IMG/VR virus record: IMGVR_UViG_3300043472_000004
Span: 1 to 61,723 of that record
Strand: one strand, 5' to 3'
From: a virus
Taxonomy: Duplodnaviria; Caudoviricetes
DNA length: 61,723 bases
Shown: in pieces, positions 1 to 61,723 of the stretch
Layout of the letters: every line of letters starts with the position of its first letter
How positions within the stretch are numbered: position 1 is the stretch's first letter
Made by a program: the position numbers and the translations under genes
Notes under the pieces: model-generated
Database searches by the model: none
What the model was told of the DNA's origin: nothing
Seen by the model: only the letters and a program-made list of their open reading frames with translations

Positions 1-282
1 CACAGCGGAGAAGATTCAAGCCGCGCAATGTTGAGCTCGTCGCCCTTACCCGATTCAAGCCACGCGATTGCCGCATCACCCGAAAGCTCACCGACACCCT
101 CAATCCCAAAGTTCTGAATGATAGCGCCGATTACCGAAGTATCAACCTCTGGCAGATCAACGCCGATCAGAACGTCATTGCGAAGCTCCTGCTCATTCCA
201 GATAACTCCGTTGTGAGTGAGCGCCAGCTTGTTGTTGGGCGAAATAACGGGGTGGTTGTTGTCGTTATTCCTCTCCGTGCCG
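1..282. repeat. Terminal overlap with 61442-61723 (circular assembly overlap)
   Basis: The 282 bp are identical to the window end except for 13 substitutions clustered at 122-195. Confidence 0.95.
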
Positions 283-545
283 TGAGTCGTCAGTCTCGTG
301 TGGAGAATGACGGTCTTGGCGTTACGTGGAAGACCCTTGAGTGGGAGTTGCCCACCGGGGAGTGCGTCCTTGAAATAACCGATCTTGCCCTTGTCGTCGC
401 TGTAAGCATAGCCTGAAGCCATGTTCCCGCGCCAGACCAGTTCGCCTAATAGTTTGTGTGCTAATTCCCTAGAATTAACCGTGCTTCTTTCGCTTAATGA
501 AAAGCCGCCTACACCGCAGATTAGTCTGCCCTGCTTTCTGCTCAT
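1..545 (-). CDS. Class II (Ntn) glutamine amidotransferase, N-terminal part; continues across the circular junction to 60715 (about 423 aa total)
   Basis: Hand translation gives MSRKQGRLI-CGVGGFSL...WRGNMASG...ILHTRLTTHG...NNHPV...LTHNGVIWN...EVDTSVIG, the GATase-II motifs. Not in the ORF track because it runs off the edge. Confidence 0.9.
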   Translation of the reverse strand, partial: MSRKQGRLICGVGGFSLSERSTVNSRELAHKLLGELVWRGNMASGYAYSDDKGKIGYFKDALPGGQLPLKGLPRNAKTVILHTRLTTHGTERNNDNNHPVISPNNKLALTHNGVIWNEQELRNDVLIGVDLPEVDTSVIGAIIQNFGIEGVGELSGDAAIAWLESGKGDELNIARLESSPL

Positions 546-976
546 TTTTTAGAGCGTTTGTAGTAGTACTCTTTATCCCTACGTCTAGCGCAAGTTCTAC
601 AATCTCTACGATTGTCAGAGCGACTGACTATATTTAGTTGTGTTAGTTCGTGCCCATGCTTACAATGCGTTTGTAGAGAGTGGGGATTTGCAAACCCCGT
701 AATTCCTCGCATGGTATTTTCTCTACTTGTTACAGCCTCCAAATGAGAAGGTCGTACACAATTTCGTACACGACAAAGATGATCCAGAACCAAACCCTCA
801 GGAACTGAACCATTCTTCTGTTCATACGAAAATCTATGCGCATAAATTCTTACACGCTTACCCTCGGGTGTTCTTTGTAATTCAAACTGCCCATATCCAG
901 AGACTAGAAAGCCACTCCAAAGCCAACAGTTGTCAGTTTTAGTAACCCGATTCCAAAATCGTTCTTCTAGATTCAT
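542..976 (-). CDS. Free-standing HNH homing endonuclease (HNH_3-like) with C-terminal Zn-finger
   Basis: CWLWSG...YAHRFSY...LDHLCRVRNCVRPSHLEAVT..EN; C-terminal HCKHGH...CRTC; AT-rich relative to neighbours. Confidence 0.92.
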   Translation of the reverse strand: MNLEERFWNRVTKTDNCWLWSGFLVSGYGQFELQRTPEGKRVRIYAHRFSYEQKNGSVPEGLVLDHLCRVRNCVRPSHLEAVTSRENTMRGITGFANPHSLQTHCKHGHELTQLNIVSRSDNRRDCRTCARRRDKEYYYKRSKK

Positions 977-982
977 CTTTTA

Positions 983-1011
983 ATTCTATATGATTATCTC
1001 GTAAAAGTCAA
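983..1011 (-). promoter_or_regulatory. Sigma70/SigA-type promoter, probably giving leaderless HNH mRNA
   Basis: TTGACT-17nt-TAGAAT-6nt-ATG(976). Confidence 0.7.
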
Positions 1012-1012
1012 G

Positions 1013-1055
1013 AGGGCGTGATGAGTGAAGAGGTACCAAAAGCTCATCACGCCCT
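1013..1055. repeat. 13-bp perfect inverted repeat (hairpin) between amidoligase and HNH
   Basis: AGGGCGTGATGAG ... CTCATCACGCCCT. Confidence 0.75.
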
Positions 1056-1062
1056 ACACCTA

Positions 1063-2622
1063 TTAAACTTCGACCTCAGCGTCAGCGTACTGCTCGACCA
1101 AGCGGCTGTCCAGCATTTCACCGAACAGGATGGCAGGCGTCTCTACCCCGTACTTCGCAAAGATGATCTTGACATCATCAAACGACCGAACCGCACTCCA
1201 CTCACGGGACGGAACATCCTTTGCCGCGAGATTGACCATTTCACGGCAGAAGTGGGCCCACTGGATCAGCGGAGCGTACTCGTACCTCGGTCCCATAGCG
1301 CGAAACTCGACCGTCTTGTGGGCATCGAGAGCGTGCAGATTCAGCGAGACGTACCGATCACCGGCAGGAATGTAATGCCCATTGGAATTACGAGAGTACG
1401 ATGAGCCTTCATTGCGGTCATAATCCTCTGACTGCTGCCACTCGTTGTACGTCTTGTACTTCGTGGACTTGGACGCCTTCAAGATGGCCATCGTCTCATC
1501 AATGCGACGATTCTTACAATACTCACGGTTCTCACGCATGTAGCTCGTCTCGATCAGGGGCTCGATCATTTCGTAGGCGAATACCAAACCGCCGATCTGT
1601 CGTGCCGTCAGGTCCTTAGCGCCAACGTGGACGTGGATACCCGCCGAATCGTTCTGAGGCTGGGTCTGGAGCTTTTCGACAAGCGTCTCCAACCCTCGTG
1701 AATGGAACGAGTGCAGGATGGGCGAGACAAACTCACCACAATCACCGCCACCATCCTCATTATAGTCGTCCTCATCGTCGCTGTATGCCGAATAGAGCGA
1801 ACTATCACCCTTGCGGTCCCAGTACTCCGGAGCGCCGATACCACGAGCGCCACCGGACTCAACTTCGATGCCCCACGTTCGGGAGGACTTCGTGCCGTGT
1901 CCCGCGATGGGAAACGTCGAAATGACATCATCCTTGACCACATCCCACTTCAAATCACCCTTACGCTTGGATAGGTAGCGCTCCAGATTCGCGGACGTGT
2001 CGTGCCGAACGATTGGCTTAGCGTAGCTCACGATCATGCCCTGCTTCAAGATAGCGCGGTACAGGACCAACTGGCGAGTATGCACATCCTTCGCCACTGT
2101 GAGCAACTTGCTGGCATCACTGACCGTGATCGTGCCACCGTTTGCCTGTGGGGCGTGTCGGTTGTTGTATTCCTTAGCGAGAATCTCTTCAGCAGCAGCC
2201 CGACGTGATTCGTTCTTTGTCGTGATCCGGACGGGATTGTTGGAAATATTGAGCGTGAATCCCGGGGCAAGCAGCGGCTCAACTTCAGCAGCTACGGCGT
2301 CCACGGCCACGTTGTTGATACTCACGGAACGCAACTCAGTCAGCAACGTCTCATTTGTACCAAGCGTATACTCACCCGGCATGATCTTGAACTGATTGCG
2401 GCGGTCCACGACGATCTTGCCCTCTGGGATCAGGATTTCGTGAATTGTAAGGCCCTTGAGAAGCGTATTCCACCGTTCCTCAAGCTGGGCAGCACGGTAG
2501 CGCACCTTCCGCATAACGGACGCCTCTGGCATGTCAGCCAGTGAAATCCGTAGCGGCAGATCGAACCGCTTGAAATATTCCCTAATTGCTACAGCGGGAA
2601 CATCGTATTCGTATTCAGGCAT
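1063..2622 (-). CDS. Putative amidoligase (COOH-NH2 ligase, Amidoligase_2-like) with N-terminal extension
   Basis: TWGIEVE, GEFVSPIL, SAGIHVHVG, RYVSLNL and TVEFR motifs; adjacent to a GATase-II as is typical for this family. Confidence 0.85.
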   Translation of the reverse strand: MPEYEYDVPAVAIREYFKRFDLPLRISLADMPEASVMRKVRYRAAQLEERWNTLLKGLTIHEILIPEGKIVVDRRNQFKIMPGEYTLGTNETLLTELRSVSINNVAVDAVAAEVEPLLAPGFTLNISNNPVRITTKNESRRAAAEEILAKEYNNRHAPQANGGTITVSDASKLLTVAKDVHTRQLVLYRAILKQGMIVSYAKPIVRHDTSANLERYLSKRKGDLKWDVVKDDVISTFPIAGHGTKSSRTWGIEVESGGARGIGAPEYWDRKGDSSLYSAYSDDEDDYNEDGGGDCGEFVSPILHSFHSRGLETLVEKLQTQPQNDSAGIHVHVGAKDLTARQIGGLVFAYEMIEPLIETSYMRENREYCKNRRIDETMAILKASKSTKYKTYNEWQQSEDYDRNEGSSYSRNSNGHYIPAGDRYVSLNLHALDAHKTVEFRAMGPRYEYAPLIQWAHFCREMVNLAAKDVPSREWSAVRSFDDVKIIFAKYGVETPAILFGEMLDSRLVEQYADAEVEV

Positions 2623-2650
2623 AACTCTCCCTTGTAAAGGTTAAACGTGA

Positions 2651-2908
2651 CTATATTTCAGTTATTAGAACGGTAAAAGCGGTGGGGGTCCATTGCTTAC
2701 TTGACGATGCAGGGCGCGCATTAAGGTGTTGGAGGTTGACGTGAGATAGTTCATTTTCGCTATAGGTCAAGATACCGGAGGAGGTAAAGGTTTCGTTACA
2801 GCCATCTGTCCACTGTACGTACCATTCACCAAAACCCTGCCGCATATCCATAAAGTCAACAACGCCCATATGGTAGGAGTCGTCTACAAAGTCACCGGGT
2901 AGAAACAT
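2651..2908 (-). CDS. Small protein, LPG-start paralog 6
   Basis: Starts MFLPGDFV; overlaps upstream paralog. Confidence 0.7.
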   Translation of the reverse strand: MFLPGDFVDDSYHMGVVDFMDMRQGFGEWYVQWTDGCNETFTSSGILTYSENELSHVNLQHLNARPASSSKQWTPTAFTVLITEI

Positions 2909-3104
2909 GCCAACCCTCCTTTAACCACTTATGTACATCTTCAAGATCAACGTGGTGGGCAATATAATCAGCAGAATGCCAGCTACCACGGTACTGAATC
3001 AGAGGGATATATTGGGCATAGTCGACTGCAATGATCGTAATGGTATCAGGAGCGGTATCGTTATAACCATGACGATCAAGTATTGCCCCCGGTAGAATTA
3101 TCAT
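2892..3104 (-). CDS. Small protein, LPG-start paralog 5
   Basis: Internal ATG gives MIILPGAILD; ATGA overlap with upstream stop. Confidence 0.7.
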   Translation of the reverse strand: MIILPGAILDRHGYNDTAPDTITIIAVDYAQYIPLIQYRGSWHSADYIAHHVDLEDVHKWLKEGWHVSTR

Positions 3105-3304
3105 TCGCTCACCCGCCAACCGCTCTGCCCCCATGAGTGTATCCAACTCATAGGAATACCTTCACTACCGCGCTCACGCCTATTGCGTCTACTATAGAGC
3201 CCGTAGTCCATAGTTTCATACTCGTTGTAGTCAACTAATTCGATGATGACGTAGTTAGTTTCGTGTCGGTGTCTGAGCATGGTCCCCGGCAGGATTATAG
3301 GCAT
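3101..3304 (-). CDS. Small protein, LPG-start paralog 4
   Basis: Starts MPIILPGTML. Confidence 0.7.
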   Translation of the reverse strand: MPIILPGTMLRHRHETNYVIIELVDYNEYETMDYGLYSRRNRRERGSEGIPMSWIHSWGQSGWRVSE

Positions 3305-3491
3305 ACCAATCGTCTCCCATCATGTGCCGTTGCGTGTCCAAGTGATTGAAGGGAGAATCTTTCCATTGATAGCGAATTATGGCACTATCATTAGGATCGT
3401 ACCTTCCGTAAAGGATAACGTCAAACTCTGTAATCGTTACATAGAAATCAGGGTCAATAGAGCGCTTATAGGTCTCACCGGGTAGGAACAT
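3255..3491 (-). CDS. Small protein, LPG-start paralog 3
   Basis: Internal ATG gives MFLPGETY. Confidence 0.7.
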   Translation of the reverse strand: MFLPGETYKRSIDPDFYVTITEFDVILYGRYDPNDSAIIRYQWKDSPFNHLDTQRHMMGDDWYAYNPAGDHAQTPTRN

Positions 3492-3702
3492 GATTGAGTC
3501 CCCTGATCTGGTGAAAATCATGAAGATTGTAGAAGGAATAGCCGTCTATCGAAACCTGATTAGCCATGCCAACATAGCCATCAATTACGCCGAGGCGGCG
3601 TACATAAAGTATTTGGTGATCTAGGTCAATCCCCGTGATGAAAATATCGTCCGTACTGATGCTGAGGCGATGGCGAAAGCGCATACCGGGAAGAAGGATC
3701 AT
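3475..3702 (-). CDS. Small protein, LPG-start paralog 2
   Basis: Starts MILLPGMRF; ATGA overlap. Confidence 0.7.
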   Translation of the reverse strand: MILLPGMRFRHRLSISTDDIFITGIDLDHQILYVRRLGVIDGYVGMANQVSIDGYSFYNLHDFHQIRGLNHVPTR

Positions 3703-3899
3703 ACTCTCACCATTCTCTGATCACGTAGCCATTCTTGAAAGCGCGAAACTCCACAGGGATTAAGATTAAAAGGTTGTGGTCCGGAGGTCCACTCGTATTC
3801 CACATTTTCGAGGATTGCATAGTCCACTGCCGTTATCAAGCAGGAACCATTTGAAGTGAAGGAGGGATTATCCCACTTCTGGCCGGGTAACAGGATCAT
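3699..3899 (-). CDS. Small protein, LPG-start paralog 1
   Basis: Starts MILLPGQKW; ATGA overlap. Confidence 0.7.
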   Translation of the reverse strand: MILLPGQKWDNPSFTSNGSCLITAVDYAILENVEYEWTSGPQPFNLNPCGVSRFQEWLRDQRMVRV

Positions 3900-4138
3900 G
3901 ATCCCACCGCTCCCCTCTCCGAGGCAATAGTCACAATATCTTTAGGGCTGAAGACCATTCTTTTCATATCCCATCCTAGCTTTTCGTTCTGGGAACCGAA
4001 GTGGATTTCCGTGAGCGTGTTCACAATGACCTGATCCAATGGCGCTAGCACAGCAGTCACGACGAATCGCTTGCCATTAGGGGATAGGATCGAGTCCCCT
4101 ATCTCTAGCTCATGAGCCTGAATAAGCATCGTACACAC
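3896..4138 (-). CDS. Hypothetical protein (possible small beta-barrel)
   Basis: Coupled ORF in the operon; ELEIGDSI...FVVTAV pattern. Confidence 0.6.
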   Translation of the reverse strand: MCTMLIQAHELEIGDSILSPNGKRFVVTAVLAPLDQVIVNTLTEIHFGSQNEKLGWDMKRMVFSPKDIVTIASERGAVGS

Positions 4139-4478
4139 GCTCCGCTGTGACCAGAGCTCGTCCCCACACCCTGTATGTGCCTGAGTCCTGCTCAGCCTGC
4201 GCGGCTCGGAAAATTGCGTAAGCCTTCGCAGTCATTACAACCCCCGTAATGTGGGTGAACATTTTACGAGTGTTCATTCGGAATGAACCAAAACTACCAT
4301 CCAGCCTACTAAGAAGCTCAGCACCCAATACTGGGTAAAGCGCTACACCGGCGATACACAGTGGCTCACTCGTACTGGGGTCGATATACGTACACACAGC
4401 GGTGTGCTCGTAGCCCTCCTGCTCGACAGCAGCACGCAGTAGTTCCAACGCCTTATCAGCGTCAATAGTGATGGTCAT
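4110..4478 (-). CDS. Hypothetical phage protein
   Basis: ATGA-coupled ORF with SD; C-x-Y...P-x-C-I-x-G motif. Confidence 0.7.
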   Translation of the reverse strand: MTITIDADKALELLRAAVEQEGYEHTAVCTYIDPSTSEPLCIAGVALYPVLGAELLSRLDGSFGSFRMNTRKMFTHITGVVMTAKAYAIFRAAQAEQDSGTYRVWGRALVTAERVYDAYSGS

Positions 4479-4846
4479 TCGTCTTCTCCTAGGATTGTGA
4501 ATTGATCAGCGACGACTGCTGTGAACGATTCCAGTTTTTCAAGGCGGCTCACGCTCTCGCCATCCTTATAGACATAGATGAAACGGTCAGGATAAACCTT
4601 GAGCCAATAACCTGCGCCCGTTGCTGTTGTCTTGAATCGTGTGCCGACAGGGAGAGCCTTGATTTGTTCGCTCAGAGGAGGGTTGACTTCTTCCAACTGC
4701 CAGTCAACGAACCGGAGCCAGATTGCTTCGATTGCGCCCTTGATCGAAACCCGAGCCCAGTCAGTACGATCCGTTTCCTTCACTTCACCGACGATTACAT
4801 TCTCGTCTAGGGTGAAACGGTACTTTTTTCCTACTTGCATGTTCAT
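4475..4846 (-). CDS. Hypothetical protein
   Basis: ATGA-coupled ORF with SD GAGGA. Confidence 0.7.
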   Translation of the reverse strand: MNMQVGKKYRFTLDENVIVGEVKETDRTDWARVSIKGAIEAIWLRFVDWQLEEVNPPLSEQIKALPVGTRFKTTATGAGYWLKVYPDRFIYVYKDGESVSRLEKLESFTAVVADQFTILGEDE

Positions 4847-5067
4847 TTCTTCCTCTTTCGATAGGCTTTAGCAGCGTCCTTACAGAAGCGACATCGGCAC
4901 TTATAGTTATAGTAGAAATTGGGGGTGCCGTGTTGGTAAATGGTGAGCTCCGTCGCTTTCAAATCCATGCGATTCCAGAGCGACCAATTGCTCTTAGCAC
5001 GAGTGCATAATTCACACCTGCAACGGTGATTATTGTAGCCCGAAAGTGTGCCGTGTTCAAAGTCCAT
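4843..5067 (-). CDS. Small Cys/His protein with two HGT-x3-Y-x4-CRC-x2-C repeats (putative Zn-binding)
   Basis: HGTLSGYNNHRCRCELC and HGTPNFYYNYKCRCRFC. Confidence 0.75.
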   Translation of the reverse strand: MDFEHGTLSGYNNHRCRCELCTRAKSNWSLWNRMDLKATELTIYQHGTPNFYYNYKCRCRFCKDAAKAYRKRKK

Positions 5068-5191
5068 ATTTTCCCTATCATGTCAGAACTGGAGATAGAC
5101 TAGGCAAAACACTGGGTAAACCCTATAGGATACCTTGTAAGGAAATATGGTGGTGCTACCCAGTAAAAACGCTAGTCTATAACTAGGTTTG

Positions 5192-5220
5192 ACTATACAG
5201 GAGTTTTAGCGGTTTTGCAA
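5192..5220 (-). promoter_or_regulatory. SigA-type promoter of the amidoligase operon
   Basis: TTGCAA-17nt-TATAGT. Confidence 0.7.
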
Positions 5221-5269
5221 ATTGAGGCTATGACTGGGAAAGAGGGGGGTAGGGAAAAACGACATCCTA

Positions 5270-5420
5270 ACACTCTCTTATATATACACTATATATATAT
5301 ATTACTATATAGAATAATATACGTATAGAGAGAACGTAGCGGCTATCGATATTTTGGGGAGCTAGTTTATTACTCGTTTTCAATAGTAATAAAGTAGTAA
5401 TAGACTAGTAATAGACTAGA
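5270..5420. other. AT-rich non-coding region with 11-bp-period repeats; candidate replication origin
   Basis: (TA)n tract at about 5278-5325; TAGTAATA at 5384, 5395 and 5406. Confidence 0.4.
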
Positions 5421-5601
5421 GCTCGTAGGGCTCGTTTTCCTTAAGCCATTGGAACCAACCTTGACGGTATCCAGACTCGTAGTTGAAGTCGTCCGGATAC
5501 TTGTTTGCAAGTCCGTAGTAACCATCTTCAAAGCCTTGGTCAAACATCAGGAGAGTCTCCATTGTAAACGTCGGAGATAGCATCTTCGAGAGCTTGACCA
5601 T
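5416..5601 (-). CDS. Hypothetical protein
   Basis: ORF track; GF/GY..G repeats typical of small phage proteins. Confidence 0.55.
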   Translation of the reverse strand: MVKLSKMLSPTFTMETLLMFDQGFEDGYYGLANKYPDDFNYESGYRQGWFQWLKENEPYEL

Positions 5602-5815
5602 AGGGTGTCTTTACGTCCTGATGAGATTGGAACGCCGCCAGCAGTCGTGCGGCCTTGTCGTCGTAGAGCGAACCGTCTTCGTCTGTCCACGAAATGTACT
5701 CTTCGATTTCACTGACGGGGAACTGATGAGCGGTGCTCATTACTCCGCCAGAATACTCAATGTCATGAATCGAGTCGAAGACGGGACGGTTGAGTCTTTC
5801 GAAGACGTAACCCAC
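5540..5815 (-). CDS. Hypothetical protein
   Basis: ORF track; SD GAAAGGA upstream. Confidence 0.55.
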   Translation of the reverse strand: MGYVFERLNRPVFDSIHDIEYSGGVMSTAHQFPVSEIEEYISWTDEDGSLYDDKAARLLAAFQSHQDVKTPYGQALEDAISDVYNGDSPDV

Positions 5816-5866
5816 TCCTTTCGGTAACGAGTTCTTGGAGCGTGCTGAGAGCCTGTTCGTATGTGA

Positions 5867-6199
5867 TCATAGTTCATCTACCTTTACTGATTTTTGGAGG
5901 AAAGCATCGAAGACGTATTCTTGGTTGTACTTAATCGCTAGCTCTTTAGCCGAGTTGCGGTCGGAGACATGCTGAACGGCATCGAAGTACGTAGTACCCG
6001 TGTCGGAAGTCCACACGCCGACCATTGCTGAACCCGTGGCGTAGGAAGTATCACGGACATTATCCTCTAGGTCGTATTCCCACTCGGGTCCAACAGAGAA
6101 TGCCGTCTGCGTGCCGACGAAGTAACCGTATTGCCACTTCTCGCCGTAGTTGATGATTTCATCAGTTTCGGGGTTGATGTAGTAGGTGCCGTCGACCAT
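5867..6199 (-). CDS. Hypothetical phage protein
   Basis: VGVW...YFDAV...A..LA...NQ..VFD pattern. Confidence 0.65.
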   Translation of the reverse strand: MVDGTYYINPETDEIINYGEKWQYGYFVGTQTAFSVGPEWEYDLEDNVRDTSYATGSAMVGVWTSDTGTTYFDAVQHVSDRNSAKELAIKYNQEYVFDAFLQKSVKVDEL

Positions 6200-6353
6200 T
6201 CTAGCTCCATTTCGAAAACTTCAAACTCCACAAGTCGGGAGTCTTTCTCCATAAGATCGCGTTTAGCTTCCGCTTCCGCAAGGGTATTGAATGCGGCAAT
6301 AGGTTCAAGGTACCCCTCAAAGACTATGAAGGGAAGTACGAGATAGATTTTCA

Positions 6354-6647
6354 TTATGAACCTGAGTAGTAGGACCCCTTGGAGTCCCAATTGAGTTTAC
6401 GGGAGTACATCGGTTTGCCGTCGTAGTAGGACCAGATGCGTTTGGTGAGACGATCCTGAGCGTTACGCTTATCGGCGTACCACGAATCAACTGCGGCCTT
6501 TAATTGCTGAAAGCGTAGGTTAGCTTCCTCAGGGGAGTTGTTGACCGGGAGCTCACCTTGGACGAGACGGATTGAACCATCGGATTGTTCGACGTAGATT
6601 TGAGCAGTTTTCGGCAGTTCGGGCGGTGGTACTTCAAAGAAGGGCAT
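6354..6647 (-). CDS. Hypothetical protein
   Basis: Internal ATG (MPFFEV) with SD GGAG. Confidence 0.55.
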   Translation of the reverse strand: MPFFEVPPPELPKTAQIYVEQSDGSIRLVQGELPVNNSPEEANLRFQQLKAAVDSWYADKRNAQDRLTKRIWSYYDGKPMYSRKLNWDSKGSYYSGS

Positions 6648-7062
6648 GAGACTCCAACCAATCCAGCACGAGTGTCGGTGAAGCTGCTGTGATGTGGTAC
6701 TCATCATCGAGCATGACCCAGCCTCGTGCTGTATGGAGGACAGGGCACTTGAGTGGGTCCTCGTCGGGATTGAGTATCCACCCGTTGATATGAGCCTTTT
6801 CCTCACCCCAGCCGTAGCCGAAGTCAATTCCACCCTGTTCGGAGAATGAAATGACGTTAGCAGGTTTCCACGATCCGTTTCGAATCAGAATCGTTTCAGG
6901 CTCAGCGGCGGTATCATAGCTCGTGCCGTCACGCCTGTTGATCTTTGCGTAGTCGATGAACATTTCACCCATCAATCCCTTCAAATAGGATTTCGTAGCC
7001 TTGTGATTTGGCATATGCTTGAACTTCGCCTCTGCTGAACCAACCACCTTCACTGGGTTCAT
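6634..7062 (-). CDS. Hypothetical protein
   Basis: ORF track, on the coding strand of this arm. Confidence 0.6.
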   Translation of the reverse strand: MNPVKVVGSAEAKFKHMPNHKATKSYLKGLMGEMFIDYAKINRRDGTSYDTAAEPETILIRNGSWKPANVISFSEQGGIDFGYGWGEEKAHINGWILNPDEDPLKCPVLHTARGWVMLDDEYHITAASPTLVLDWLESHALL

Positions 7063-7201
7063 TTACGATACGTCGGTATCCACCTTCAACAGCAACGAAA
7101 AATGTCACCCTCTTTGTATTTGGTCACAGTTGGTCCTTCTTCCGGTGGACAGATGATACTGTTATGACGTGAATTGCAAAGGATGCAATAACGTTGCAAC
7201 G

Positions 7202-7417
7202 TCATAATTGGTACTCCTGTCCGTTCTGTCGTGTGTTGCTATAGAGGACGAATAGCCTTTTGTATTTCTTTGAACCTTGAGCGAGAGAGATTGAATCAAA
7301 CCATAGCCGCTCTCCCTTTATGACGACAAAGTACCCAGACTGGTCCTCATAGATCGTATCGGAGCGGTACTGAGTCAGCGGCGTACTAGCTGACGGAGAG
7401 GTCTGCCGCTTGCGCAT
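7202..7417 (-). CDS. Hypothetical protein
   Basis: ORF track. Confidence 0.5.
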   Translation of the reverse strand: MRKRQTSPSASTPLTQYRSDTIYEDQSGYFVVIKGERLWFDSISLAQGSKKYKRLFVLYSNTRQNGQEYQL

Positions 7418-7677
7418 CGTACCACCCCGCGATATAGGCTACGTAGGATTCCGAGGCGAGGTCGTAGGGGTTATAAAACTCGTCGGTGTAGTAATCATCC
7501 CAGCCACGCCAATAGGGAGTTTTCACTTAAACCACGACCTTTCCTCATCGTAGGGTTCTACATAATATGCGTCTGTTTGGTAGATGGTATTGTACTCATC
7601 CGCTAATTCGTTACAAGTAGCCTCGGACGCCATGTAAAGGATATGGTTTTCCATTTCCTTAGACTTGACGACGAACA

Positions 7678-7887
7678 TTACGAAGTCCGAAAGATGCCGA
7701 GCGTGTGGTAGTGCACTTGCTTGTGGGTGCCATCGGGCAGGATGATTTCGATCCAGTCACCCTTAGCACTGACGAACTTGACCAGAGTAGGATTCATGGT
7801 CGTATCGTCCTCCCAATAGGGAGCATACTTGTTGAGGGCACGCTTAGTCTGAATGACAGGCTTACGGGTTTTCGTTGCTAGGGACAT
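7678..7887 (-). CDS. Hypothetical protein
   Basis: SD AGGAGG upstream of ATG. Confidence 0.7.
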   Translation of the reverse strand: MSLATKTRKPVIQTKRALNKYAPYWEDDTTMNPTLVKFVSAKGDWIEIILPDGTHKQVHYHTLGIFRTS

Positions 7888-7917
7888 TTTAGTCCTCCTG
7901 TGAATTAGTGTCCAAAT

Positions 7918-7954
7918 TGAAACCCCTAAAATTACAGACGTAATTTCAGGGCTC
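7918..7954 (-). terminator. Putative intrinsic terminator
   Basis: CCCTGAAATTAC-loop-GTAATTTTAGGG followed by TTT on the - strand. Confidence 0.45.
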
Positions 7955-8247
7955 GCTAATTAGTCCTCTTCAATTGCGAGGTAGTCGATGTGGGCGGCGT
8001 GTAACGCTTGTGTGAGTTGCTGGATCGATTTGGCCTTGACGCGGAGAACGCGGTGCGACGTAATGACAGTGAACATGGTTATCTCCTATTATTTTTGGGC
8101 GCGTTGGAACCCCGCCCTAGCTATATGAAAGCTAGAGCGGGGGAGTGTTACAGAGCGCGAGCAAGCCAAATGGTGGCGGTGATTGCGAATACAGTGATGG
8201 CGATTCGCATGAGAGTGAGAAAGAGTTGATCCAGATTGATCGTGATT

Positions 8248-8559
8248 CTACGCATTGCGCTGCACCTCTTGCATGATGATGGTCCGGACGGCGTGAACGA
8301 GAGGAACGAACTTGAGGGAAGCAACACGCACGATAACGTTTTGCTTCACGATCAGTTCTTGCCCATCGAGCAGAGACATGAGCTCATCCGCTCCGGAGAG
8401 TACGTGATCTGTACTCGAATCCTTACGGGCACGTTTTGAGGCACCATGGAAGACATATTCCAGATTCGAATATACTCCCTTGTTTGTGGCCTTGTTCGCG
8501 GTCGAGTAGTTGACCACGCGGCGCGCTTTGAGTGCGCGGGGTTGCGTTGATCCGTACAT
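8248..8559 (-). CDS. Basic hypothetical protein directly downstream of the structured region
   Basis: SD AGAAAGGG; K/R-rich N-terminal half. Confidence 0.7.
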   Translation of the reverse strand: MYGSTQPRALKARRVVNYSTANKATNKGVYSNLEYVFHGASKRARKDSSTDHVLSGADELMSLLDGQELIVKQNVIVRVASLKFVPLVHAVRTIIMQEVQRNA

Positions 8560-8575
8560 AATGCACCCTTTCTTT

Positions 8576-9395
8576 GAGTAGTGACACTGCTAGATATATT
8601 TAGATATATTCCAAGCTAGAAGCATTACTACCCACACAAGCAACGTCCATAAGAGGGCATAGTTTCTGCCCGATTACATATGACCCGCGCTTGTGTGAGC
8701 GCGCATGTATTTAGAGAGATTTCACCCATTACTAGCTAAGTTTTACGTGACGCTTACAAAGTGAATAAGCGCGAACCTCCCCGTCAAGAGTGGGGTCCAG
8801 TCCTATAGATCAGAATATAATCGCGTCATGTGCTACCAGTTTTATCTTTTGGCACAGAGTTTTCATGGTTGAAATAGTTTAGAGTTATCGCTAATGTTGA
8901 GAATGCATAGTTATCCTAATGCGCAGGGGACCCGCTTACTCGCGGTTAGATTCCATTGCCTTATTACAACTAACTCTCGATTAGAGACAAAAATAGCGGT
9001 CTCATTTCCTTTCAGGGTAGTGTCACTACGTGCCACCTAAAAGAGAGAAATTTGACGGTTCTCTAGCTTAGGGAAGCAATCGTAACCTATGCCTTAGTCG
9101 AAGACGCTCATTGCTGCACGCCTCACTTTTGCCCTCCTAGCAGGAAATTCTGACAATCCTAGCTAGTTACGTGTGCCTTATCTCACACACGAAGGTATCT
9201 CCGGAATACAACGCGCCGGGATCGAGTAGTACCGGAACGCGTAACGGATCAAGCATGTTCCAAAGCGACCGACAGGGCGACTCATGCGAGTCCCGAATGC
9301 CTTACGGGGTGGAATGAAATTAATCATTGCATGACATCGATGTGATGTCAATAGTTAGCTCGGTTGGCACCCTGTGGAAGCGGTGCCGGTTGAAC
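8576..9395 (-). ncRNA. Candidate large structured ncRNA or structured leader
   Basis: No ORF of 60 aa or more on either strand; long-range 13-bp helix 8578-8590/9017-9029 plus more than 10 nested hairpins; candidate promoter TTGTGC-17-CAGTCT at about 9431-9403. Confidence 0.6.
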
Positions 9396-9706
9396 AAGTC
9401 CCAGACTGCCATGGATTCCAAACGGGCACAAGACCTTTTCGGGGGTAGAAGTTGAGTTCTACTCATTGCGGCTCTGTGCGGCGTTCTAACGCGTTGGACC
9501 CCCTATCTGGCATCCCACTACCAACCTGACCCTGATAAGCGCTTGACGGGGCGATTCTGTGCCAGCGGACATAGTAATGCCCCCTGCCAGTTCAACAGGG
9601 GGCGGGTTTCGGTTATCGGGGGATGATTCCGAGTGCAAGCCATATGGTGGCGGTCACTGCCAGCACTGCTATGGCTAGGTCACGGATTGCAACGATTGCG
9701 CGCATG

Positions 9707-9952
9707 TCATTCACCCCCGATCCATGTCACGTCACCGGATGGCAACAGAGTCACGTTGCCTGAGGGTAGCCAATCGGACTCAGCGCGTGATGCTTCGATG
9801 TCGCTTGCATCCGTTTGGGGGTAGGCCATAACCCACCCATAGCGTGTATTGAAGACCCGCGCGGCCTTGACACGAGCACCCCTAACCGTGGTCGCTGTGA
9901 CCTCGCCTAGTGTGCGTGATGTGGTCATGTCGGTGATGGTGTATGTGCTCAT
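9707..9952 (-). CDS. Hypothetical protein (likely early gene)
   Basis: SD AGGAG before MSTYTITD; in frame with an upstream ATG at 10195. Confidence 0.6.
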   Translation of the reverse strand: MSTYTITDMTTSRTLGEVTATTVRGARVKAARVFNTRYGWVMAYPQTDASDIEASRAESDWLPSGNVTLLPSGDVTWIGGE

Positions 9953-10480
9953 GATGTGTGTGCTCCTAGGTTGGTCAGTGCGTGGTCGTGGTGTGGTAGT
10001 CGTCGGTGGCGTATCCATCGGCGGGGTGTGCGTGGTGTCGTCTGCCCACTGGTACGTGGACGCCTCTAGCTCAGTGGCTATGGCCTCGTATGTGCTGGCA
10101 CTGGCTGCGCTGCGCGCGTCGTCGTGGTGCTCCACGCGTGGCGCGTATGTGGGCGCGTCGGTCGGTGGATATGTGGTGCGTGTGTATGTGCTCATGTGTG
10201 TCAGTGTACGCGTGATAGTGGTGTGTGCGTGGTGCGTGGTACCCCCAGTGTAGGGGTGATATGCGTAGTACGGTAGACAGGGTGGTCATGGCATCGTGCG
10301 CGCGTGTGCGTGTGGTGTGTGTACGTGGTGGCGTGGCCTGTCGAGGGGTGGCGCGACTGTCGAAATCGGGGAAAGAAAACAGAAAGTTCTGTCTACCCCT
10401 GTTCGTGGGGTGGGCTGGAGGTATGCGACAAAATGTCCACAAAAAGTCCCTGATCTTTGCCCCTAATTTTTTAAAATCCC
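9886..10480. other. Compositionally anomalous junction between the two genome arms; candidate terminus/packaging region
   Basis: GT-rich tract almost lacking AA/TT, followed by A/T tracts; transcription diverges here. Confidence 0.45.
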
Positions 10481-10568
10481 CCTTGCGAAGCTGAGTTTAA
10501 TGTCATACCTACCCAATACTCCTGAGAACCCCGCAAGACCACTATCAAACTCCTGAAAAACGCGTAAT

Positions 10569-10597
10569 TTGACAATAGTCCCCTGAGCCTGTAACGT
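10569..10597 (+). promoter_or_regulatory. SigA-type promoter
   Basis: TTGACA-17nt-TAACGT; SD AGGAGAGG downstream. Confidence 0.7.
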
Positions 10598-10622
10598 TAT
10601 TAGTACTAGGAGAGGAAGCCCT

Positions 10623-11657
10623 GTGAATGCACGTGTATATCCAGACCCGGTAGTATACTTAGCCGGTCCCATGACGGGTATTAAGCACTTCAACGCTGAA
10701 GCGTTCGAGAAGTACGCTGCGCGCCTGCGTGAGTACGGTTATAACGTCGTTAGCCCCCTTGAGCACGACATGGAGGGCGGTTTTAACCCCTTCCGGTGGG
10801 ACGGATCGGAGTCTATGTCTGAGACGGGCTTTGATCTAGAGGCTGCCATGAAGTGGGATTTGGAGCAGGTTCGCCACGCTGATGCAGTAGCAGTGATCCC
10901 TATGCCCTCTTTGAACTGGAAGTCTAAGGGACTCGATGCTGAAATCGGGACGGCAAAGAACTACGGGGTTCCTGTCTACTACTTGACCTCAAGGTTTCTA
11001 GCTGTGGATTCACAAAGACATCCCACCAAAGCAGATACCCATTTTCCTTGCCGCGCATGTGACCCTCTTCTTTTGGGTAAGCCCTTTGGTCAGCAGGCAA
11101 TGAGGAACTACTCTACTGGTGGCTACACCGGAGCGATTAATAATATTCAGTGGGAAACGGGGTCAGCGGCTTATATGGGAAAGATCGACTATATGAGTTA
11201 TCCGACTACATATAACACTCTGTCGGCTAAGGATAAGTTAGACATCTTGGAGAGAAAAATAGATGGACTGGAAAAAAAGAGCTCAGGAACACCATCCTCA
11301 ACAGGAGACGGACGAAGCACGGGAGTGGTTGAAGAGGTACGAACTACTTCAAGTACTGGTGGACAAAAGGGTGTTAAATCCGCCCGCTACGACCTCATTC
11401 CAACAGGAGCTCTTAGACAGCTTGCCGAGCATTACGGAAGGGGTGCTGAGAAGTATGATGATAACCAGTGGCGTAAAGGTTACGAATGGTCTAAATCCTA
11501 CGCGGCACTCCAGCGTCATGCCACTGAGTTCTGGAGCGGGGAAGACTTCGATGAAGAGACAGGCTCGAATCATCTTGCGGCTGTCGCATGGCACGCACTG
11601 ACATTGCTCACCTTCTATGACGAGCACCCCGACTTTGACGACAGGTTCACGTCATGA
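10623..11657 (+). CDS. Fusion: DUF4406/nucleoside 2-deoxyribosyltransferase-like domain + dATP/dGTP diphosphohydrolase (DUF5664-like) domain
   Basis: VYLAGPMTG...FN..AF...S.G...E at the N-terminus; K..RYDLIP..AL......GA.KY...W.KG......ALQRH...GED.D.ETG..HLA..AW at the C-terminus. Confidence 0.85.
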   Translation: MNARVYPDPVVYLAGPMTGIKHFNAEAFEKYAARLREYGYNVVSPLEHDMEGGFNPFRWDGSESMSETGFDLEAAMKWDLEQVRHADAVAVIPMPSLNWKSKGLDAEIGTAKNYGVPVYYLTSRFLAVDSQRHPTKADTHFPCRACDPLLLGKPFGQQAMRNYSTGGYTGAINNIQWETGSAAYMGKIDYMSYPTTYNTLSAKDKLDILERKIDGLEKKSSGTPSSTGDGRSTGVVEEVRTTSSTGGQKGVKSARYDLIPTGALRQLAEHYGRGAEKYDDNQWRKGYEWSKSYAALQRHATEFWSGEDFDEETGSNHLAAVAWHALTLLTFYDEHPDFDDRFTS

Positions 11658-11819
11658 TTCTGCACGATGAATACAGCGTCGTTTACGGCTCATCGACCAT
11701 GAGGGTTAGAATGCGCTCTAAGTCCTACCTGACCATTGCGGAAGCTGAGAATTTTGTACCGCCGCCACATGAGCAGATTATCCGTATCGAACACCGTTCA
11801 GTAACAGCATGGGAGCCCA

Positions 11820-12014
11820 TTGATGAGTAAGTACTATGTAGTGCACGAACCCGGTGATCGCGATGCCACTATATTCAAGACAGCGTTTGGTTACGTGGGA
11901 GCGACTGACTACAAGGAAGAGGATGAGTTTTTCATTCGACACTTTGCAACCGGTTGGTCTAACGACATGATAAAGTTGGCACAGGAACTGAATGGAGTAG
12001 ATCATGACAAATAG
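11820..12014 (+). CDS. Hypothetical protein
   Basis: ORF track, coupled operon. Confidence 0.55.
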   Translation: MMSKYYVVHEPGDRDATIFKTAFGYVGATDYKEEDEFFIRHFATGWSNDMIKLAQELNGVDHDK

Positions 12015-12297
12015 GACGATCCTCACAGTGGATCACGCGTATGATGGTGGCTCGCGGTTGGAGCTCATCTTCACGGGGCGGATCAACAGTGCAGATTTGT
12101 GCTCAATGGTGGCGGAGATTGCACAGAGCTTTACTGCCGATGTGGTGATGGTTGATGGTCGTGGAGCGGACTATACGTTGCCGGAAGCGGTGGAGGACTC
12201 TATTAAGGCGATGGAGTTGTCTATTCCTGTCGTGCCGGTCACCGACGCGGCTATTTGGGGCGACCGCCTCTTTGAAGCGAAGCAGTTGGTCAAGTAG
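12004..12297 (+). CDS. Hypothetical protein
   Basis: SD GGAG; coupled operon. Confidence 0.6.
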   Translation: MTNRTILTVDHAYDGGSRLELIFTGRINSADLCSMVAEIAQSFTADVVMVDGRGADYTLPEAVEDSIKAMELSIPVVPVTDAAIWGDRLFEAKQLVK

Positions 12298-12479
12298 TGG
12301 ATATTTACAACACCAAGCTCGCTGACCAGCCTCAAGACGAGTGGATCAATTCTATCCTTTGGCGACTCGGCGTGGCTACTGGTCGGATTATGGTTGGTCA
12401 GGGTACCATCAGGATTGACGCTGATGAGATTCTGGAACAAGCAGAAGATATTATTTGGAGGTCTCGTTCCGTTGAGTGA
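12297..12479 (+). CDS. Hypothetical protein
   Basis: Start overlaps upstream stop. Confidence 0.55.
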   Translation: MDIYNTKLADQPQDEWINSILWRLGVATGRIMVGQGTIRIDADEILEQAEDIIWRSRSVE

Positions 12480-12642
12480 AAAACTAACACGTACCGTTGA
12501 AGAGACGGAACACACTGGCGGCTTTAAGTTTGAAGGCAAGATGTACCTTGATGGTCGTCTTGTCTCTATTGATCATGGTGCATCACGCAAACAGGTTGAA
12601 GATGCACAGCGTATTTATGCAGAGTATAGGGGTTGGCTATGA
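12472..12642 (+). CDS. Hypothetical protein
   Basis: TTG start after SD GGAGG. Confidence 0.5.
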   Translation: MSEKLTRTVEETEHTGGFKFEGKMYLDGRLVSIDHGASRKQVEDAQRIYAEYRGWL

Positions 12643-12887
12643 GTTGCGTAGGCGATATTAACAAGCCCAACTATGAGCTTAAGGCAGAAGCCAAACGTGA
12701 TGAAGCTCACGTTATCTACCCTTATGAAGCCAAGGACGAAGACGGAAAGTTTACTTTTCTAGTTTTGGGACCAGATACTTACGCCAGTGGGGATGGAAGT
12801 CTTGTCGTATGGCGGGGAGTACCGTATGCTCGTGTTGAGAAAGTCAATCTACCAGACCCGGTAGAGCAAGCTAATGGGAGTGACTAA
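12639..12887 (+). CDS. Hypothetical protein
   Basis: ATGA overlap. Confidence 0.6.
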   Translation: MSCVGDINKPNYELKAEAKRDEAHVIYPYEAKDEDGKFTFLVLGPDTYASGDGSLVVWRGVPYARVEKVNLPDPVEQANGSD

Positions 12888-13075
12888 TGGAAGACGAAAC
12901 ATTTAGGGATAACGATCAGTACTTGATCAACATCCTGTGGGAGGCGAAGCAACTCCACGGAGAGCTCGCTAGCTTGTACCGTACGCGGTCGAACGATAAG
13001 GCACGGGTGAGTACCCTCTGGCGTGAAATTGAGAAGCGAGAAGCGCTCCTACAGCTTAGTGGGGTGGATGTCTGA
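12887..13075 (+). CDS. Hypothetical protein
   Basis: TAATG overlap. Confidence 0.6.
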   Translation: MEDETFRDNDQYLINILWEAKQLHGELASLYRTRSNDKARVSTLWREIEKREALLQLSGVDV

Positions 13076-13281
13076 TGAATCACGAGCCTAGAGAAGGTGG
13101 AGATTTCCATATCCCCGGTAGGGTCCAGACTGAGAGCGAAAAGCGTTGGCTGTCATGGTCCATCTTAACGGCGGCACGAGTGAAGCACTCCTATCAAGGA
13201 ACGGTCACGGAGAAGGTCAGGGCTGCCCGACGTAAAAAGAATAAAGTAGCTAAGGCGAGCAGGAAGGCAAACCGTGGGTAA
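13075..13281 (+). CDS. Small basic protein
   Basis: YQGTV...RRKKNKVAKASRKANR, a C-terminus common in actinophage small proteins. Confidence 0.7.
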   Translation: MNHEPREGGDFHIPGRVQTESEKRWLSWSILTAARVKHSYQGTVTEKVRAARRKKNKVAKASRKANRG

Positions 13282-13449
13282 GGCAAAAGAGGACTTGAAC
13301 ATACTTTTAGATTATCTGGCGAATGGTTATGTTCTTACTAGTGCGCAAGGTTTGGGTTACGTGCGCGCAGAGCGTCTTTCGAAATTAGGTTACGAAGTGG
13401 TTGAAGTTTATCCAAGTACATTTACAAACTATAAGAAAAAGGCGAACCG

Positions 13450-13647
13450 ATGAAACTAGCAGATGATCTAGCACAGGGGTTCTTTATTGAGTACCTTAAT
13501 AGGGACCCTGAGTACCTTGATGTAGCTGAGTATGTCATGGAAAATACTGACAATGACGATGAGAATGAGGAATTAACAGCTAGGGTTTATACTCAGGTCG
13601 TGGACGCTTTTGAATATATTCGGGAGCAGCTTAATGAATCGCTATAA
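13450..13647 (+). CDS. Acidic hypothetical protein
   Basis: SD AAAGG. Confidence 0.6.
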   Translation: MKLADDLAQGFFIEYLNRDPEYLDVAEYVMENTDNDDENEELTARVYTQVVDAFEYIREQLNESL

Positions 13648-13888
13648 GGTGAACGCCGTGGTACAGGGCGATACTGAGAACGAGGTTGCCGCTAAGATCA
13701 TGGTCGCTGCCTACACGCAGGAATTCGAGATAGAGGAACTAGACGTGGAGATTATTGATCCTGAAGTGCGCTTCCTTGCTGAGGATGTACCAGAGGATAA
13801 CAATCCTAATCAGCCGTTCCACTTTCCCCATATTACCGAACTGATTAACGGACTACAGAAGAAGGCTAAAGATGCCAACGATTCTTGA
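13634..13888 (+). CDS. Hypothetical protein
   Basis: ATG after SD GGAG. Confidence 0.6.
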   Translation: MNRYKVNAVVQGDTENEVAAKIMVAAYTQEFEIEELDVEIIDPEVRFLAEDVPEDNNPNQPFHFPHITELINGLQKKAKDANDS

Positions 13889-14060
13889 TAAGCTTGACGA
13901 GATTGTTCAGGGCCTAGGTCTTGATATTCCACACGTAATAAGCGTTACCGCTGCGGACCGAATGCTAGTGGTGAAAGCTAGGGGTCCAGTGGGTGGCATG
14001 GCATATAGTCTCTTCACCTACCCTCTAACAACAGAATTGGGGATAAAAGATGCCAATTGA
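13872..14060 (+). CDS. Hypothetical protein
   Basis: ORF track, coupled. Confidence 0.55.
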   Translation: MPTILDKLDEIVQGLGLDIPHVISVTAADRMLVVKARGPVGGMAYSLFTYPLTTELGIKDAN

Positions 14061-14241
14061 GCCACTACCTCCGCTACCCGGTCCCGTTGCACAGACACAG
14101 AAGATCAACGAGATTGTAGCCTTCCTGAACAATATCCAAAAAGCAGGTGATGCGAGCTACCTAGTTTGGACGGGGGACGTGACATACATCCCAAATCGCC
14201 CACCCTTTCTACAAAAACTCATCGACGGAGCAACACCATGA
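14050..14241 (+). CDS. Hypothetical protein
   Basis: ORF track, coupled. Confidence 0.55.
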   Translation: MPIEPLPPLPGPVAQTQKINEIVAFLNNIQKAGDASYLVWTGDVTYIPNRPPFLQKLIDGATP

Positions 14242-14537
14242 CCGAGGCAGAGAAGGGGAAGCCCGACTTCGACGGAAAGATCATCCTCATCGATGAGAAC
14301 AACATGCGCCAGCCAACCAATCTTGAGCTCGCCGAACTGATCATGATGAGCAATGCTTCCGTAATGGCTATGACGCAGCTTATTATGGTCAACCGTGACA
14401 TCATGAGTGAAGATGATGAGCTTCAGGACTCCATTGATGATCTGAGTGTCTCTAATAACTCCCTGACGCAGTGGTGGTATGGACTGCTCAAGGTCAAGGA
14501 AGAGAAGACCGTAGATGATCCAAAGCTGTTCGAGTAA
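14238..14537 (+). CDS. Hypothetical protein
   Basis: ATGA overlap, SD GGAG. Confidence 0.6.
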   Translation: MTEAEKGKPDFDGKIILIDENNMRQPTNLELAELIMMSNASVMAMTQLIMVNRDIMSEDDELQDSIDDLSVSNNSLTQWWYGLLKVKEEKTVDDPKLFE

Positions 14538-14540
14538 GGC

Positions 14541-14569
14541 TTGCATCCCGACTGGAGTTGTAATAAGAT
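14541..14569 (+). promoter_or_regulatory. SigA-type promoter upstream of the RNA-gene cluster
   Basis: TTGCAT-17nt-TAAGAT. Confidence 0.55.
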
Positions 14570-14648
14570 AGTCAAGCAACTCAAGAGGGACTCGCGCCTA
14601 CGACCAGCGAGCCACAGGTTGATAACCCACTATCACTTGAAGATGAGC

Positions 14649-14678
14649 TTGACATGCTGCTTGCCAGCGTGCTAGTAT
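14649..14678 (+). promoter_or_regulatory. SigA-type promoter of the tRNA cluster
   Basis: TTGACA-18nt-TAGTAT (TGn extended). Confidence 0.6.
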
Positions 14679-14733
14679 AGTCTCATCGCCCCCCAACTAG
14701 ATCGGAAACGGTTTACGCGGGGGGCAAAAATAA

Positions 14734-14807
14734 CAGTCTATGGGAAAGTTTGGGAATCCGCTCGCCTTGGAAGCGAGAGAACGTAGGTTCAAATCCTACT
14801 GGACTGA
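14734..14807 (+). tRNA. tRNA-Pro(TGG)
   Basis: Cloverleaf; anticodon arm CTCGC-cttggaa-GCGAG; T loop TTCAAAT. Confidence 0.88.
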
Positions 14808-14862
14808 CTGTGGAGGGGTAGTAGGAGCACAAACTCCCATGACCTATCCCTCCGCAGCATTT

Positions 14863-14935
14863 GGCTCTCTATTCCAACGGTAGAGAAAACGGTTTTAGAA
14901 ACCGTCCAGTGAGAGTTCGAATCTCTCGGGAGCCA
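14863..14935 (+). tRNA. tRNA-Leu(TAG), short variable loop
   Basis: ACGGT-tttagaa-ACCGT; T loop TTCGAAT. Confidence 0.85.
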
Positions 14936-14936
14936 C

Positions 14937-15010
14937 GGTGGTTGTGACAGAATGGCAATTGTGCCGGGTTGTGAACCTGAGCTTTGTGGGATCGTTCCCC
15001 ACCTACCACA
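14937..15010 (+). tRNA. tRNA-His(GTG)
   Basis: CCGGG-ttgtgaa-CCTGA; G-1 present; atypical T loop ATCGTTC. Confidence 0.75.
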
Positions 15011-15072
15011 CTTGGTAACTTAATAGAAGTACCCGAACCCCACCGAAAGGTGAAAGGCTTAGTTCGGGGTTT

Positions 15073-15149
15073 GCCTTGGGCGCTGGGACGCAAGGGGGTC
15101 TGTAAAATCCTCCCCATTGGGTAGCAATGTTCGATTCATTGACGAGGCA
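15073..15149 (+). tRNA. tRNA-Tyr(GTA), reduced D arm
   Basis: GGGGT-ctgtaaa-ATCCT; variable arm; T loop TTCGATT. Confidence 0.75.
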
Positions 15150-15237
15150 CGCAGGGCGCAACTACCCCTTGAGCATAATAGGCAATCCGGCTCTCCCGCT
15201 GAATGTATGGACCCGTCGCCAAAAATAGTTGCACCTT

Positions 15238-15308
15238 GGCTTGTTAGTCTAAAAGTAAAACCCTAGCTTGAAACCCTAGAGAACGCGGGGCGGTACCGCG
15301 ACTAGCCA
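15238..15308 (+). tRNA. tRNA-Phe(GAA), atypical
   Basis: CTAGC-ttgaaac-CCTAG; T arm CGCGG-ggcggta-CCGCG. Confidence 0.65.
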
Positions 15309-15313
15309 CGTAC

Positions 15314-15386
15314 GCCTTTGTACCCCAATCGGCAGAGGAACGGCTTCAAAACCCGTATAGTGCGAGTTCGAATCTCGCCAAAGGCA
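15314..15386 (+). tRNA. tRNA-Leu(CAA), short variable loop
   Basis: ACGGC-ttcaaaa-CCCGT; Leu-type D loop; T loop TTCGAAT. Confidence 0.8.
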
Positions 15387-15387
15387 C

Positions 15388-15460
15388 TCGCTATTAGTAT
15401 ATCGGTAGATTACCCCGCTCTGATAAGGCGGTGAGGACAGTTCAACTCTGTCATAGCGTA
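15388..15460 (+). tRNA. tRNA-Ile(GAT)
   Basis: CCGCT-ctgataa-GGCGG. Confidence 0.85.
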
Positions 15461-15465
15461 CGTAA

Positions 15466-15537
15466 GCGTTTATAGTGTAAAGGTAAACACGCTTCCCTGT
15501 CACGGAAGTAGTTGGGGTTCAATTCCCCATAGACGCG
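15466..15537 (+). tRNA. tRNA-Asp(GTC)
   Basis: CTTCC-ctgtcac-GGAAG; discriminator G. Confidence 0.9.
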
Positions 15538-15541
15538 CTTA

Positions 15542-15612
15542 GCTCCCTTGGTGTAGAGGCAACACGTTTCCCCCTCAAGGAAAGATCGAGAGTTCAATTC
15601 TCTCAGGGAGTA
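15542..15612 (+). tRNA. tRNA-Glu(CTC)
   Basis: TTTCC-ccctcaa-GGAAA (C33). Confidence 0.85.
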
Positions 15613-15613
15613 C

Positions 15614-15686
15614 GCCCTCTTAGCACAACGGATACTGCAAGTGCCTACGAAGCAAAAGAGTTCGGGTTCGAATCCCGAAGAGGGCT
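15614..15686 (+). tRNA. tRNA-Arg(ACG)
   Basis: TGC-ctacgaa-GCA; T loop TTCGAAT. Confidence 0.82.
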
Positions 15687-15752
15687 CGGAGTTGCGGTAC
15701 GGCTAAGACCGCGTAAAATGACCTGTCGCCGGTTGTATATCTCACCAATCTC

Positions 15753-15824
15753 GGTGGCTTGGCCGATTGGTGAAGCGTGGCGCTGCAAACGTCATATAAG
15801 TCGGTTCGATTCCGACAGCTACCT
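15753..15824 (+). tRNA. tRNA-Cys(GCA)
   Basis: TGGCG-ctgcaaa-CGTCA; discriminator U. Confidence 0.85.
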
Positions 15825-15843
15825 CTGTTAGAATGGAAGCATC

Positions 15844-16746
15844 ATGGGATTCAGTAAGTACACACAGCGCACGATCAATACACCCTACAAGAGTAGCCGC
15901 AATGGCACGAAGGTAACGACTATCGTCCTTCATCACATGGCGAGTACGTCTCTTGATGGCGTGCTGAGTATGTGGATTAACGCGACTCGACAGGGCTCGG
16001 CAAACTATGCCATTGGTAATGAGGGTCAGATTATCGGTGCTGTTGATGAGGACCTACGTTCGTGGTCACTAGCTAATGCGGCTTTTGATTCGAAGAGTAT
16101 TACATTTGAAATCGAGAACGAAGCACTTGGAGGCTCGTGGCCCGTTTCTTCCGCCGCTCATGAGGCTACAGCAAAGGTTGTGGCTGATATTTGCCAGCGC
16201 TACGGGATTGCCATTAATCGTACGAACATTCTCGGGCACCGTGAGGTATACTCTAGGTATGGAGTGGGTTATTCAACCGCTTGCCCCGGTGGATTGAATA
16301 TGGACTGGATCGTAAATCGAGCCAATCAGATCGCTTCAGGAACAGCAGCACCAACACCAACACAGGAAACGGATTTTGATATGCCCCAGAACTGGAACAA
16401 CAACGGAACCATCGTCACCATCGGTGAGACGTTCGCAATCGTGTGGACCAGTGTCACTGACTTTAACTACCTCACAAATATGGCAGCGTGGGGTGCTCCA
16501 ATTTCTAAGAACCTGACTGGTGACCAGCTTACGACTATCGTCAACGCGGCTAACGCTCGTGGAGCAGCTTATGCAAAGGTTTCAGCTAGTGCCACTAGTG
16601 ACCCTAAGGCTATCGCAGATGCGCTTCTACCGGGTATCACCGCTGCTATTGCTGCTTCTGGCGGCACGGAGCTAACTGCGCAGCAGGTTAGTGATGCGGC
16701 AGAGCTCGCAGTTCGTAAGGTTCTTGCGGACGCTGCTACTAAATAA
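15844..16746 (+). CDS. Endolysin, N-acetylmuramoyl-L-alanine amidase (Amidase_2-like)
   Basis: IVLHHMAS...SANYAIG...SITFEIEN...ILGHRE...TACPG. Confidence 0.92.
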   Translation: MGFSKYTQRTINTPYKSSRNGTKVTTIVLHHMASTSLDGVLSMWINATRQGSANYAIGNEGQIIGAVDEDLRSWSLANAAFDSKSITFEIENEALGGSWPVSSAAHEATAKVVADICQRYGIAINRTNILGHREVYSRYGVGYSTACPGGLNMDWIVNRANQIASGTAAPTPTQETDFDMPQNWNNNGTIVTIGETFAIVWTSVTDFNYLTNMAAWGAPISKNLTGDQLTTIVNAANARGAAYAKVSASATSDPKAIADALLPGITAAIAASGGTELTAQQVSDAAELAVRKVLADAATK

Positions 16747-16749
16747 CTA

Positions 16750-16818
16750 GCGGTGTAACGGATTGGCAGAAGTCCCCTAAACTGAACGCCGGGAGTTCGA
16801 ATCTCCCACATCGCTCCA
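16750..16818 (+). tRNA. Degenerate tRNA-like gene; best anticodon CCT (Arg), CTA in a shifted register
   Basis: Good acceptor stem, T arm GGGAG-ttcgaat-CTCCC and encoded CCA; weak D arm; 3-bp anticodon stem AGT-cccctaa-ACT. Confidence 0.55.
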
Positions 16819-16832
16819 TCGTAAGGAGCATT

Positions 16833-17372
16833 ATGGATGAGAGCAGTATCCCGGTAAAGGACCCCACTGCCAACGTTCTCGATCTTGTTAATGCCGCAAT
16901 CCGTCGTCAGGACGATCTTCGAGAGCAGTCCGAGCGCTATCTTCTCATGATCAGCAATGTCAACATGGCTCATGAGAAGGAGCTACGGGAGAAGGAAGCG
17001 GAGCGCATCAATGCTATTCGTGCAGTTGATGTAGCTGCCGTTCAGCGCGCGGCTGAAGTAGCGGACGTGAAGGCAACGGCACTTGCGAATCAGGTCGTCG
17101 TTTCTGCTGAAGCACTAAGGACTCAGGTAGCGGCGACAGCATCAGCACAGACCATTGCTCTGTCAGCAGCACTAGAGCCGGTACAGAAGGATATTGCGGA
17201 TTTGCGCCGCGTGCAGTACGAGGGTGTGGGATCGAAGACTCAGATTGTCGAATCCACTTCACAGTCGGGTAGCCGTGGGATGTGGATTGGTGTCGCCGTA
17301 GCGGTTGCTGGCGTAGGACTCTCGTTTATCAGTGTTATTGGTGCCGTGCTGTTCGCTGTATTTAGGCCGTAA
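16833..17372 (+). CDS. Coiled-coil protein with a C-terminal transmembrane helix (possible lysis accessory)
   Basis: Hydrophobic C-terminus WIGVAVAVAGVGLSFISVIGAVLFAVF; follows the endolysin. Confidence 0.7.
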   Translation: MDESSIPVKDPTANVLDLVNAAIRRQDDLREQSERYLLMISNVNMAHEKELREKEAERINAIRAVDVAAVQRAAEVADVKATALANQVVVSAEALRTQVAATASAQTIALSAALEPVQKDIADLRRVQYEGVGSKTQIVESTSQSGSRGMWIGVAVAVAGVGLSFISVIGAVLFAVFRP

Positions 17373-17374
17373 TT

Positions 17375-17445
17375 GGGTTGTGAAGCTGATGGTAAGCTAG
17401 CGGGCTTTTACCCCGTGAACGCGGGTTCGACTCCTGCACAGCCCA
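17375..17445 (+). tRNA. tRNA-Lys(TTT)
   Basis: GCGGG-cttttac-CCCGT; T loop TTCGACT. Confidence 0.85.
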
Positions 17446-17446
17446 C

Positions 17447-17475
17447 TTGACACGCGCTGTTTGGTGTGCTATTAT
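17447..17475 (+). promoter_or_regulatory. SigA-type promoter
   Basis: TTGACA-17nt-TATTAT. Confidence 0.75.
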
Positions 17476-17543
17476 AGTAGTTACCTACTTGACGGGTAAC
17501 CCCGTGGCTCGCTCGCTACTCCACGTTAAAAACGTAGCGACTT

Positions 17544-17612
17544 GGTTCTCGCGCTGGGCCGCAGTTTTCCTCTACACGGAAGACGGGCAGAGTTCAATCC
17601 TCTGGGGAACTA
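17544..17612 (+). tRNA. tRNA-Val(TAC), reduced D arm
   Basis: TTTCC-tctacac-GGAAG (C33). Confidence 0.75.
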
Positions 17613-17613
17613 C

Positions 17614-17699
17614 GGATGATCCAGCCGATAGGTGGCGGCGGCAACTGTTTAGAAAACAGCCTGCGGAAACGCGTGGGAGTTCGACCCTCTCATCATCCG
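17614..17699 (+). tRNA. tRNA-Ser(AGA)
   Basis: CTGT-ttagaaa-ACAG; long variable arm GCG-gaaa-CGC; discriminator G. Confidence 0.8.
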
Positions 17700-17704
17700 C
17701 ACAA

Positions 17705-17787
17705 GGATTGCAAACCGATCAGGGATCGGAACTGGGTGCTAACCAGTATGGACCGCAAGGTCTGGGGTTCGAGTCTCGACGGATCTA
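17705..17787 (+). tRNA. tRNA-Ser(GCT), weak acceptor stem
   Basis: ACTGG-gtgctaa-CCAGT; variable arm GACC-gcaa-GGTC. Confidence 0.65.
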
Positions 17788-17805
17788 CTGTTACAATTGA
17801 ATATT

Positions 17806-17876
17806 GCCTTATTAGTGTAGAAGTAACATGACTGTCTTCCAAACAGTTGTCGCGGTGGCAGAATCCGCATAGGGCT
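17806..17876 (+). tRNA. tRNA-Gly(TCC), atypical T loop
   Basis: ACTGT-cttccaa-ACAGT; T loop GGCAGAA; discriminator U. Confidence 0.78.
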
Positions 17877-17881
17877 CGTAT

Positions 17882-17954
17882 TGGCTATTAGCTCCAATGG
17901 CAGAGCAGGATGCTGTTAACATCACGGTTGTTGGTTCGAGTCCAGCATAGCCAG
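17882..17954 (+). tRNA. tRNA-Asn(GTT)
   Basis: GATG-ctgttaa-CATC; discriminator G. Confidence 0.88.
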
Positions 17955-17973
17955 CCTTTATAACTGAATACAT

Positions 17974-18049
17974 GGGTTTGTAGCTCCAATGGTAGAGCAG
18001 CGCTTTTGCAAGGCGACGGCTGTCGGTTCGAATCCGACCCTAGCAACCA
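17974..18049 (+). pseudogene. tRNA-Ala(TGC)-like gene with an unpaired acceptor stem
   Basis: Canonical D, anticodon and T arms and ACCA end, but GGGTTTG cannot pair with CCTAGCA. Confidence 0.6.
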
Positions 18050-18054
18050 TTGCT

Positions 18055-18091
18055 CCCCACTGTCCTCACGGATTAGTGGGGCTTTTTCTTT
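18055..18091 (+). terminator. Intrinsic terminator ending the tRNA cluster
   Basis: CCCCACT...AGTGGGG followed by TTTTTCTTT. Confidence 0.8.
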
Positions 18092-18134
18092 GCCCGCACA
18101 ATGTTAAACTCGTAGAGACTACCCTAGGAGAAAC

Positions 18135-18566
18135 ATGACCAACGCACTATTCGATCCGGGTCGCGAAGGATTCCTTGACGGGACAATCCGATGGGACGGA
18201 ACTGCGGTTATTAAGGTAGCGCTTGTACGCGCATATACCTTCTCAGCCGCTCATAAGTTTGTGTCTGACGTGACTACCGCCTCCGGCGTCTTGCATGTAA
18301 CTTCATCTGCTCTCGCTTCTCAAACAGCGACCAGCGGCGTTGCAGACGCAGCGGATAAGACATACACGGCCGTTACATCAAACGCCTCTAACCATTCGCT
18401 TTTGATCTTTCAGGCATCTGCTGTCACTGGTGGTGCTGACGTTGCGGCAACTGCACAGAGGCTCATTGCGTGGATCGACACGGGCACCAATCTACCCATC
18501 GTGCCAAACGGCGGCGACGTAACAGTCGCATGGGATAACGGCGCAAACAAAATCTTCAAGCTTTAG
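18135..18566 (+). CDS. Putative virion-associated protein
   Basis: MTNALFD.GRE.FL...LP..PNGGDVTVAW..GANKIFKL, a recurrent phage structural-accessory pattern. Confidence 0.7.
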   Translation: MTNALFDPGREGFLDGTIRWDGTAVIKVALVRAYTFSAAHKFVSDVTTASGVLHVTSSALASQTATSGVADAADKTYTAVTSNASNHSLLIFQASAVTGGADVAATAQRLIAWIDTGTNLPIVPNGGDVTVAWDNGANKIFKL

Positions 18567-18576
18567 GAGTAAACTC

Positions 18577-19602
18577 TTGGCTATCTTCAACCTTGTTACC
18601 GCTGCGGAGCTCGTTGCTGCGCGCGCCGCCCTCCAGTCTCAGATCGATGTACTCAAGACTAATCTAGCCACCCAGACGGCTCGAACAGATGCATTGATTG
18701 TTAAGGTAGACGCGCTGGCAAAGCCCGTACCCACTCCGGTCCCAGTACCAGACCCGGTTCCTACACCTACGCCGGTACCAGACCCTACACCAGTTCCGGA
18801 CCCAGCACCAACGCCCACTCCTACTCCAACCCCAACTCCTACGCCCACACCTTCTACGGGCTACCCTGACGCCACCAACACGGGTGCTCGCGGTACACAG
18901 GCTCTCTACACTGGACCATGGAATGTTACGGGCGATAACGTAATACTAGAGAACCTTGTATTCGGTAATGGAGACTTGGTTGTTTCTGGTGCGAACGTTA
19001 TTATTCGCAACTGTAAGTTCACATCTACGACATACTGGCCTCTCCGAATCACTGGACGAGCAGGAGCTCCGGGACTCGTTACGAACTGTACGTTTACTAC
19101 AGGACCTAGCTCTCAGTGCTCAGTTGAAGTATCGAATGCTAACATCAGGAACTGTGATGTTTCTGGCTCTCCCGATGGAATCCGAGGGTCTGACAATTCC
19201 GGAGCATTCGACAACTACGTGCATAATCTCTACGTGAGCTCTAGCACGCACAACGATGGCATCGATTTCGAGGGCAACAGCAACATGACCGTAAAGCACA
19301 ACACGGTCGAAGTTAATGCTGGGCAGACCTCGTGTGTCACGATTACTCGCTGGGGCGGTGTCACCGGAACGTTCAACAACGTGCTCGTTGAAGACAACCT
19401 TCTCGCGGGTGCCGGATACTGCATCTATGGTCCCGGTGGCAACAATGGTCCGGTTACCAACACGCGGGTTATCAACAACAAGTTCTCCAAGAAGTTCTAC
19501 CCTAAGTATGGTTACTGGGGCTGGATCGCTTACGAGCCTCCTGCCGGAACGGGTAACGTTATCTCGGGCAACGTCGACTACACAACAGGTGCAGCACTCT
19601 AG
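18577..19602 (+). CDS. Coiled-coil + Pro/Thr linker + right-handed beta-helix protein (possible polysaccharide-binding or depolymerase)
   Basis: (PT/PV)n linker; YPDATNTG; Asn-ladder repeats; HNDG motif. Confidence 0.7.
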   Translation: MAIFNLVTAAELVAARAALQSQIDVLKTNLATQTARTDALIVKVDALAKPVPTPVPVPDPVPTPTPVPDPTPVPDPAPTPTPTPTPTPTPTPSTGYPDATNTGARGTQALYTGPWNVTGDNVILENLVFGNGDLVVSGANVIIRNCKFTSTTYWPLRITGRAGAPGLVTNCTFTTGPSSQCSVEVSNANIRNCDVSGSPDGIRGSDNSGAFDNYVHNLYVSSSTHNDGIDFEGNSNMTVKHNTVEVNAGQTSCVTITRWGGVTGTFNNVLVEDNLLAGAGYCIYGPGGNNGPVTNTRVINNKFSKKFYPKYGYWGWIAYEPPAGTGNVISGNVDYTTGAAL

Positions 19603-19615
19603 CTAAAGGAACAGT

Positions 19616-20278
19616 ATGGCTGATAGTAGCGTAGCCGTCACCCCCGGTAGCGGAGCAAATATTGATACGATCACCGCGCCCAATGGTGATCACCGCCAAG
19701 TAGTTATCTCGGATAACAAGGGTGGATACTCTGGGCACGTTTCAACGTTTCGCACTCCGGGTCGCGCTGGAACAGCAGGTCAGAAGATTTTCTCAATTCA
19801 CAACGCGACAGGTTCAACCATTGCTGTTGATATTCATAAGCTTATTGTCGGTCACAGTCAAACGGTCGTTACCGCAGTTACTGTTATCCCCCCCATCATC
19901 CGACTCTGGAAAGTAACCGTCCTACCAACTAACGGCACCGCACTGACTAAGGTGGCTGACGATACCGGTGGAACGGCAACCTCATCCTCTGTCACCGTGC
20001 TGGGAGATGCTAGCGCTGACGGTACTGGATCGGGTACAACTCTAACCGCTACACTGCCTGCCGGAACGATTGTGGCAGAAGCCTTTGCCCCTCTACTCGT
20101 CACCGCCGTGGGTCAGGTTGCATCTAATCAGGTTGCATTCCTTACAGATTCCTTGGAGACAATTACTCTACGAGCTCTAGAGGGCTTGGTAGTATTTCTC
20201 GACTACACAAACGCATCCGCCAACGCGACTACAGACTCGTGGACCGTCAACTGCGCCTGGGAAGAGTACCTACCTTAG
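19616..20278 (+). CDS. Putative virion-associated beta-rich protein
   Basis: V.VTPGSGANI...HRQVV start; T/G/A-rich. Confidence 0.65.
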   Translation: MADSSVAVTPGSGANIDTITAPNGDHRQVVISDNKGGYSGHVSTFRTPGRAGTAGQKIFSIHNATGSTIAVDIHKLIVGHSQTVVTAVTVIPPIIRLWKVTVLPTNGTALTKVADDTGGTATSSSVTVLGDASADGTGSGTTLTATLPAGTIVAEAFAPLLVTAVGQVASNQVAFLTDSLETITLRALEGLVVFLDYTNASANATTDSWTVNCAWEEYLP

Positions 20279-20323
20279 TCTCGTAGACTAATGCTAGTTT
20301 CCTAATCCGTAAGGCGGTGGACC

Positions 20324-22291
20324 GTGGCTCAGTACCTCAATAGGGTAGTAATTGCGGCACCCCGCAACGCTTCAACAAGTCATACAGTAGACCCTAACGG
20401 TGGCGTTGTTGTCTCCGGTGCTAACTTTGTCCCTACTGCCGGACGCTTTCTCTTCGTTGTTGCATACGGCGCTGTAACTTCTACTACACCCGCGGGCTGG
20501 ACGCTACCGACTAACGGTTCTGCCATCAATATCGGTGGACTCTATATCTGGTATCGAACTGCTGCCGGTTCTGATACCTTCACGACGACAGCCAATGGCT
20601 CTAACTATCCATTGGTATTTGAGATTTTCGAGTACCCAGCCGGTACTACATTTGTCAAGGCGTCAACAGCGACGGCGGTTGCGGTAGCCGCAGCCAACCC
20701 TGCAATCACGGCACTAACGGGTACTAACGTTTTGTTCGGCGCTGTAGGTATTGTTCTGCCTACCGGTGTTACTTACACTGGCGTAACATGGAGCGGTACT
20801 CCAACTCCTACCGAGCTCACGGATACTTCTGTAGTATTCTCTTCGACAGATGGTTACGGTTACTCTCTCGGATTTGGTGACCAGTCTGCTGTTACCTCGT
20901 TCACGCCAACAGGAAACCTTACCTACTCGGGCGGTGGGTCTAAAGAGACTCTGACGTGGGCGCTTAATGCACCGGCAGCGGCTTCTACTACTGCATCCCC
21001 ATCGGGCATTGGTGCTTCTTCTCTCGGCTTCTTCCGAGGTATGCTGGCACTGAGCCTTGCTATTGACGCCTTTGGTAATCCAGCCGTCAGCGGTGCCCTA
21101 GCCACTTCCCCCACGGGCATTGCCAGCGCTGAGGCGTTTGGTACAGTCGCCGTAAGTGGTGCTCTCACTGTATCTCCTACGGGTATCGCCACAGCAGAGA
21201 CGTTTGGTACTCCCGCTATCACGATGGCTGGTGGACCGGTAGTCCCTACTGGTATTGCCAGCGCTGAGGCGTTTGGAACTACCGTTGTTAGCGGAGCGCT
21301 TACCGTCTCACCTACGGGCATTGCTTCTTCTGAATCGTTCGGTACTGCTGTAATTAGTACGCCACTCACTGCGTCTCCAACTGGTATTGCATCTGCTGAA
21401 GCTTCCGGTGTACCCACAGTAACCAATCTGCTTACCGTATCTCCCACTGGAATCGCTAGCGCTGGTGCATTCGGCACGACGGTAGTATCACAGCTACTCA
21501 CAGTATCTCCGACCGGCATTTCTAGCTCTGAAACCTTTGGTAGCACTACCGTTACCCTGACGTTGACGGTATCTCCTACTGGCATTGCAACAGGTGGCGC
21601 GTTCGGCGTTCCCGTTGTTACGGCTACTCTTACGAGCTCGCCAACCGGTATTGCTAGTAGTGAGGCGTTCGGAACTCCCGTAGTCACGCTGGGTGTTCTA
21701 ACCGTTTCCCCTAGTGGAATCGCTAGCGGTGAGACGTTTGGTGTTCCAACCATTGTTACTGCTGGTATCGTCACGCCGACTGGCATTGCGTCTGCTGCTG
21801 CGTTTGGTACTCTCGTTATCAGCGGTGCCCTAGCCACTTCCCCCACGGGCATTGCCAGCGCTGAGGCGTTTGGTACTCCGGTAGTCAGTGGCGCTCTCAC
21901 CGTTTCTCCGGGTGGGATTACTGGTGCCGAAGCATTTGGTACTCCTACCGTAACCGGGGCGCTCACTGTATCCCCAAGTGGTATTGCGTCCGGTGGGGCA
22001 ATGGGCACGCCAACGGTGACCTTCCTGCTTATCGTCACACCAAATGGCACAAGTTCAGTAGAAGCGTTCGGCGTACCAACCGTAGCGACAACACTCACGA
22101 GCTCCCCTGATGGAATTGCTTCAGCAGGGCTGCTAGGTGTTCCAACTATCACTATGGGACCGTTGCAGGGTGCGATTAAGACTGGTGCGTCGCTCTACAT
22201 TGCCGATACAACTGCTACGCTATACTTGAATAAGGATGTCGCTGACTTGCACATCGATAACTACACGAGCACGATTGAGGCACTGTCATGA
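20324..22291 (+). CDS. Fibre-like protein with about 17 tandem 22-aa repeats
   Basis: Repeat consensus TVSPTGIASAEAFGTPVVSGAL. Confidence 0.8.
   Translation: MAQYLNRVVIAAPRNASTSHTVDPNGGVVVSGANFVPTAGRFLFVVAYGAVTSTTPAGWTLPTNGSAINIGGLYIWYRTAAGSDTFTTTANGSNYPLVFEIFEYPAGTTFVKASTATAVAVAAANPAITALTGTNVLFGAVGIVLPTGVTYTGVTWSGTPTPTELTDTSVVFSSTDGYGYSLGFGDQSAVTSFTPTGNLTYSGGGSKETLTWALNAPAAASTTASPSGIGASSLGFFRGMLALSLAIDAFGNPAVSGALATSPTGIASAEAFGTVAVSGALTVSPTGIATAETFGTPAITMAGGPVVPTGIASAEAFGTTVVSGALTVSPTGIASSESFGTAVISTPLTASPTGIASAEASGVPTVTNLLTVSPTGIASAGAFGTTVVSQLLTVSPTGISSSETFGSTTVTLTLTVSPTGIATGGAFGVPVVTATLTSSPTGIASSEAFGTPVVTLGVLTVSPSGIASGETFGVPTIVTAGIVTPTGIASAAAFGTLVISGALATSPTGIASAEAFGTPVVSGALTVSPGGITGAEAFGTPTVTGALTVSPSGIASGGAMGTPTVTFLLIVTPNGTSSVEAFGVPTVATTLTSSPDGIASAGLLGVPTITMGPLQGAIKTGASLYIADTTATLYLNKDVADLHIDNYTSTIEALS
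21087..21876 (+). repeat. 58-bp identical direct repeat (21087-21144 and 21819-21876) inside the repeat protein gene
   Basis: TCAGCGGTGCCCTAGCCACTTCCCCCACGGGCATTGCCAGCGCTGAGGCGTTTGGTAC occurs twice. Confidence 0.9.
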
Positions 22292-22569
22292 AGGATGTAA
22301 CACTACAGCGTGAAGCCAATCGTTTCGTTGCCATCCGCGCCTTCAAGAATGGTGTAGCTGCCGTCGCCCAGCAGTATGCTGTTGTCGCTTCGACCATTCG
22401 TCCTGACGCTATTCCAGACTCCGCATGGACCGCTGTGGTTACTCAAGGACCAGACGTGGGATTCCGCCAGCTTCCTACCCTCGTGCCGGGTGTTTATTCT
22501 ATCTACGCCAAGTGGGTTGACGGTTCTGATACGCCCGTCGAGAAGGCCGGTAACCTCACCGTTATCTAG
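22288..22569 (+). CDS. Hypothetical (virion-associated) protein
   Basis: ATGA overlap; L.PG.Y.IYAK..D..DTPV..AG.LTV pattern. Confidence 0.65.
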   Translation: MKDVTLQREANRFVAIRAFKNGVAAVAQQYAVVASTIRPDAIPDSAWTAVVTQGPDVGFRQLPTLVPGVYSIYAKWVDGSDTPVEKAGNLTVI

Positions 22570-22586
22570 GGTATAGACTTGTCAGT

Positions 22587-23123
22587 ATGACAGGGACAGA
22601 GCTAGAACCGATTGAGAAGCCGAGCATCAGTATTCAGATGCTGCTCGACTGGGCAGACTATAGCCCGAATGAGATTTCCAAGAAAACCGGCTTCGCTCCT
22701 ATCGAGGTTGCTCGTCGCCTCATTGACTTCCTAGACGATAGTGATGGCTGGCTGACTCTACGCCAAAAGGAACTTGTCCTTATCCACCAGATGCAGGAAG
22801 TTCTCCGCGACGCGCGCAAGCGTCTCCCTCATGCGAGTGACGAAGATTACGCTCCTATTCTGAACGCCGTCGTGCGTGGCATGAAGACTATTGGTGAGCG
22901 CTTCGATGCGATGCGTAAAGCTATCGAGATTGACATCAACGAGATTACCCGAGCGCAGTCTCGCATCTATGGGCAGTCTTTCGATCATGCGTGGGATGTC
23001 GGTATTGAACTCCTGATGGAGAATCACCCCGATATTACGGACGATGAGATTCGTGCCGCTAAGAAAGCCGGAATGCTCGCTGCCAAGAAGAGGCTAGAAG
23101 AGTCGGTGTCCAGTGACGGATAA
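22587..23123 (+). CDS. Putative terminase small subunit
   Basis: HTH-like N-terminus, helical, immediately upstream of and overlapping terL. Confidence 0.55.
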   Translation: MTGTELEPIEKPSISIQMLLDWADYSPNEISKKTGFAPIEVARRLIDFLDDSDGWLTLRQKELVLIHQMQEVLRDARKRLPHASDEDYAPILNAVVRGMKTIGERFDAMRKAIEIDINEITRAQSRIYGQSFDHAWDVGIELLMENHPDITDDEIRAAKKAGMLAAKKRLEESVSSDG

Positions 23124-24870
23124 GGACATTAGCAACCTACCGGGAGTTATCGACGGCTATCTGGAGCAGCTTGAGCTAGAGGAACTCAACGCTCGCTACT
23201 TCAACGACCCGGTTCTCTGGGCGAAAGATCGCCTTGGCATTACCTTCTACTGGAAGCAGGAAGAGATTTCCTATGCGGTGGTTGGCAATGCGAACGTTGC
23301 GGTCAAGGCTGGGCACGGTGTTGGCAAGTCGTTCTGGGCGTCCATCATGGTGTGCTGGTGGATTGATACTCGCCCCATTAACAAGGTGTTCGCAGCGACT
23401 ACGGCCCCCAGTGCCGATCAGGTTTCTGGTATTCTCTGGCGAGAAATTCGTAGGGTTCATCAGCTTTCGCACGCACTCTACAAGGAGTACCTCAAGAAGA
23501 CCAAGCTCGGTTTGGACACAAAGGGATTACCCGACCGACCACTCCCCGGATACATTACTCAGCAGAACCAGTGGAAAGATGACGTTGGCAACCTCGTTGC
23601 TCAGGGTCGTAAGCCACCGGACAACAAGGCAGACGATGCCTTTCAGGGTTTCCACGATGGCTATGTTCTCGCCATTGGTGATGAGGCGTGTGGGTTGAGC
23701 GAGTCCATGATCGAAGGTCTTGACAACATCACGACGAACAACAATTCTCGCCGTGTACTGATTGGTAACCCCACGAATCCATTGTCCCACTTCGGAAAGA
23801 TTTTCCGGGAAGACACTGGCGCATGGAGTCTGCACACGATCAGTGTTATGGACTCGCCTAACTTCCACGGTGATCGTCGCTGCACATGCCACTTCTACGA
23901 GCCTCTTGGCCTCGGCATGCCACAAGACGCTCTTGATAAACTAACGGACGAAGAGTACGTTGAAAACAAGAAGAAAGAATACGGCGAAGATTCGGCACGG
24001 TTTGTGTCTCGCGTGCTGGGTGAGTTCGCATACGATGCGGGCAATACACTGTTCAGCGAATATGACTTGGCTCAGGCACGCAATGCCTTGGTATTCCCAG
24101 ATTTGGAGAACCCGTATCTCGTGCTCGGCGTCGATATTGCGCGGCTCGGTAACGACTCGACCTTTGTCTACAGTTACGAACGTGGAACCGTACAAGCAAC
24201 CGACCCTGTGACCAATGAGCCACTTGGCACTGATCTATTAAGTGAGGAAACTCTTGAACCTCTACGCGGTGGTCGTCTGCGATATGTTGACTCTTGGAAG
24301 GGTGCCCCATTCGTGTCGCGCTCGGAGTTCAAGGATGGGCTCGAACGAACTATCCAAGGAACGACAGAACGTATCCACGAATATGCCCTCGCTCTCGGTG
24401 CTAAAGAGGTTCGGATCGACGCCTCTGGTATGGGTTCCGGTGTCATTGACCCGCTGTATGTTCTGTGCCGAGGACGATACCTGATCGTAGAAATCTACGG
24501 ATCGGCTTCTTCTCCTGACCGTCGTGCGTACCACAACAAGCGCGCGTATCATTACAGTGAACTGCGTCGCCGTTGCTTCCAAGGACTCATTGATATCGAT
24601 GGAACCGATGAGGAACTGATCGATGAGCTCGGTGGAATTCAGTACGAATTCAGTATCACGAGTGGTGGAATGCTGATTGAGTCTAAGGACTCCATGAAGA
24701 AGCGTGGCGTCAAGTCTCCGGACGCTGCCGACGCTGCGTGGTATGCCTCGTGTGAGTTGGACGACCTTATTAACTCACCATTTGCTGGCATGGACCCCGG
24801 TACTATTGTCACGCAGCCCTATGATCAGATACTCACGAGCGGTTGGTACACCCACGATTACAGTTGGTAG
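23113..24870 (+). CDS. terL: Terminase large subunit
   Basis: Walker A AGHGVGKS, Walker B IGDEA, GNP coupling motif, nuclease GVDIAR.G.D and SPDAADA. Confidence 0.95.
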   Translation: MTDKDISNLPGVIDGYLEQLELEELNARYFNDPVLWAKDRLGITFYWKQEEISYAVVGNANVAVKAGHGVGKSFWASIMVCWWIDTRPINKVFAATTAPSADQVSGILWREIRRVHQLSHALYKEYLKKTKLGLDTKGLPDRPLPGYITQQNQWKDDVGNLVAQGRKPPDNKADDAFQGFHDGYVLAIGDEACGLSESMIEGLDNITTNNNSRRVLIGNPTNPLSHFGKIFREDTGAWSLHTISVMDSPNFHGDRRCTCHFYEPLGLGMPQDALDKLTDEEYVENKKKEYGEDSARFVSRVLGEFAYDAGNTLFSEYDLAQARNALVFPDLENPYLVLGVDIARLGNDSTFVYSYERGTVQATDPVTNEPLGTDLLSEETLEPLRGGRLRYVDSWKGAPFVSRSEFKDGLERTIQGTTERIHEYALALGAKEVRIDASGMGSGVIDPLYVLCRGRYLIVEIYGSASSPDRRAYHNKRAYHYSELRRRCFQGLIDIDGTDEELIDELGGIQYEFSITSGGMLIESKDSMKKRGVKSPDAADAAWYASCELDDLINSPFAGMDPGTIVTQPYDQILTSGWYTHDYSW

Positions 24871-24884
24871 GATAAACTGGTCAA

Positions 24885-26405
24885 ATGGGTGAATACTACT
24901 ACAAAAACGTCTCAGAAGAGGCCGAAAACCGTCTAGCTATCGTTGAAAACGAGCTAGATATGGTTAAAGAACAGTATGGGGATGCTGTTCGTGCCATGCT
25001 CGCGATGGATAATGTTGGCTGGAACCTGTACTCGGGGCTTGAAGTCACTGAAGGTTTCGACATTGAGCAGCTTAAGGAAGTTGCCCGTCAGCTTAGGGAA
25101 TGGACTGACACCAATCCGCTCTTGTTCCGTGGTTGGGATATCCGCTGTGATTATATGTTTGGCGGTGGCTACGAGATTGAAACGACCGGAGCTACGACAA
25201 AGATCAGTCAGCGTATCCAGACGATCATCGACAAGGATATTAACCAGAATACTGTTTTTAGTGAGGAAGCCCTCAAGAATATGGAGCGGAACCGATACAC
25301 CGATGCTGGTGTGTTCCTGCTCTACGACAAGAAAACAAATGTCTTCCAACAGATTCCCCTCTGGCAGATCACTCGCGTAATCACCGATCCCGATAACCCG
25401 GCGATCAAGTGGTTCTATCAGCGCACATGGACCACGCAGGTTCTCAACCCCCGCACGGGGATGCTCGACTCTGAGAACGAGCGCGTCTGGTACCGCACTG
25501 ACACGGCTGATGCTACATATGCTCCGAAGGTCACGAAGATTATTGACGATCCAGTGGAGAAGGATATTGTTATCGTTGACGACTTGGTTAACGTACACGC
25601 TGGACACATTTGGGGCATCCCAGACTCATTCACTGCCGCACCGTGGGCATTGGCGTACAGCGCATACCTCAAGGATGGCTCGAAGGTTCTTGCTGCTCTT
25701 GCCGAGTTCGCGTGGAAGCTAACCCCGAAGACTAAGACTGGTGCGGATGCTGCTGGTGAGCGTATCAAGTCCACCGCTGGTGTTGCTGGTACTGCTGTAA
25801 CTGATATGGAAATGCAGTCCCTTCCGCGTGCCAATGCTGTTGACTTGAATACGGGACGCCCTCTTGCTGCTCAGGTTGCGAGCTCGTTGGGCCTTTCTGT
25901 TATCATCCTGCTCTCTGACCCCGGAACTGGTGGAGCATACGCTACGGCGAACACTTTGACCGACCCCTCCACGCGTACGTTGCTTGCACGCCAGCGCCAG
26001 AACGGGCGCTTCCTAGAGCGCTGCTTGCGCCTCATCGGCATCAAGGACCCCAAGATCGTTTGGGAGAAGATGAACCCCGATGCGGACTACCGCGAAATGC
26101 AGACCATGACCGAGGCTATTGCTACTGGTGCCTTCTGGCCTGACGAGTACCGCGAGGCTCTTGCTGATCTTGCGCATCTTACTCTTCAGCACGACAGCGT
26201 ACCCGAGGGCTATTTGCTGCCTAATAATGCGGCTTCGTGGCAGCTTAAGGCCATTGATCCTGCTGTCGATCCGAACGCGCCAGCACCTTCTCCCGGTGGA
26301 GCTAGCCCTGCTCGGCAGGGTGTCGGTACTAAGCAGACTCCCGCTACCAAGAAGCCTAGCTATGGCGTCAATGATCTTCGCGGAACGGGCGGCGCAGCCC
26401 CGTAA
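24885..26405 (+). CDS. Portal protein
   Basis: 506 aa directly after terL; NPL..RG motif. Confidence 0.85.
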   Translation: MGEYYYKNVSEEAENRLAIVENELDMVKEQYGDAVRAMLAMDNVGWNLYSGLEVTEGFDIEQLKEVARQLREWTDTNPLLFRGWDIRCDYMFGGGYEIETTGATTKISQRIQTIIDKDINQNTVFSEEALKNMERNRYTDAGVFLLYDKKTNVFQQIPLWQITRVITDPDNPAIKWFYQRTWTTQVLNPRTGMLDSENERVWYRTDTADATYAPKVTKIIDDPVEKDIVIVDDLVNVHAGHIWGIPDSFTAAPWALAYSAYLKDGSKVLAALAEFAWKLTPKTKTGADAAGERIKSTAGVAGTAVTDMEMQSLPRANAVDLNTGRPLAAQVASSLGLSVIILLSDPGTGGAYATANTLTDPSTRTLLARQRQNGRFLERCLRLIGIKDPKIVWEKMNPDADYREMQTMTEAIATGAFWPDEYREALADLAHLTLQHDSVPEGYLLPNNAASWQLKAIDPAVDPNAPAPSPGGASPARQGVGTKQTPATKKPSYGVNDLRGTGGAAP

Positions 26406-26432
26406 CGAGTAGTATAGTATGCTTGGAATATC

Positions 26433-27365
26433 ATGACGCAGAAGCTTCTTAATGAGTCACATGCCGGTGGACTCAAGCCCAACGGGGACGGCACCTACAA
26501 TGTAGTGCTTATCTCACCCGGTAATGGTACCAGCGGCTTCTATTCTGAGAGCATGCTGCGCGAGTCTGGTCCTCAGGCGTTCCCAGCGGGGACTCACTCC
26601 TACGTTGACCACCCTACCGAGGCGGCTCCCGGTCGTTCTGTAGAGAAGCTCCTTGGTATCTATACCGAAGCGGCTCATTACGAAGAGGGTACTGGTCTGG
26701 TTTCACGGTTCAAGCCGATGAAGCATTATAAGGACTTCGTAGAAGAGGTTGCTCCCTATACCGGGTTGAGCATTTACGCTGAGGGCGAGGGTCTTGAAGA
26801 AGAGGTAGACGGCCAAAAGGTTTTCATGGTCGAGCGCCTTCTCCCCAATATCCAGAATACTGTAGACTTGGTCTCGTACGCCGGTCGCGGTGGACACTTC
26901 GCAGAGTCACTCCTAGAGTCGGCACTCGATATCTCTGACGAATCACGTCAGTCAATAAAAGAAGGAAACGAAAACATGGCACTTGAGGACGAGGTCAAAA
27001 GCCTTATCTCGGTTGTCCAGAGCGCAATTTCCGAGCTAACTACTGCACGTGAGTCCTTGGTGACACACGAGGCCGAAGTTGACGCCTCCAAGGTGGACGC
27101 TTCCTCAGCCGTTGAGTCCGCAGTTGCGGCTACTCGCGCAGTGAATGACGCAGAGCTCCCTGAGAAGATCAAGGAATCTCTCCACTCGGCAATCGCTGCT
27201 GGCGACTACAACGTTCAGCCTGCTATCGAATCTGCTCTTGCTATTCGCGAGGAAGTGCTCGCTGAGGCTCAGGCCGCAGCGTCACGCATCGACCCGCTAA
27301 GTGAGAACTACAGGCTCGGAGCTCCGGCTGCTAATAACGAACCAACAACTGTGAAGGGATGGTAA
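26433..27365 (+). CDS. Capsid maturation protease/scaffold
   Basis: ISPG.GTSGFY, YVDHP, GLSI, VDLV..AGRGG, followed by an acidic coiled coil. Confidence 0.85.
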   Translation: MTQKLLNESHAGGLKPNGDGTYNVVLISPGNGTSGFYSESMLRESGPQAFPAGTHSYVDHPTEAAPGRSVEKLLGIYTEAAHYEEGTGLVSRFKPMKHYKDFVEEVAPYTGLSIYAEGEGLEEEVDGQKVFMVERLLPNIQNTVDLVSYAGRGGHFAESLLESALDISDESRQSIKEGNENMALEDEVKSLISVVQSAISELTTARESLVTHEAEVDASKVDASSAVESAVAATRAVNDAELPEKIKESLHSAIAAGDYNVQPAIESALAIREEVLAEAQAAASRIDPLSENYRLGAPAANNEPTTVKGW

Positions 27366-27368
27366 CCC

Positions 27369-27803
27369 ATGTCAAAGTGGCGTATCCCATTTAAGAACAC
27401 AGTCATTAGCTCGGACGCTATCCCTGCTGCCGGTACTGCTGGTGGTAAGGCGAACGACCCGGTACATGACCGTGGAGTCAATGCTGTAAATCTCTGGGGA
27501 ACCGGTGCTGCCGTTTCTGGTACGGCGTGGCAGATCGCTGCTGGCCTTGCTACTAACCAGTACTCGGGTGGCGTTGGCGTTCCTGTTGGTCGTGCAATGC
27601 TCGCTCTCGACGGTGTTATTGTTGCGGCGGTCAACGTCGTGACAACCGCTCTCAAGGAGAACGACCCGATCTACATCACATCCGGTAACCTGCTAACCAA
27701 CGTTTCTGCTGGTAACACGCTCTACGGCTACGCCGATGAGCCCGGTCCCGTCAATGCTGCTACCGTCATGGGTGTCCGCATTTCCAACGCGATTGCGAGC
27801 TAA
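27369..27803 (+). CDS. Head decoration/cement protein
   Basis: Position before the MCP; D.IYIT...LT..SAGNTLYGYA pattern (DUF2190-like). Confidence 0.65.
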   Translation: MSKWRIPFKNTVISSDAIPAAGTAGGKANDPVHDRGVNAVNLWGTGAAVSGTAWQIAAGLATNQYSGGVGVPVGRAMLALDGVIVAAVNVVTTALKENDPIYITSGNLLTNVSAGNTLYGYADEPGPVNAATVMGVRISNAIAS

Positions 27804-27807
27804 GACA

Positions 27808-28983
27808 ATGCCCCGTAATATTTATGAGAACGCGCATCCCGCTGCTCTTAAGGAAATTGCCTCCCTCGTTGAGGCGACCATTGCTGGTGAGCGCATCAAG
27901 AAGGAAATCCTCCTTGAGCGTCTTGGTACCACAGATGGCGTCTTCGCGTTTGCTAACCTGACTAACGTCTACCTTCAGAAGAACTATGCTGACAGCTTCG
28001 CTACCGCGATCTGGCCGCAGATTTCTGAGCGTAGCATCGTTCAGGACTTCCGTACAATCTCTTGGCTGAGCTTCTACGTCGATACAGTTTCTACCGAGAA
28101 GGCTGCTAACAAGGGCACCGTGCGTGGTAACGCCGGTATCTATGGCGGTACTCTTCCGGAAGTAGCTGAAGGCGAGAAGTACCAGAGCTTCAACCTAACA
28201 CAGAACCTGATCAGTGGATTCAGTGTTAAGAAGTACGGTGCTCAGATCGGCTTCACATGGGAAGCATTCGTAAACGATCCATACAACACGGTTCGTCGTA
28301 TCCCATCGCTTATGGCGAAGTCGGCCCAGAACACGCTCGATGATAACGCTACTCGCGCTCTCGTTGTAGCTGCTCAGGCCAACACTCACCTTGCGGCTGC
28401 CGCTACAGCTAACGGCCTTCCTTCGATCAGTGCAGAGTCGGCTTTGTCTTACGCCGCCCTGATCACGGCTCAGCTTCAGCTTTCTCTGACCAAGGACACC
28501 TACGGTAACTACGTTACCTTCGATCAGCTTGCTCTCTCTATTGATCCTTCGATGGTGCCTACGGCGCAGTGGATTCTCAAGCAGTCCAGCCTCGTGTCTC
28601 GTGTTTCTACAGGCTCCGGTCTGAACAACTACACGGAGACTCAGAGCAACTACAACCTTGGTAACATCACCATCGTTCCAAACCGCTTCATGGCTTACTA
28701 CACGGGTAACACTACCGCGTGGATTCTTTCGCCACTGCACGGTACGGGTGGAGTTGCTGAAACCGCTGTTGTTACGGCCTTCCTTGCTGGTGAAGAGGCT
28801 CCTGAGGTTCGCGTCAGCGGCCTTGCGGGCTACACTCCTAACGGTTCGGCCCTGCCGTTCACGTCGGGCTCCTTCGACACGGATGTCTTCGACATGCGCG
28901 TTCGTCAGGTTGGTGGTGCTGGTGTAGTTAACAAGTACCCAATCTTCTACTCGGCTGGAACCGGCGCAATCAACGCCTCTTAA
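27808..28983 (+). CDS. Major capsid protein
   Basis: L.EV.EGEKY, VKKYG..IGFTWEAFVND and P.VR...F..D....RVR patterns; strong codon bias; followed by a terminator. Confidence 0.9.
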   Translation: MPRNIYENAHPAALKEIASLVEATIAGERIKKEILLERLGTTDGVFAFANLTNVYLQKNYADSFATAIWPQISERSIVQDFRTISWLSFYVDTVSTEKAANKGTVRGNAGIYGGTLPEVAEGEKYQSFNLTQNLISGFSVKKYGAQIGFTWEAFVNDPYNTVRRIPSLMAKSAQNTLDDNATRALVVAAQANTHLAAAATANGLPSISAESALSYAALITAQLQLSLTKDTYGNYVTFDQLALSIDPSMVPTAQWILKQSSLVSRVSTGSGLNNYTETQSNYNLGNITIVPNRFMAYYTGNTTAWILSPLHGTGGVAETAVVTAFLAGEEAPEVRVSGLAGYTPNGSALPFTSGSFDTDVFDMRVRQVGGAGVVNKYPIFYSAGTGAINAS

Positions 28984-28995
28984 GTTCTATCCCCT

Positions 28996-29038
28996 GAGAA
29001 AACCCCTGAGCCTATTGGGCTCAGGGGTTTTCTCTTTT
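28996..29038 (+). terminator. Intrinsic terminator after the MCP
   Basis: GAGAAAACCCCTGAGCC-loop-GGCTCAGGGGTTTTCTC-TTTT. Confidence 0.9.
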
Positions 29039-29150
29039 GCTGGTAGTATTGGACTAGCAGACGGGCTTCCTCCCTTATCCCGTAGGCCAGAAGCGGGTGG
29101 TGGCGTCGAGGCGCTGACTCCGCCATCATCCGCTACAAAAGGAGTTCATA

Positions 29151-29609
29151 GTGAGTCTTGATGCGAGTATCATCCGTAGGGTGCGTAATCTCATTCCCGA
29201 CAAGGATGCTATCTATGGTGCGGCTAGTGATGAGTACCTCTTTACCGATCAGGATGTAGAAGACCTCTACCTTGATGGTCATTCCAGCACGCTCTATGCT
29301 GCCGGTCTTGCCAAGATTATTATCGGCACGAGCGAAGCGCTAATTCTCAAGGTTGTCACCAACTACGAGACAAAGACTGACGGTGCATCCCTTGCTAAAC
29401 AGTTCCTTGCTATGGGCAGGGAAATGCTGGACCGTGCCACAGCAGAGCTCGGACTCGACGCGCTCGACTACTTCGACATCATCGACGCTATGGCAGAAGA
29501 CAACAGCATCATGGAAGGCGAGACGGGCGGGTTCCCGATCTGGCGTCATGGATTCCCACGTAGGCAGATCGGATACTACCCTTGGGGTGGCGGTGGAACA
29601 TGGGGCTAA
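29151..29609 (+). CDS. Head-tail adaptor
   Basis: VR.LIPD...YLF.D pattern; synteny. Confidence 0.75.
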   Translation: MSLDASIIRRVRNLIPDKDAIYGAASDEYLFTDQDVEDLYLDGHSSTLYAAGLAKIIIGTSEALILKVVTNYETKTDGASLAKQFLAMGREMLDRATAELGLDALDYFDIIDAMAEDNSIMEGETGGFPIWRHGFPRRQIGYYPWGGGGTWG

Positions 29610-30049
29610 ATGCGCGTAGTAGCGTACATCCTCGGTGGACTGAGCATGCGGGTTCTGCGCTAACGGGATTCCAAACATGCACCATTAGTATCATTGATCC
29701 TAACGCAGAGACAATTGGACTGGGTACTGACTTCAACCCGTTTACTAACGTGTTCACGAACAAGGGCGTTGTGGTGTGGTCCGGCAAGGGACAGGTTCAG
29801 GTCTTCCGTCAGGCTATCAATACGTTCATGCCCGTGGGTTCTGTCACGCAGATGCGTAGGATTAGGTTTACTTCTAGCGACGCTGATCCCACTATCTCTG
29901 TACGTGAAGGGTTTCAGGTCCGCATTACCGCGTGCAAGAACGTGCCCGAGCTCTTGAAGTACCAGTTTACAATTACTAGTGCCATCACTGCCGACCTAGC
30001 ATTCACTCGTGAGTTCGAGGCAGAGGCTGATACTGGAACGATCATCTAA
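29600..30049 (+). CDS. Head-tail stopper (DUF6093-like)
   Basis: VVW.GK.QVQ pattern; synteny. Confidence 0.6.
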   Translation: MGLNARSSVHPRWTEHAGSALTGFQTCTISIIDPNAETIGLGTDFNPFTNVFTNKGVVVWSGKGQVQVFRQAINTFMPVGSVTQMRRIRFTSSDADPTISVREGFQVRITACKNVPELLKYQFTITSAITADLAFTREFEAEADTGTII

Positions 30050-30504
30050 TGGGTGCTCGTTTCTCGCGCGCTGCGATTATCCAAGACTGGGAGGGTCGTC
30101 TCCACGCCGTTCCTGCCGTTATCCGTAAGGTTGATATCTACCTAGAGCAGATCAGCGCGACGGGTGAAGAGGAAATGAAGCAGTATATCGCCAGTCGTGG
30201 TACTTCCTACTCTCGCTCTCAGGGACGAGCAGGACGTATTGAGACAAGCGCTATGTACGATGCCGTCTCTCACCGCCCAAACCCCAACACTAGTACGTTT
30301 GTTTTCTCATGGGAATTCGGTTGGGTTAATGGATTCCTGAGTTACTTCGGTTTTCAGGAGCGTGGATTCAGGCACGTAGGCGGTAACTCTGTTGAGCCTA
30401 TGTACGCCTTGCGAGACGCTGCAACGACCGCACGCGACAAGATGCTTACACTGGGGCCAAAGATTCTTCACGAAATGGCTATGCTCATTACTGGGAGGGC
30501 ATAA
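30049..30504 (+). CDS. Neck/tail completion protein
   Basis: GRIET..M..AV...Y..FQE.GF...M.AL pattern; synteny. Confidence 0.6.
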   Translation: MGARFSRAAIIQDWEGRLHAVPAVIRKVDIYLEQISATGEEEMKQYIASRGTSYSRSQGRAGRIETSAMYDAVSHRPNPNTSTFVFSWEFGWVNGFLSYFGFQERGFRHVGGNSVEPMYALRDAATTARDKMLTLGPKILHEMAMLITGRA

Positions 30505-30506
30505 CG

Positions 30507-30998
30507 ATGGTAGACGGACTACAGATCGTTCCCTATGAGGATGCTATTACTGCACAGATCAAGCTCATCATGCCCAATACTCTTGTTGAAGAGGACGGTA
30601 TTCTTGACGACCAGAACCTGATTCGTACTCCGAACACGGTTGCTGGAATCGGTGGAGTTCTGGTGCCCTACATCGTGCCGCGCTATGGTTCAATCCGTCG
30701 TCGTCCACTGGGATACGCGATTGCTGGCACGCGGTATGATGAGTACTACTCCACAGTAGACATTAGTTGCGTTGCTCCCAAGGGTCGCATGGCGAGGCAG
30801 ATGCTGGATGTTGCCGTCGATGCGCTACTAGGGTTCAAGCCTGACGGAGTACAAGAAATGACCGTCGAGGGCTTGCCTGACAATTTCACCATCATGAACG
30901 ATCAGGGTCGTCCTGCTGCGTTCGTCTCATCTGTGCGTCTACGCTTCGGCGTTAATGGCGCTAATGTCGGTGCGCATATGGTGCCGCCAGCCCCCTAA
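30507..30998 (+). CDS. Tail terminator
   Basis: PYIV...G motif; L.GFKP; synteny before the tail tube. Confidence 0.65.
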   Translation: MVDGLQIVPYEDAITAQIKLIMPNTLVEEDGILDDQNLIRTPNTVAGIGGVLVPYIVPRYGSIRRRPLGYAIAGTRYDEYYSTVDISCVAPKGRMARQMLDVAVDALLGFKPDGVQEMTVEGLPDNFTIMNDQGRPAAFVSSVRLRFGVNGANVGAHMVPPAP

Positions 30999-31052
30999 AG
31001 TATAAAGCTGATAAGATAAGGATTGTCAACTTTGGATTGGAAAATCATCTAA

Positions 31053-31280
31053 ATGCCATACGCACTTAACACCCTAACTGGAATTGTAGATTTCCAGCCC
31101 GAACACGTGATCAATCACGTTGTATTGGGCAAATATCTCAAGGAAGTACCCGAGGGTACCAAGTCCCTACAGCCCGGTATGTTCAAGCCGGGAACCGTTG
31201 ACGAGTTCGAAGAGGTACACGCTAAGGCTGAGCCTGAAGACGTTACTCCTGCTGGCGATAAGAAGACTGAGGTTAAGTAA
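31053..31280 (+). CDS. Small hypothetical protein
   Basis: TAATG-coupled to the tail tube gene. Confidence 0.65.
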   Translation: MPYALNTLTGIVDFQPEHVINHVVLGKYLKEVPEGTKSLQPGMFKPGTVDEFEEVHAKAEPEDVTPAGDKKTEVK

Positions 31281-31795
31281 TGGCTAATGACCGCATGTAT
31301 CGTCCGGATGTATTTCTGGGCCTTGCATATCTAGAGGCGTTTGCTAACTATGCAACGCCGACCGCCGCCGAACTCAATAACGCAACGTATGTCAAGGACC
31401 TCACGTGTGCGCTGTGGGAGGATGGCACGGAGTTCACACTCGGAGACTCCGACACTGACACTGGACTAACCTTCTGCTCCAACGCTGGTGACACTTCGCT
31501 TACGACTAAGAACGCAACCGTTACCTTCAAGGCTTTGAGGGACAAGGACCGCGTTGCTGCTGGTGTCTTCAACCTTGCGTTCGACCATCTTGCATTCCCC
31601 GACATCGACTTCTACGCCGTTGAGCGTCTCGGTAAGCCGAACACTACGGCGTTTGCTATCGGTGACAGGGTTCGTCTCGTGCAGGTCAAGACAGACAACC
31701 CGCAGGACATTCTTGCTGCTGACTCTAGCGTATTCTTGCAGCAGGCGTTTTCCTTGAACAACGCGATAAATTGGAATTACGTCGTCGCTTCTTAG
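31280..31795 (+). CDS. Major tail (tube) protein, copy 1
   Basis: PTAAELN...DLTCAL, ERLGK and GDRV motifs of actinophage tail tubes. Confidence 0.8.
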   Translation: MANDRMYRPDVFLGLAYLEAFANYATPTAAELNNATYVKDLTCALWEDGTEFTLGDSDTDTGLTFCSNAGDTSLTTKNATVTFKALRDKDRVAAGVFNLAFDHLAFPDIDFYAVERLGKPNTTAFAIGDRVRLVQVKTDNPQDILAADSSVFLQQAFSLNNAINWNYVVAS

Positions 31796-31801
31796 GGTAC
31801 C

Positions 31802-32422
31802 CTAACCTCTTTCCAAATAAGCAATCAGGCCCTTGAGTCTGTTGGGATCATCCCCAGCAAGCCCAAGGGCTTTGTTGCATAGGTGGCACAGCCATCCTCT
31901 GTTGCACTTTCCACACGTCGGAGGTTCGGCGCAACAGCGATGATCGTGATCCCAGTGTAACTTCTGACCAGAGTCACATGCTTCATTTTCGCATCGACGG
32001 TTCTCCCAGATGGCAATAGTTTCTTCTGTTGTAAGCCCATACCTCCACGAAAATTGATAATGGACCTTGCACATATGGGATTTATTAGTTCTCAGCATTT
32101 GTCGATCACAGTTAGACACTGGACAAGTAATCCACTCCTTGGGGAAGTAAAGTGGATTCATCACCATTCTTTGCCTATTGTAATGAAAATGGCAGAGTCC
32201 CAGAGAATGCCTAATTCTAGTGCATCCTTCAGTTATACATAGATAAGGCTTACCTGTTTTGTCTTTATTTCTATATTGCGAACCTCTCCGAGTGGGATCG
32301 GGATTAGACGGTCCCCTCCTGCGGCTTTCATTATAGTGCTGGTGGCATAGTCGGTTTCCCGCATATCCGGGAGCTCCACATAGTCGACAAGTCTTCGGTT
32401 CTTCAGGCATCAAATATTCCAT
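31802..32422 (-). CDS. Free-standing endonuclease VII-like homing endonuclease with N-terminal Cys/His repeats
   Basis: YGLT.E...C...C...LHWDHDH.CC...CGKCNRG.LC..CN.ALG...DD...L...IAYL. Confidence 0.9.
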   Translation of the reverse strand: MEYLMPEEPKTCRLCGAPGYAGNRLCHQHYNESRRRGPSNPDPTRRGSQYRNKDKTGKPYLCITEGCTRIRHSLGLCHFHYNRQRMVMNPLYFPKEWITCPVSNCDRQMLRTNKSHMCKVHYQFSWRYGLTTEETIAIWENRRCENEACDSGQKLHWDHDHRCCAEPPTCGKCNRGWLCHLCNKALGLAGDDPNRLKGLIAYLERG

Positions 32423-32428
32423 ATCCCC

Positions 32429-32457
32429 AGTGTAGCAGACTGATAGACTAAGGTCAA
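32429..32457 (-). promoter_or_regulatory. Promoter, probably giving leaderless endonuclease mRNA
   Basis: TTGACC-17nt-TACACT-6nt-ATG(32422). Confidence 0.7.
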
Positions 32458-32476
32458 ATAAGACTTTTGAAAGGTT

Positions 32477-33301
32477 GTGGTTCAAATTACGGACCTGAAA
32501 TTGAACTCAAACGGAAACGTATCCCTATGGTGGGTTCCCACTTCCGGACTCGTGAACTGGCAGTCTCCTACCGCTCCCGAGATTAACGCGGGTGTGTGGC
32601 TCGGTGACGCTACGTCATGGAACGACTACGGTGTCGGCGTACAGGCTTCGGATGTAAAGTCCGATCCAGCCGTCTCTGCTAAGAACAAGGTTAATGTTCG
32701 TGGTGCCTCTAAGTATGGTGGAGGTATTAGCTTCTACTACCCAGCCGTCTTCGGAGACTCTTCGAATAACTACTCTACTGTTTACGACCTCTTCAGTGTT
32801 CCGGGTACTACCGGTTACCTGATCGTTCGTGTAGACGGCGAAGTTCTTACTTCGGGTGCTGCTACCGCTTCACAGCCTGCAATCGCTGCGACCGCTAACG
32901 ACCTCGTTCACGTCATGAAGGTTACTTCTGATTCGTGGACTGATGCGATTTCCGGTGAGGATGCCTTCCGTTACACGATCAACTTCGTGTCTCAGGGTCA
33001 GCTTAACGTCTACACGGTGGTTCGTGCTTCTGCTGCCGCTCCTACTGTTGCAATCCTTCCCCTTACCGCAACCTTCGTCGGTGCGTCTGGTGGAAAGGGT
33101 TCTGCTGCTGGTACAGTCAACACTCGTAAGTACACACGTGGACTCAAGTGGACCTCTAGCGTTCCATCTAAGATCACCGTCTCCAATAACGGAGTCTGGA
33201 CAGGTGTCGTTGGTGCTGCCGCTGGTAATGTAAACATCACAGCAGTCCACCCAGAGACGAACACCACTTCGACCGCTCCGCTGGTTATCACAATCACATA
33301 A
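32477..33301 (+). CDS. Major tail (tube) protein, copy 2, with a C-terminal Ig-like domain; true start may be ATT at 32486
   Basis: WVP...PTAPEINAG, GYLIVR; WTSS...ITVSNNG...G.VNITA (Big_2-like). Confidence 0.8.
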   Translation: MVQITDLKLNSNGNVSLWWVPTSGLVNWQSPTAPEINAGVWLGDATSWNDYGVGVQASDVKSDPAVSAKNKVNVRGASKYGGGISFYYPAVFGDSSNNYSTVYDLFSVPGTTGYLIVRVDGEVLTSGAATASQPAIAATANDLVHVMKVTSDSWTDAISGEDAFRYTINFVSQGQLNVYTVVRASAAAPTVAILPLTATFVGASGGKGSAAGTVNTRKYTRGLKWTSSVPSKITVSNNGVWTGVVGAAAGNVNITAVHPETNTTSTAPLVITIT

Positions 33302-33318
33302 TACTTGCGGCAGATGCA

Positions 33319-33352
33319 TGGCCCTCGGTCCTTCGGGATCGGGGGCCTTTGT
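33319..33352 (+). terminator. Intrinsic terminator
   Basis: GGCCCTCGGTCC-TTCG-GGATCGGGGGCC-TTTGT. Confidence 0.85.
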
Positions 33353-33399
33353 CTTGTACTGGTAGTATTAAGTCAGAGGAAGAACCTACGGAGGAAACA

Positions 33400-34008
33400 A
33401 TGTCTAACGCCACGCCCGAGGAACTTGCGGCTGCTGCTCGCGAGCCCGGTACATTCAGCTTTATTGAGCGCCTACGTGGGCGTAACTACGCCAAGGAAAC
33501 AGAAACCGTTTATCTCAACGAGGAATTGGGATATAAGCTTCAGGAAATCGAAGCCAAGATTGATAACGGTCCCAGCGTAGACGATCTTGCCGAGCTCGAA
33601 AAGCAACTTGCCGCTGTGCGTGCCGAGCTTGCATCGGATAAGTACGTCTTCCACCTTGAGGGTATTTCCAACGAGGCTTACGATGAACTCGTTGCTGAGG
33701 CTGTAGAGAAGTTCCCTTACGAGTACGAGGATTCTGTCGATATCTACACAGGCAAGAAGACTAAGGAAATTGTCGATAGTCCTGACCGTAACGAGTACTT
33801 TACGAACCTGCTGTGGTCAAAGGTTATTCGCAAGGTTGAGGCTAGTGGAGACTCTGATCAGAATATCAACAGTGAATTCATTGAGACATTCCGTCGCCTT
33901 GGTCCTATCAATGCCCTTCAGCACATCGGTCTTGCTATTGAAAAGGTCCGCATGGGTAGCGAATGGATCGAGTACGCTGAGGACGAGGATTTTTTAGTCA
34001 AGCCCTAA
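33400..34008 (+). CDS. Tail assembly chaperone (G)
   Basis: SD GGAGG; position before the tape measure; slippery site near the end. Confidence 0.85.
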   Translation: MSNATPEELAAAAREPGTFSFIERLRGRNYAKETETVYLNEELGYKLQEIEAKIDNGPSVDDLAELEKQLAAVRAELASDKYVFHLEGISNEAYDELVAEAVEKFPYEYEDSVDIYTGKKTKEIVDSPDRNEYFTNLLWSKVIRKVEASGDSDQNINSEFIETFRRLGPINALQHIGLAIEKVRMGSEWIEYAEDEDFLVKP

Positions 34009-34460
34009 CGTGGGAAGACCAGTCGTTCATTGAGATTTTTATCAAGGCGGCTATCAAGTCTGGACTGCCACCAACAGCGGTGATCCTGAGCGATCCTTCC
34101 CACAAGGAATGGACCGTTTGGGATTACCGTCTGATCAAGGCATACCACCTTAAGCAGGGCTTCATGAGCGGTAACTTCCCCGTCTGGTTGGATAGGGACG
34201 AGAACGTATGGTTCGAGGCAAAGAACTTTGTGTCGCGCTCCGAGGCTGTCATTGAAGCTGCTCAGGAAAAAGAGTCTACCAGCAAGAATGGTGGCACTAA
34301 GGGTAAGCGGTTTTATGCTGTCATTAAGGGCACGCGTAACGGTGGTCCGCTACCGACGCTACGAGACTTCCTTGAGAAGCAGGCGGTAGCAAGGGGTCAG
34401 AAGAGTGATGCTCCTGTCGAGAAAGAACAGATCGACCTGCCCATCCAAGGTGTTGACTGA
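33990..34460 (+). CDS. Tail assembly chaperone -1 frameshift extension (GT)
   Basis: T TTT TTA at 33990-33996; the -1 frame (SQALTWEDQSF...) is open into ORF 34080-34460. Confidence 0.85.
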   Translation, partial: FFSQALTWEDQSFIEIFIKAAIKSGLPPTAVILSDPSHKEWTVWDYRLIKAYHLKQGFMSGNFPVWLDRDENVWFEAKNFVSRSEAVIEAAQEKESTSKNGGTKGKRFYAVIKGTRNGGPLPTLRDFLEKQAVARGQKSDAPVEKEQIDLPIQGVD

Positions 34461-34493
34461 TAGACTTGGGCCAGTAACCACTAGGAGAAACTC

Positions 34494-37400
34494 TTGTCTG
34501 TAGACGATGCAACGCTGATTATCAGCGTTAAGGACGATAGCACCCCGGTCCTTAATCGCATCGTAACTGCTCTGGAGCGGTACAACACTGCCACTAGCCA
34601 AACCAACAGGGAAACCGTTGCCCTTGAGCGCTCGCTCGGGTCTATGGCTGCCAAGGCTGCTGCTGGTGGTGCTGGCGTAGATCGCGCTACTGCCGCACTA
34701 ACGCGTGCCGCTATTGCTGCTAAGGCTTATCAGGCTACCATTGCCAATATCGGTACAGTCCGCCTCAACTCTGCTGGACAGACGATCAGTAGTAGGACGG
34801 GTCAGTTCCTTGGTACTGCCGAGGTCACCGCATACCAGAAGGCCGTTGCTGGACTCAACGCGATTGAGACGAACCGTGTTCGCCAGCTAACAATCGGTAA
34901 TGCCGAGCAGGCAGCCATGAATGGCTCTATGCGTGGTGCGGTTCCAATCGGGTACCAGTACAGCACCATGCTCAACGCTCAGGCTGCGAGCATTGCTAGG
35001 GTCAACGCGCAAATGACTACCCAGCGCGCAGTTCAGGCTGGACTCAGTGTTCGTGGCAGCAATATCGGTCCTGCTATTCAGACTGGTAGCTTCCTTAATG
35101 CTAACAAGGAAATTCAGACCGTTACTTCCGGTGCTGCTAGGGCGCAAAGTGCGCTAAGCGGTCTTTCGGGTATCTCCAACTCCACGCGTTACGCCCTCTA
35201 TTCTGTTTCGCGTGCCCTTGGATCATTGGGGCTTGGTCTTCTTGCTATTCCCGTAGCGTCTGCTATTCTTGCCGCAAACTACGAGAAGGATTTTGCTAAC
35301 GTACAGCGTACTAGCAAGACCACGGGCATTCAGGCTCAGGCACTTAAGGCTAGCCTTATCGATCTGTCTACCACTATCCCCGTTTCCTTTAAGGGTATTA
35401 CTGAGATTGCGACCCTTGGTGGTCAGCTTGGTATTGGCGCTAGTGGTCTTGTAAGCTTCACTCGCACCGTCGCCATGCTGACAGCTACAACGAACCTTTC
35501 CTCTGAGGCTGCTGGAACGTTCATCGGTAAGTTCAGCAAGATCGGTGGCGTAAAACCAGAAGAGTTCAACAGGCTAGCTTCCGCCGTCCTTAACGTTGGT
35601 GTTAACACTGCTGCGACTGAGACACAGATCACCAAGCTTTCTACTCAGCTTGTCGGTGTCGCTAAGGCTGCTGGATTCACGGTCCCACAGCTTATCGGTA
35701 TTTCTGGTGCGATGGCTTCGGTTACCAGCACCGGCCCCGAACTTGCGCGTGGTGCCATTTACCAGTTCATTGCGAAGATTCAGTCCGCCGCTCAGAGTGG
35801 TGGACCCGTACTTGAGGCATTTGCCAAGACCGCTGGTGTAAGTCTAGCCACCGTGCAGGACGCTTTCGGCACGGAGAAGTTCGCTCCGCTATTCACGAAG
35901 TTCTTTACGGGACTTGATGGTATCGCCCATTCCGGTGGAGACGCTATCGGCGTTCTGAACCAATTGGGTATCACATCCATTCGCTATATCCCATTGCTTC
36001 TTTCTCTTGCGCGTGGTCACGGCGTACTCAAGGATGCTATCGACCTAGCGAATAAGGGCTGGTCTGATGGTACTCTTCTTCAGGTACAGTTTGGAATCCT
36101 GAACGACACCCTAATCAACAAGCTCATCGAGCTCGGTAACACCTTCGGCAAGTTTCTCAATCAGATCGGTGGTGCAGCGACCGGTCCATTCAAGGATGTT
36201 ACCAATGCACTAACGGATATGGTCAAGGGTATCTCTGATTTCGCTAGCACCGATGGTGGACAGAGTGCGCTTGTATTTGCTGCCGGATTGCTCGTTTTGT
36301 TCGGCGTGCTGGCTCTTGTGGGGTCCGGTCTTACAAGGATGGTCGCCGGTCTTCAGGCTGGTCGAGTTGCCTACGAGGGTATTACCGGAGCTATCGCCAC
36401 ATTCAAGGCCGCTCAGGTTGCGTCTGCGGCGTCTAGTGTAAGTGGACTTTCTGGATTGCAGCGCATGGCTGCTTTCTTGACCAACCCGTATACTGTAGCT
36501 CTCGCTGTTGCGGTTGCTGGTCTTGTTATCTTCTCCGATCAGCTTGAAAAGCTTAAGGCAACGAGCGCTCAGGTTCAGAACGTTCTTGCTACGGGCAAAA
36601 ACTTCACAGATGTCTCGAAGGTTCTTACTCAGGGTGGTGCTGGAGGTAACCTCTTTGCGCTGGCCGCTGGTGCCAATCTTGAGGCTGCGTTTAAGGACTT
36701 TAAGGGCTCTATCCAGAAGCAGACCCAGTTGCTTGGTGGAAATCTTTGGGATCAGATCATTGCCGGGTTCAGTCAGGGTAGCCTCCAGAAGGCGCAGACT
36801 CAGCAGATTTTCGCAGACAAGCTTAAGGATGTAGGTACACAGCTTGCCACTCTTGCTAGGTCTGATCTACCTTCTGCTCAGAATGGATTTACTCAGCTTG
36901 CGCTTAAGACAGACGGCACGCGAGCAAGCCTGCTTACCCTGCTTCGTGGAACAAGTGACTATAAGGATGAACTTACTCGTCAGCTTACGGTTGCGCGTGT
37001 AGCGGTAAACGATACAAATCTTCTTAAGCTCGCCATTGGTGGTAGTGGTGATGGGGCGCTCAAGACAGCGGGACAATACAAGGTTCTTTCTGACGAAATG
37101 AAGCGCCAGCGTGACTTCAAGAACGATCTGAATCAGGTTGTTAGTGGGCAGAGTGATGCTAATGCTAAGGACCCGCAGAAGGCTATCGACGCCGTGGGTG
37201 CCGCGTATCGCAAGTCTATTGCGCCGCTAACTGATTTCAACACTATTGTTCAGCAGGTTCAGGCTAGCTTGAGCGCAGCGGCGGATCAGCAGTCTAAGCT
37301 TTCAGGTGTCGATTCGAAGAATATTTATGATGGTGTTTCTGTTAGTCTTGGTCAGTTCACTGCGCAACTTGAAACTAATAACTCTGCTCAGGAAACATGG

Positions 37401-38462
37401 TTCCGCAATATTATTAGTATTTCGGCTCGCTATGGGCAAGATGCTGCTAACGTCTTTATTCAGGCTGGATACTCGGCAACAAATGCCTCTATTCTTCAGC
37501 AGCTTACCAATGCAACTCCGGCGCAGGCGGACGCGTATATTGCCGCACAGCAGCGTGCTATGGAGCTTGCAGGGGCGGCCACTGGAGAAGCTTTGATCGC
37601 TTCAGGTAACCTAGTAACTTCAAGTGGTGCGGCCATTGGTAAGGAAACTGCTGCCAAGATGGGGCAGATGCTTTTGGAGGGCTTCAGTCCTTCGGATATC
37701 ATGCAGCGATTCAACCTTGGCTTTGGTCAGAATCCAGCCACCCCTGTAGTTAACCCGGCTCCTGCTAAAACAACAATGGATAACCTGATTTGGGATATGA
37801 GCCACGTAACTCCACCCAATATCACGCCGGGATTCTCTGGCGATTCTGCACGAGGAAAAATGCAGAACTTGATCTGGGACATGAACCACGCTCCTGCTCC
37901 GGTTACCACTCCGCAGGCTAACACTGATCCCGCTAAGAGTAAAATCTACCAGCTAGTACAGCTACCGTATCCAGCAGTACAGATTCAGGTTACTGCTAAT
38001 ATGTCGGCGTTCCAGCGTGGTATTGCCAATGCTCAGGCTCAGGCAAATGCTTTCGCAGCGGGCAAGGTCTATGGCGGTGGAGCTACGGGTGGTTACTTCA
38101 ACGGAACATCCTTTAGGGGTTATGGTGGCGGTGGATTCACTGGTCCGGGTACGAAGTATCAGGTTGCCGGTGTAGTCCACGCTGGGGAGTTTGTCTTCCC
38201 GCAGGAGTCCGTCAGGCGTCTCGGATTGAGTACTCTTTTCGCCCTTATGCATAACACTGCTGGAGCTCGAAGCGCACCGCGTATGGGGTACGCCGATGGC
38301 GGTATGGTCAGCGGCGGCAATTTCAGTGCAATCGACGCTCAGAGCTTGCAGGCTATCATGGCCCTCGCCAATAGGCCCATCTATCTTTACACGACTGATA
38401 GAGTTATTGCTGAGACCGCAGCGCGCGGTAATACTGAGATTGCTTATGGAGGACAGAACTAA
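34494..38462 (+). CDS. Tape measure protein
   Basis: 1322 aa, Ala/Gly-rich, TP901-type core (YE..FANV.RT...IATLGGQLGI); C-terminal GGFTGPG.KY.VAGVVHAGEFV. Confidence 0.95.
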   Translation: MSVDDATLIISVKDDSTPVLNRIVTALERYNTATSQTNRETVALERSLGSMAAKAAAGGAGVDRATAALTRAAIAAKAYQATIANIGTVRLNSAGQTISSRTGQFLGTAEVTAYQKAVAGLNAIETNRVRQLTIGNAEQAAMNGSMRGAVPIGYQYSTMLNAQAASIARVNAQMTTQRAVQAGLSVRGSNIGPAIQTGSFLNANKEIQTVTSGAARAQSALSGLSGISNSTRYALYSVSRALGSLGLGLLAIPVASAILAANYEKDFANVQRTSKTTGIQAQALKASLIDLSTTIPVSFKGITEIATLGGQLGIGASGLVSFTRTVAMLTATTNLSSEAAGTFIGKFSKIGGVKPEEFNRLASAVLNVGVNTAATETQITKLSTQLVGVAKAAGFTVPQLIGISGAMASVTSTGPELARGAIYQFIAKIQSAAQSGGPVLEAFAKTAGVSLATVQDAFGTEKFAPLFTKFFTGLDGIAHSGGDAIGVLNQLGITSIRYIPLLLSLARGHGVLKDAIDLANKGWSDGTLLQVQFGILNDTLINKLIELGNTFGKFLNQIGGAATGPFKDVTNALTDMVKGISDFASTDGGQSALVFAAGLLVLFGVLALVGSGLTRMVAGLQAGRVAYEGITGAIATFKAAQVASAASSVSGLSGLQRMAAFLTNPYTVALAVAVAGLVIFSDQLEKLKATSAQVQNVLATGKNFTDVSKVLTQGGAGGNLFALAAGANLEAAFKDFKGSIQKQTQLLGGNLWDQIIAGFSQGSLQKAQTQQIFADKLKDVGTQLATLARSDLPSAQNGFTQLALKTDGTRASLLTLLRGTSDYKDELTRQLTVARVAVNDTNLLKLAIGGSGDGALKTAGQYKVLSDEMKRQRDFKNDLNQVVSGQSDANAKDPQKAIDAVGAAYRKSIAPLTDFNTIVQQVQASLSAAADQQSKLSGVDSKNIYDGVSVSLGQFTAQLETNNSAQETWFRNIISISARYGQDAANVFIQAGYSATNASILQQLTNATPAQADAYIAAQQRAMELAGAATGEALIASGNLVTSSGAAIGKETAAKMGQMLLEGFSPSDIMQRFNLGFGQNPATPVVNPAPAKTTMDNLIWDMSHVTPPNITPGFSGDSARGKMQNLIWDMNHAPAPVTTPQANTDPAKSKIYQLVQLPYPAVQIQVTANMSAFQRGIANAQAQANAFAAGKVYGGGATGGYFNGTSFRGYGGGGFTGPGTKYQVAGVVHAGEFVFPQESVRRLGLSTLFALMHNTAGARSAPRMGYADGGMVSGGNFSAIDAQSLQAIMALANRPIYLYTTDRVIAETAARGNTEIAYGGQN

Positions 38463-39364
38463 TGGCCACTGGCGATCCAACGATCTATTTCGGAAACATT
38501 CGCAAGGCAGGTTTCGTTCTTGCGCCCGGTGCTGGACTCAACGCTGATTTTACCGGAGCCATCGATGGTATGCAGTTCAGTAGTGGTGGAGCATTCGACA
38601 ACCCTTCCGCCGCCGTGCATCGTAAGTTCGGTTGGAGTTGGAAGACTAAGCAGATCGAAGACCTTCAGTTCCTTTTCAACTACCGTCAGGGGCTCTACGG
38701 CACGGGGCTCCTGTACTGGATCGACCCCTATGCTTCGTACTACAACGCGCTTCCTCCGCACTGGGCAGCGCCGTTCCTGAGCGCTTCTGGTTGGCCTTCT
38801 CATATTGGTGCAGGTAACATTCCTGACATCGTTGCTGCTACAAGCCTTCTGAACAACCAGCCTATCTACTCGGCTAAGTACACACTCTCTACTCCGATTA
38901 ACACGGTTCCAGATAGGGCGTTGGTTCTCCTGATCCCACCGACTATGCAGATCAACATCGGATTCAGCTTCTCTGTAGTCAATGGTGCTGTGATTCGTAT
39001 CCAGCCGATCAATATCGATGGAACGCTTGCGGCTACTCAGGACTTCACGGCTCTTTCTGCTTCCGGTACAACCCGCATGAACAAATCTTTCAGTGGGGCA
39101 ACGTACAGTGCCATCAAGATCTACCTAACGTCCACCGTCTCTGGTACCTCATACGTTACAATGGATTCAGGGGACGCTTACTACACTACTCTCGGCGTCA
39201 CTCCCGTTCTGACTGGCAACCACATGGAAGGGCGCGGTCATACCGGCATGAAGTTTGCTAGTGATCCAACTATGGCTTATGAGTTCCTTGATGAAGTCGG
39301 ACCCTACCCTCGACGCTACGTATCGGCTGCCGTTACTCTTGAAGAAGTGGGCGGTTGGCTATAA
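38462..39364 (+). CDS. Minor tail protein (distal tail)
   Basis: TAATG-coupled after the tape measure. Confidence 0.75.
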   Translation: MATGDPTIYFGNIRKAGFVLAPGAGLNADFTGAIDGMQFSSGGAFDNPSAAVHRKFGWSWKTKQIEDLQFLFNYRQGLYGTGLLYWIDPYASYYNALPPHWAAPFLSASGWPSHIGAGNIPDIVAATSLLNNQPIYSAKYTLSTPINTVPDRALVLLIPPTMQINIGFSFSVVNGAVIRIQPINIDGTLAATQDFTALSASGTTRMNKSFSGATYSAIKIYLTSTVSGTSYVTMDSGDAYYTTLGVTPVLTGNHMEGRGHTGMKFASDPTMAYEFLDEVGPYPRRYVSAAVTLEEVGGWL

Positions 39365-39383
39365 TGAGAAAAGGACTTAAGAC

Positions 39384-39878
39384 ATGACCTTTGTACCAGA
39401 TACATTCGCAGACGGGCCAGCGGGAGCTACCCCTATTACCGCTGCGAAGCTGAACAATGTGGAGACAGGTGTTTCCCAGATTTACTCCGCGTGGGCGGCG
39501 TATACTCCAACCGTAACTGGTATCACGCTCGGCAATGGCACGGTTCTAGGAAGGTATCGGCTGGTCGGAAAGACCGTCAACGGAATGATCGAATGTACCT
39601 TGGGGTCAACTACAACAATGGTAGGAATTCCAACATTCACCCTGCCACCCGTGAACGCACCCCTGAATGCCACGGGCGGCCGGTCTGCTAAAGTAATATT
39701 CTTTGATACATCTGCAACACAGTACTATGCGGGTGTATGTATCCTTACATCCACAACAGCACTTGCTGGAATTCATACATCAGCATCCGGGTTGCTCGCT
39801 GCGACTTCAGCAACCGCTCCTTTCACGTGGGCGACGGGTGACAAGATTAACATCGACTTTATGTACGAAATCTCCTAA
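39384..39878 (+). CDS. Minor tail/fibre protein
   Basis: TPITAAKLNNVETG; W.AYTP...LGNG...GRY..VGKTV. Confidence 0.75.
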   Translation: MTFVPDTFADGPAGATPITAAKLNNVETGVSQIYSAWAAYTPTVTGITLGNGTVLGRYRLVGKTVNGMIECTLGSTTTMVGIPTFTLPPVNAPLNATGGRSAKVIFFDTSATQYYAGVCILTSTTALAGIHTSASGLLAATSATAPFTWATGDKINIDFMYEIS

Positions 39879-42205
39879 TGCTCTTTCCCGATTCCACCAC
39901 TTTCCCTAGCGCGTCCACTTTTCCGGGCGAGTCTGGGATGCCTATGCCAGCATCCAACTCCCCGTTGGTGGCATATATCGAGAATCGGTCACGAGTCCTA
40001 CAGGTCGTTGACTATAGTGTTCAGGCGTCGATCAATCGTTACGCCCCAGACGACACTACAGGCGGCACTTCTTCTATGAGTATTGTGATCAAGGCTGATG
40101 AGGATTCCGACCTTCTTCACCGCTACCTATCGTGCATTGACCAGAAGATCACCCTCGTTGATACGCAGGGCATTGAGGATACTGCATTTCGTGGGCGCGG
40201 TACATGGACTGGTACTATCTCTCAGGCTTCTCGTGCCGGAAACAGGATCACCTTCTCCGTTGACTCCCTCTTGAGCAAGCTCAACGTCAACAAGACCGCT
40301 AAGCCGTACTTTGGACGTAGCCGTGACTCCACAATCACCACGTATATTGTCAACCAAGCAACCAATCCTTCGAGCGAAGTTAGCGCTACAACGAACTACT
40401 CGGTTCAGGCTGGTACCGGAGGAACTGCCGCCATTACTCAGGGTGCAACGGGGGCATATGCTGGTACCAAAACAACCAAGCTAACGTGGAGTGTTGCCGC
40501 AACTGGTGTTGGTGGATTGATCTACCTTCATACAGGTATTCTTACTGGCGGTTTCTATACCTTTAGTATGCAAGCCAAGTCGAACACAGATCAGGCTATG
40601 CAGATGAGTATTCAGTGGCTCAATGCTGCCAGTGCTGCCGTGGGATCGCCCGTACTTATTGGTGGGGTAACGCTTCCTTCGGGAGTGTGGCAGGAATTTG
40701 ATGCTGTTGGATTGACTGCTCCGGCTACGGCTACACAAGCGCAGGTTCGTATGTTCAATTACACTATTGGATCAGGTTTTCACCAATGGGCAATTGGTAA
40801 CATTCTTGAAACTGATGGAGTAATGATTACTCAGGGTACGGTCATGTATCCCTATGGGGATGGTAACGGTACCAATAACTTCTGGAACGGTACTCCTGAT
40901 GCTTCGAGCTCAACCATCGCGATCACCATTGCTCAGCCCACTGGCTATGATGCTACCTTTGGTAATGCTTTTCGATACTATGCCTCGCTAGCTAGCGTTC
41001 CTGCAACAGCTATCAGTATTGATCCAGCCCTAGAAGACGTCTTTGTCTCTTACCGTAGTTGGGAAGGCAATCTTCTTGACCACTTGAAGATGATGTGCTC
41101 TGCCGAGGGTGCTATTTTCTTCATTGTGAACGAAGTTATTCAGGTACAGAAGCCACGCAAGAATGTTATCCGTATTGAGAATACCGACACCATCTCCCAG
41201 ACCGTTACGGCTCAGGGTTCCGTGCGTGAAGTGCTCGTTAACAATTACAACAACCAGTGGCTGACGGACTCCGTGACGGCGGCTCCTGATAATGTGTACT
41301 CTATTACTGTAGCTGCCTCTAACAACTTCTCCCTTTCTACGGACGATTCCCTCGTTTCGGTGAATAACCCCATCTGCGTAGCTGCTATCGCTCCGCTACC
41401 TTACACTTCCGGCACGGGACAATACGTTATCACCGATAGCAAGAACAACGCTGTCAACCCTGCCGACTGGACTGCGGCTGGTGGAAGTCTTTCTGTCATG
41501 CTCGATCCGAATAACAACAATAACATTCTTGTCAGCGTGCATGCCCCTAATGTGATCCCTAATTATGAAGCACCATTCCGCATGGCAATGGATGTTGCTG
41601 ACACTGATGTACCTGCTCTCTATATTACAGGTAGCGGAGTCTTCTCTAGGAAAGAGGTCGTGTCTATTGTTACGGGCACTTCCGTCAATACGCAGACTCA
41701 GGACCAGTCCCCAGTAGTAGATAATCCATTCCTCGGGGATATCACCCACGCTCATGATCGTGGAACTTTCTCAGCAGATGAGCGCGGTGGTGTAAGTGTT
41801 TCCGGTAGTGGAACATTTCCTTTCGACCCAGACTCGGGCGGTCAGGAGTTCGGTAATATTGCAGGGTCGCGCTTCTACGCTGGTGCCGGTATCTACTTGA
41901 TCACTGATGCTACGATTGCTCGTAAGGGTATTTCCATGAACTATGTCATGGACGTGAGCTTCGATGATCTAACAAACCTTTTTGCTATGATCTTCAACGA
42001 GTTTAATGCCACATATGCTGGTCTTACTTTTACATCTTTTAATTCTACGTATCCAACACAGACGATGGACCAGTTCAACGCCGTATCGAACAACCCGACC
42101 ATGACTACTTTTAATACCGTTTACGCAGGGTCCAACTTTAATGACCATGCGGTTTATCCATACCTGAAGGGAGCTCCAGTAGAAAATGTCGAAGCCCGAT
42201 TCTAA
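39878..42205 (+). CDS. Minor tail (baseplate hub-like) protein with an inserted carbohydrate-binding-like domain
   Basis: NPS.E...Y.DG....W.GT..ASSS insert; synteny. Confidence 0.75.
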   Translation: MLFPDSTTFPSASTFPGESGMPMPASNSPLVAYIENRSRVLQVVDYSVQASINRYAPDDTTGGTSSMSIVIKADEDSDLLHRYLSCIDQKITLVDTQGIEDTAFRGRGTWTGTISQASRAGNRITFSVDSLLSKLNVNKTAKPYFGRSRDSTITTYIVNQATNPSSEVSATTNYSVQAGTGGTAAITQGATGAYAGTKTTKLTWSVAATGVGGLIYLHTGILTGGFYTFSMQAKSNTDQAMQMSIQWLNAASAAVGSPVLIGGVTLPSGVWQEFDAVGLTAPATATQAQVRMFNYTIGSGFHQWAIGNILETDGVMITQGTVMYPYGDGNGTNNFWNGTPDASSSTIAITIAQPTGYDATFGNAFRYYASLASVPATAISIDPALEDVFVSYRSWEGNLLDHLKMMCSAEGAIFFIVNEVIQVQKPRKNVIRIENTDTISQTVTAQGSVREVLVNNYNNQWLTDSVTAAPDNVYSITVAASNNFSLSTDDSLVSVNNPICVAAIAPLPYTSGTGQYVITDSKNNAVNPADWTAAGGSLSVMLDPNNNNNILVSVHAPNVIPNYEAPFRMAMDVADTDVPALYITGSGVFSRKEVVSIVTGTSVNTQTQDQSPVVDNPFLGDITHAHDRGTFSADERGGVSVSGSGTFPFDPDSGGQEFGNIAGSRFYAGAGIYLITDATIARKGISMNYVMDVSFDDLTNLFAMIFNEFNATYAGLTFTSFNSTYPTQTMDQFNAVSNNPTMTTFNTVYAGSNFNDHAVYPYLKGAPVENVEARF

Positions 42206-42947
42206 TCTGCCGCCGCAATCCCAAACGTGGAGGCGTTATCAGGAACAGCAGGACGAAACCAATGCCGCTGCTATTGCTAACATTCTCGCTGAACTAGATC
42301 GACTGTCAAATTCTGATGGTGGCATGGCTGCGCTTTATGCTCAATTGATGGTTGGACCAATTGGTACGCTACAAGATCAGCTTAAAACTCTTTACACCCT
42401 GACGGGGAATGTCTACCCTCCAGTTGCTAGCACTCCTGCTGCGCCACCCGCTACGCCTTCATATACCGTTATTGAAACTGCTGCTACATGGTCGAGGACG
42501 TGGGGTAGCTATACGGGTGCTCCCTACGCTGGTGGTGGAGTTTATACAGATTCACAGATGCTCTATCAGGGTTCTTCCGAGAATAAGATTGGTATCTGGG
42601 GAATTGACATGGGGTCTGCTTATGGCAGGAACATTGTTGATATGCAGGTTTTTCTTCAGAATAGCCAATACCCATATAGCTCTGGTGGTATCGCTGGTTT
42701 CGGCACGCACCAATATAGCGGCCCTCCTTCTGGAAAGCCTAATCGCTCCAACGGATTCGATGTTGGTTGGGGCGAGGGGCAGGGTAAGTATGCAAGTATT
42801 CCACCGGTACTGTATACCGGATTTTCTAACGGAACATTCAAGGGCCTATCTGTCGGTGGCTTCGGTGCCAGTAACCCACAGTCGGCTATCTTTCATGGTG
42901 TTGGTAAACCACTCTCCCCACGGCTCCGTATTACTTATCAGGTCTGA
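42186..42947 (+). CDS. Minor tail protein
   Basis: SNLPPQSQ.W.R start; P.LRITY end. Confidence 0.7.
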   Translation: MSKPDSNLPPQSQTWRRYQEQQDETNAAAIANILAELDRLSNSDGGMAALYAQLMVGPIGTLQDQLKTLYTLTGNVYPPVASTPAAPPATPSYTVIETAATWSRTWGSYTGAPYAGGGVYTDSQMLYQGSSENKIGIWGIDMGSAYGRNIVDMQVFLQNSQYPYSSGGIAGFGTHQYSGPPSGKPNRSNGFDVGWGEGQGKYASIPPVLYTGFSNGTFKGLSVGGFGASNPQSAIFHGVGKPLSPRLRITYQV

Positions 42948-42962
42948 TAGAATGGAAATCTA

Positions 42963-43643
42963 ATGCCTACTACCCCGAACTTTGCGATTCCATATCCTGA
43001 TGGAACTACGTCACTAACCCCACTACAGGACAAGTTTGCTGATGTCGCGAACGCGGTAGATAGTGCTCTCGTTAGTGGTCTTGCGGGAGCTCCCCGTCAG
43101 ATTACAAGCGATGCCCAGCGTACTTCAGTGTTCCCTTCGCCGGTACAGGGAAACCTTGCCAATCGCCCAGACAAGGGATACATTGAAGTATACCTAGCAA
43201 CGTATGATCCCTCTACTAATAAAGGTGGCGCTGCGGTTGCTGGGTGGTATCCGTTGCCGGGTACTATTCTCGGGTCTAATCAGGCTCTACCAAACTCTCT
43301 CGTCGTCACTGGAGTAACAGCGATTGCCGGACTATCAGCGACTACATATTGTCCCGGCACTCCAGTAAAGATTGCATTTGAGGCACTCTTCGAGAACACT
43401 GGTTCTGGAGCTAATCGTGAAGTTTCTGTTCAGGTCTATGAGGATGGAACTGCGATTGGTATTTCACGTGACTGGTTTGTCGGATTTGTTAACACTCAGG
43501 TTTCGACTACTAACATGAATGTATTTCGCACTCCCACTGCTGGTATTCATACATACACTGCTCGCACTAATACAGCCGTCGCATCAGCGGTAACGAACAA
43601 AGAGTGTTCTATTGTTGTAACCGCTCTAGCGCCTAAGGTTTAA
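42963..43643 (+). CDS. Minor tail protein
   Basis: TTPNFAIPYPD; FPSPVQG. Confidence 0.7.
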   Translation: MPTTPNFAIPYPDGTTSLTPLQDKFADVANAVDSALVSGLAGAPRQITSDAQRTSVFPSPVQGNLANRPDKGYIEVYLATYDPSTNKGGAAVAGWYPLPGTILGSNQALPNSLVVTGVTAIAGLSATTYCPGTPVKIAFEALFENTGSGANREVSVQVYEDGTAIGISRDWFVGFVNTQVSTTNMNVFRTPTAGIHTYTARTNTAVASAVTNKECSIVVTALAPKV

Positions 43644-43644
43644 T

Positions 43645-44127
43645 ATGTTTAAGAAGCCTTGGGATAAGATTCGTGACCGACTACGCGAACCGGTACTGAG
43701 CGACCGCAGACTAGATATTGCTGCGGCAATTAGCTGGATTCTCATTGGTGTTTGGGGAGTGGCTTCTGCGGCAGCGGGTCAGACTATCGTTACTCGTGTC
43801 GCTGGTCAGGACTACGGCCTACCGTGGGGACTATCCCTTGGCTTGTTCGGCCTCATTGCCGGGATTGCCGCCGCTAGTACGATGGTTGGCTTGAATCGCA
43901 TCAGTATGATCATCAAGGAATCAATAGAGCTCATCACCCTGAGTATGTTGACCGGCACGCTGAGTGTTGTAACGCTACTTCGTGGTGTCGCAATCTTTAC
44001 CGAGGGGCTCTCCGCTACAACAATCGCGTCCTTTGCTATTACGGCCTTCTTCCTTGTATTTCCAACGTGGCGTATCTTCCACCTAACAGAGCGCATTAGG
44101 GTACTGCGTAAACTAACGAGGAAGTAA
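43645..44127 (+). CDS. Membrane protein with about 4 TM helices
   Basis: Four hydrophobic segments. Confidence 0.7.
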   Translation: MFKKPWDKIRDRLREPVLSDRRLDIAAAISWILIGVWGVASAAAGQTIVTRVAGQDYGLPWGLSLGLFGLIAGIAAASTMVGLNRISMIIKESIELITLSMLTGTLSVVTLLRGVAIFTEGLSATTIASFAITAFFLVFPTWRIFHLTERIRVLRKLTRK

Positions 44128-44492
44128 TGAATTGGTCACTCATTATTTCCATTGCCGCTCTGGTTATCGGTCCCGCCGCTGGTCTTCTTGTCGCGGTCAT
44201 TGCTAACAACCGCACCAAGAAGGACAACCAGCTAACAGCTACCTTTCAGAATAGAAGGGTAGACGTGGATGAGCGTAATTCAGAGACGAGTTATTTTACC
44301 GCTATTATCGACGGTTTCGTTGAACAGAATCGCGTTCAGAACGTTGCCCTCAGCAAGCTTGAGCACAAGGTGGAGTCACTGGAGGCACGCGTTAATAATC
44401 AGGAAGCTCGTGAAGCTCTGATGCGTAACTATATTGAAACGCTCAAGAAGCTTATCCCAAATCCTCCGGGCGCTCCACCGTCGCCGTTCTAG
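44127..44492 (+). CDS. Membrane-anchored coiled-coil protein
   Basis: N-terminal TM helix, heptad region, Pro-rich end. Confidence 0.7.
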   Translation: MNWSLIISIAALVIGPAAGLLVAVIANNRTKKDNQLTATFQNRRVDVDERNSETSYFTAIIDGFVEQNRVQNVALSKLEHKVESLEARVNNQEAREALMRNYIETLKKLIPNPPGAPPSPF

Positions 44493-45397
44493 CGGACAGC
44501 CCTCGTGGTCAGTGTCTGCCCGCGTGTCTTTGTGCCGCGTACCCATGCCTTACAGCCTAGGCACTTGAACAGGTCGTAGCTCTGAACGTTGGTGTGCGTG
44601 AGCCCAGACTCAACGAGTTCAGTGCCACCACAGTATGGGCAGCAATCATCGATCATGCCATAGAGCCCAAGATGCGGCGCGTTGGTGAGCCACGGGAGAA
44701 GATGTAGATATGTCTTCTCGGTAATGATCACGTCCTGCTTGTTGTACTCTTCCATGAGTGCCCAAGCATCAGGGTCGTCATTCATGCAATCGACCCAAAG
44801 CTGGAATCCAGTGTGCTCTAGCTTCGCACCCTCGCCGGTGAACTGAGCAAGGTAGTCAAGCTTACGTGAGGGAAGGTCAAACTGTACCTTGTTGATCTTC
44901 ATGATGTCAATATTCTTATATGGCTTAGCGGGTCCCAAGTCTTCTGCAAGGAACTCATTATTGATACGTCGCATGTCATATCGAACGCTGTTATATCCCA
45001 CCACAAAGTCAGCCTCAGAGAGCAGGTCGTGAGCAGCGCGCACCATTGCGTGGTACCCATCCTTGTACGTGGAGTAGAAGAGAATCTCTTCACTGTCTAG
45101 CCACTTGGCGGCGAAACAGATCATGCCACCGTTCTCCTTGATCTGGGTAATCCCTACATTCTGATCCCAGAGTCCCCATACCCATGCGGTAATGGGCTTT
45201 GATTCAATATCGATAGTGAGAATGCGAGCACCCTCTACGCTTCGTGTAGCTGGCGTATCGTATTCAAAGAACTTACCTTTGCGAACCTTCTCGCGTGCGT
45301 TGTTAATGGAAGACTTTCCGACACCGAGTTTAATCCCGGCATCCCTAGACGAGAGTCCATCAACGGACTTCAGCATTGCATAAGTAATCTTTTGCAT
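44489..45397 (-). CDS. DnaQ/RNase H-like 3'-5' exonuclease with N-terminal HTH and C-terminal Zn ribbon
   Basis: ILTIDIE, VVGYNSVRYD, KLDYLA, YNKQDV; CPYCG...C..C. Confidence 0.85.
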   Translation of the reverse strand: MQKITYAMLKSVDGLSSRDAGIKLGVGKSSINNAREKVRKGKFFEYDTPATRSVEGARILTIDIESKPITAWVWGLWDQNVGITQIKENGGMICFAAKWLDSEEILFYSTYKDGYHAMVRAAHDLLSEADFVVGYNSVRYDMRRINNEFLAEDLGPAKPYKNIDIMKINKVQFDLPSRKLDYLAQFTGEGAKLEHTGFQLWVDCMNDDPDAWALMEEYNKQDVIITEKTYLHLLPWLTNAPHLGLYGMIDDCCPYCGGTELVESGLTHTNVQSYDLFKCLGCKAWVRGTKTRGQTLTTRAVR

Positions 45398-45456
45398 AGC
45401 TCCCTTTCCTGTACTTACCATACTACATCATGTCCGACTTGTCAAACTGGGCATAG

Positions 45457-45488
45457 AAAAGCACCCTGCCGATATATGCAGGGTGCTC
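45457..45488 (-). terminator. Intrinsic terminator
   Basis: AGCACCCTGC-loop-GCAGGGTGCT-TTT on the - strand. Confidence 0.7.
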
Positions 45489-45555
45489 AACTATTAGATA
45501 AGTCACCTACCTCTCGGCCACGTGGGATAAAATCACTTGGGGCTAAGAGGAAGCG

Positions 45556-45909
45556 TTACTGGATGAGACTCTCGGGTGGATTACCTGTCGAAGGATCACC
45601 AAAAGTACCACCGGGCGCAACGGTTCCTCCACCATTCACTACCGTGTTGTTCGGCTGTGATGCGGAGATAATTGTTGCCTGTCCGATTTCGCGCAGCTTA
45701 TCCTTTGCAAGATAACCAGCGAGGGTAGCGGCCCCGGCGACAATGGCCGAGTAGATCAGGGGTCCGAATGCGCCTAGACTATCGAAGACGTGCGGGTCTA
45801 GTGCGCCAACCGCAGCCATAACTGCCGCCGAACCCAAACCAGCTAGTACACCCCAGATAGCTCCCCACTTAATCTTCGGGGAAACAGGTGTTGAAATTGT
45901 CGTTGCCAT
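45556..45909 (-). CDS. Holin-like two-TM membrane protein
   Basis: SPKI..GA...two TM segments...LAGY.A.D. Confidence 0.6.
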   Translation of the reverse strand: MATTISTPVSPKIKWGAIWGVLAGLGSAAVMAAVGALDPHVFDSLGAFGPLIYSAIVAGAATLAGYLAKDKLREIGQATIISASQPNNTVVNGGGTVAPGGTFGDPSTGNPPESLIQ

Positions 45910-45954
45910 GCGTGCCTTTCTTTTGGATGTTATTATTCTACACTATTAGTTGGA

Positions 45955-46419
45955 CTAGATCAAATCCGGGAAGTAGGCTTCGAGCGTAGGTATGTGCCGC
46001 TTGATAATCATGCGCTTGAGGATGTGGATAATAGCATCATTTGCATCTCGTCCGTCCTTGTGACCGACCATCTTACCTGTCTGCCACATCCCGATACGCT
46101 TGAGAACTGCGTCCATTTCTCCGGCTTTGCCTTTGAAGCTCGGCGTCTGCCAGTAGATATCCTTGAAGTGCTGTTCCCATGTATCCTCAATAACACCTTC
46201 AAGCTTGACGCCTTCGATATTCGGCACGAACCCCCGATTACGCAGGACGAATCGCTCTACCACCAGTTCGTCTCCATACTCATCATGCCAGTAGCTACAT
46301 GATTTTTTGAAGTCGGCAGTAATCCAAGCACCTTCTAGTTCAAAAGGTTGCGTATCTGAGTAGTCTCCCCACGCCCAACCCGTAGCTACACCGGGATCAC
46401 TCCCTGTTATCGTTGGCAT
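45955..46419 (-). CDS. RuvC-like Holliday junction resolvase
   Basis: GSDPGVATGWA, LVVERF, DANDAIIH. Confidence 0.8.
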   Translation of the reverse strand: MPTITGSDPGVATGWAWGDYSDTQPFELEGAWITADFKKSCSYWHDEYGDELVVERFVLRNRGFVPNIEGVKLEGVIEDTWEQHFKDIYWQTPSFKGKAGEMDAVLKRIGMWQTGKMVGHKDGRDANDAIIHILKRMIIKRHIPTLEAYFPDLI

Positions 46420-46492
46420 ACCGTAACCACCACCTCGATTACAGCTATACAGCAAATGACAAGAAACGTTATGTAGAAGAATTTAGTATCAC

Positions 46493-47098
46493 TCATGCTT
46501 TGATGTACTCCTTCATTTCCGTGTCGCTCATCATGTGCAGGACACCACGTCGAGCGCCCCATTCGCGGACCCACTTGCCACCGTTGCGCCTTGCGTAGGT
46601 AATTTCAACGGTGCCCTTACCTTGCTTGCGTGCCAATAGCCAGAGTTGCTCTCGCGTTACGTCTGGGTGTGACTGTCCAGCGTTGTCGCCGGTCTTGATC
46701 GTGCCGCCCTCGGTAAAGGACTTAGAGTATCCTAGCCGCGTCTCCCAGCCATACTTTTCTGCGAGAGCACACAGCTTTTCTGCTGGCGTATCGAGGTAGA
46801 TTTCCGGCTTGGCATCTTCGGCCTTGATCAGTACCTGTGGCTCAGTATCGATATCCTCTTCAACCTGAACCGCCGCAGCCATTTCAGCCTTGAGGTCCCG
46901 CGCCCACTGGTGCCAGTCACGCCCATCACCCGGTCCAAAAGTACCGTAGGGATTATGCTGCGATGTTGTAGTTGGGACTGAAGGGCTCTGACTCCGTGAA
47001 GTAGAACTTGTAGGTGAGGTTGTCGAACTTATGATGAAGGGTGATTTTTTGGTTACGTGGTGCGTATTTCCTAGTATCAGTTGGTCTAGCATAGACAT
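46493..47098 (-). CDS. Hypothetical protein with an S/T-rich linker
   Basis: SD GGAG; ORF track. Confidence 0.6.
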   Translation of the reverse strand: MSMLDQLILGNTHHVTKKSPFIISSTTSPTSSTSRSQSPSVPTTTSQHNPYGTFGPGDGRDWHQWARDLKAEMAAAVQVEEDIDTEPQVLIKAEDAKPEIYLDTPAEKLCALAEKYGWETRLGYSKSFTEGGTIKTGDNAGQSHPDVTREQLWLLARKQGKGTVEITYARRNGGKWVREWGARRGVLHMMSDTEMKEYIKA

Positions 47099-47363
47099 AA
47101 TCTCCAAGCGCTTGATTAATATTAAGGAAGCTATCGTACATGGTGTTGGCGGCGTATTGCAATTGAAACGACCAGCTATCGTAGCTAACAGTAATAGTAG
47201 GATTGGGCACTAGTTCCTCCCGTGCGCAATGTGGACACCCTTACAATCCGGGCATCGATAGACTTTCATTCCCTTGTGGTGGTTCTCGTTGATCCAGTTC
47301 CAAGCGGCTTGCTCGTCAATGAATCTCATTTTAGCCTTACCGGTATGTCCAAAGCAAGAAAGG

Positions 47364-47717
47364 CTAGACTTCCTCTTCGATAGTCTCATCTATTTCCTTA
47401 TAACCCCCGCCAGAAATCATGTTCAGCATGTCAAGTTCATCCACTATCCATGGATCGTCTAGGTTCAACAACACGACCTTGATGGCGTTCGCCAGCCCCG
47501 GAGACTCCACTGATGCCACGTAAATGTACCGACACAGGAAGTTAGGCGTCTCGCCTACCGCTAATATGGTCCCCGGAGAGGCTGGTAGCGCCGCTGACGG
47601 ACGAACGTGCATGGGTAGGTGTAAGGACTCGAAGGCTTTTTTTAAGGGGCTTAGATTGGCACTGAGGGCTTCCCATGGATAAATGCACAGGGGTACTACT
47701 CCTTCAACACCAGCCAT
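47364..47717 (-). CDS. Hypothetical protein (start uncertain)
   Basis: ORF track, follows the primase/helicase. Confidence 0.6.
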   Translation of the reverse strand: MAGVEGVVPLCIYPWEALSANLSPLKKAFESLHLPMHVRPSAALPASPGTILAVGETPNFLCRYIYVASVESPGLANAIKVVLLNLDDPWIVDELDMLNMISGGGYKEIDETIEEEV

Positions 47718-49960
47718 TTCACTCCCTTTTCGGGGACCTCTTGTAGTAGTCCCTGCATCATAAGATCATTGATCTGCTCACCAAGCTCACGTCCCTTACG
47801 GTCAGAGAATCTGCGGAGCACAACCTCACGACGGACCTTGACACCCTTGCTCGCAATGAACTCAAGAATCTGATCGCATGAACGCTTCCAGTCCGACGCG
47901 CTAATGCCCTCGGTCATGGCCACAAGATTATGCAACCACGCCTCACACATCTGGATAGCCACCAGAACGTGGTGCAACGTGACGCTATCAGCAGCCTCTT
48001 CGGCAGCCAGTAGTGCAGCAACGCGCATCATGTTCGGACCAAGGCGACGGATCGAAGGATCAAGTAGCTCCCACTTCGGGTGCTTCTTGCGGAACGCCCT
48101 ATCGATTACCCACTTCATCTGCCCAACACGAGCAATGGCATCACGATCCCACGGAATACCAAAGCGTGTCTTCTTGTACTTGACCTTCAGCAACTTCTTC
48201 GTGTTCGCAAACTCAGCCGACCACTGGCGACACATAGGCTCATAGCCTAGCTGCACATAGTCAGCACCGTTCGCCATGTTCACGTCCATCGAGTCTTCGG
48301 AAACCTCGCGGTCCTCACCGATGTACCAAATGAATCGAGCAAGGAAGCCAGAGTAGATCATGTCGTCCGTGAGAACGTTCGTGATCGACAGCTTGCCCTT
48401 CCTCGTGCCGAGCAGATGAATGTTGAAGTACGTCCTAGCACTCTTACCACTGATATCTCTGTTGCCAGTACGCAGCATAGGCGGAACATATCCGTCATAG
48501 TACTGTGCCAGCATTTCCAAGATACCTGCGGTCCAGTTCTGGCTCCCGGCGTTAAGCTGAGCAAACCAACCGTGAGCCTCATCAGCATTCAGCACGCTAG
48601 TCTTGCGGTCACGACCAAGCAACGCCTCGTGGAGCGCGTTCGGGCTAGCGTTAGTACCGATAGACCATGACGAATCTTCGTGGAGCTCGTCCATCATGGC
48701 GCGCCACAACTTCAAGTGCGAAGTCTTACCGGAGCCAGAGTCGCCAACCCCCATAAGGTAGAGATTCGTGTTCTCTTCACCATTGGACATTGGCAGATAC
48801 ACGCAGTCACTAAACGCCTCGGAAAGAATGGACAAGCCGTTCATTTCCACGTAGGGTGCGTTATATACACGCCCTAGCTTCGAGCGGTTCCACTCGTCCC
48901 AACGCTTGAGCCAGTTATCCTCGCCAGCAACAGAGGCGCGCTCGTCGTCCGAGAGCAGAGACAGATCGAACTGTCCTACCTTAGGTACTTCCGGCCCGCT
49001 AATACCCTCGCCAGTCTCATACGCAACCTCGCCCTGAGCCTTGAGTGCTTCCTGAATCAGGCCGCGTAGGTTACGGGGGTCGTCTCGCCACTTCTGGCTA
49101 GCAGGAGCGTGCCACGCCAAACTGAGTACGTCCTCAAAGTCAAGCGTTCCTGTACGGAACAGGTCACAGAGAAGACGGTAACGCATCCGTGAGCGGTCAA
49201 CATCAGCGGGTACCTCTTTCGTCAGCGTCTCAACATCGAAACCCTCGGGCAGCTTGTCGAGTGCGTCAGCATAGTCTGGGAGGTCCTCAATCGACTCGTA
49301 AGACACGTCCGGTGGCAGACGGATAATTGCCCGGTCTACCAGTTCTATGTCGTCGTAGCCCCCACTGAGGTCCTTAGCGTCGTACATATCACCCGAGAAC
49401 GTAACCGTAACATCCTCAGGATAGCCATGAGAATGATTGGTCGTAAGCGGCACGCGAAGAACCTTGTTCGCTGACCACGAGCTAGGGTCTGAACCCTGAT
49501 CCCGGTGGGCGATAGCAATCTTGCGACTGATCTGGGATGCCTCGTGTGCGGGGACTGGCTCAGTTAGCATCCAGTAATCCTGATAGCGTCCAGCAGAGGA
49601 CTGAATGTGAACGGACGGACGGAACCTAAAGTTTTGTGGCTCGCACGTATCCGAGTCCTGATAGGCGGTCTGGCTCCACAGGGCATTCTCTGGAATGCGG
49701 CGAAGCTTACCACTCTCTCCACGCTCGTCCCCATAGATCAGGGGCGAAGCGTAGACATCCTCATTGCGGTGGTCCATTGTCCACTGGATGATTTCGTCAA
49801 GCTGCTCAGGGTACTTGAAGTCCTCAAAGCGGTTGACCTTACCACGTGGTCCCGGTCGGTCCCGTAGTCCCACGATAACGTTGCCAGACATTTCAGCCCA
49901 GATGCTTTCATAGAATGTCCGTAGGGTTTTCTTTTGTACAGCCTCGTTTGGCACGGGCAC
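47696..49960 (-). CDS. Primase-helicase (RepB-like primase + P-loop/DUF3987-like domain)
   Basis: D.D...PS...SS.GRYQ.YW, D......VLRVP.T.N; NLY..GVGDSGSGKT; DEAHG; GFLARF. Confidence 0.85.
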   Translation of the reverse strand: MPVPNEAVQKKTLRTFYESIWAEMSGNVIVGLRDRPGPRGKVNRFEDFKYPEQLDEIIQWTMDHRNEDVYASPLIYGDERGESGKLRRIPENALWSQTAYQDSDTCEPQNFRFRPSVHIQSSAGRYQDYWMLTEPVPAHEASQISRKIAIAHRDQGSDPSSWSANKVLRVPLTTNHSHGYPEDVTVTFSGDMYDAKDLSGGYDDIELVDRAIIRLPPDVSYESIEDLPDYADALDKLPEGFDVETLTKEVPADVDRSRMRYRLLCDLFRTGTLDFEDVLSLAWHAPASQKWRDDPRNLRGLIQEALKAQGEVAYETGEGISGPEVPKVGQFDLSLLSDDERASVAGEDNWLKRWDEWNRSKLGRVYNAPYVEMNGLSILSEAFSDCVYLPMSNGEENTNLYLMGVGDSGSGKTSHLKLWRAMMDELHEDSSWSIGTNASPNALHEALLGRDRKTSVLNADEAHGWFAQLNAGSQNWTAGILEMLAQYYDGYVPPMLRTGNRDISGKSARTYFNIHLLGTRKGKLSITNVLTDDMIYSGFLARFIWYIGEDREVSEDSMDVNMANGADYVQLGYEPMCRQWSAEFANTKKLLKVKYKKTRFGIPWDRDAIARVGQMKWVIDRAFRKKHPKWELLDPSIRRLGPNMMRVAALLAAEEAADSVTLHHVLVAIQMCEAWLHNLVAMTEGISASDWKRSCDQILEFIASKGVKVRREVVLRRFSDRKGRELGEQINDLMMQGLLQEVPEKGVKWLVLKE

Positions 49961-49963
49961 TCC

Positions 49964-50143
49964 CTAGGAAAGTGAAAATGTTACTTTAAGATATGGTGGT
50001 GCGGTCCAAGTAAGGCCGGGAAAATTCTGATGCTTCTCCCAGTAAAGCTCTACTCCATCTTCATTACTAAAGGCGAGTGTAATCTCCTGATCATTCTCTT
50101 CCTTAACGGACCACGTTCCGGAAAAGGTTTTAGTTTTCAGCAT
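49964..50143 (-). CDS. Small hypothetical protein (59 aa, below the track cut-off)
   Basis: MLKTKTFSGTW... after SD GAGGGAG. Confidence 0.5.
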   Translation of the reverse strand: MLKTKTFSGTWSVKEENDQEITLAFSNEDGVELYWEKHQNFPGLTWTAPPYLKVTFSLS

Positions 50144-50157
50144 GACGCTCCCTCAAT

Positions 50158-50231
50158 TGGTACCCAGCAATGGAGTCGAACCATCGGACGAAGTTTGGAC
50201 CTTCGCAACCGCTACTCAATTAGTACTGGGG
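50158..50231 (-). tRNA. tRNA-Trp(CCA)-like, atypical
   Basis: CGAAG-gtccaaa-CTTCG; T arm GATGG-ttcgact-CCATT; encoded ACCA; 1:72 mismatch. Confidence 0.7.
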
Positions 50232-50271
50232 ATTGGTGCCACTCCCGATTAGTGGCTAGTTCACCGGGATA

Positions 50272-50649
50272 TTACCAAGGAAGACCGCTATCAGCGCTGC
50301 TGCTGGCTGCAACTGCGCTCTCGCCCTTCCGCCATTTAACGACGATGGAATTGACCCATGTGGTTTGAAGCTGGCGACCCTTAGAGCCGTCCTGCTTCTC
50401 GTACTCATGCTCGGTCAGGCTGGCATCAACCTCAACAAGGTCGCCATAGCGAACATCCTCATTTGCGAGGTCGCCCCAAAGCGCTACTTGAATCTTCGAG
50501 ACGTTACCCGTCTTCTCGTAGTCTCCGGTGTCCTTGTTCTTGCGTTCCTCATTGACATAGACGACCAACTTTAGACCGTTGCTATCCTTGCCGATACGCT
50601 CCGGCTCAGCGACTACTCCACCATCGAACGTTGCATTAAATCTGGACAA
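50272..50649 (-). CDS. ssb: Single-stranded DNA-binding protein
   Basis: OB-fold pattern (VALWG.LA...GDLVEV..SL....YE..DG.KG); acidic C-terminal tip ending PW; TTG start after GGAG. Confidence 0.85.
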   Translation of the reverse strand: MSRFNATFDGGVVAEPERIGKDSNGLKLVVYVNEERKNKDTGDYEKTGNVSKIQVALWGDLANEDVRYGDLVEVDASLTEHEYEKQDGSKGRQLQTTWVNSIVVKWRKGESAVAASSSADSGLPW

Positions 50650-50650
50650 A

Positions 50651-50869
50651 TTATTCTCCCATTCCAAGCGCCATAAGCGCAAGATTAAGCGCATCAATCA
50701 GCGCCTCTGTTTCCTCTACACTAAGGTTAGCATAGACATCGTAGTTTCTCAAGGACACGAGAACTGGGGTCAGTGGATCATACTCCATTGGCTGCACATG
50801 AGCAACCGTGTACCCCGTCTCATCCTTGATAACCGTTCCGCCTACGCCTACTTCTGCACTAGTTACCAA
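50651..50869 (-). CDS. Hypothetical protein
   Basis: ORF track, coupled. Confidence 0.5.
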   Translation of the reverse strand: MVTSAEVGVGGTVIKDETGYTVAHVQPMEYDPLTPVLVSLRNYDVYANLSVEETEALIDALNLALMALGMGE

Positions 50870-51731
50870 TAGCTAGCCTTTCTCTTTGGAGCTTACCGAT
50901 TTTGATTTCGGATTTCTTTGCTGCAAGAAGACCCTGAAACCATTCAAAGTGCTCTTGCATGTCCATTGCCTCAACGAGCTCGACGTACGCTGGGACCGGA
51001 TTTCCCTTATTGTCCACATCGTTCGGTCGTACATGGAGGAAACCGTAGTTATCAAACCACTCATCTGATTTCCATTCCTCTTCTACGTAAGTCCCGTCCT
51101 CCTGCTTGAGTAGCATCGTTTCCGCAAACCTTAGTGCGGCAAGCTGCATGCTATGCTCAGGCCAAAGAGAACGGGATGTCTTAGCATCGATCAACCAACG
51201 TTCCTTGTTGATAACGCAGTCTAGGTCCAGTGTTCCGGCGTATCCCAGTGTGTGATTCCACACCGTAAGTTCGGTATGGCGTGGTGAGATATTTCGCTCA
51301 CTAAACCAATCGTCCCACACGGATACCATTTCCCAGAATGCTTCGGGCTCTAGGGTTGTGTTCGGATACGAAAACGCGGGATCAATATCTGCTTCGATCC
51401 ATTCGTGCATGCTCGTGCCAAGTTCGGCTGCGTCGTTGAGCACGCCCAAATGATAGTTGCGGATATCATAACCCTTTTCTAGTGGTAGCGGCGAGCGCTT
51501 GTGATACCACCGTAGAGAATTCCATCCCTGCGTTTCCGTCTTGCTGAGTAGGGCGTCGATGTTAGCCACGGCATACGCTGCCGTTTGATCAACCGCCCAC
51601 TGTACGATACCCGGTTGCGCCGCCATCTTTAGGACGGTCGTCACCGAGGGCACTACATCACCAGTTAGAGGGTGACGGTAGCCGCGTCCGCCGAAACCCG
51701 AGTTCCGTACAGCAAGATCGGGTTGTGTCAT
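50859..51731 (-). CDS. PD-(D/E)XK (Cas4/RecB-like) exonuclease
   Basis: PSVTTVL, GT..H..IE, YAGTLD, LID.KTS, QLAA. Confidence 0.88.
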   Translation of the reverse strand: MTQPDLAVRNSGFGGRGYRHPLTGDVVPSVTTVLKMAAQPGIVQWAVDQTAAYAVANIDALLSKTETQGWNSLRWYHKRSPLPLEKGYDIRNYHLGVLNDAAELGTSMHEWIEADIDPAFSYPNTTLEPEAFWEMVSVWDDWFSERNISPRHTELTVWNHTLGYAGTLDLDCVINKERWLIDAKTSRSLWPEHSMQLAALRFAETMLLKQEDGTYVEEEWKSDEWFDNYGFLHVRPNDVDNKGNPVPAYVELVEAMDMQEHFEWFQGLLAAKKSEIKIGKLQRERLAIGN

Positions 51732-52036
51732 GAGCCAACAAGTTCATCAGTGCCATCCCAAAAGAACTCCGAGACGGGGCGGTGCATACCGCAACGTACG
51801 CAATACGTAGCACCGTAGAACTTCGGATCACGAGCGTATGTCTCAGCCAAAGGCAAACTCATAGTTGTTACCGAACCACAAGTTGTGTGCTGGTACTTAC
51901 GCCGTACAGGTCTAACAAATCCCTTAGCTCTCTCTTTCTCGCTGAGGACTAGATAGGCCGCTTGCTGGGGCACGGGCTCGCTATCGGCACCGTGCCCCAA
52001 GCGAGGGTCGTCTGGATTGGTTACAAGGTCAGCCAT
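51728..52036 (-). CDS. Conserved Cys/His phage protein
   Basis: H..CG..T.M....AETYARDP.FYGATYC..C..H. Confidence 0.75.
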   Translation of the reverse strand: MADLVTNPDDPRLGHGADSEPVPQQAAYLVLSEKERAKGFVRPVRRKYQHTTCGSVTTMSLPLAETYARDPKFYGATYCVRCGMHRPVSEFFWDGTDELVGS

Positions 52037-52797
52037 TACGCCTCCTGAACTTGCTGGTCCTTAGCAATCTTCACGAGTGCATCGTAGGTCTGCTGAAGGG
52101 CGGTGGGGTTCATGATGAAGTCCTCTCCACCAAATCCTGCACCGATAGCATTGATCTGCGATCCGTCGTACCCGATAGCTCCCGCTGCCGCCTTGACATG
52201 ACCCTGAAGCCTCTTAAGCTGGGCCTCATAAGTCTGTGCTGCACCAGTGATTGTCTTCTCAGTACGACTCGGCGGTGCTGGCGTGCCGACTGCACTTGCT
52301 GGCAGGTTGGCATCCTTAGTGTAGTACTCGTCAGGATCAGGCTCACCCGTTGCGATATTGAATGTAAGCAGGTTGGCAATCTTCTGCGCTGTGGTGTACG
52401 CCTTACGCAGCCCCTTGTCGTCGTTACCCGCGCCCTCGCCCCAGAATGGACCCGCTTCAAACTCGGACCCATCAATGGCCGACACGTATGTCACCATGAT
52501 TTCAACCGAAACCATCGGGAAGACACGAGTAGAACCAAGGTCGCGATTCTCCACATCCCTGCTCACCGTGCGAACACGGGTCACAACGTTGTTCTCCTGA
52601 AGCTGCTTGGTCACTGTCTCGATGATGTCGTCGTTCTTAACGAAGTTATACTTGGTCTTACCAAAGTCCATGACTCCGTTCTTCTCGATCTTGCCGACTT
52701 CAGCCTGAATAAGATTAATCGCTTCCAGAATCTTGCTTGTCTTGACTGTCGCCTTAGGCATTGCCTTAGTGGGTGTTGCTGGTGCTGTTGTTGTCAC
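52036..52797 (-). CDS. ERF-family single-strand annealing protein
   Basis: IEKNG...Y.F; GEG....DKG..KAYT.A.K....TF.I.TG.PD. Confidence 0.85.
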   Translation of the reverse strand: MTTTAPATPTKAMPKATVKTSKILEAINLIQAEVGKIEKNGVMDFGKTKYNFVKNDDIIETVTKQLQENNVVTRVRTVSRDVENRDLGSTRVFPMVSVEIMVTYVSAIDGSEFEAGPFWGEGAGNDDKGLRKAYTTAQKIANLLTFNIATGEPDPDEYYTKDANLPASAVGTPAPPSRTEKTITGAAQTYEAQLKRLQGHVKAAAGAIGYDGSQINAIGAGFGGEDFIMNPTALQQTYDALVKIAKDQQVQEA

Positions 52798-53281
52798 CGT
52801 TATATTCTCCCTTATCAAATAAATTACCGAAGATGTAGACCTTACCGGCACGGACGCCCCATGCCGGGGGCGCTACTTTTGCTGCTTTATCACACAGTTC
52901 AAAAACTGGGCAACCCTTACACATTTCCTCCGCATACTTAGGTGAAGGAACCTGACTAACATCGTCCTCCGATGCGTCCCAGTCAACGAAGCTGGCGGGG
53001 TTTCCCTTACACTTAGTATCTATCAAGTCCAACGCTTTGTCAAACTTTATGAGTTGGATATGATCGTCAATGGTCAGCGAGGACTTATCGTACATGGTCC
53101 TGTCGAGTAGGTGCGTGCCACCAATGATGATCTGATCGCTATTGGTATGAGACTTGTTGTTGCGCAAGTTCCTACACGTGCGACACCGCCTACGAATCTT
53201 CCCATTCTTTAAGCGCTCATACATCGTCGTCTCGGGCGTACGAATGTGGCCTTGACGACAGCGCTCGGGCTCATCGCTCAT
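52766..53281 (-). CDS. WhiB-like transcription factor with an N-terminal C-x2-GH...C-x2-C Zn-finger
   Basis: C...C.GCPV...C...WGVRAG. Confidence 0.75.
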   Translation of the reverse strand: MSDEPERCRQGHIRTPETTMYERLKNGKIRRRCRTCRNLRNNKSHTNSDQIIIGGTHLLDRTMYDKSSLTIDDHIQLIKFDKALDLIDTKCKGNPASFVDWDASEDDVSQVPSPKYAEEMCKGCPVFELCDKAAKVAPPAWGVRAGKVYIFGNLFDKGEYNGDNNSTSNTH

Positions 53282-53639
53282 AGCGAACAGTTCTAATCCC
53301 TGCATTTTCAGCGAGGTCCGCAGTCATAGTCGCACCCTTGGAACCATCCTTGATGAACGCTAGGCATACATCGGCTCCTGATTCCACCATTTGTGCATTG
53401 CGAACAAACCCAGCGCGCTTGCCATGCTTCTCCCAGTCAGCAGGATAAAGCTCAAGTGGAAGACGATTCTCTATCCAGATCTTTTTGCAAATAGCATCGG
53501 CACCTTTTGGGCAGTCACCATTGATCATGATAACTCCATGCCACACGTTATGGCTTTCCAATTCATAATGGAGAGCATCCCATATAAACGGGACATCATC
53601 CCATGTTCGTGAACCCGTAACTAAAATTCTGTACGTCAC
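53271..53639 (-). CDS. DUF2493/SLOG (DprA-like) protein
   Basis: RILVTGSR.W, G.CPKGAD, PADW..HGK.AG..RN..MV, S.GA......AE.AGI. Confidence 0.88.
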   Translation of the reverse strand: MTYRILVTGSRTWDDVPFIWDALHYELESHNVWHGVIMINGDCPKGADAICKKIWIENRLPLELYPADWEKHGKRAGFVRNAQMVESGADVCLAFIKDGSKGATMTADLAENAGIRTVRYER

Positions 53640-53908
53640 TTGAGAGCGCCCGCTTCCTGTAGTGCGGCGATAGCTTTCATCGCACAAATCTCGGCACCAT
53701 CACCGTATCGATGTGTAAAGCTCACGCCATTGTGCCAGTCTCCACGGGGAATACCGTAGTGCGCATTGGACATGCCGCGTGTAGGATTATAAAGAACCTT
53801 GTAGGTATTCTCGTCGTCTGGACTTGTACCACCTTCTAGACGACCGATATAGATTTCGCTAATTGAAACGCCGTTGATATTGATTTCAACTGCTAGTGGC
53901 ATTTCCAT
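53636..53908 (-). CDS. Hypothetical protein
   Basis: ING..I...N.Y...HRY.DGA pattern. Confidence 0.65.
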   Translation of the reverse strand: MEMPLAVEININGVSISEIYIGRLEGGTSPDDENTYKVLYNPTRGMSNAHYGIPRGDWHNGVSFTHRYGDGAEICAMKAIAALQEAGALK

Positions 53909-54260
53909 CCATCCTTTGATCCATGTGCATTAAGATGTCTCGCATCCATGACTCTGTTACAGCAGCAACCTGATAAAGTTCGGCGTAAAGATTCACGGGA
54001 TTACTCTCAGCCAAGGCTTCAAAAACTTCCTCTAGGAGAATGTCTGCCCATGTCTCAAGCTTGTCGAGGTGTGTTACCTCAAACTCTGCCTTATAGAGGT
54101 CGGCCAGTTCGCTATATGTAAGGTCTTCTCCGCGACCAAGAGGATGAAACTTAGGTCCGGTACCATCAGGGTGAGACTGAATGCCCCACTTCTCGATCTG
54201 GCGCTTCTTCTCGGACCAAACGTCTTCTGCTACAGCACTTTCAGCTAGTTCATAGATCAT
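53886..54260 (-). CDS. MazG-like NTP pyrophosphohydrolase
   Basis: E..RQ..KWG.Q; W..ILLEEV.EA...EL.QVAAV...W. Confidence 0.65.
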   Translation of the reverse strand: MIYELAESAVAEDVWSEKKRQIEKWGIQSHPDGTGPKFHPLGRGEDLTYSELADLYKAEFEVTHLDKLETWADILLEEVFEALAESNPVNLYAELYQVAAVTESWMRDILMHMDQRMDGNATSS

Positions 54261-55672
54261 ATTTTTTGTCTCTTCCTCAGTGACTTATTGCGAGCTAGGG
54301 CTTCTTGGATTTGCTTGGACGTTATACCTTCATCCATAGTACCCACTCCCCTGAAATAAATGCGTAGAACCTGAGTGCGCTGTCCGGGGCGATCCAAGCG
54401 CCCTCGACCCTGCTCATTGTCCGTTCCGTCGTCGGATTCTGATATCCATAGCTCTGTGTTACTGGCGTACTGAATACCATCTGTGCCGGTACTGATTGCA
54501 CCGATAACCGCCACGAGGACATCTATTTCTCCCTTAATGAAAGCTTCCTTGATTACCTTACGCTTAGCCTCCGACACGTCGCCGGACCACTCAACAGTAC
54601 GATAGCCAGCCTTGGTAATTCGCTTGACCAAAACCTTAGTGAACCGCTTATCGTGAGTATATACGATAACTGGTGATCCGTCAAGCTTGGCTAGTGTGGC
54701 TAGGAGTCCGTTCTCTGCGTCGAGCTTGGGGCTTTCGCACCTGTCTTCGAAGTAGAGCTTTCCCGTTGCGGCATCGATGGAGGGTAGAGCGAGGGAACAG
54801 GTTCGTAACATACCACGGGCCACGATGGGTAGCGATGCAACGATGGGAAGCTTTCCGTTACTGTCAGGGGTTGTAAGCCAGGCCACATAGTCCTTCTCCA
54901 TCTGCTTGTAGAAAATCTTCTGCTTAAGACTAAGCTCGATCTTGTTGACGTACATGGTCGGTTCGTCAAGGTCAAGGAACCCATTGGGGTGAAAGTCACA
55001 GCACCGTTCGCGCTGAAGGTGCTGGATGTAGCACGGCAAGCTATTGACAAGCTGCCCCGGATTCTTTTCTCCTGTAACCTTCCAGTTCTGGAGAGCGAAG
55101 GGATCGTACTTACCCTGCTGCTTGCGTCGCCAAATCCAGTACGTTTCGGTCATAAGGTGCGGCCAAATCCACCGGATCAATGCCCAGATATTCTCCCACT
55201 TGTTACGCAGTGGGGTACCACTCATGCCGATCCTACGCTTCGCCTGTAGCTGATGCATAGCGGCACGAGAACGATTCGTGTAGTTACACGCCGTGTGAAT
55301 CTCATCAAAAATTGCAAGGTCAGGAACGACAGTGTTCCATTTCCTCAAAGCGAACCACTGGGGCGTACAGATGTACCAGCCCTCTTGACCCCATGTCAAA
55401 TTAGCAAGGGCAGTCTTACCCTTCTTGCTGGAATCTAGTCGAGCGATCTTGGCGTCTGGGTCCTGCCGGAGAATCGTTTCGGCCCACGACGGAATGGTAT
55501 TTCTTGGGCAAATGACCATGATAGCACCGGGTCGCATTCGGACACCCACTTCGACTGCGACAAGAGTCTTTCGTCCACCCACAGATGAAACGATGAGCGC
55601 TGAGCCATCATGCTTAATGATTTCCCGAATATCGTGTTCCTGATAGGGAAGGGGAGTTTGTCGGTCATTCAA
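54257..55672 (-). CDS. SF2 (SNF2-like) DNA helicase
   Basis: PYQ, GGRKT, FDEIH, SGTP, Q..GRLDRPGQ. Confidence 0.9.
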   Translation of the reverse strand: MNDRQTPLPYQEHDIREIIKHDGSALIVSSVGGRKTLVAVEVGVRMRPGAIMVICPRNTIPSWAETILRQDPDAKIARLDSSKKGKTALANLTWGQEGWYICTPQWFALRKWNTVVPDLAIFDEIHTACNYTNRSRAAMHQLQAKRRIGMSGTPLRNKWENIWALIRWIWPHLMTETYWIWRRKQQGKYDPFALQNWKVTGEKNPGQLVNSLPCYIQHLQRERCCDFHPNGFLDLDEPTMYVNKIELSLKQKIFYKQMEKDYVAWLTTPDSNGKLPIVASLPIVARGMLRTCSLALPSIDAATGKLYFEDRCESPKLDAENGLLATLAKLDGSPVIVYTHDKRFTKVLVKRITKAGYRTVEWSGDVSEAKRKVIKEAFIKGEIDVLVAVIGAISTGTDGIQYASNTELWISESDDGTDNEQGRGRLDRPGQRTQVLRIYFRGVGTMDEGITSKQIQEALARNKSLRKRQKI

Positions 55673-56348
55673 GTCCCAGCCTCTTCATCTTCTGATTCGC
55701 TCGACGTATTGCGTTAGCCATTTGTCCACGCTCTTGCGCACTCATGCCGTGTCCGGGAAAATACCTTTGGACCGCCGTGCCACTGTATCCTACAGTACGA
55801 CCCGTCTCTGCATAGCTTGCGCCATCATCAAGCCATCGCTTCATTTCCGCAAGCTGCTCTTCGGTGGGTGAGGGCTTGGCTGGCTTAGAAAGATTTTCCA
55901 TAGCACGATAACGTTCAACGGTTCTAATTGAAACGCCCGTGATGCGAGCAATACGTTGCCGTGAATAATTCAGCTTACTCAGACGAATAACCTCAGCATA
56001 ATTTTCATACCAAGGTGAGTGCGCATTCTTCAGCCTTGAACCCGGTCCGAATGCCTGAGAAAAAATAATCCCAGACTTCTCCGCGTGTAATGTCAGACTC
56101 CCGTGTCCCACACCGAGCTCTCGCTCTGCTTGGCGCTTGCTATAACCCGCCTCTGCAAGTTCAGCAATACGCGCCTTTTTCTCTTCTGGAATCAGATGTC
56201 TCTCATCTTGTACAAAAATGACACCATGACGAGAAGCCCAACGCCGCAAGTTTCCTGACTTAAGGCCAGTTTCCTGAGCAGCTTCAGCGACAGTATGTCC
56301 CGAAGCCGCTAGCTTAAGAATCTTCTCCGTTTGAGGTAATGCTCTCAT
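55665..56348 (-). CDS. Multi-HTH DNA-binding protein
   Basis: About four tandem HTH-like units (e.g. IARITGVSIRTVERYR). Confidence 0.8.
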   Translation of the reverse strand: MRALPQTEKILKLAASGHTVAEAAQETGLKSGNLRRWASRHGVIFVQDERHLIPEEKKARIAELAEAGYSKRQAERELGVGHGSLTLHAEKSGIIFSQAFGPGSRLKNAHSPWYENYAEVIRLSKLNYSRQRIARITGVSIRTVERYRAMENLSKPAKPSPTEEQLAEMKRWLDDGASYAETGRTVGYSGTAVQRYFPGHGMSAQERGQMANAIRRANQKMKRLGLE

Positions 56349-56751
56349 CTAAATCCTTTTCAATAAAATACCAACCAAGCCACAATGCCCATGCTTTAGC
56401 GTTCAAGGAATGAATCCACTCGTTGGTGTTCACTCTTGACCTATTACTTTGAGTATTGTCTCGAAAGCCTTAACGAGGTCATTATGCCAGAGGGTGTGCT
56501 GAGCTTGATTGCCAACCAGCGCGCCGCAATCAGTACATTGGCGAAAACCGTCCGCTGGAAGGAGTTTGTTGAATACGGGAATATACTTAATCGACATAGT
56601 ATTTCTCATAACTATCAGCTATCCCTACTGGGATGCTCCGTTTCCATATGTTCATCCATCTTACGTACTACGTCCGGATAAGACCTATTGTCGTAGTTGA
56701 CAAAATACCATCCACAAATATGACACTCGGCCTTAATGGTGATAGTCACGC

Positions 56752-56997
56752 TCAGCCTCCATACGTGGGGAATCGACCATAAACGTTCTGAAGATGCTCG
56801 CGGAACCTCCACCGACGAACGGTCCTGTCACACACGCCCACTTCTTCGGCTATACGCAGGTCGCTGTAGCCCTTAACGTAGTAGTACCACATTTGGGCAT
56901 AGAGTTGTTCACGTTCAGCCCTCGTGGGGCGTCCCTGACGGTTTGAGTTGATCCTCTGACCGCCTTGACCGGTGGTATTGATGATACGTTCAGTCAT
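56752..56997 (-). CDS. HTH DNA-binding protein
   Basis: GYSDLRIAEEVGVCDRTVRRWR. Confidence 0.8.
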   Translation of the reverse strand: MTERIINTTGQGGQRINSNRQGRPTRAEREQLYAQMWYYYVKGYSDLRIAEEVGVCDRTVRRWRFREHLQNVYGRFPTYGG

Positions 56998-57188
56998 TAA
57001 GTTCCTCTAGCATAGATTACTTCTTCGATAGCTGCCGCAATATCCTCGGCAATACTCGATGGGACCTCAAAGCGTTGGTCCTGCAACGTGATAGCTACCT
57101 TAGAATTCTGGCGTTCATTGACAAGCTGCACTGCGTACACGCCTTCTTTGCGTCTGACAATCATACCGCTTTTACTCCCTCGTGTCAA
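56997..57188 (-). CDS. Hypothetical protein
   Basis: TAATG-coupled. Confidence 0.5.
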   Translation of the reverse strand: MTRGSKSGMIVRRKEGVYAVQLVNERQNSKVAITLQDQRFEVPSSIAEDIAAAIEEVIYARGT

Positions 57189-57191
57189 ATC

Positions 57192-57226
57192 TAAACCTTA
57201 GTATACAAACTCCATACTAAGGTTTA
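57192..57226. terminator. 13-bp perfect inverted repeat (terminator or operator)
   Basis: TAAACCTTAGTAT-9nt-ATACTAAGGTTTA. Confidence 0.6.
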
Positions 57227-57230
57227 TCTG

Positions 57231-57521
57231 TTAAGCCTTCTCTACCGGACCAAGTTCCCTATACCATTCGGAGGTCTTCACTTGAGACGTTCCGCAGGTA
57301 GCGCACATCCAGTAATTGGAAAGCTTGGTGGTTTCGATCCACGCTCGGCATCGAATAGTCACGCCGATTTCGGCACAGAGGCAGGTCAAGAATCGGACGT
57401 ATACCAAGTCACTGTCCCTATGCCCGTATTGACCGAGAGGGTGGTGCTTAGACTCGCACATCTTTTCGGTGGCAATGTCTTCCAGCAGAATGAGCTCCAG
57501 ATCGGAGTCGACCATCGTCAT
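57231..57521 (-). CDS. Cys-rich hypothetical protein
   Basis: SD GGAGG; several C-x-C and C-x2-C motifs. Confidence 0.65.
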   Translation of the reverse strand: MTMVDSDLELILLEDIATEKMCESKHHPLGQYGHRDSDLVYVRFLTCLCAEIGVTIRCRAWIETTKLSNYWMCATCGTSQVKTSEWYRELGPVEKA

Positions 57522-57896
57522 TATGCCTCCCAGCTTTACGTCTTGCTCTCCACACAGGTTACGATCCCGTTACTTTTGGTTCAGAGCCAAATATGTTGCC
57601 GATTACACCAGTGGAGACATGATATTAAATTATAAGTGCGACCTAAGAGCTACAACCGCCCGGAGTCCGGGTCGTGGGTCTTGGGGTTTGATTATCCCCC
57701 TCAAGGTTCCTCGTCTGCCGCGTTTATTGTCTTACTACGAACCTTTGTTCTGACGATCACCCATCCTAAGGTGAGCTACTGGCACGCCTCGCAATTGAGC
57801 GCATCTGCCGGGTCGATGAGACAGACAAATCCGTCTACTACTTCTTCAGTTTCTTGATCCAATTTTCGCGTCCTCTTTGTTGCAGTTGAAGATTCT

Positions 57897-57925
57897 AGTC
57901 TACCCGATTGGTAGGACATTCGCAA
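57897..57925 (-). promoter_or_regulatory. SigA-type promoter
   Basis: TTGCGA-17nt-TAGACT. Confidence 0.55.
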
Positions 57926-57928
57926 GCC

Positions 57929-58120
57929 CTAATCCTGCGCGCGCCCCACTCTTTCAATTGCATTCGCTAGTTCGTGGATACCCAGTGTCACCATATACTC
58001 AGCGGGTGACATCGAGTAGCTCGGAGTCGAATAGTTAATCCGTAACTCGTTAGCGATAGCTTGGTAATTAATCCGTAACTCGTTAGCGATAGCTTGGTAA
58101 TTAATCTTCTCGTCAGCCAT
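57929..58120 (-). CDS. Hypothetical protein with an internal 11-aa duplication
   Basis: INYQAIANELR x2. Confidence 0.6.
   Translation of the reverse strand: MADEKINYQAIANELRINYQAIANELRINYSTPSYSMSPAEYMVTLGIHELANAIERVGRAQD
58035..58106. repeat. 33-bp perfect tandem duplication
   Basis: TTAATCCGTAACTCGTTAGCGATAGCTTGGTAA x2, then TTAATC. Confidence 0.92.
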
Positions 58121-58385
58121 CCTTGTCCTTTACCGTTCTAAAGGTACGACTCGTAAAAGTCGGCGGTGGTGGTGGACCATCATGAGCCTGACCTCCACAC
58201 TTACACTGCTCTGCGCGTGCCTCTTGCAATTGAAGCACAACGGTATCCAGCGTGTTCTTAAAGTTCTCCGCCGTTTGCGCGGCAAGTAGCGCATAATCTT
58301 CGGCTTCCCAGCGCTTACGCACTTCGAACTCAAGCTGCTTTTCGAGACTGAGAGAACGTCCCCATGTACGAATCCAGTGCTTCAT
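58113..58385 (-). CDS. Hypothetical coiled-coil protein
   Basis: ORF track. Confidence 0.55.
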   Translation of the reverse strand: MKHWIRTWGRSLSLEKQLEFEVRKRWEAEDYALLAAQTAENFKNTLDTVVLQLQEARAEQCKCGGQAHDGPPPPPTFTSRTFRTVKDKDG

Positions 58386-58749
58386 TTTCTTAGCTTTCTA
58401 CTTAGAAGAACGATACCCCCACCGAGAGCTCCACCGATTAGAGCAGGACCGACGAAGGGAATGATCTTATAGCGGATCAAGAAGAGTAAGAATATTTGCA
58501 GAGTGCTCGTCACAATACTGCCCCGATAACCAAGAGAAGTAGGCCAACGACAATGAGGATATAGCCTGCAACCGTGAGGAACTTAATCATGTCTAAACCC
58601 TACCTTATTCTTGGGCCAATTGTTAATGGTGTGATAATACGCACGAGAAAATAATGACCCATCCCTATAGACGTTTCCTAAGCGTTCTTTCCGAGCTACC
58701 TGTCGAGCCATAATAATACCGGCCCTGATTGTGCGAGCGTGTCTACGTC

Positions 58750-58956
58750 TCACCAGCGCCCCATTCCCCTTTTGACCTTACGCCACTCCTTGCGGGAGAA
58801 GGTGAATTGCATTATAGTTTTCTCGTCAAGAATAGCCTCCACCACAACAAAGCTTTCACTACCCCAACTTGCAGGAACAAATTGAAGGTTTAGACCCGAA
58901 CTCTCCATAAGATCACAGGGCCGGACTCTATCTGCAAACTCTCGTTGTGTAGTCAT
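58750..58956 (-). CDS. Hypothetical protein
   Basis: ATGA-coupled. Confidence 0.55.
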   Translation of the reverse strand: MTTQREFADRVRPCDLMESSGLNLQFVPASWGSESFVVVEAILDEKTIMQFTFSRKEWRKVKRGMGRW

Positions 58957-59252
58957 GGCTTATTACACTCAATCTTCTCGGCCTTGTCCAACCAGTTCTG
59001 GGCGTTGTCGATTTCAACCTGCGCCGTAGTGTAGTCGCTATCAACATACGCGGAACCCGCAAGCGCCGTGTGGTGCGTAGCCTGCGAGTAGGCATAGGAC
59101 TGCGAAGCACACGCCTGAGTATGGGCTTTCTGTTCTCCGAGCTCAACAGAGTTGGAGATAAGGAACGGCATGGCGATCAATGATCCCACCATAAAACCCA
59201 CAGTCGCATACAGCGAACCGTGATAGAGGTCGTACTTACTAAGTCTTTTCAT
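58953..59252 (-). CDS. Membrane-anchored hypothetical protein
   Basis: N-terminal TM segment. Confidence 0.6.
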   Translation of the reverse strand: MKRLSKYDLYHGSLYATVGFMVGSLIAMPFLISNSVELGEQKAHTQACASQSYAYSQATHHTALAGSAYVDSDYTTAQVEIDNAQNWLDKAEKIECNKP

Positions 59253-59739
59253 GTGTCTTCATCCACTTCATTACTTCGTCGTAGAGTGGGCCGTCATGTG
59301 TCTGGTCCAGTTCTGCAACGAGGGTGTTTCTTACAGAGAACGTCTCATCCCAGAGGGGAGTTTCGGCGAAGAACATAGCGCGCTCACCGTCAACGTAAGT
59401 CGGAGCAAAGACAGCTAGCTCATTACCACGCTGAATGTTGATATAACCGTTAGCTTCACGCCAAATATTGAGTTCGCTGGAGACACTATCGCTACCGAGC
59501 AGTCGGAGTCCGCGCTGGATAGCATCGTTATAGGTGTTAAAATCCTTGGTGCCCATATAGCGGCCAATGGCCGTCTTTGAGTGGCCGGATCGGAATGCTT
59601 CTGCTGCTGCAATATCCACAGCGGTTGCATCCTTAGCCAATTCTGCCTTAATCTGAGCCTTGAGACGGGCTTCTAGCTGTGCGGCGTTGTTGCGTGCCGT
59701 GTTCGCAGCTTCCTTGACCCTATTGAGATAGTCAGTCAT
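59239..59739 (-). CDS. Hypothetical protein with an HTH-like segment
   Basis: TAATG-coupled; GHSKTAIGRYMG. Confidence 0.65.
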   Translation of the reverse strand: MTDYLNRVKEAANTARNNAAQLEARLKAQIKAELAKDATAVDIAAAEAFRSGHSKTAIGRYMGTKDFNTYNDAIQRGLRLLGSDSVSSELNIWREANGYINIQRGNELAVFAPTYVDGERAMFFAETPLWDETFSVRNTLVAELDQTHDGPLYDEVMKWMKTHEKT

Positions 59740-59883
59740 TATCCTTCTAGCTCCCTATCCTCGTTGAGTTCATCGATCTTGGCTTGAAGAATTTCGAGAG
59801 CATCAGCGGCGCGAACCCGCAAGTGGAATTCGGAATCTGTCCCCCCACGCCAATCGCGTAATTCATCGATTAGTTTAGTGATG

Positions 59884-60147
59884 TCAACCATTAAGGAACC
59901 CCGGAATCGCTTGCAACGGTGGGAGCTTTTGTAGCCCTTTGTGTATCTCCAGAGCATCATGCTTAGCTTGGAGCTTAGCAAGTTCCGCCAGAGCTTCGCG
60001 TGCCTCGTCCAACATAACTACTGATCCAGCTTTCGCTTCTCGTAATTGCTCAATGGAACGACCCCAACCCCACTCGCCCTCTATTGAGAGGATATCAGTT
60101 TCCCACTCGTTAAGAGCGTCTGCTATCTTTTCAATGTTACTCACCAA
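59884..60147 (-). CDS. Hypothetical protein
   Basis: ORF track, coupled. Confidence 0.55.
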   Translation of the reverse strand: MVSNIEKIADALNEWETDILSIEGEWGWGRSIEQLREAKAGSVVMLDEAREALAELAKLQAKHDALEIHKGLQKLPPLQAIPGFLNG

Positions 60148-60512
60148 AACCCCATTTCCGGCAGTTCGCCAGTTTTCTCAATATACTCCCGAACACGCTT
60201 ATAATCAGCGCGCTCGTGTTCACGACACTGTTCCTCGGTCAATGGTGGGTTGTGACTGATCCATTGAGGAACTTCATCCATGACGCGAATACCGGGCCAG
60301 CTTTTACCGCCACGAATGCCACCAGCCGTGCCAAGGAGCGTACCGGGAACCATGCCACCGCCATCGGCATTCCATGTGATGTAATCGTAGGTGCGACGGT
60401 AGCGGTCTGCATCCACCTTAATGAAAGCATCACTCTCTCCCCATTCAGCGCTGCTGGTAAACAGTGCATTCACGGGTAGGGCTAGGAAATCCTGATAGGC
60501 AAGTTCACTCAT
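60141..60512 (-). CDS. Hypothetical protein
   Basis: ATGA-coupled. Confidence 0.6.
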   Translation of the reverse strand: MSELAYQDFLALPVNALFTSSAEWGESDAFIKVDADRYRRTYDYITWNADGGGMVPGTLLGTAGGIRGGKSWPGIRVMDEVPQWISHNPPLTEEQCREHERADYKRVREYIEKTGELPEMGFW

Positions 60513-60715
60513 AAGGATTCCTTATAGGGATTATTGGCGTAGTGGTGAGTTGCACTAATTGAGTATGTTGCCGAAGTCGCACCCTCGTCCCACGCTTTGT
60601 GCTTCACCCCGTCCAGCCAACGATTAAATTCTGCCAGCGCAATCCCCGAAGGTGTCTCAGCTAAGTAAAGATAGCAGTCTTCGATATTCTTTGTCGTGGG
60701 AGTGTATTCAGCCAT
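60509..60715 (-). CDS. Hypothetical protein
   Basis: YTPTT...FNRWL...KAWDEG...NPY pattern; TAATG-coupled to the GATase stop. Confidence 0.65.
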   Translation of the reverse strand: MAEYTPTTKNIEDCYLYLAETPSGIALAEFNRWLDGVKHKAWDEGATSATYSISATHHYANNPYKESL

Positions 60716-61723
60716 TAGGCTCCAATCGCACGCTGAAGGTATCCGATACCTTCACGGATATAGGACAGGCTCTCGCCGTCTGGGTCTTCGTGGATATAGA
60801 CCTCATTGGGATCATCGACCCAACTCACGGAAGTCTTACCGTCAAGCTCGAACGCGCCGACATCGATAAAGTGCTCGATCCAGCGAACCATTCCGGTTGC
60901 TCCGTACTGATCCTCGCCAGAGTGCAACGCGGCGTACCACTTCAACTCGTTCTCAAGCTTGTCCAACGTGGCGTAGGTCTGGAAGTCGCCGTCCTGATCG
61001 ACCGTGTAGTACACATCGTCACTCTCTTCAAAGTCACTCTGCTCATCATCGCTCGACTTATTAACGAGAACCATAGCCTGCTCTGCTGCCGTGACAACGT
61101 TCGCCTCTTCTTCGTCATAGTCGTAGTTATCAGTGGGCGGGAACTCTTCGAATGACCACGTTTTAGTGTCCGGATCGTAAATGTTCCGGAAACTCTTCGA
61201 CGTTTGAGTGTGACCGCCGTTCGTAAGCTGACGGGTCCGGTAGTTATCCCAGTTGTACGTGTAGGACTTGAGCTTGGGGGTTTCCTCAAACTCCATGATG
61301 ATTCCGTGAACCACCTTGAAGTACACTCGCTCGTCCATAATGAAGACCGCACCGTAGTCCAGCTTCATTTCATCCAGAGCATCCATCAGGAGTCTCGGAG
61401 TGGACGCATAGACGAACGAACCGTCCAGCAACCATGTGTAGCACAGCGGAGAAGATTCAAGCCGCGCAATGTTGAGCTCGTCGCCCTTACCCGATTCAAG
61501 CCACGCGATTGCCGCATCACCCGAAAGCTCACCGACACCCTCAATCCCAAAGTTCTGAATGAGAGCACCGATCACCGAGGTATCAACCTCTGGTAGATCA
61601 ACGCCGATCAGGACATCGTTACGGATTTCCTGCTCGTTCCAGATAACTCCGTTGTGAGTGAGCGCCAGCTTGTTGTTGGGCGAAATAACGGGGTGGTTGT
61701 TGTCGTTATTCCTCTCCGTGCCG
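60715..61723 (-). CDS. Class II glutamine amidotransferase, C-terminal part (joins 1-545 across the junction)
   Basis: HNGVI, VDT, G..A..W, R...SPL and YAST motifs; acidic C-terminal extension. Confidence 0.88.
   Translation of the reverse strand, partial: GTERNNDNNHPVISPNNKLALTHNGVIWNEQEIRNDVLIGVDLPEVDTSVIGALIQNFGIEGVGELSGDAAIAWLESGKGDELNIARLESSPLCYTWLLDGSFVYASTPRLLMDALDEMKLDYGAVFIMDERVYFKVVHGIIMEFEETPKLKSYTYNWDNYRTRQLTNGGHTQTSKSFRNIYDPDTKTWSFEEFPPTDNYDYDEEEANVVTAAEQAMVLVNKSSDDEQSDFEESDDVYYTVDQDGDFQTYATLDKLENELKWYAALHSGEDQYGATGMVRWIEHFIDVGAFELDGKTSVSWVDDPNEVYIHEDPDGESLSYIREGIGYLQRAIGA
61442..61723. repeat. Second copy of the terminal overlap
   Basis: Matches 1-282. Confidence 0.95.

What the first reader, a model, noticed from the sequence alone, without database searches (positions are those of the whole stretch)
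8576..9395. Candidate undescribed large (~820 nt) structured phage ncRNA, next to a basic protein gene
Seen: in an otherwise tightly packed genome this stretch has no ORF of 60 aa or more, yet it is full of nested complementarity. A long-range helix GTAGTGACACTGC (8578-8590) / GTAGTGTCACTAC (9017-9029) closes a ~450-nt domain. Inside it are CACACAAGC/GCTTGTGTG (enclosing GGGCA/TGCCC), CGCTTA/TAAGCG, CCCC/GGGG, GTGCTA/TGGCAC, AGAGTTA/TAACTCT, CCGC/GCGG and GAGAC/GTCTC. A second multibranch domain at 9029-9120 is closed by CGTGC/GCACG and holds CCTAA/TTAGG, AGAGAA/TTCTCT and AGCAAT/ATTGCT. Further hairpins follow (CTAGC/GCTAG, CGTGTG/CACACG, GACTC/GAGTC, TGACATC/GATGTCA, GGCACC/GGTGCC). A candidate leftward promoter (TTGTGC-17-CAGTCT) lies at about 9431-9403, and the closing helix ends just upstream of the SD of the K/R-rich ORF 8248-8559. 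Known: large phage-associated ncRNAs of this size class exist (GOLLD, ROOL), but I cannot assign this one. Inference: a stable early RNA, a ribozyme or an RNP with the adjacent protein. The strand is inferred from context.
Basis: partly seen in the sequence, partly recalled or inferred. Interest (0 to 1): 0.85.

Follow-up and report, generated by a model that had tools for sequence, protein, structure and literature searches.

The report
Long untranslated leader in soil phage
An ORF-free stretch of about 760 bases in an uncultured soil phage is most likely a long untranslated leader RNA with a few maintained hairpins in front of a small orphan gene; it is not shown to be one large folded RNA.

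Summary
The stretch is real. It has no ORF of 60 aa or more, stops of all three kinds in all six frames, and no Rfam match.

As evidence for one large fold they are weak. Folding energy is marginal: z -2.3 on the minus strand, -1.25 on the plus strand, and local 200-nt windows are unremarkable. Seven of 16 testable helices have near-zero pairing probability, including the long-range "closing helix".

The only full-length relative (about 90% identical) differs at 26 positions. Ten of these form five compensated pairs in two local hairpins, 9127-9096 (GCAA loop) and 9072-9036. Six predicted long-range pairs are broken. G.U pairs place the hairpins on the minus strand.

Strong hairpins at 9603-9579 and 8142-8110 bound a unit of promoter, roughly 757-nt leader and 103-aa orphan gene.

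The "closing helix" arms are two copies of a 13-bp palindrome found nowhere else in either genome. They are possibly protein-binding sites.

Best reading: a new structured early leader or non-coding transcript, comparable to the mycobacteriophage L5/D29 Pleft RNA. No expression data and no distant homologues could be obtained.

The parts
9323..9351 (-). Candidate sigma-70-type promoter: TTGACA (9351-9346), 17-nt spacer, TG-extended AATGAT (9328-9323). Predicted start near 9316.
   Evidence: Consensus scan, 10 of 12 matches plus TG. Both hexamers are identical in L002 and in runs X5 and X7, for which all differences are listed. In X4, 7 spacer bases are replaced while the -35 is kept; the -10 could not be checked in X4. 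Similar TTGACA promoters precede the tRNA clusters. This is a prediction; there are no expression data.
8560..9316 (-). ORF-free leader or non-coding transcript of about 757 nt, running from the predicted start to the start codon of the 103-aa gene.
   Evidence: No ORF of 60 aa or more. No SD-preceded micro-ORF of 8 or more codons is shared with L002. No Rfam match. z -2.30 on the minus strand.
9096..9127 (-). Hairpin A: about 12 pairs with a 2-nt bulge and a GCAA tetraloop (9114-9111).
   Evidence: GA>UG at 9124/9123 is compensated by UU>CA at 9102/9101 in L002. Three G.U pairs are valid on the minus strand only. The fold is the same in both phages.
9036..9072 (-). Hairpin B: outer CCUAAG/UUUUAGG, inner AGAGAA/UUCUCU, 9-nt loop.
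   Evidence: Three adjacent inner pairs change on both sides in L002 (AGGAGA/UCUCCU). Pair probabilities 0.7-0.98. z -2.5 in the window and -2.8 in L002.
8575..8634 (-). Long imperfect hairpin ending 3 nt before the Shine-Dalgarno sequence. Its 3' arm contains palindrome copy 2.
   Evidence: Pair probabilities about 0.7-0.93; z -2.0. In L002 and X6 a 10-nt deletion falls in its loop, and G.U becomes A-U at 8632/8577.
9017..9029 (.). 13-bp palindrome copy 1 (GTAGTGTCACTAC on the plus strand).
   Evidence: Exact match. With one mismatch or fewer, only two sites exist in the window and only two in the relative's whole record.
8578..8590 (.). 13-bp palindrome copy 2 (one mismatch), 6 nt upstream of the SD and about 19 nt upstream of the start codon of the 103-aa gene.
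   Evidence: The spacing to copy 1 is 439 bp in the window and 428 bp in L002, a difference of 11 bp.
8565..8572 (-). Shine-Dalgarno-like AAAGGGUG of the 103-aa gene.
   Evidence: Read from the sequence.
8248..8559 (-). 103-aa orphan protein gene: a basic, low-confidence N-terminal half and a confident three-helix C-terminal domain.
   Evidence: The protein family has 9 representatives at 50% clustering. AlphaFold2 gives pLDDT above 90 for residues 50-103. No Pfam, PHROG, NCBIfam, PDB-sequence or fold match.
8110..8142 (-). Terminator-like hairpin closing the unit (13 pairs, -26.2 kcal/mol, no U tract).
   Evidence: z -6.0.
9579..9603 (-). Terminator-like hairpin ending the upstream leftward unit (-19.9 kcal/mol).
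   Evidence: z -3.7. Conserved in L002 with one loop change.

Best explanation
The stretch is the long untranslated 5' part of a leftward early transcription unit of a probably lytic soil siphophage.

Inferred: a host sigma-70-type promoter at 9351-9323 starts an RNA near 9316. The RNA runs about 757 nt without coding, continues through the 103-aa orphan gene (8559-8248), and stops at the strong hairpin 8142-8110.

Shown by comparison with one relative: the leader carries at least two hairpins kept by compensatory change, A at 9127-9096 with a GCAA loop and B at 9072-9036. A third large hairpin abutting the ribosome-binding site tolerates a loop deletion and a G.U to A-U change.

Inferred mechanism: the hairpins act in cis on the stability, processing or translation of the early transcript, or as protein-binding sites. 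The RNA may accumulate as a stable non-coding species, as the Pleft RNA of mycobacteriophages L5 and D29 does.

The two copies of the 13-bp palindrome are more likely binding sites for a dimeric protein than a long-range RNA helix. The adjacent three-helix protein, acting in autoregulation, is a candidate. This is inference only.
For: - Non-coding.
- Not a known RNA family: only tRNAs reach the gathering score in the window. In E-value mode over 8000-10700 the only hit is a terminator-like MicL fragment at 9575-9610.
- Promoter: with the hexamers invariant in L002 and in X5 and X7. The spacer is replaced in X4.
- Unit bounded by strong hairpins.
- Covariation, RNAalifold on window versus L002: 232 pairs, 5 changed on both sides and kept, 0 broken. 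Slid controls give 0-1.
- Covariation, on a structure predicted from the window alone: 26 substitutions, 5 compensated pairs against a null mean of 0.16, with 0 of 5000 permutations reaching 5.
- Strand: hairpin A, hairpin B and the SD-proximal hairpin each contain G.U pairs that would be C.A mismatches on the plus strand. z is -2.30 on the minus strand and -1.25 on the plus strand.
- The plus-strand promoter-like site 8581-8610 loses its spacing through the 10-nt deletion in L002.
- Precedent: L5, D29 and StarStuff make an abundant, stable, roughly 500-nt non-coding RNA from the early leftward promoter Pleft, ahead of their leftward genes (PMC5712189; passages and section 11 read).
- A WhiB-like match in ORF 55665-56348 and terminator-like hairpins without U tracts are compatible with an actinobacterial host. 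This is inference.
Against: - No expression data of any kind.
- Only one full-length relative, about 90% identical, so the covariation rests on two events in one pairwise comparison.
- Clustered complementary changes in inverted repeats can also arise by template-switch mutation without selection on RNA. This mechanism is recalled from the literature and was not checked here.
- Folding energy is marginal overall and unremarkable locally. Hairpin A alone has z -0.64.
- 6 predicted long-range pairs are broken in L002, close to the null of 8.5. There is therefore no support for any global architecture.
- Near-identity of 8700-9000 between the two phages is not special. Coding DNA at 6700-7600 is also 100% identical.
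- In run X4, 0 of 170 bases differ at 8741-8910 against 24 of 172 in the gene. Mosaicism could explain this.
- The promoter is a consensus match only, and no transcript end is known.
Confidence: 0.5

Rival explanations
1. An autonomous large structured non-coding RNA in the size class of GOLLD and ROOL. It would have a defined global fold and possibly act as a ribozyme, a self-assembling RNA, or an RNP with the adjacent basic 103-aa protein.
For: - About 757 nt without coding capacity.
- Covarying hairpins, one with a GNRA-type GCAA loop.
- Two self-complementary 13-nt elements that could mediate RNA-RNA contacts.
- The adjacent protein has a basic, disordered N-terminal half.
- No Rfam family matches.
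Against: - Global z is only -2.3 and local windows are unremarkable.
- The long-range closing helix has probability 0.0.
- 6 long-range MFE pairs are broken in L002.
- No terminator-like 3' end was found between the RNA and the gene, so a discrete RNA is not indicated.
- The element is confined to a very narrow clade.
- No second copy of the hairpin A/B domain exists in the genome.
Confidence: 0.12
2. A DNA-level control region, such as operators, a looping region or an origin. The two 13-bp palindromes would be bound by a dimeric protein, perhaps the adjacent three-helix protein, and the inverted repeats would matter as DNA.
For: - The palindrome occurs exactly twice in the window and twice in the relative's complete record, both times only here.
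- One copy sits directly upstream of the gene's ribosome-binding site.
- The two phages differ by 11 bp in spacing, about one helical turn.
- GC content is lower than in the flanks (0.43-0.46).
- The distant relative Jojan60 has a 1.13-kb unannotated gap rich in short palindromic repeats, just upstream of a small annotated DNA-binding protein in its leftward block.
Against: - The covarying hairpins contain G.U pairs and a bulge, which fit a single strand, not a symmetric duplex site.
- No iterons or other repeat families occur in the stretch apart from one 10-nt tandem duplication.
- The replication genes lie 35-47 kb away.
- The Jojan60 gap shares no sequence with this one.
- The protein has no detectable HTH family match.
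Confidence: 0.2
3. A lambda-like antitermination module. The leader hairpins would serve as nut- or put-like sites, and the 103-aa basic protein, first gene after the promoter and followed by a terminator, would be an N-like antiterminator that lets transcription continue into the downstream small early genes.
For: - Order of parts: promoter, leader with hairpins including a GNRA-type loop, small basic partly disordered protein, strong terminator-like hairpin, then many small leftward genes.
- Nut sites as RNA elements that nucleate a termination-resistant polymerase: PMC2724277, seen only as the start of its abstract in a search listing.
Against: - No similarity of the protein to any family.
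- No second copy of the hairpin domain for a rightward operon.
- A 757-nt leader is far longer than needed.
- Other promoter-like sites exist downstream of the terminator, for example 7914-7886.
Confidence: 0.08
4. A string of micro-ORFs or a decayed gene.
For: Short ORFs exist, for example 9178-9351 (57 aa, TTG) and 8911-9036 (41 aa, GTG).
Against: - No SD-preceded ORF of 8 or more codons is shared by the window and L002.
- The 57-aa ORF starts inside the predicted -35 box, and its stop is changed in L002.
- The 48-aa ORF 9320-9466 is hit by 2-nt and 3-nt indels in L002.
- No PHROG match for the two ORFs tested.
- All frames are broken by all three stop codons.
Confidence: 0.05

Closest known systems
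Early non-coding RNA made from Pleft of Cluster A mycobacteriophages (L5, D29, StarStuff)
   Same: An ORF-poor region of several hundred nucleotides lies directly downstream of an early leftward promoter, ahead of a long block of small leftward genes in a siphophage. The authors presume it is non-coding because no ORF longer than about 30 codons is conserved (PMC5712189).
   Different: No sequence similarity: blastn against 50,697 phage records found nothing. Ours is about 757 nt rather than about 500 nt, is not at a genome end, and is preceded by another leftward gene. Abundance, stability, processing and toxicity were shown for L5/D29 and are unknown here. The paper's supplementary alignment was not seen.
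Phage lambda pL-nutL-N leader (recalled textbook knowledge; PMC2724277 seen only as a search listing)
   Same: The order is leftward early promoter, structured leader, small basic partly disordered first gene, then a terminator.
   Different: No homology to N (no Pfam, PHROG or NCBIfam family matched). No demonstrable boxA/boxB. The leader is several times longer. Only one copy of the hairpin domain exists in the genome.
GOLLD and ROOL large ornate RNAs (PMC12286853, abstract start seen in search listing)
   Same: Similar size class, a phage setting, and no coding capacity.
   Different: No match to any Rfam 15 model even at E up to 10. Not adjacent to tRNA genes; the tRNA cluster starts at 14734. 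No evidence of a global fold. Confined to a very narrow clade.
Unannotated 1.13-kb gap of Stenotrophomonas virus Jojan60 (ON045087.1, 55325-56455)
   Same: A gap of about 1.1 kb in the tightly packed leftward block of a 61.8-kb phage whose terminase is 47% identical. It begins after a terminator-like hairpin and lies just upstream of a small gene (273 nt) annotated as a DNA-binding protein, and it contains short palindromic repeats.
   Different: No sequence similarity to our stretch or to the 103-aa protein. Jojan60 has a promoter-like site close to its gene and many repeats, which ours lacks. Nothing is published on it in the library searched.

Membership tests
Any Rfam 15 family (including GOLLD, ROOL, group I/II introns, riboswitches, 6S, tmRNA, to the extent they are in that release) | Match to the family covariance model | tested here: not met
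   At the gathering score only 14 tRNA hits, all elsewhere in the window. In E-value mode up to 10 over 8000-10700, on both strands, there is one hit: a 36-nt MicL fragment at 9575-9610 on a terminator-like hairpin.
GOLLD / ROOL | Typical placement next to tRNA genes in phages or prophages (recalled) | tested here: not met
   The nearest tRNA gene is at 14734, about 5.3 kb away on the other strand.
GOLLD / ROOL | Homo-oligomeric RNA-only assembly (PMC12286853, abstract start) | not testable with these tools
   Needs purified RNA with SEC-MALS or cryo-EM.
Large structured ncRNA in general | Covariation supporting long-range helices and multi-helix junctions | tested here: not met
All 5 compensated pairs lie in two local hairpins. 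6 long-range MFE pairs are broken in L002. Power is low with two sequences.
Large structured ncRNA in general | Folding energy clearly below shuffled controls | tested here: inconclusive
   z -2.30, with 4 of 100 shuffles as good. Local windows score -0.05 to -1.07.
Phage early non-coding leader RNA (L5/D29 Pleft type) | Position directly downstream of an early promoter, ahead of leftward early genes | tested here: met
   Predicted promoter at 9351-9323. Packed leftward small genes from 8559 down to 1. The promoter is a prediction only.
Phage early non-coding leader RNA (L5/D29 Pleft type) | No conserved ORF in the transcribed region | tested here: met
   and the indels and changed stop in L002.
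Phage early non-coding leader RNA (L5/D29 Pleft type) | Abundant, stable, processed transcript | not testable with these tools
   No RNA run holds the stretch.
Phage early non-coding leader RNA (L5/D29 Pleft type) | Sequence homology to the L5/D29 region | tested here: not met
   blastn of 8400-9600 against the phage collection: no match.
Lambda-type N/nut antitermination | N-family protein | tested here: not met
   No Pfam, PHROG or NCBIfam match for the 103-aa protein or its 10 relatives.
Lambda-type N/nut antitermination | Hairpin with a GNRA-like loop in the leader and a terminator downstream of the first gene | tested here: inconclusive
   Hairpin A has a GCAA loop and a strong hairpin follows the gene. 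No boxA-type element could be established, and there is no second site in the genome.

The most novel reading that the evidence does not exclude
The stretch encodes a previously undescribed phage RNA of about 750 nt that works as an RNA in its own right, not merely as a leader. It might form an RNP with the adjacent orphan protein (basic disordered half plus three-helix domain). Or it might self-associate through its two self-complementary 13-nt elements to take over a host process early in infection, as proposed for the toxic Pleft RNA of mycobacteriophages.
Probability: 0.12. Interest if true: 0.75.

Novelty: new member of a known kind. Interest (0 to 1): 0.4.

Why it matters
Long non-coding early transcripts of phages are known from very few systems, and their function is unknown even in L5 and D29. 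A second, unrelated example would give a tractable test case: it has a defined promoter, three hairpins with comparative support, a repeated palindrome and an adjacent orphan protein. It could show whether such leaders stabilise early mRNA, bind a phage regulator, or act on the host.

As it stands, the finding is an annotation-level result. It is a new RNA element in a rare clade of uncultured soil phages and is not a new class of large ribozyme-like RNA.

Tried and rejected
**Searches for more distant homologues, all empty or returning only the one close relative:**
- blastn against phages.
- The search for related loci with the 103-aa, 344-aa and 162-aa proteins in viral contigs.
- Alignment A1 in metagenome contigs (360 pattern hits, none a relative).
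- Alignment A2 in viral contigs gave 69 loci. nhmmer and tblastn found the stretch and the 103-aa protein only in L001, L002, L004 and L005, which are the window and the one relative.
- The whole records behind L030, L009, L017 and L014.
- A degenerate core pattern in viral, metagenome and genome contigs.
- A1 in genome contigs, A4 in viral contigs, and tblastn against phages.

**Sequencing runs:**
- No RNA holder was listed.
- Logan contigs of four soil runs covered only parts of the stretch in 87-603-nt pieces. Most carried the same variants as L002, and 37 differences were not shown. Parts without cover say nothing.

**The adjacent protein:**
- Fold searches found nothing at E of 0.001 or below.
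- The protein atlas had no usable hit.

**Other checks:**
- A covariance model of the hairpin A/B domain found no second copy in the window.
- Recoding was rejected and micro-ORFs were rejected.
- The plus-strand promoter at 8581-8610 was rejected because the 10-nt deletion in L002 destroys its spacing.
- The conservation argument was rejected as weak, because coding blocks are equally identical.
- Microbacterium phage Lupine shows no comparable gap in its first 12 kb.
- A boxA-like octamer and a tetraloop-receptor-like hexamer seen by eye were judged to be at chance level. They are not claimed.

- The search of earlier findings.
- The look-up of encoding contigs. It would have given the upstream DNA of P0001, P0002 and P0003.
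- Complex prediction.

Supplementary files of papers were not requested. Additional file 2 (Fig. S1 alignment) of PMC5712189 may bear on the comparison with L5/D29.
Full report
**What the window is.** The window is a complete 61,723-nt IMG/VR virus record. It encodes 15 tRNAs, a capsid protein and a terminase 40-47% identical to those of Stenotrophomonas virus Jojan60 and Microbacterium phages. Its replication and recombination module lies on the minus strand at 44-56 kb. No integrase was seen among the ORFs I scanned. Genes from about 10.2 kb down to 1 are small, tightly packed and leftward. Rightward genes start at 10623.

**Checking the observation.**
- The stretch is ORF-free as stated. 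The longest ORF inside 8576-9395 is 57 aa, no stop-to-stop frame exceeds 60 aa, and all three stop codons occur in all six frames.
- Their statistical weight is small. For 9316-8560 the MFE z-score is -2.30 on the minus strand (4 of 100 shuffles as good) and -1.25 on the plus strand (11 of 100).
- 200-nt windows over 8701-9300 score -0.05 to -1.07, no better than nearby coding DNA.
- In the minus-strand ensemble, 9 of 16 testable helices are probable (0.7 or above). The other 7 are essentially absent, including the long-range closing helix (0.0) and CGTGC/GCACG and AGCAAT/ATTGCT of the "second domain".

**Known families.** Rfam 15 gives only tRNAs at the gathering score. In permissive mode over 8000-10700 it gives only a terminator-like MicL fragment at 9575-9610. 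The element is therefore not GOLLD, ROOL, an intron or a known leader.

**Relatives.**
- One IMG/VR genome (locus L002; a complete 61,359-nt record) is about 90-98% identical over the region.
- The 103-aa protein has three near relatives and nine representatives at 50% clustering.
- Every other search for the stretch or the protein was empty.
- Short Logan contigs from four soil runs mostly repeat the L002 variants.
- The pairwise identity profile shows that 100% identical blocks are common in coding DNA too (6700-7600). Near-identity of 8700-9000 is therefore no evidence of constraint.
- In X4, 0 of 170 bases differ at 8741-8910 against 24 of 172 in the gene. This is suggestive, but mosaicism could explain it.

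**What the differences say.**
- Between 9330 and 8545 the two phages differ at 26 positions plus 12 gap columns.
- RNAalifold finds 232 pairs, with 5 changed on both sides and kept and none broken. Sliding the partners by 1-3 columns gives 0-1 such pairs.
- To avoid circularity I folded the window alone and threaded the L002 changes onto that structure. The same 5 compensated pairs appear (null mean 0.16; 0 of 5000 permutations reach 5). However, 6 pairs, all in long-range helices, are broken, close to the null of 8.5.
- The compensated pairs lie in two local hairpins:
  - Hairpin A, 9127-9096: GA>UG at 9124/9123 matched by UU>CA at 9102/9101. It has a GCAA tetraloop.
  - Hairpin B, 9072-9036: AGAGAA/UUCUCU becomes AGGAGA/UCUCCU.
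- Both hairpins fold identically in both phages.
- A third hairpin, 8634-8575, ends 3 nt before the Shine-Dalgarno sequence. It takes a 10-nt loop deletion and a G.U to A-U change in L002 and X6.
- All three hairpins contain G.U pairs that would be mismatches on the plus strand, so the minus strand is the functional one.
- Caveats: this is one pairwise comparison with two independent events. Template-switch mutation in inverted repeats (recalled, not checked) can produce such changes without selection on RNA.

**Transcription unit.**
- The consensus scan finds TTGACA-17-(TG)AATGAT at 9351-9323 on the minus strand.
- Both hexamers are unchanged in L002 and in X5 and X7 (all differences listed).
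- In X4, seven spacer bases are replaced while the -35 is kept. Its -10 could not be checked because 5 of 7 differences were not shown.
- Comparable TTGACA promoters precede the tRNA clusters and the 344-aa gene.
- Upstream, 9352-9575 is hypervariable, with indels that break the 48-aa ORF there.
- Strong hairpins at 9603-9579 (-19.9 kcal/mol) and 8142-8110 (-26.2 kcal/mol) flank the unit.
- No promoter-like site lies between the leader and the 103-aa gene, and no SD-preceded micro-ORF is shared by the two phages.
- The simplest reading is one leftward transcript: a roughly 757-nt leader plus the 103-aa gene.

**The palindromes.**
- With at most one mismatch the motif occurs only at these two places in the window and in the relative's whole genome.
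- In RNA each copy has a more probable local partner.
- A repeated palindrome is the usual signature of a dimeric DNA-binding protein.
- The spacing differs by 11 bp between the phages (439 versus 428 bp), about one helical turn.
- The adjacent protein has a confident three-helix C-terminal domain and a basic low-confidence N-terminal half. It has no family or fold match.
- Whether it binds these sites, as DNA or as RNA, is open.

**Comparison with what is known.**
- The nearest analogue in kind is the abundant, stable, roughly 500-nt non-coding RNA made from the early leftward promoter Pleft of mycobacteriophages L5, D29 and StarStuff (PMC5712189; passages and section 11 read). There is no sequence similarity.
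- The order promoter, structured leader, small basic protein, terminator also recalls lambda pL-nutL-N. This is recalled knowledge; PMC2724277 was seen only in a search listing. No defining feature of that system could be met.
- Jojan60 has a positional look-alike: a 1.13-kb unannotated gap with palindromic repeats upstream of a small DNA-binding protein. It shares no sequence with our stretch.

**Verdict.**
- There is a real, new, non-coding element, most likely acting as minus-strand RNA with at least two or three maintained hairpins.
- Nothing shows a single large folded RNA, a ribozyme or an RNP.
- My odds:
  - structured early leader or non-coding transcript: 0.5
  - DNA-level control region: 0.2
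  - autonomous large structured RNA: 0.12
  - antitermination module: 0.08
  - micro-ORFs: 0.05
- Interest is 0.4.

Noticed in passing
window 9613-9705 and 8148-8210 (minus), with hairpins 9579-9603 and 8110-8142: Two paralogous modules, each a tiny hydrophobic ORF (30 aa and 20 aa, sharing the motif TATIWLA) followed by a strong terminator-like hairpin, end two successive leftward units (46-nt direct repeat, 76%). The second module is missing or replaced in L002, X4 and X6, so it behaves like a small variable cassette.
   Followed up: partly
window 9366-9385: The hairpin GGCACC...GGTGCC, upstream of the predicted promoter, sits between two CAACCG direct repeats. In L002, X6 and X7 it is replaced by an unrelated 23-nt insert.
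   Followed up: partly
window 8592-8611: A 10-nt tandem duplication (TAGATATATT x2) in the loop of the SD-proximal hairpin. L002 and X6 carry one copy.
   Followed up: yes
L078 15326-16456 (ON045087.1 55325-56455): Stenotrophomonas virus Jojan60 has a 1.13-kb unannotated gap in its leftward gene block. It begins after a terminator-like hairpin and ends at a small 'putative DNA binding protein' gene. It contains repeats built on the palindromic core GACATGTC, tandem CTAGGCACC-like units, and a TTGACA promoter-like site close to the gene.
   Followed up: partly
window 9950-10400: Extreme strand composition (AT skew down to -0.52, GC 0.60-0.62) with ACCACGCAC-like repeats. The region covers the Thr/Pro-rich N-terminal half of ORF 9707-10195 and the divergent intergenic region, and it is highly variable against L002. 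The C-terminal half of the same ORF is identical in L002.
   Followed up: no
window 10623-11657: The 344-aa protein fuses a nucleoside 2-deoxyribosyltransferase-like N-terminal part with a dATP/dGTP diphosphohydrolase (DUF5664-type) C-terminal domain. 763 relatives were found at E of 1e-20 or below, many lacking the N-terminal part.
   Followed up: partly
window 5067-5416: A second, shorter ORF-poor gap with low GC (0.37-0.41) in the leftward block.
   Followed up: no
window 55665-56348: The ORF has a WhiB-like match (phrog_472) besides HTH and DNA-binding matches. Together with terminator-like hairpins that lack U tracts, this hints at an actinobacterial host.
   Followed up: no
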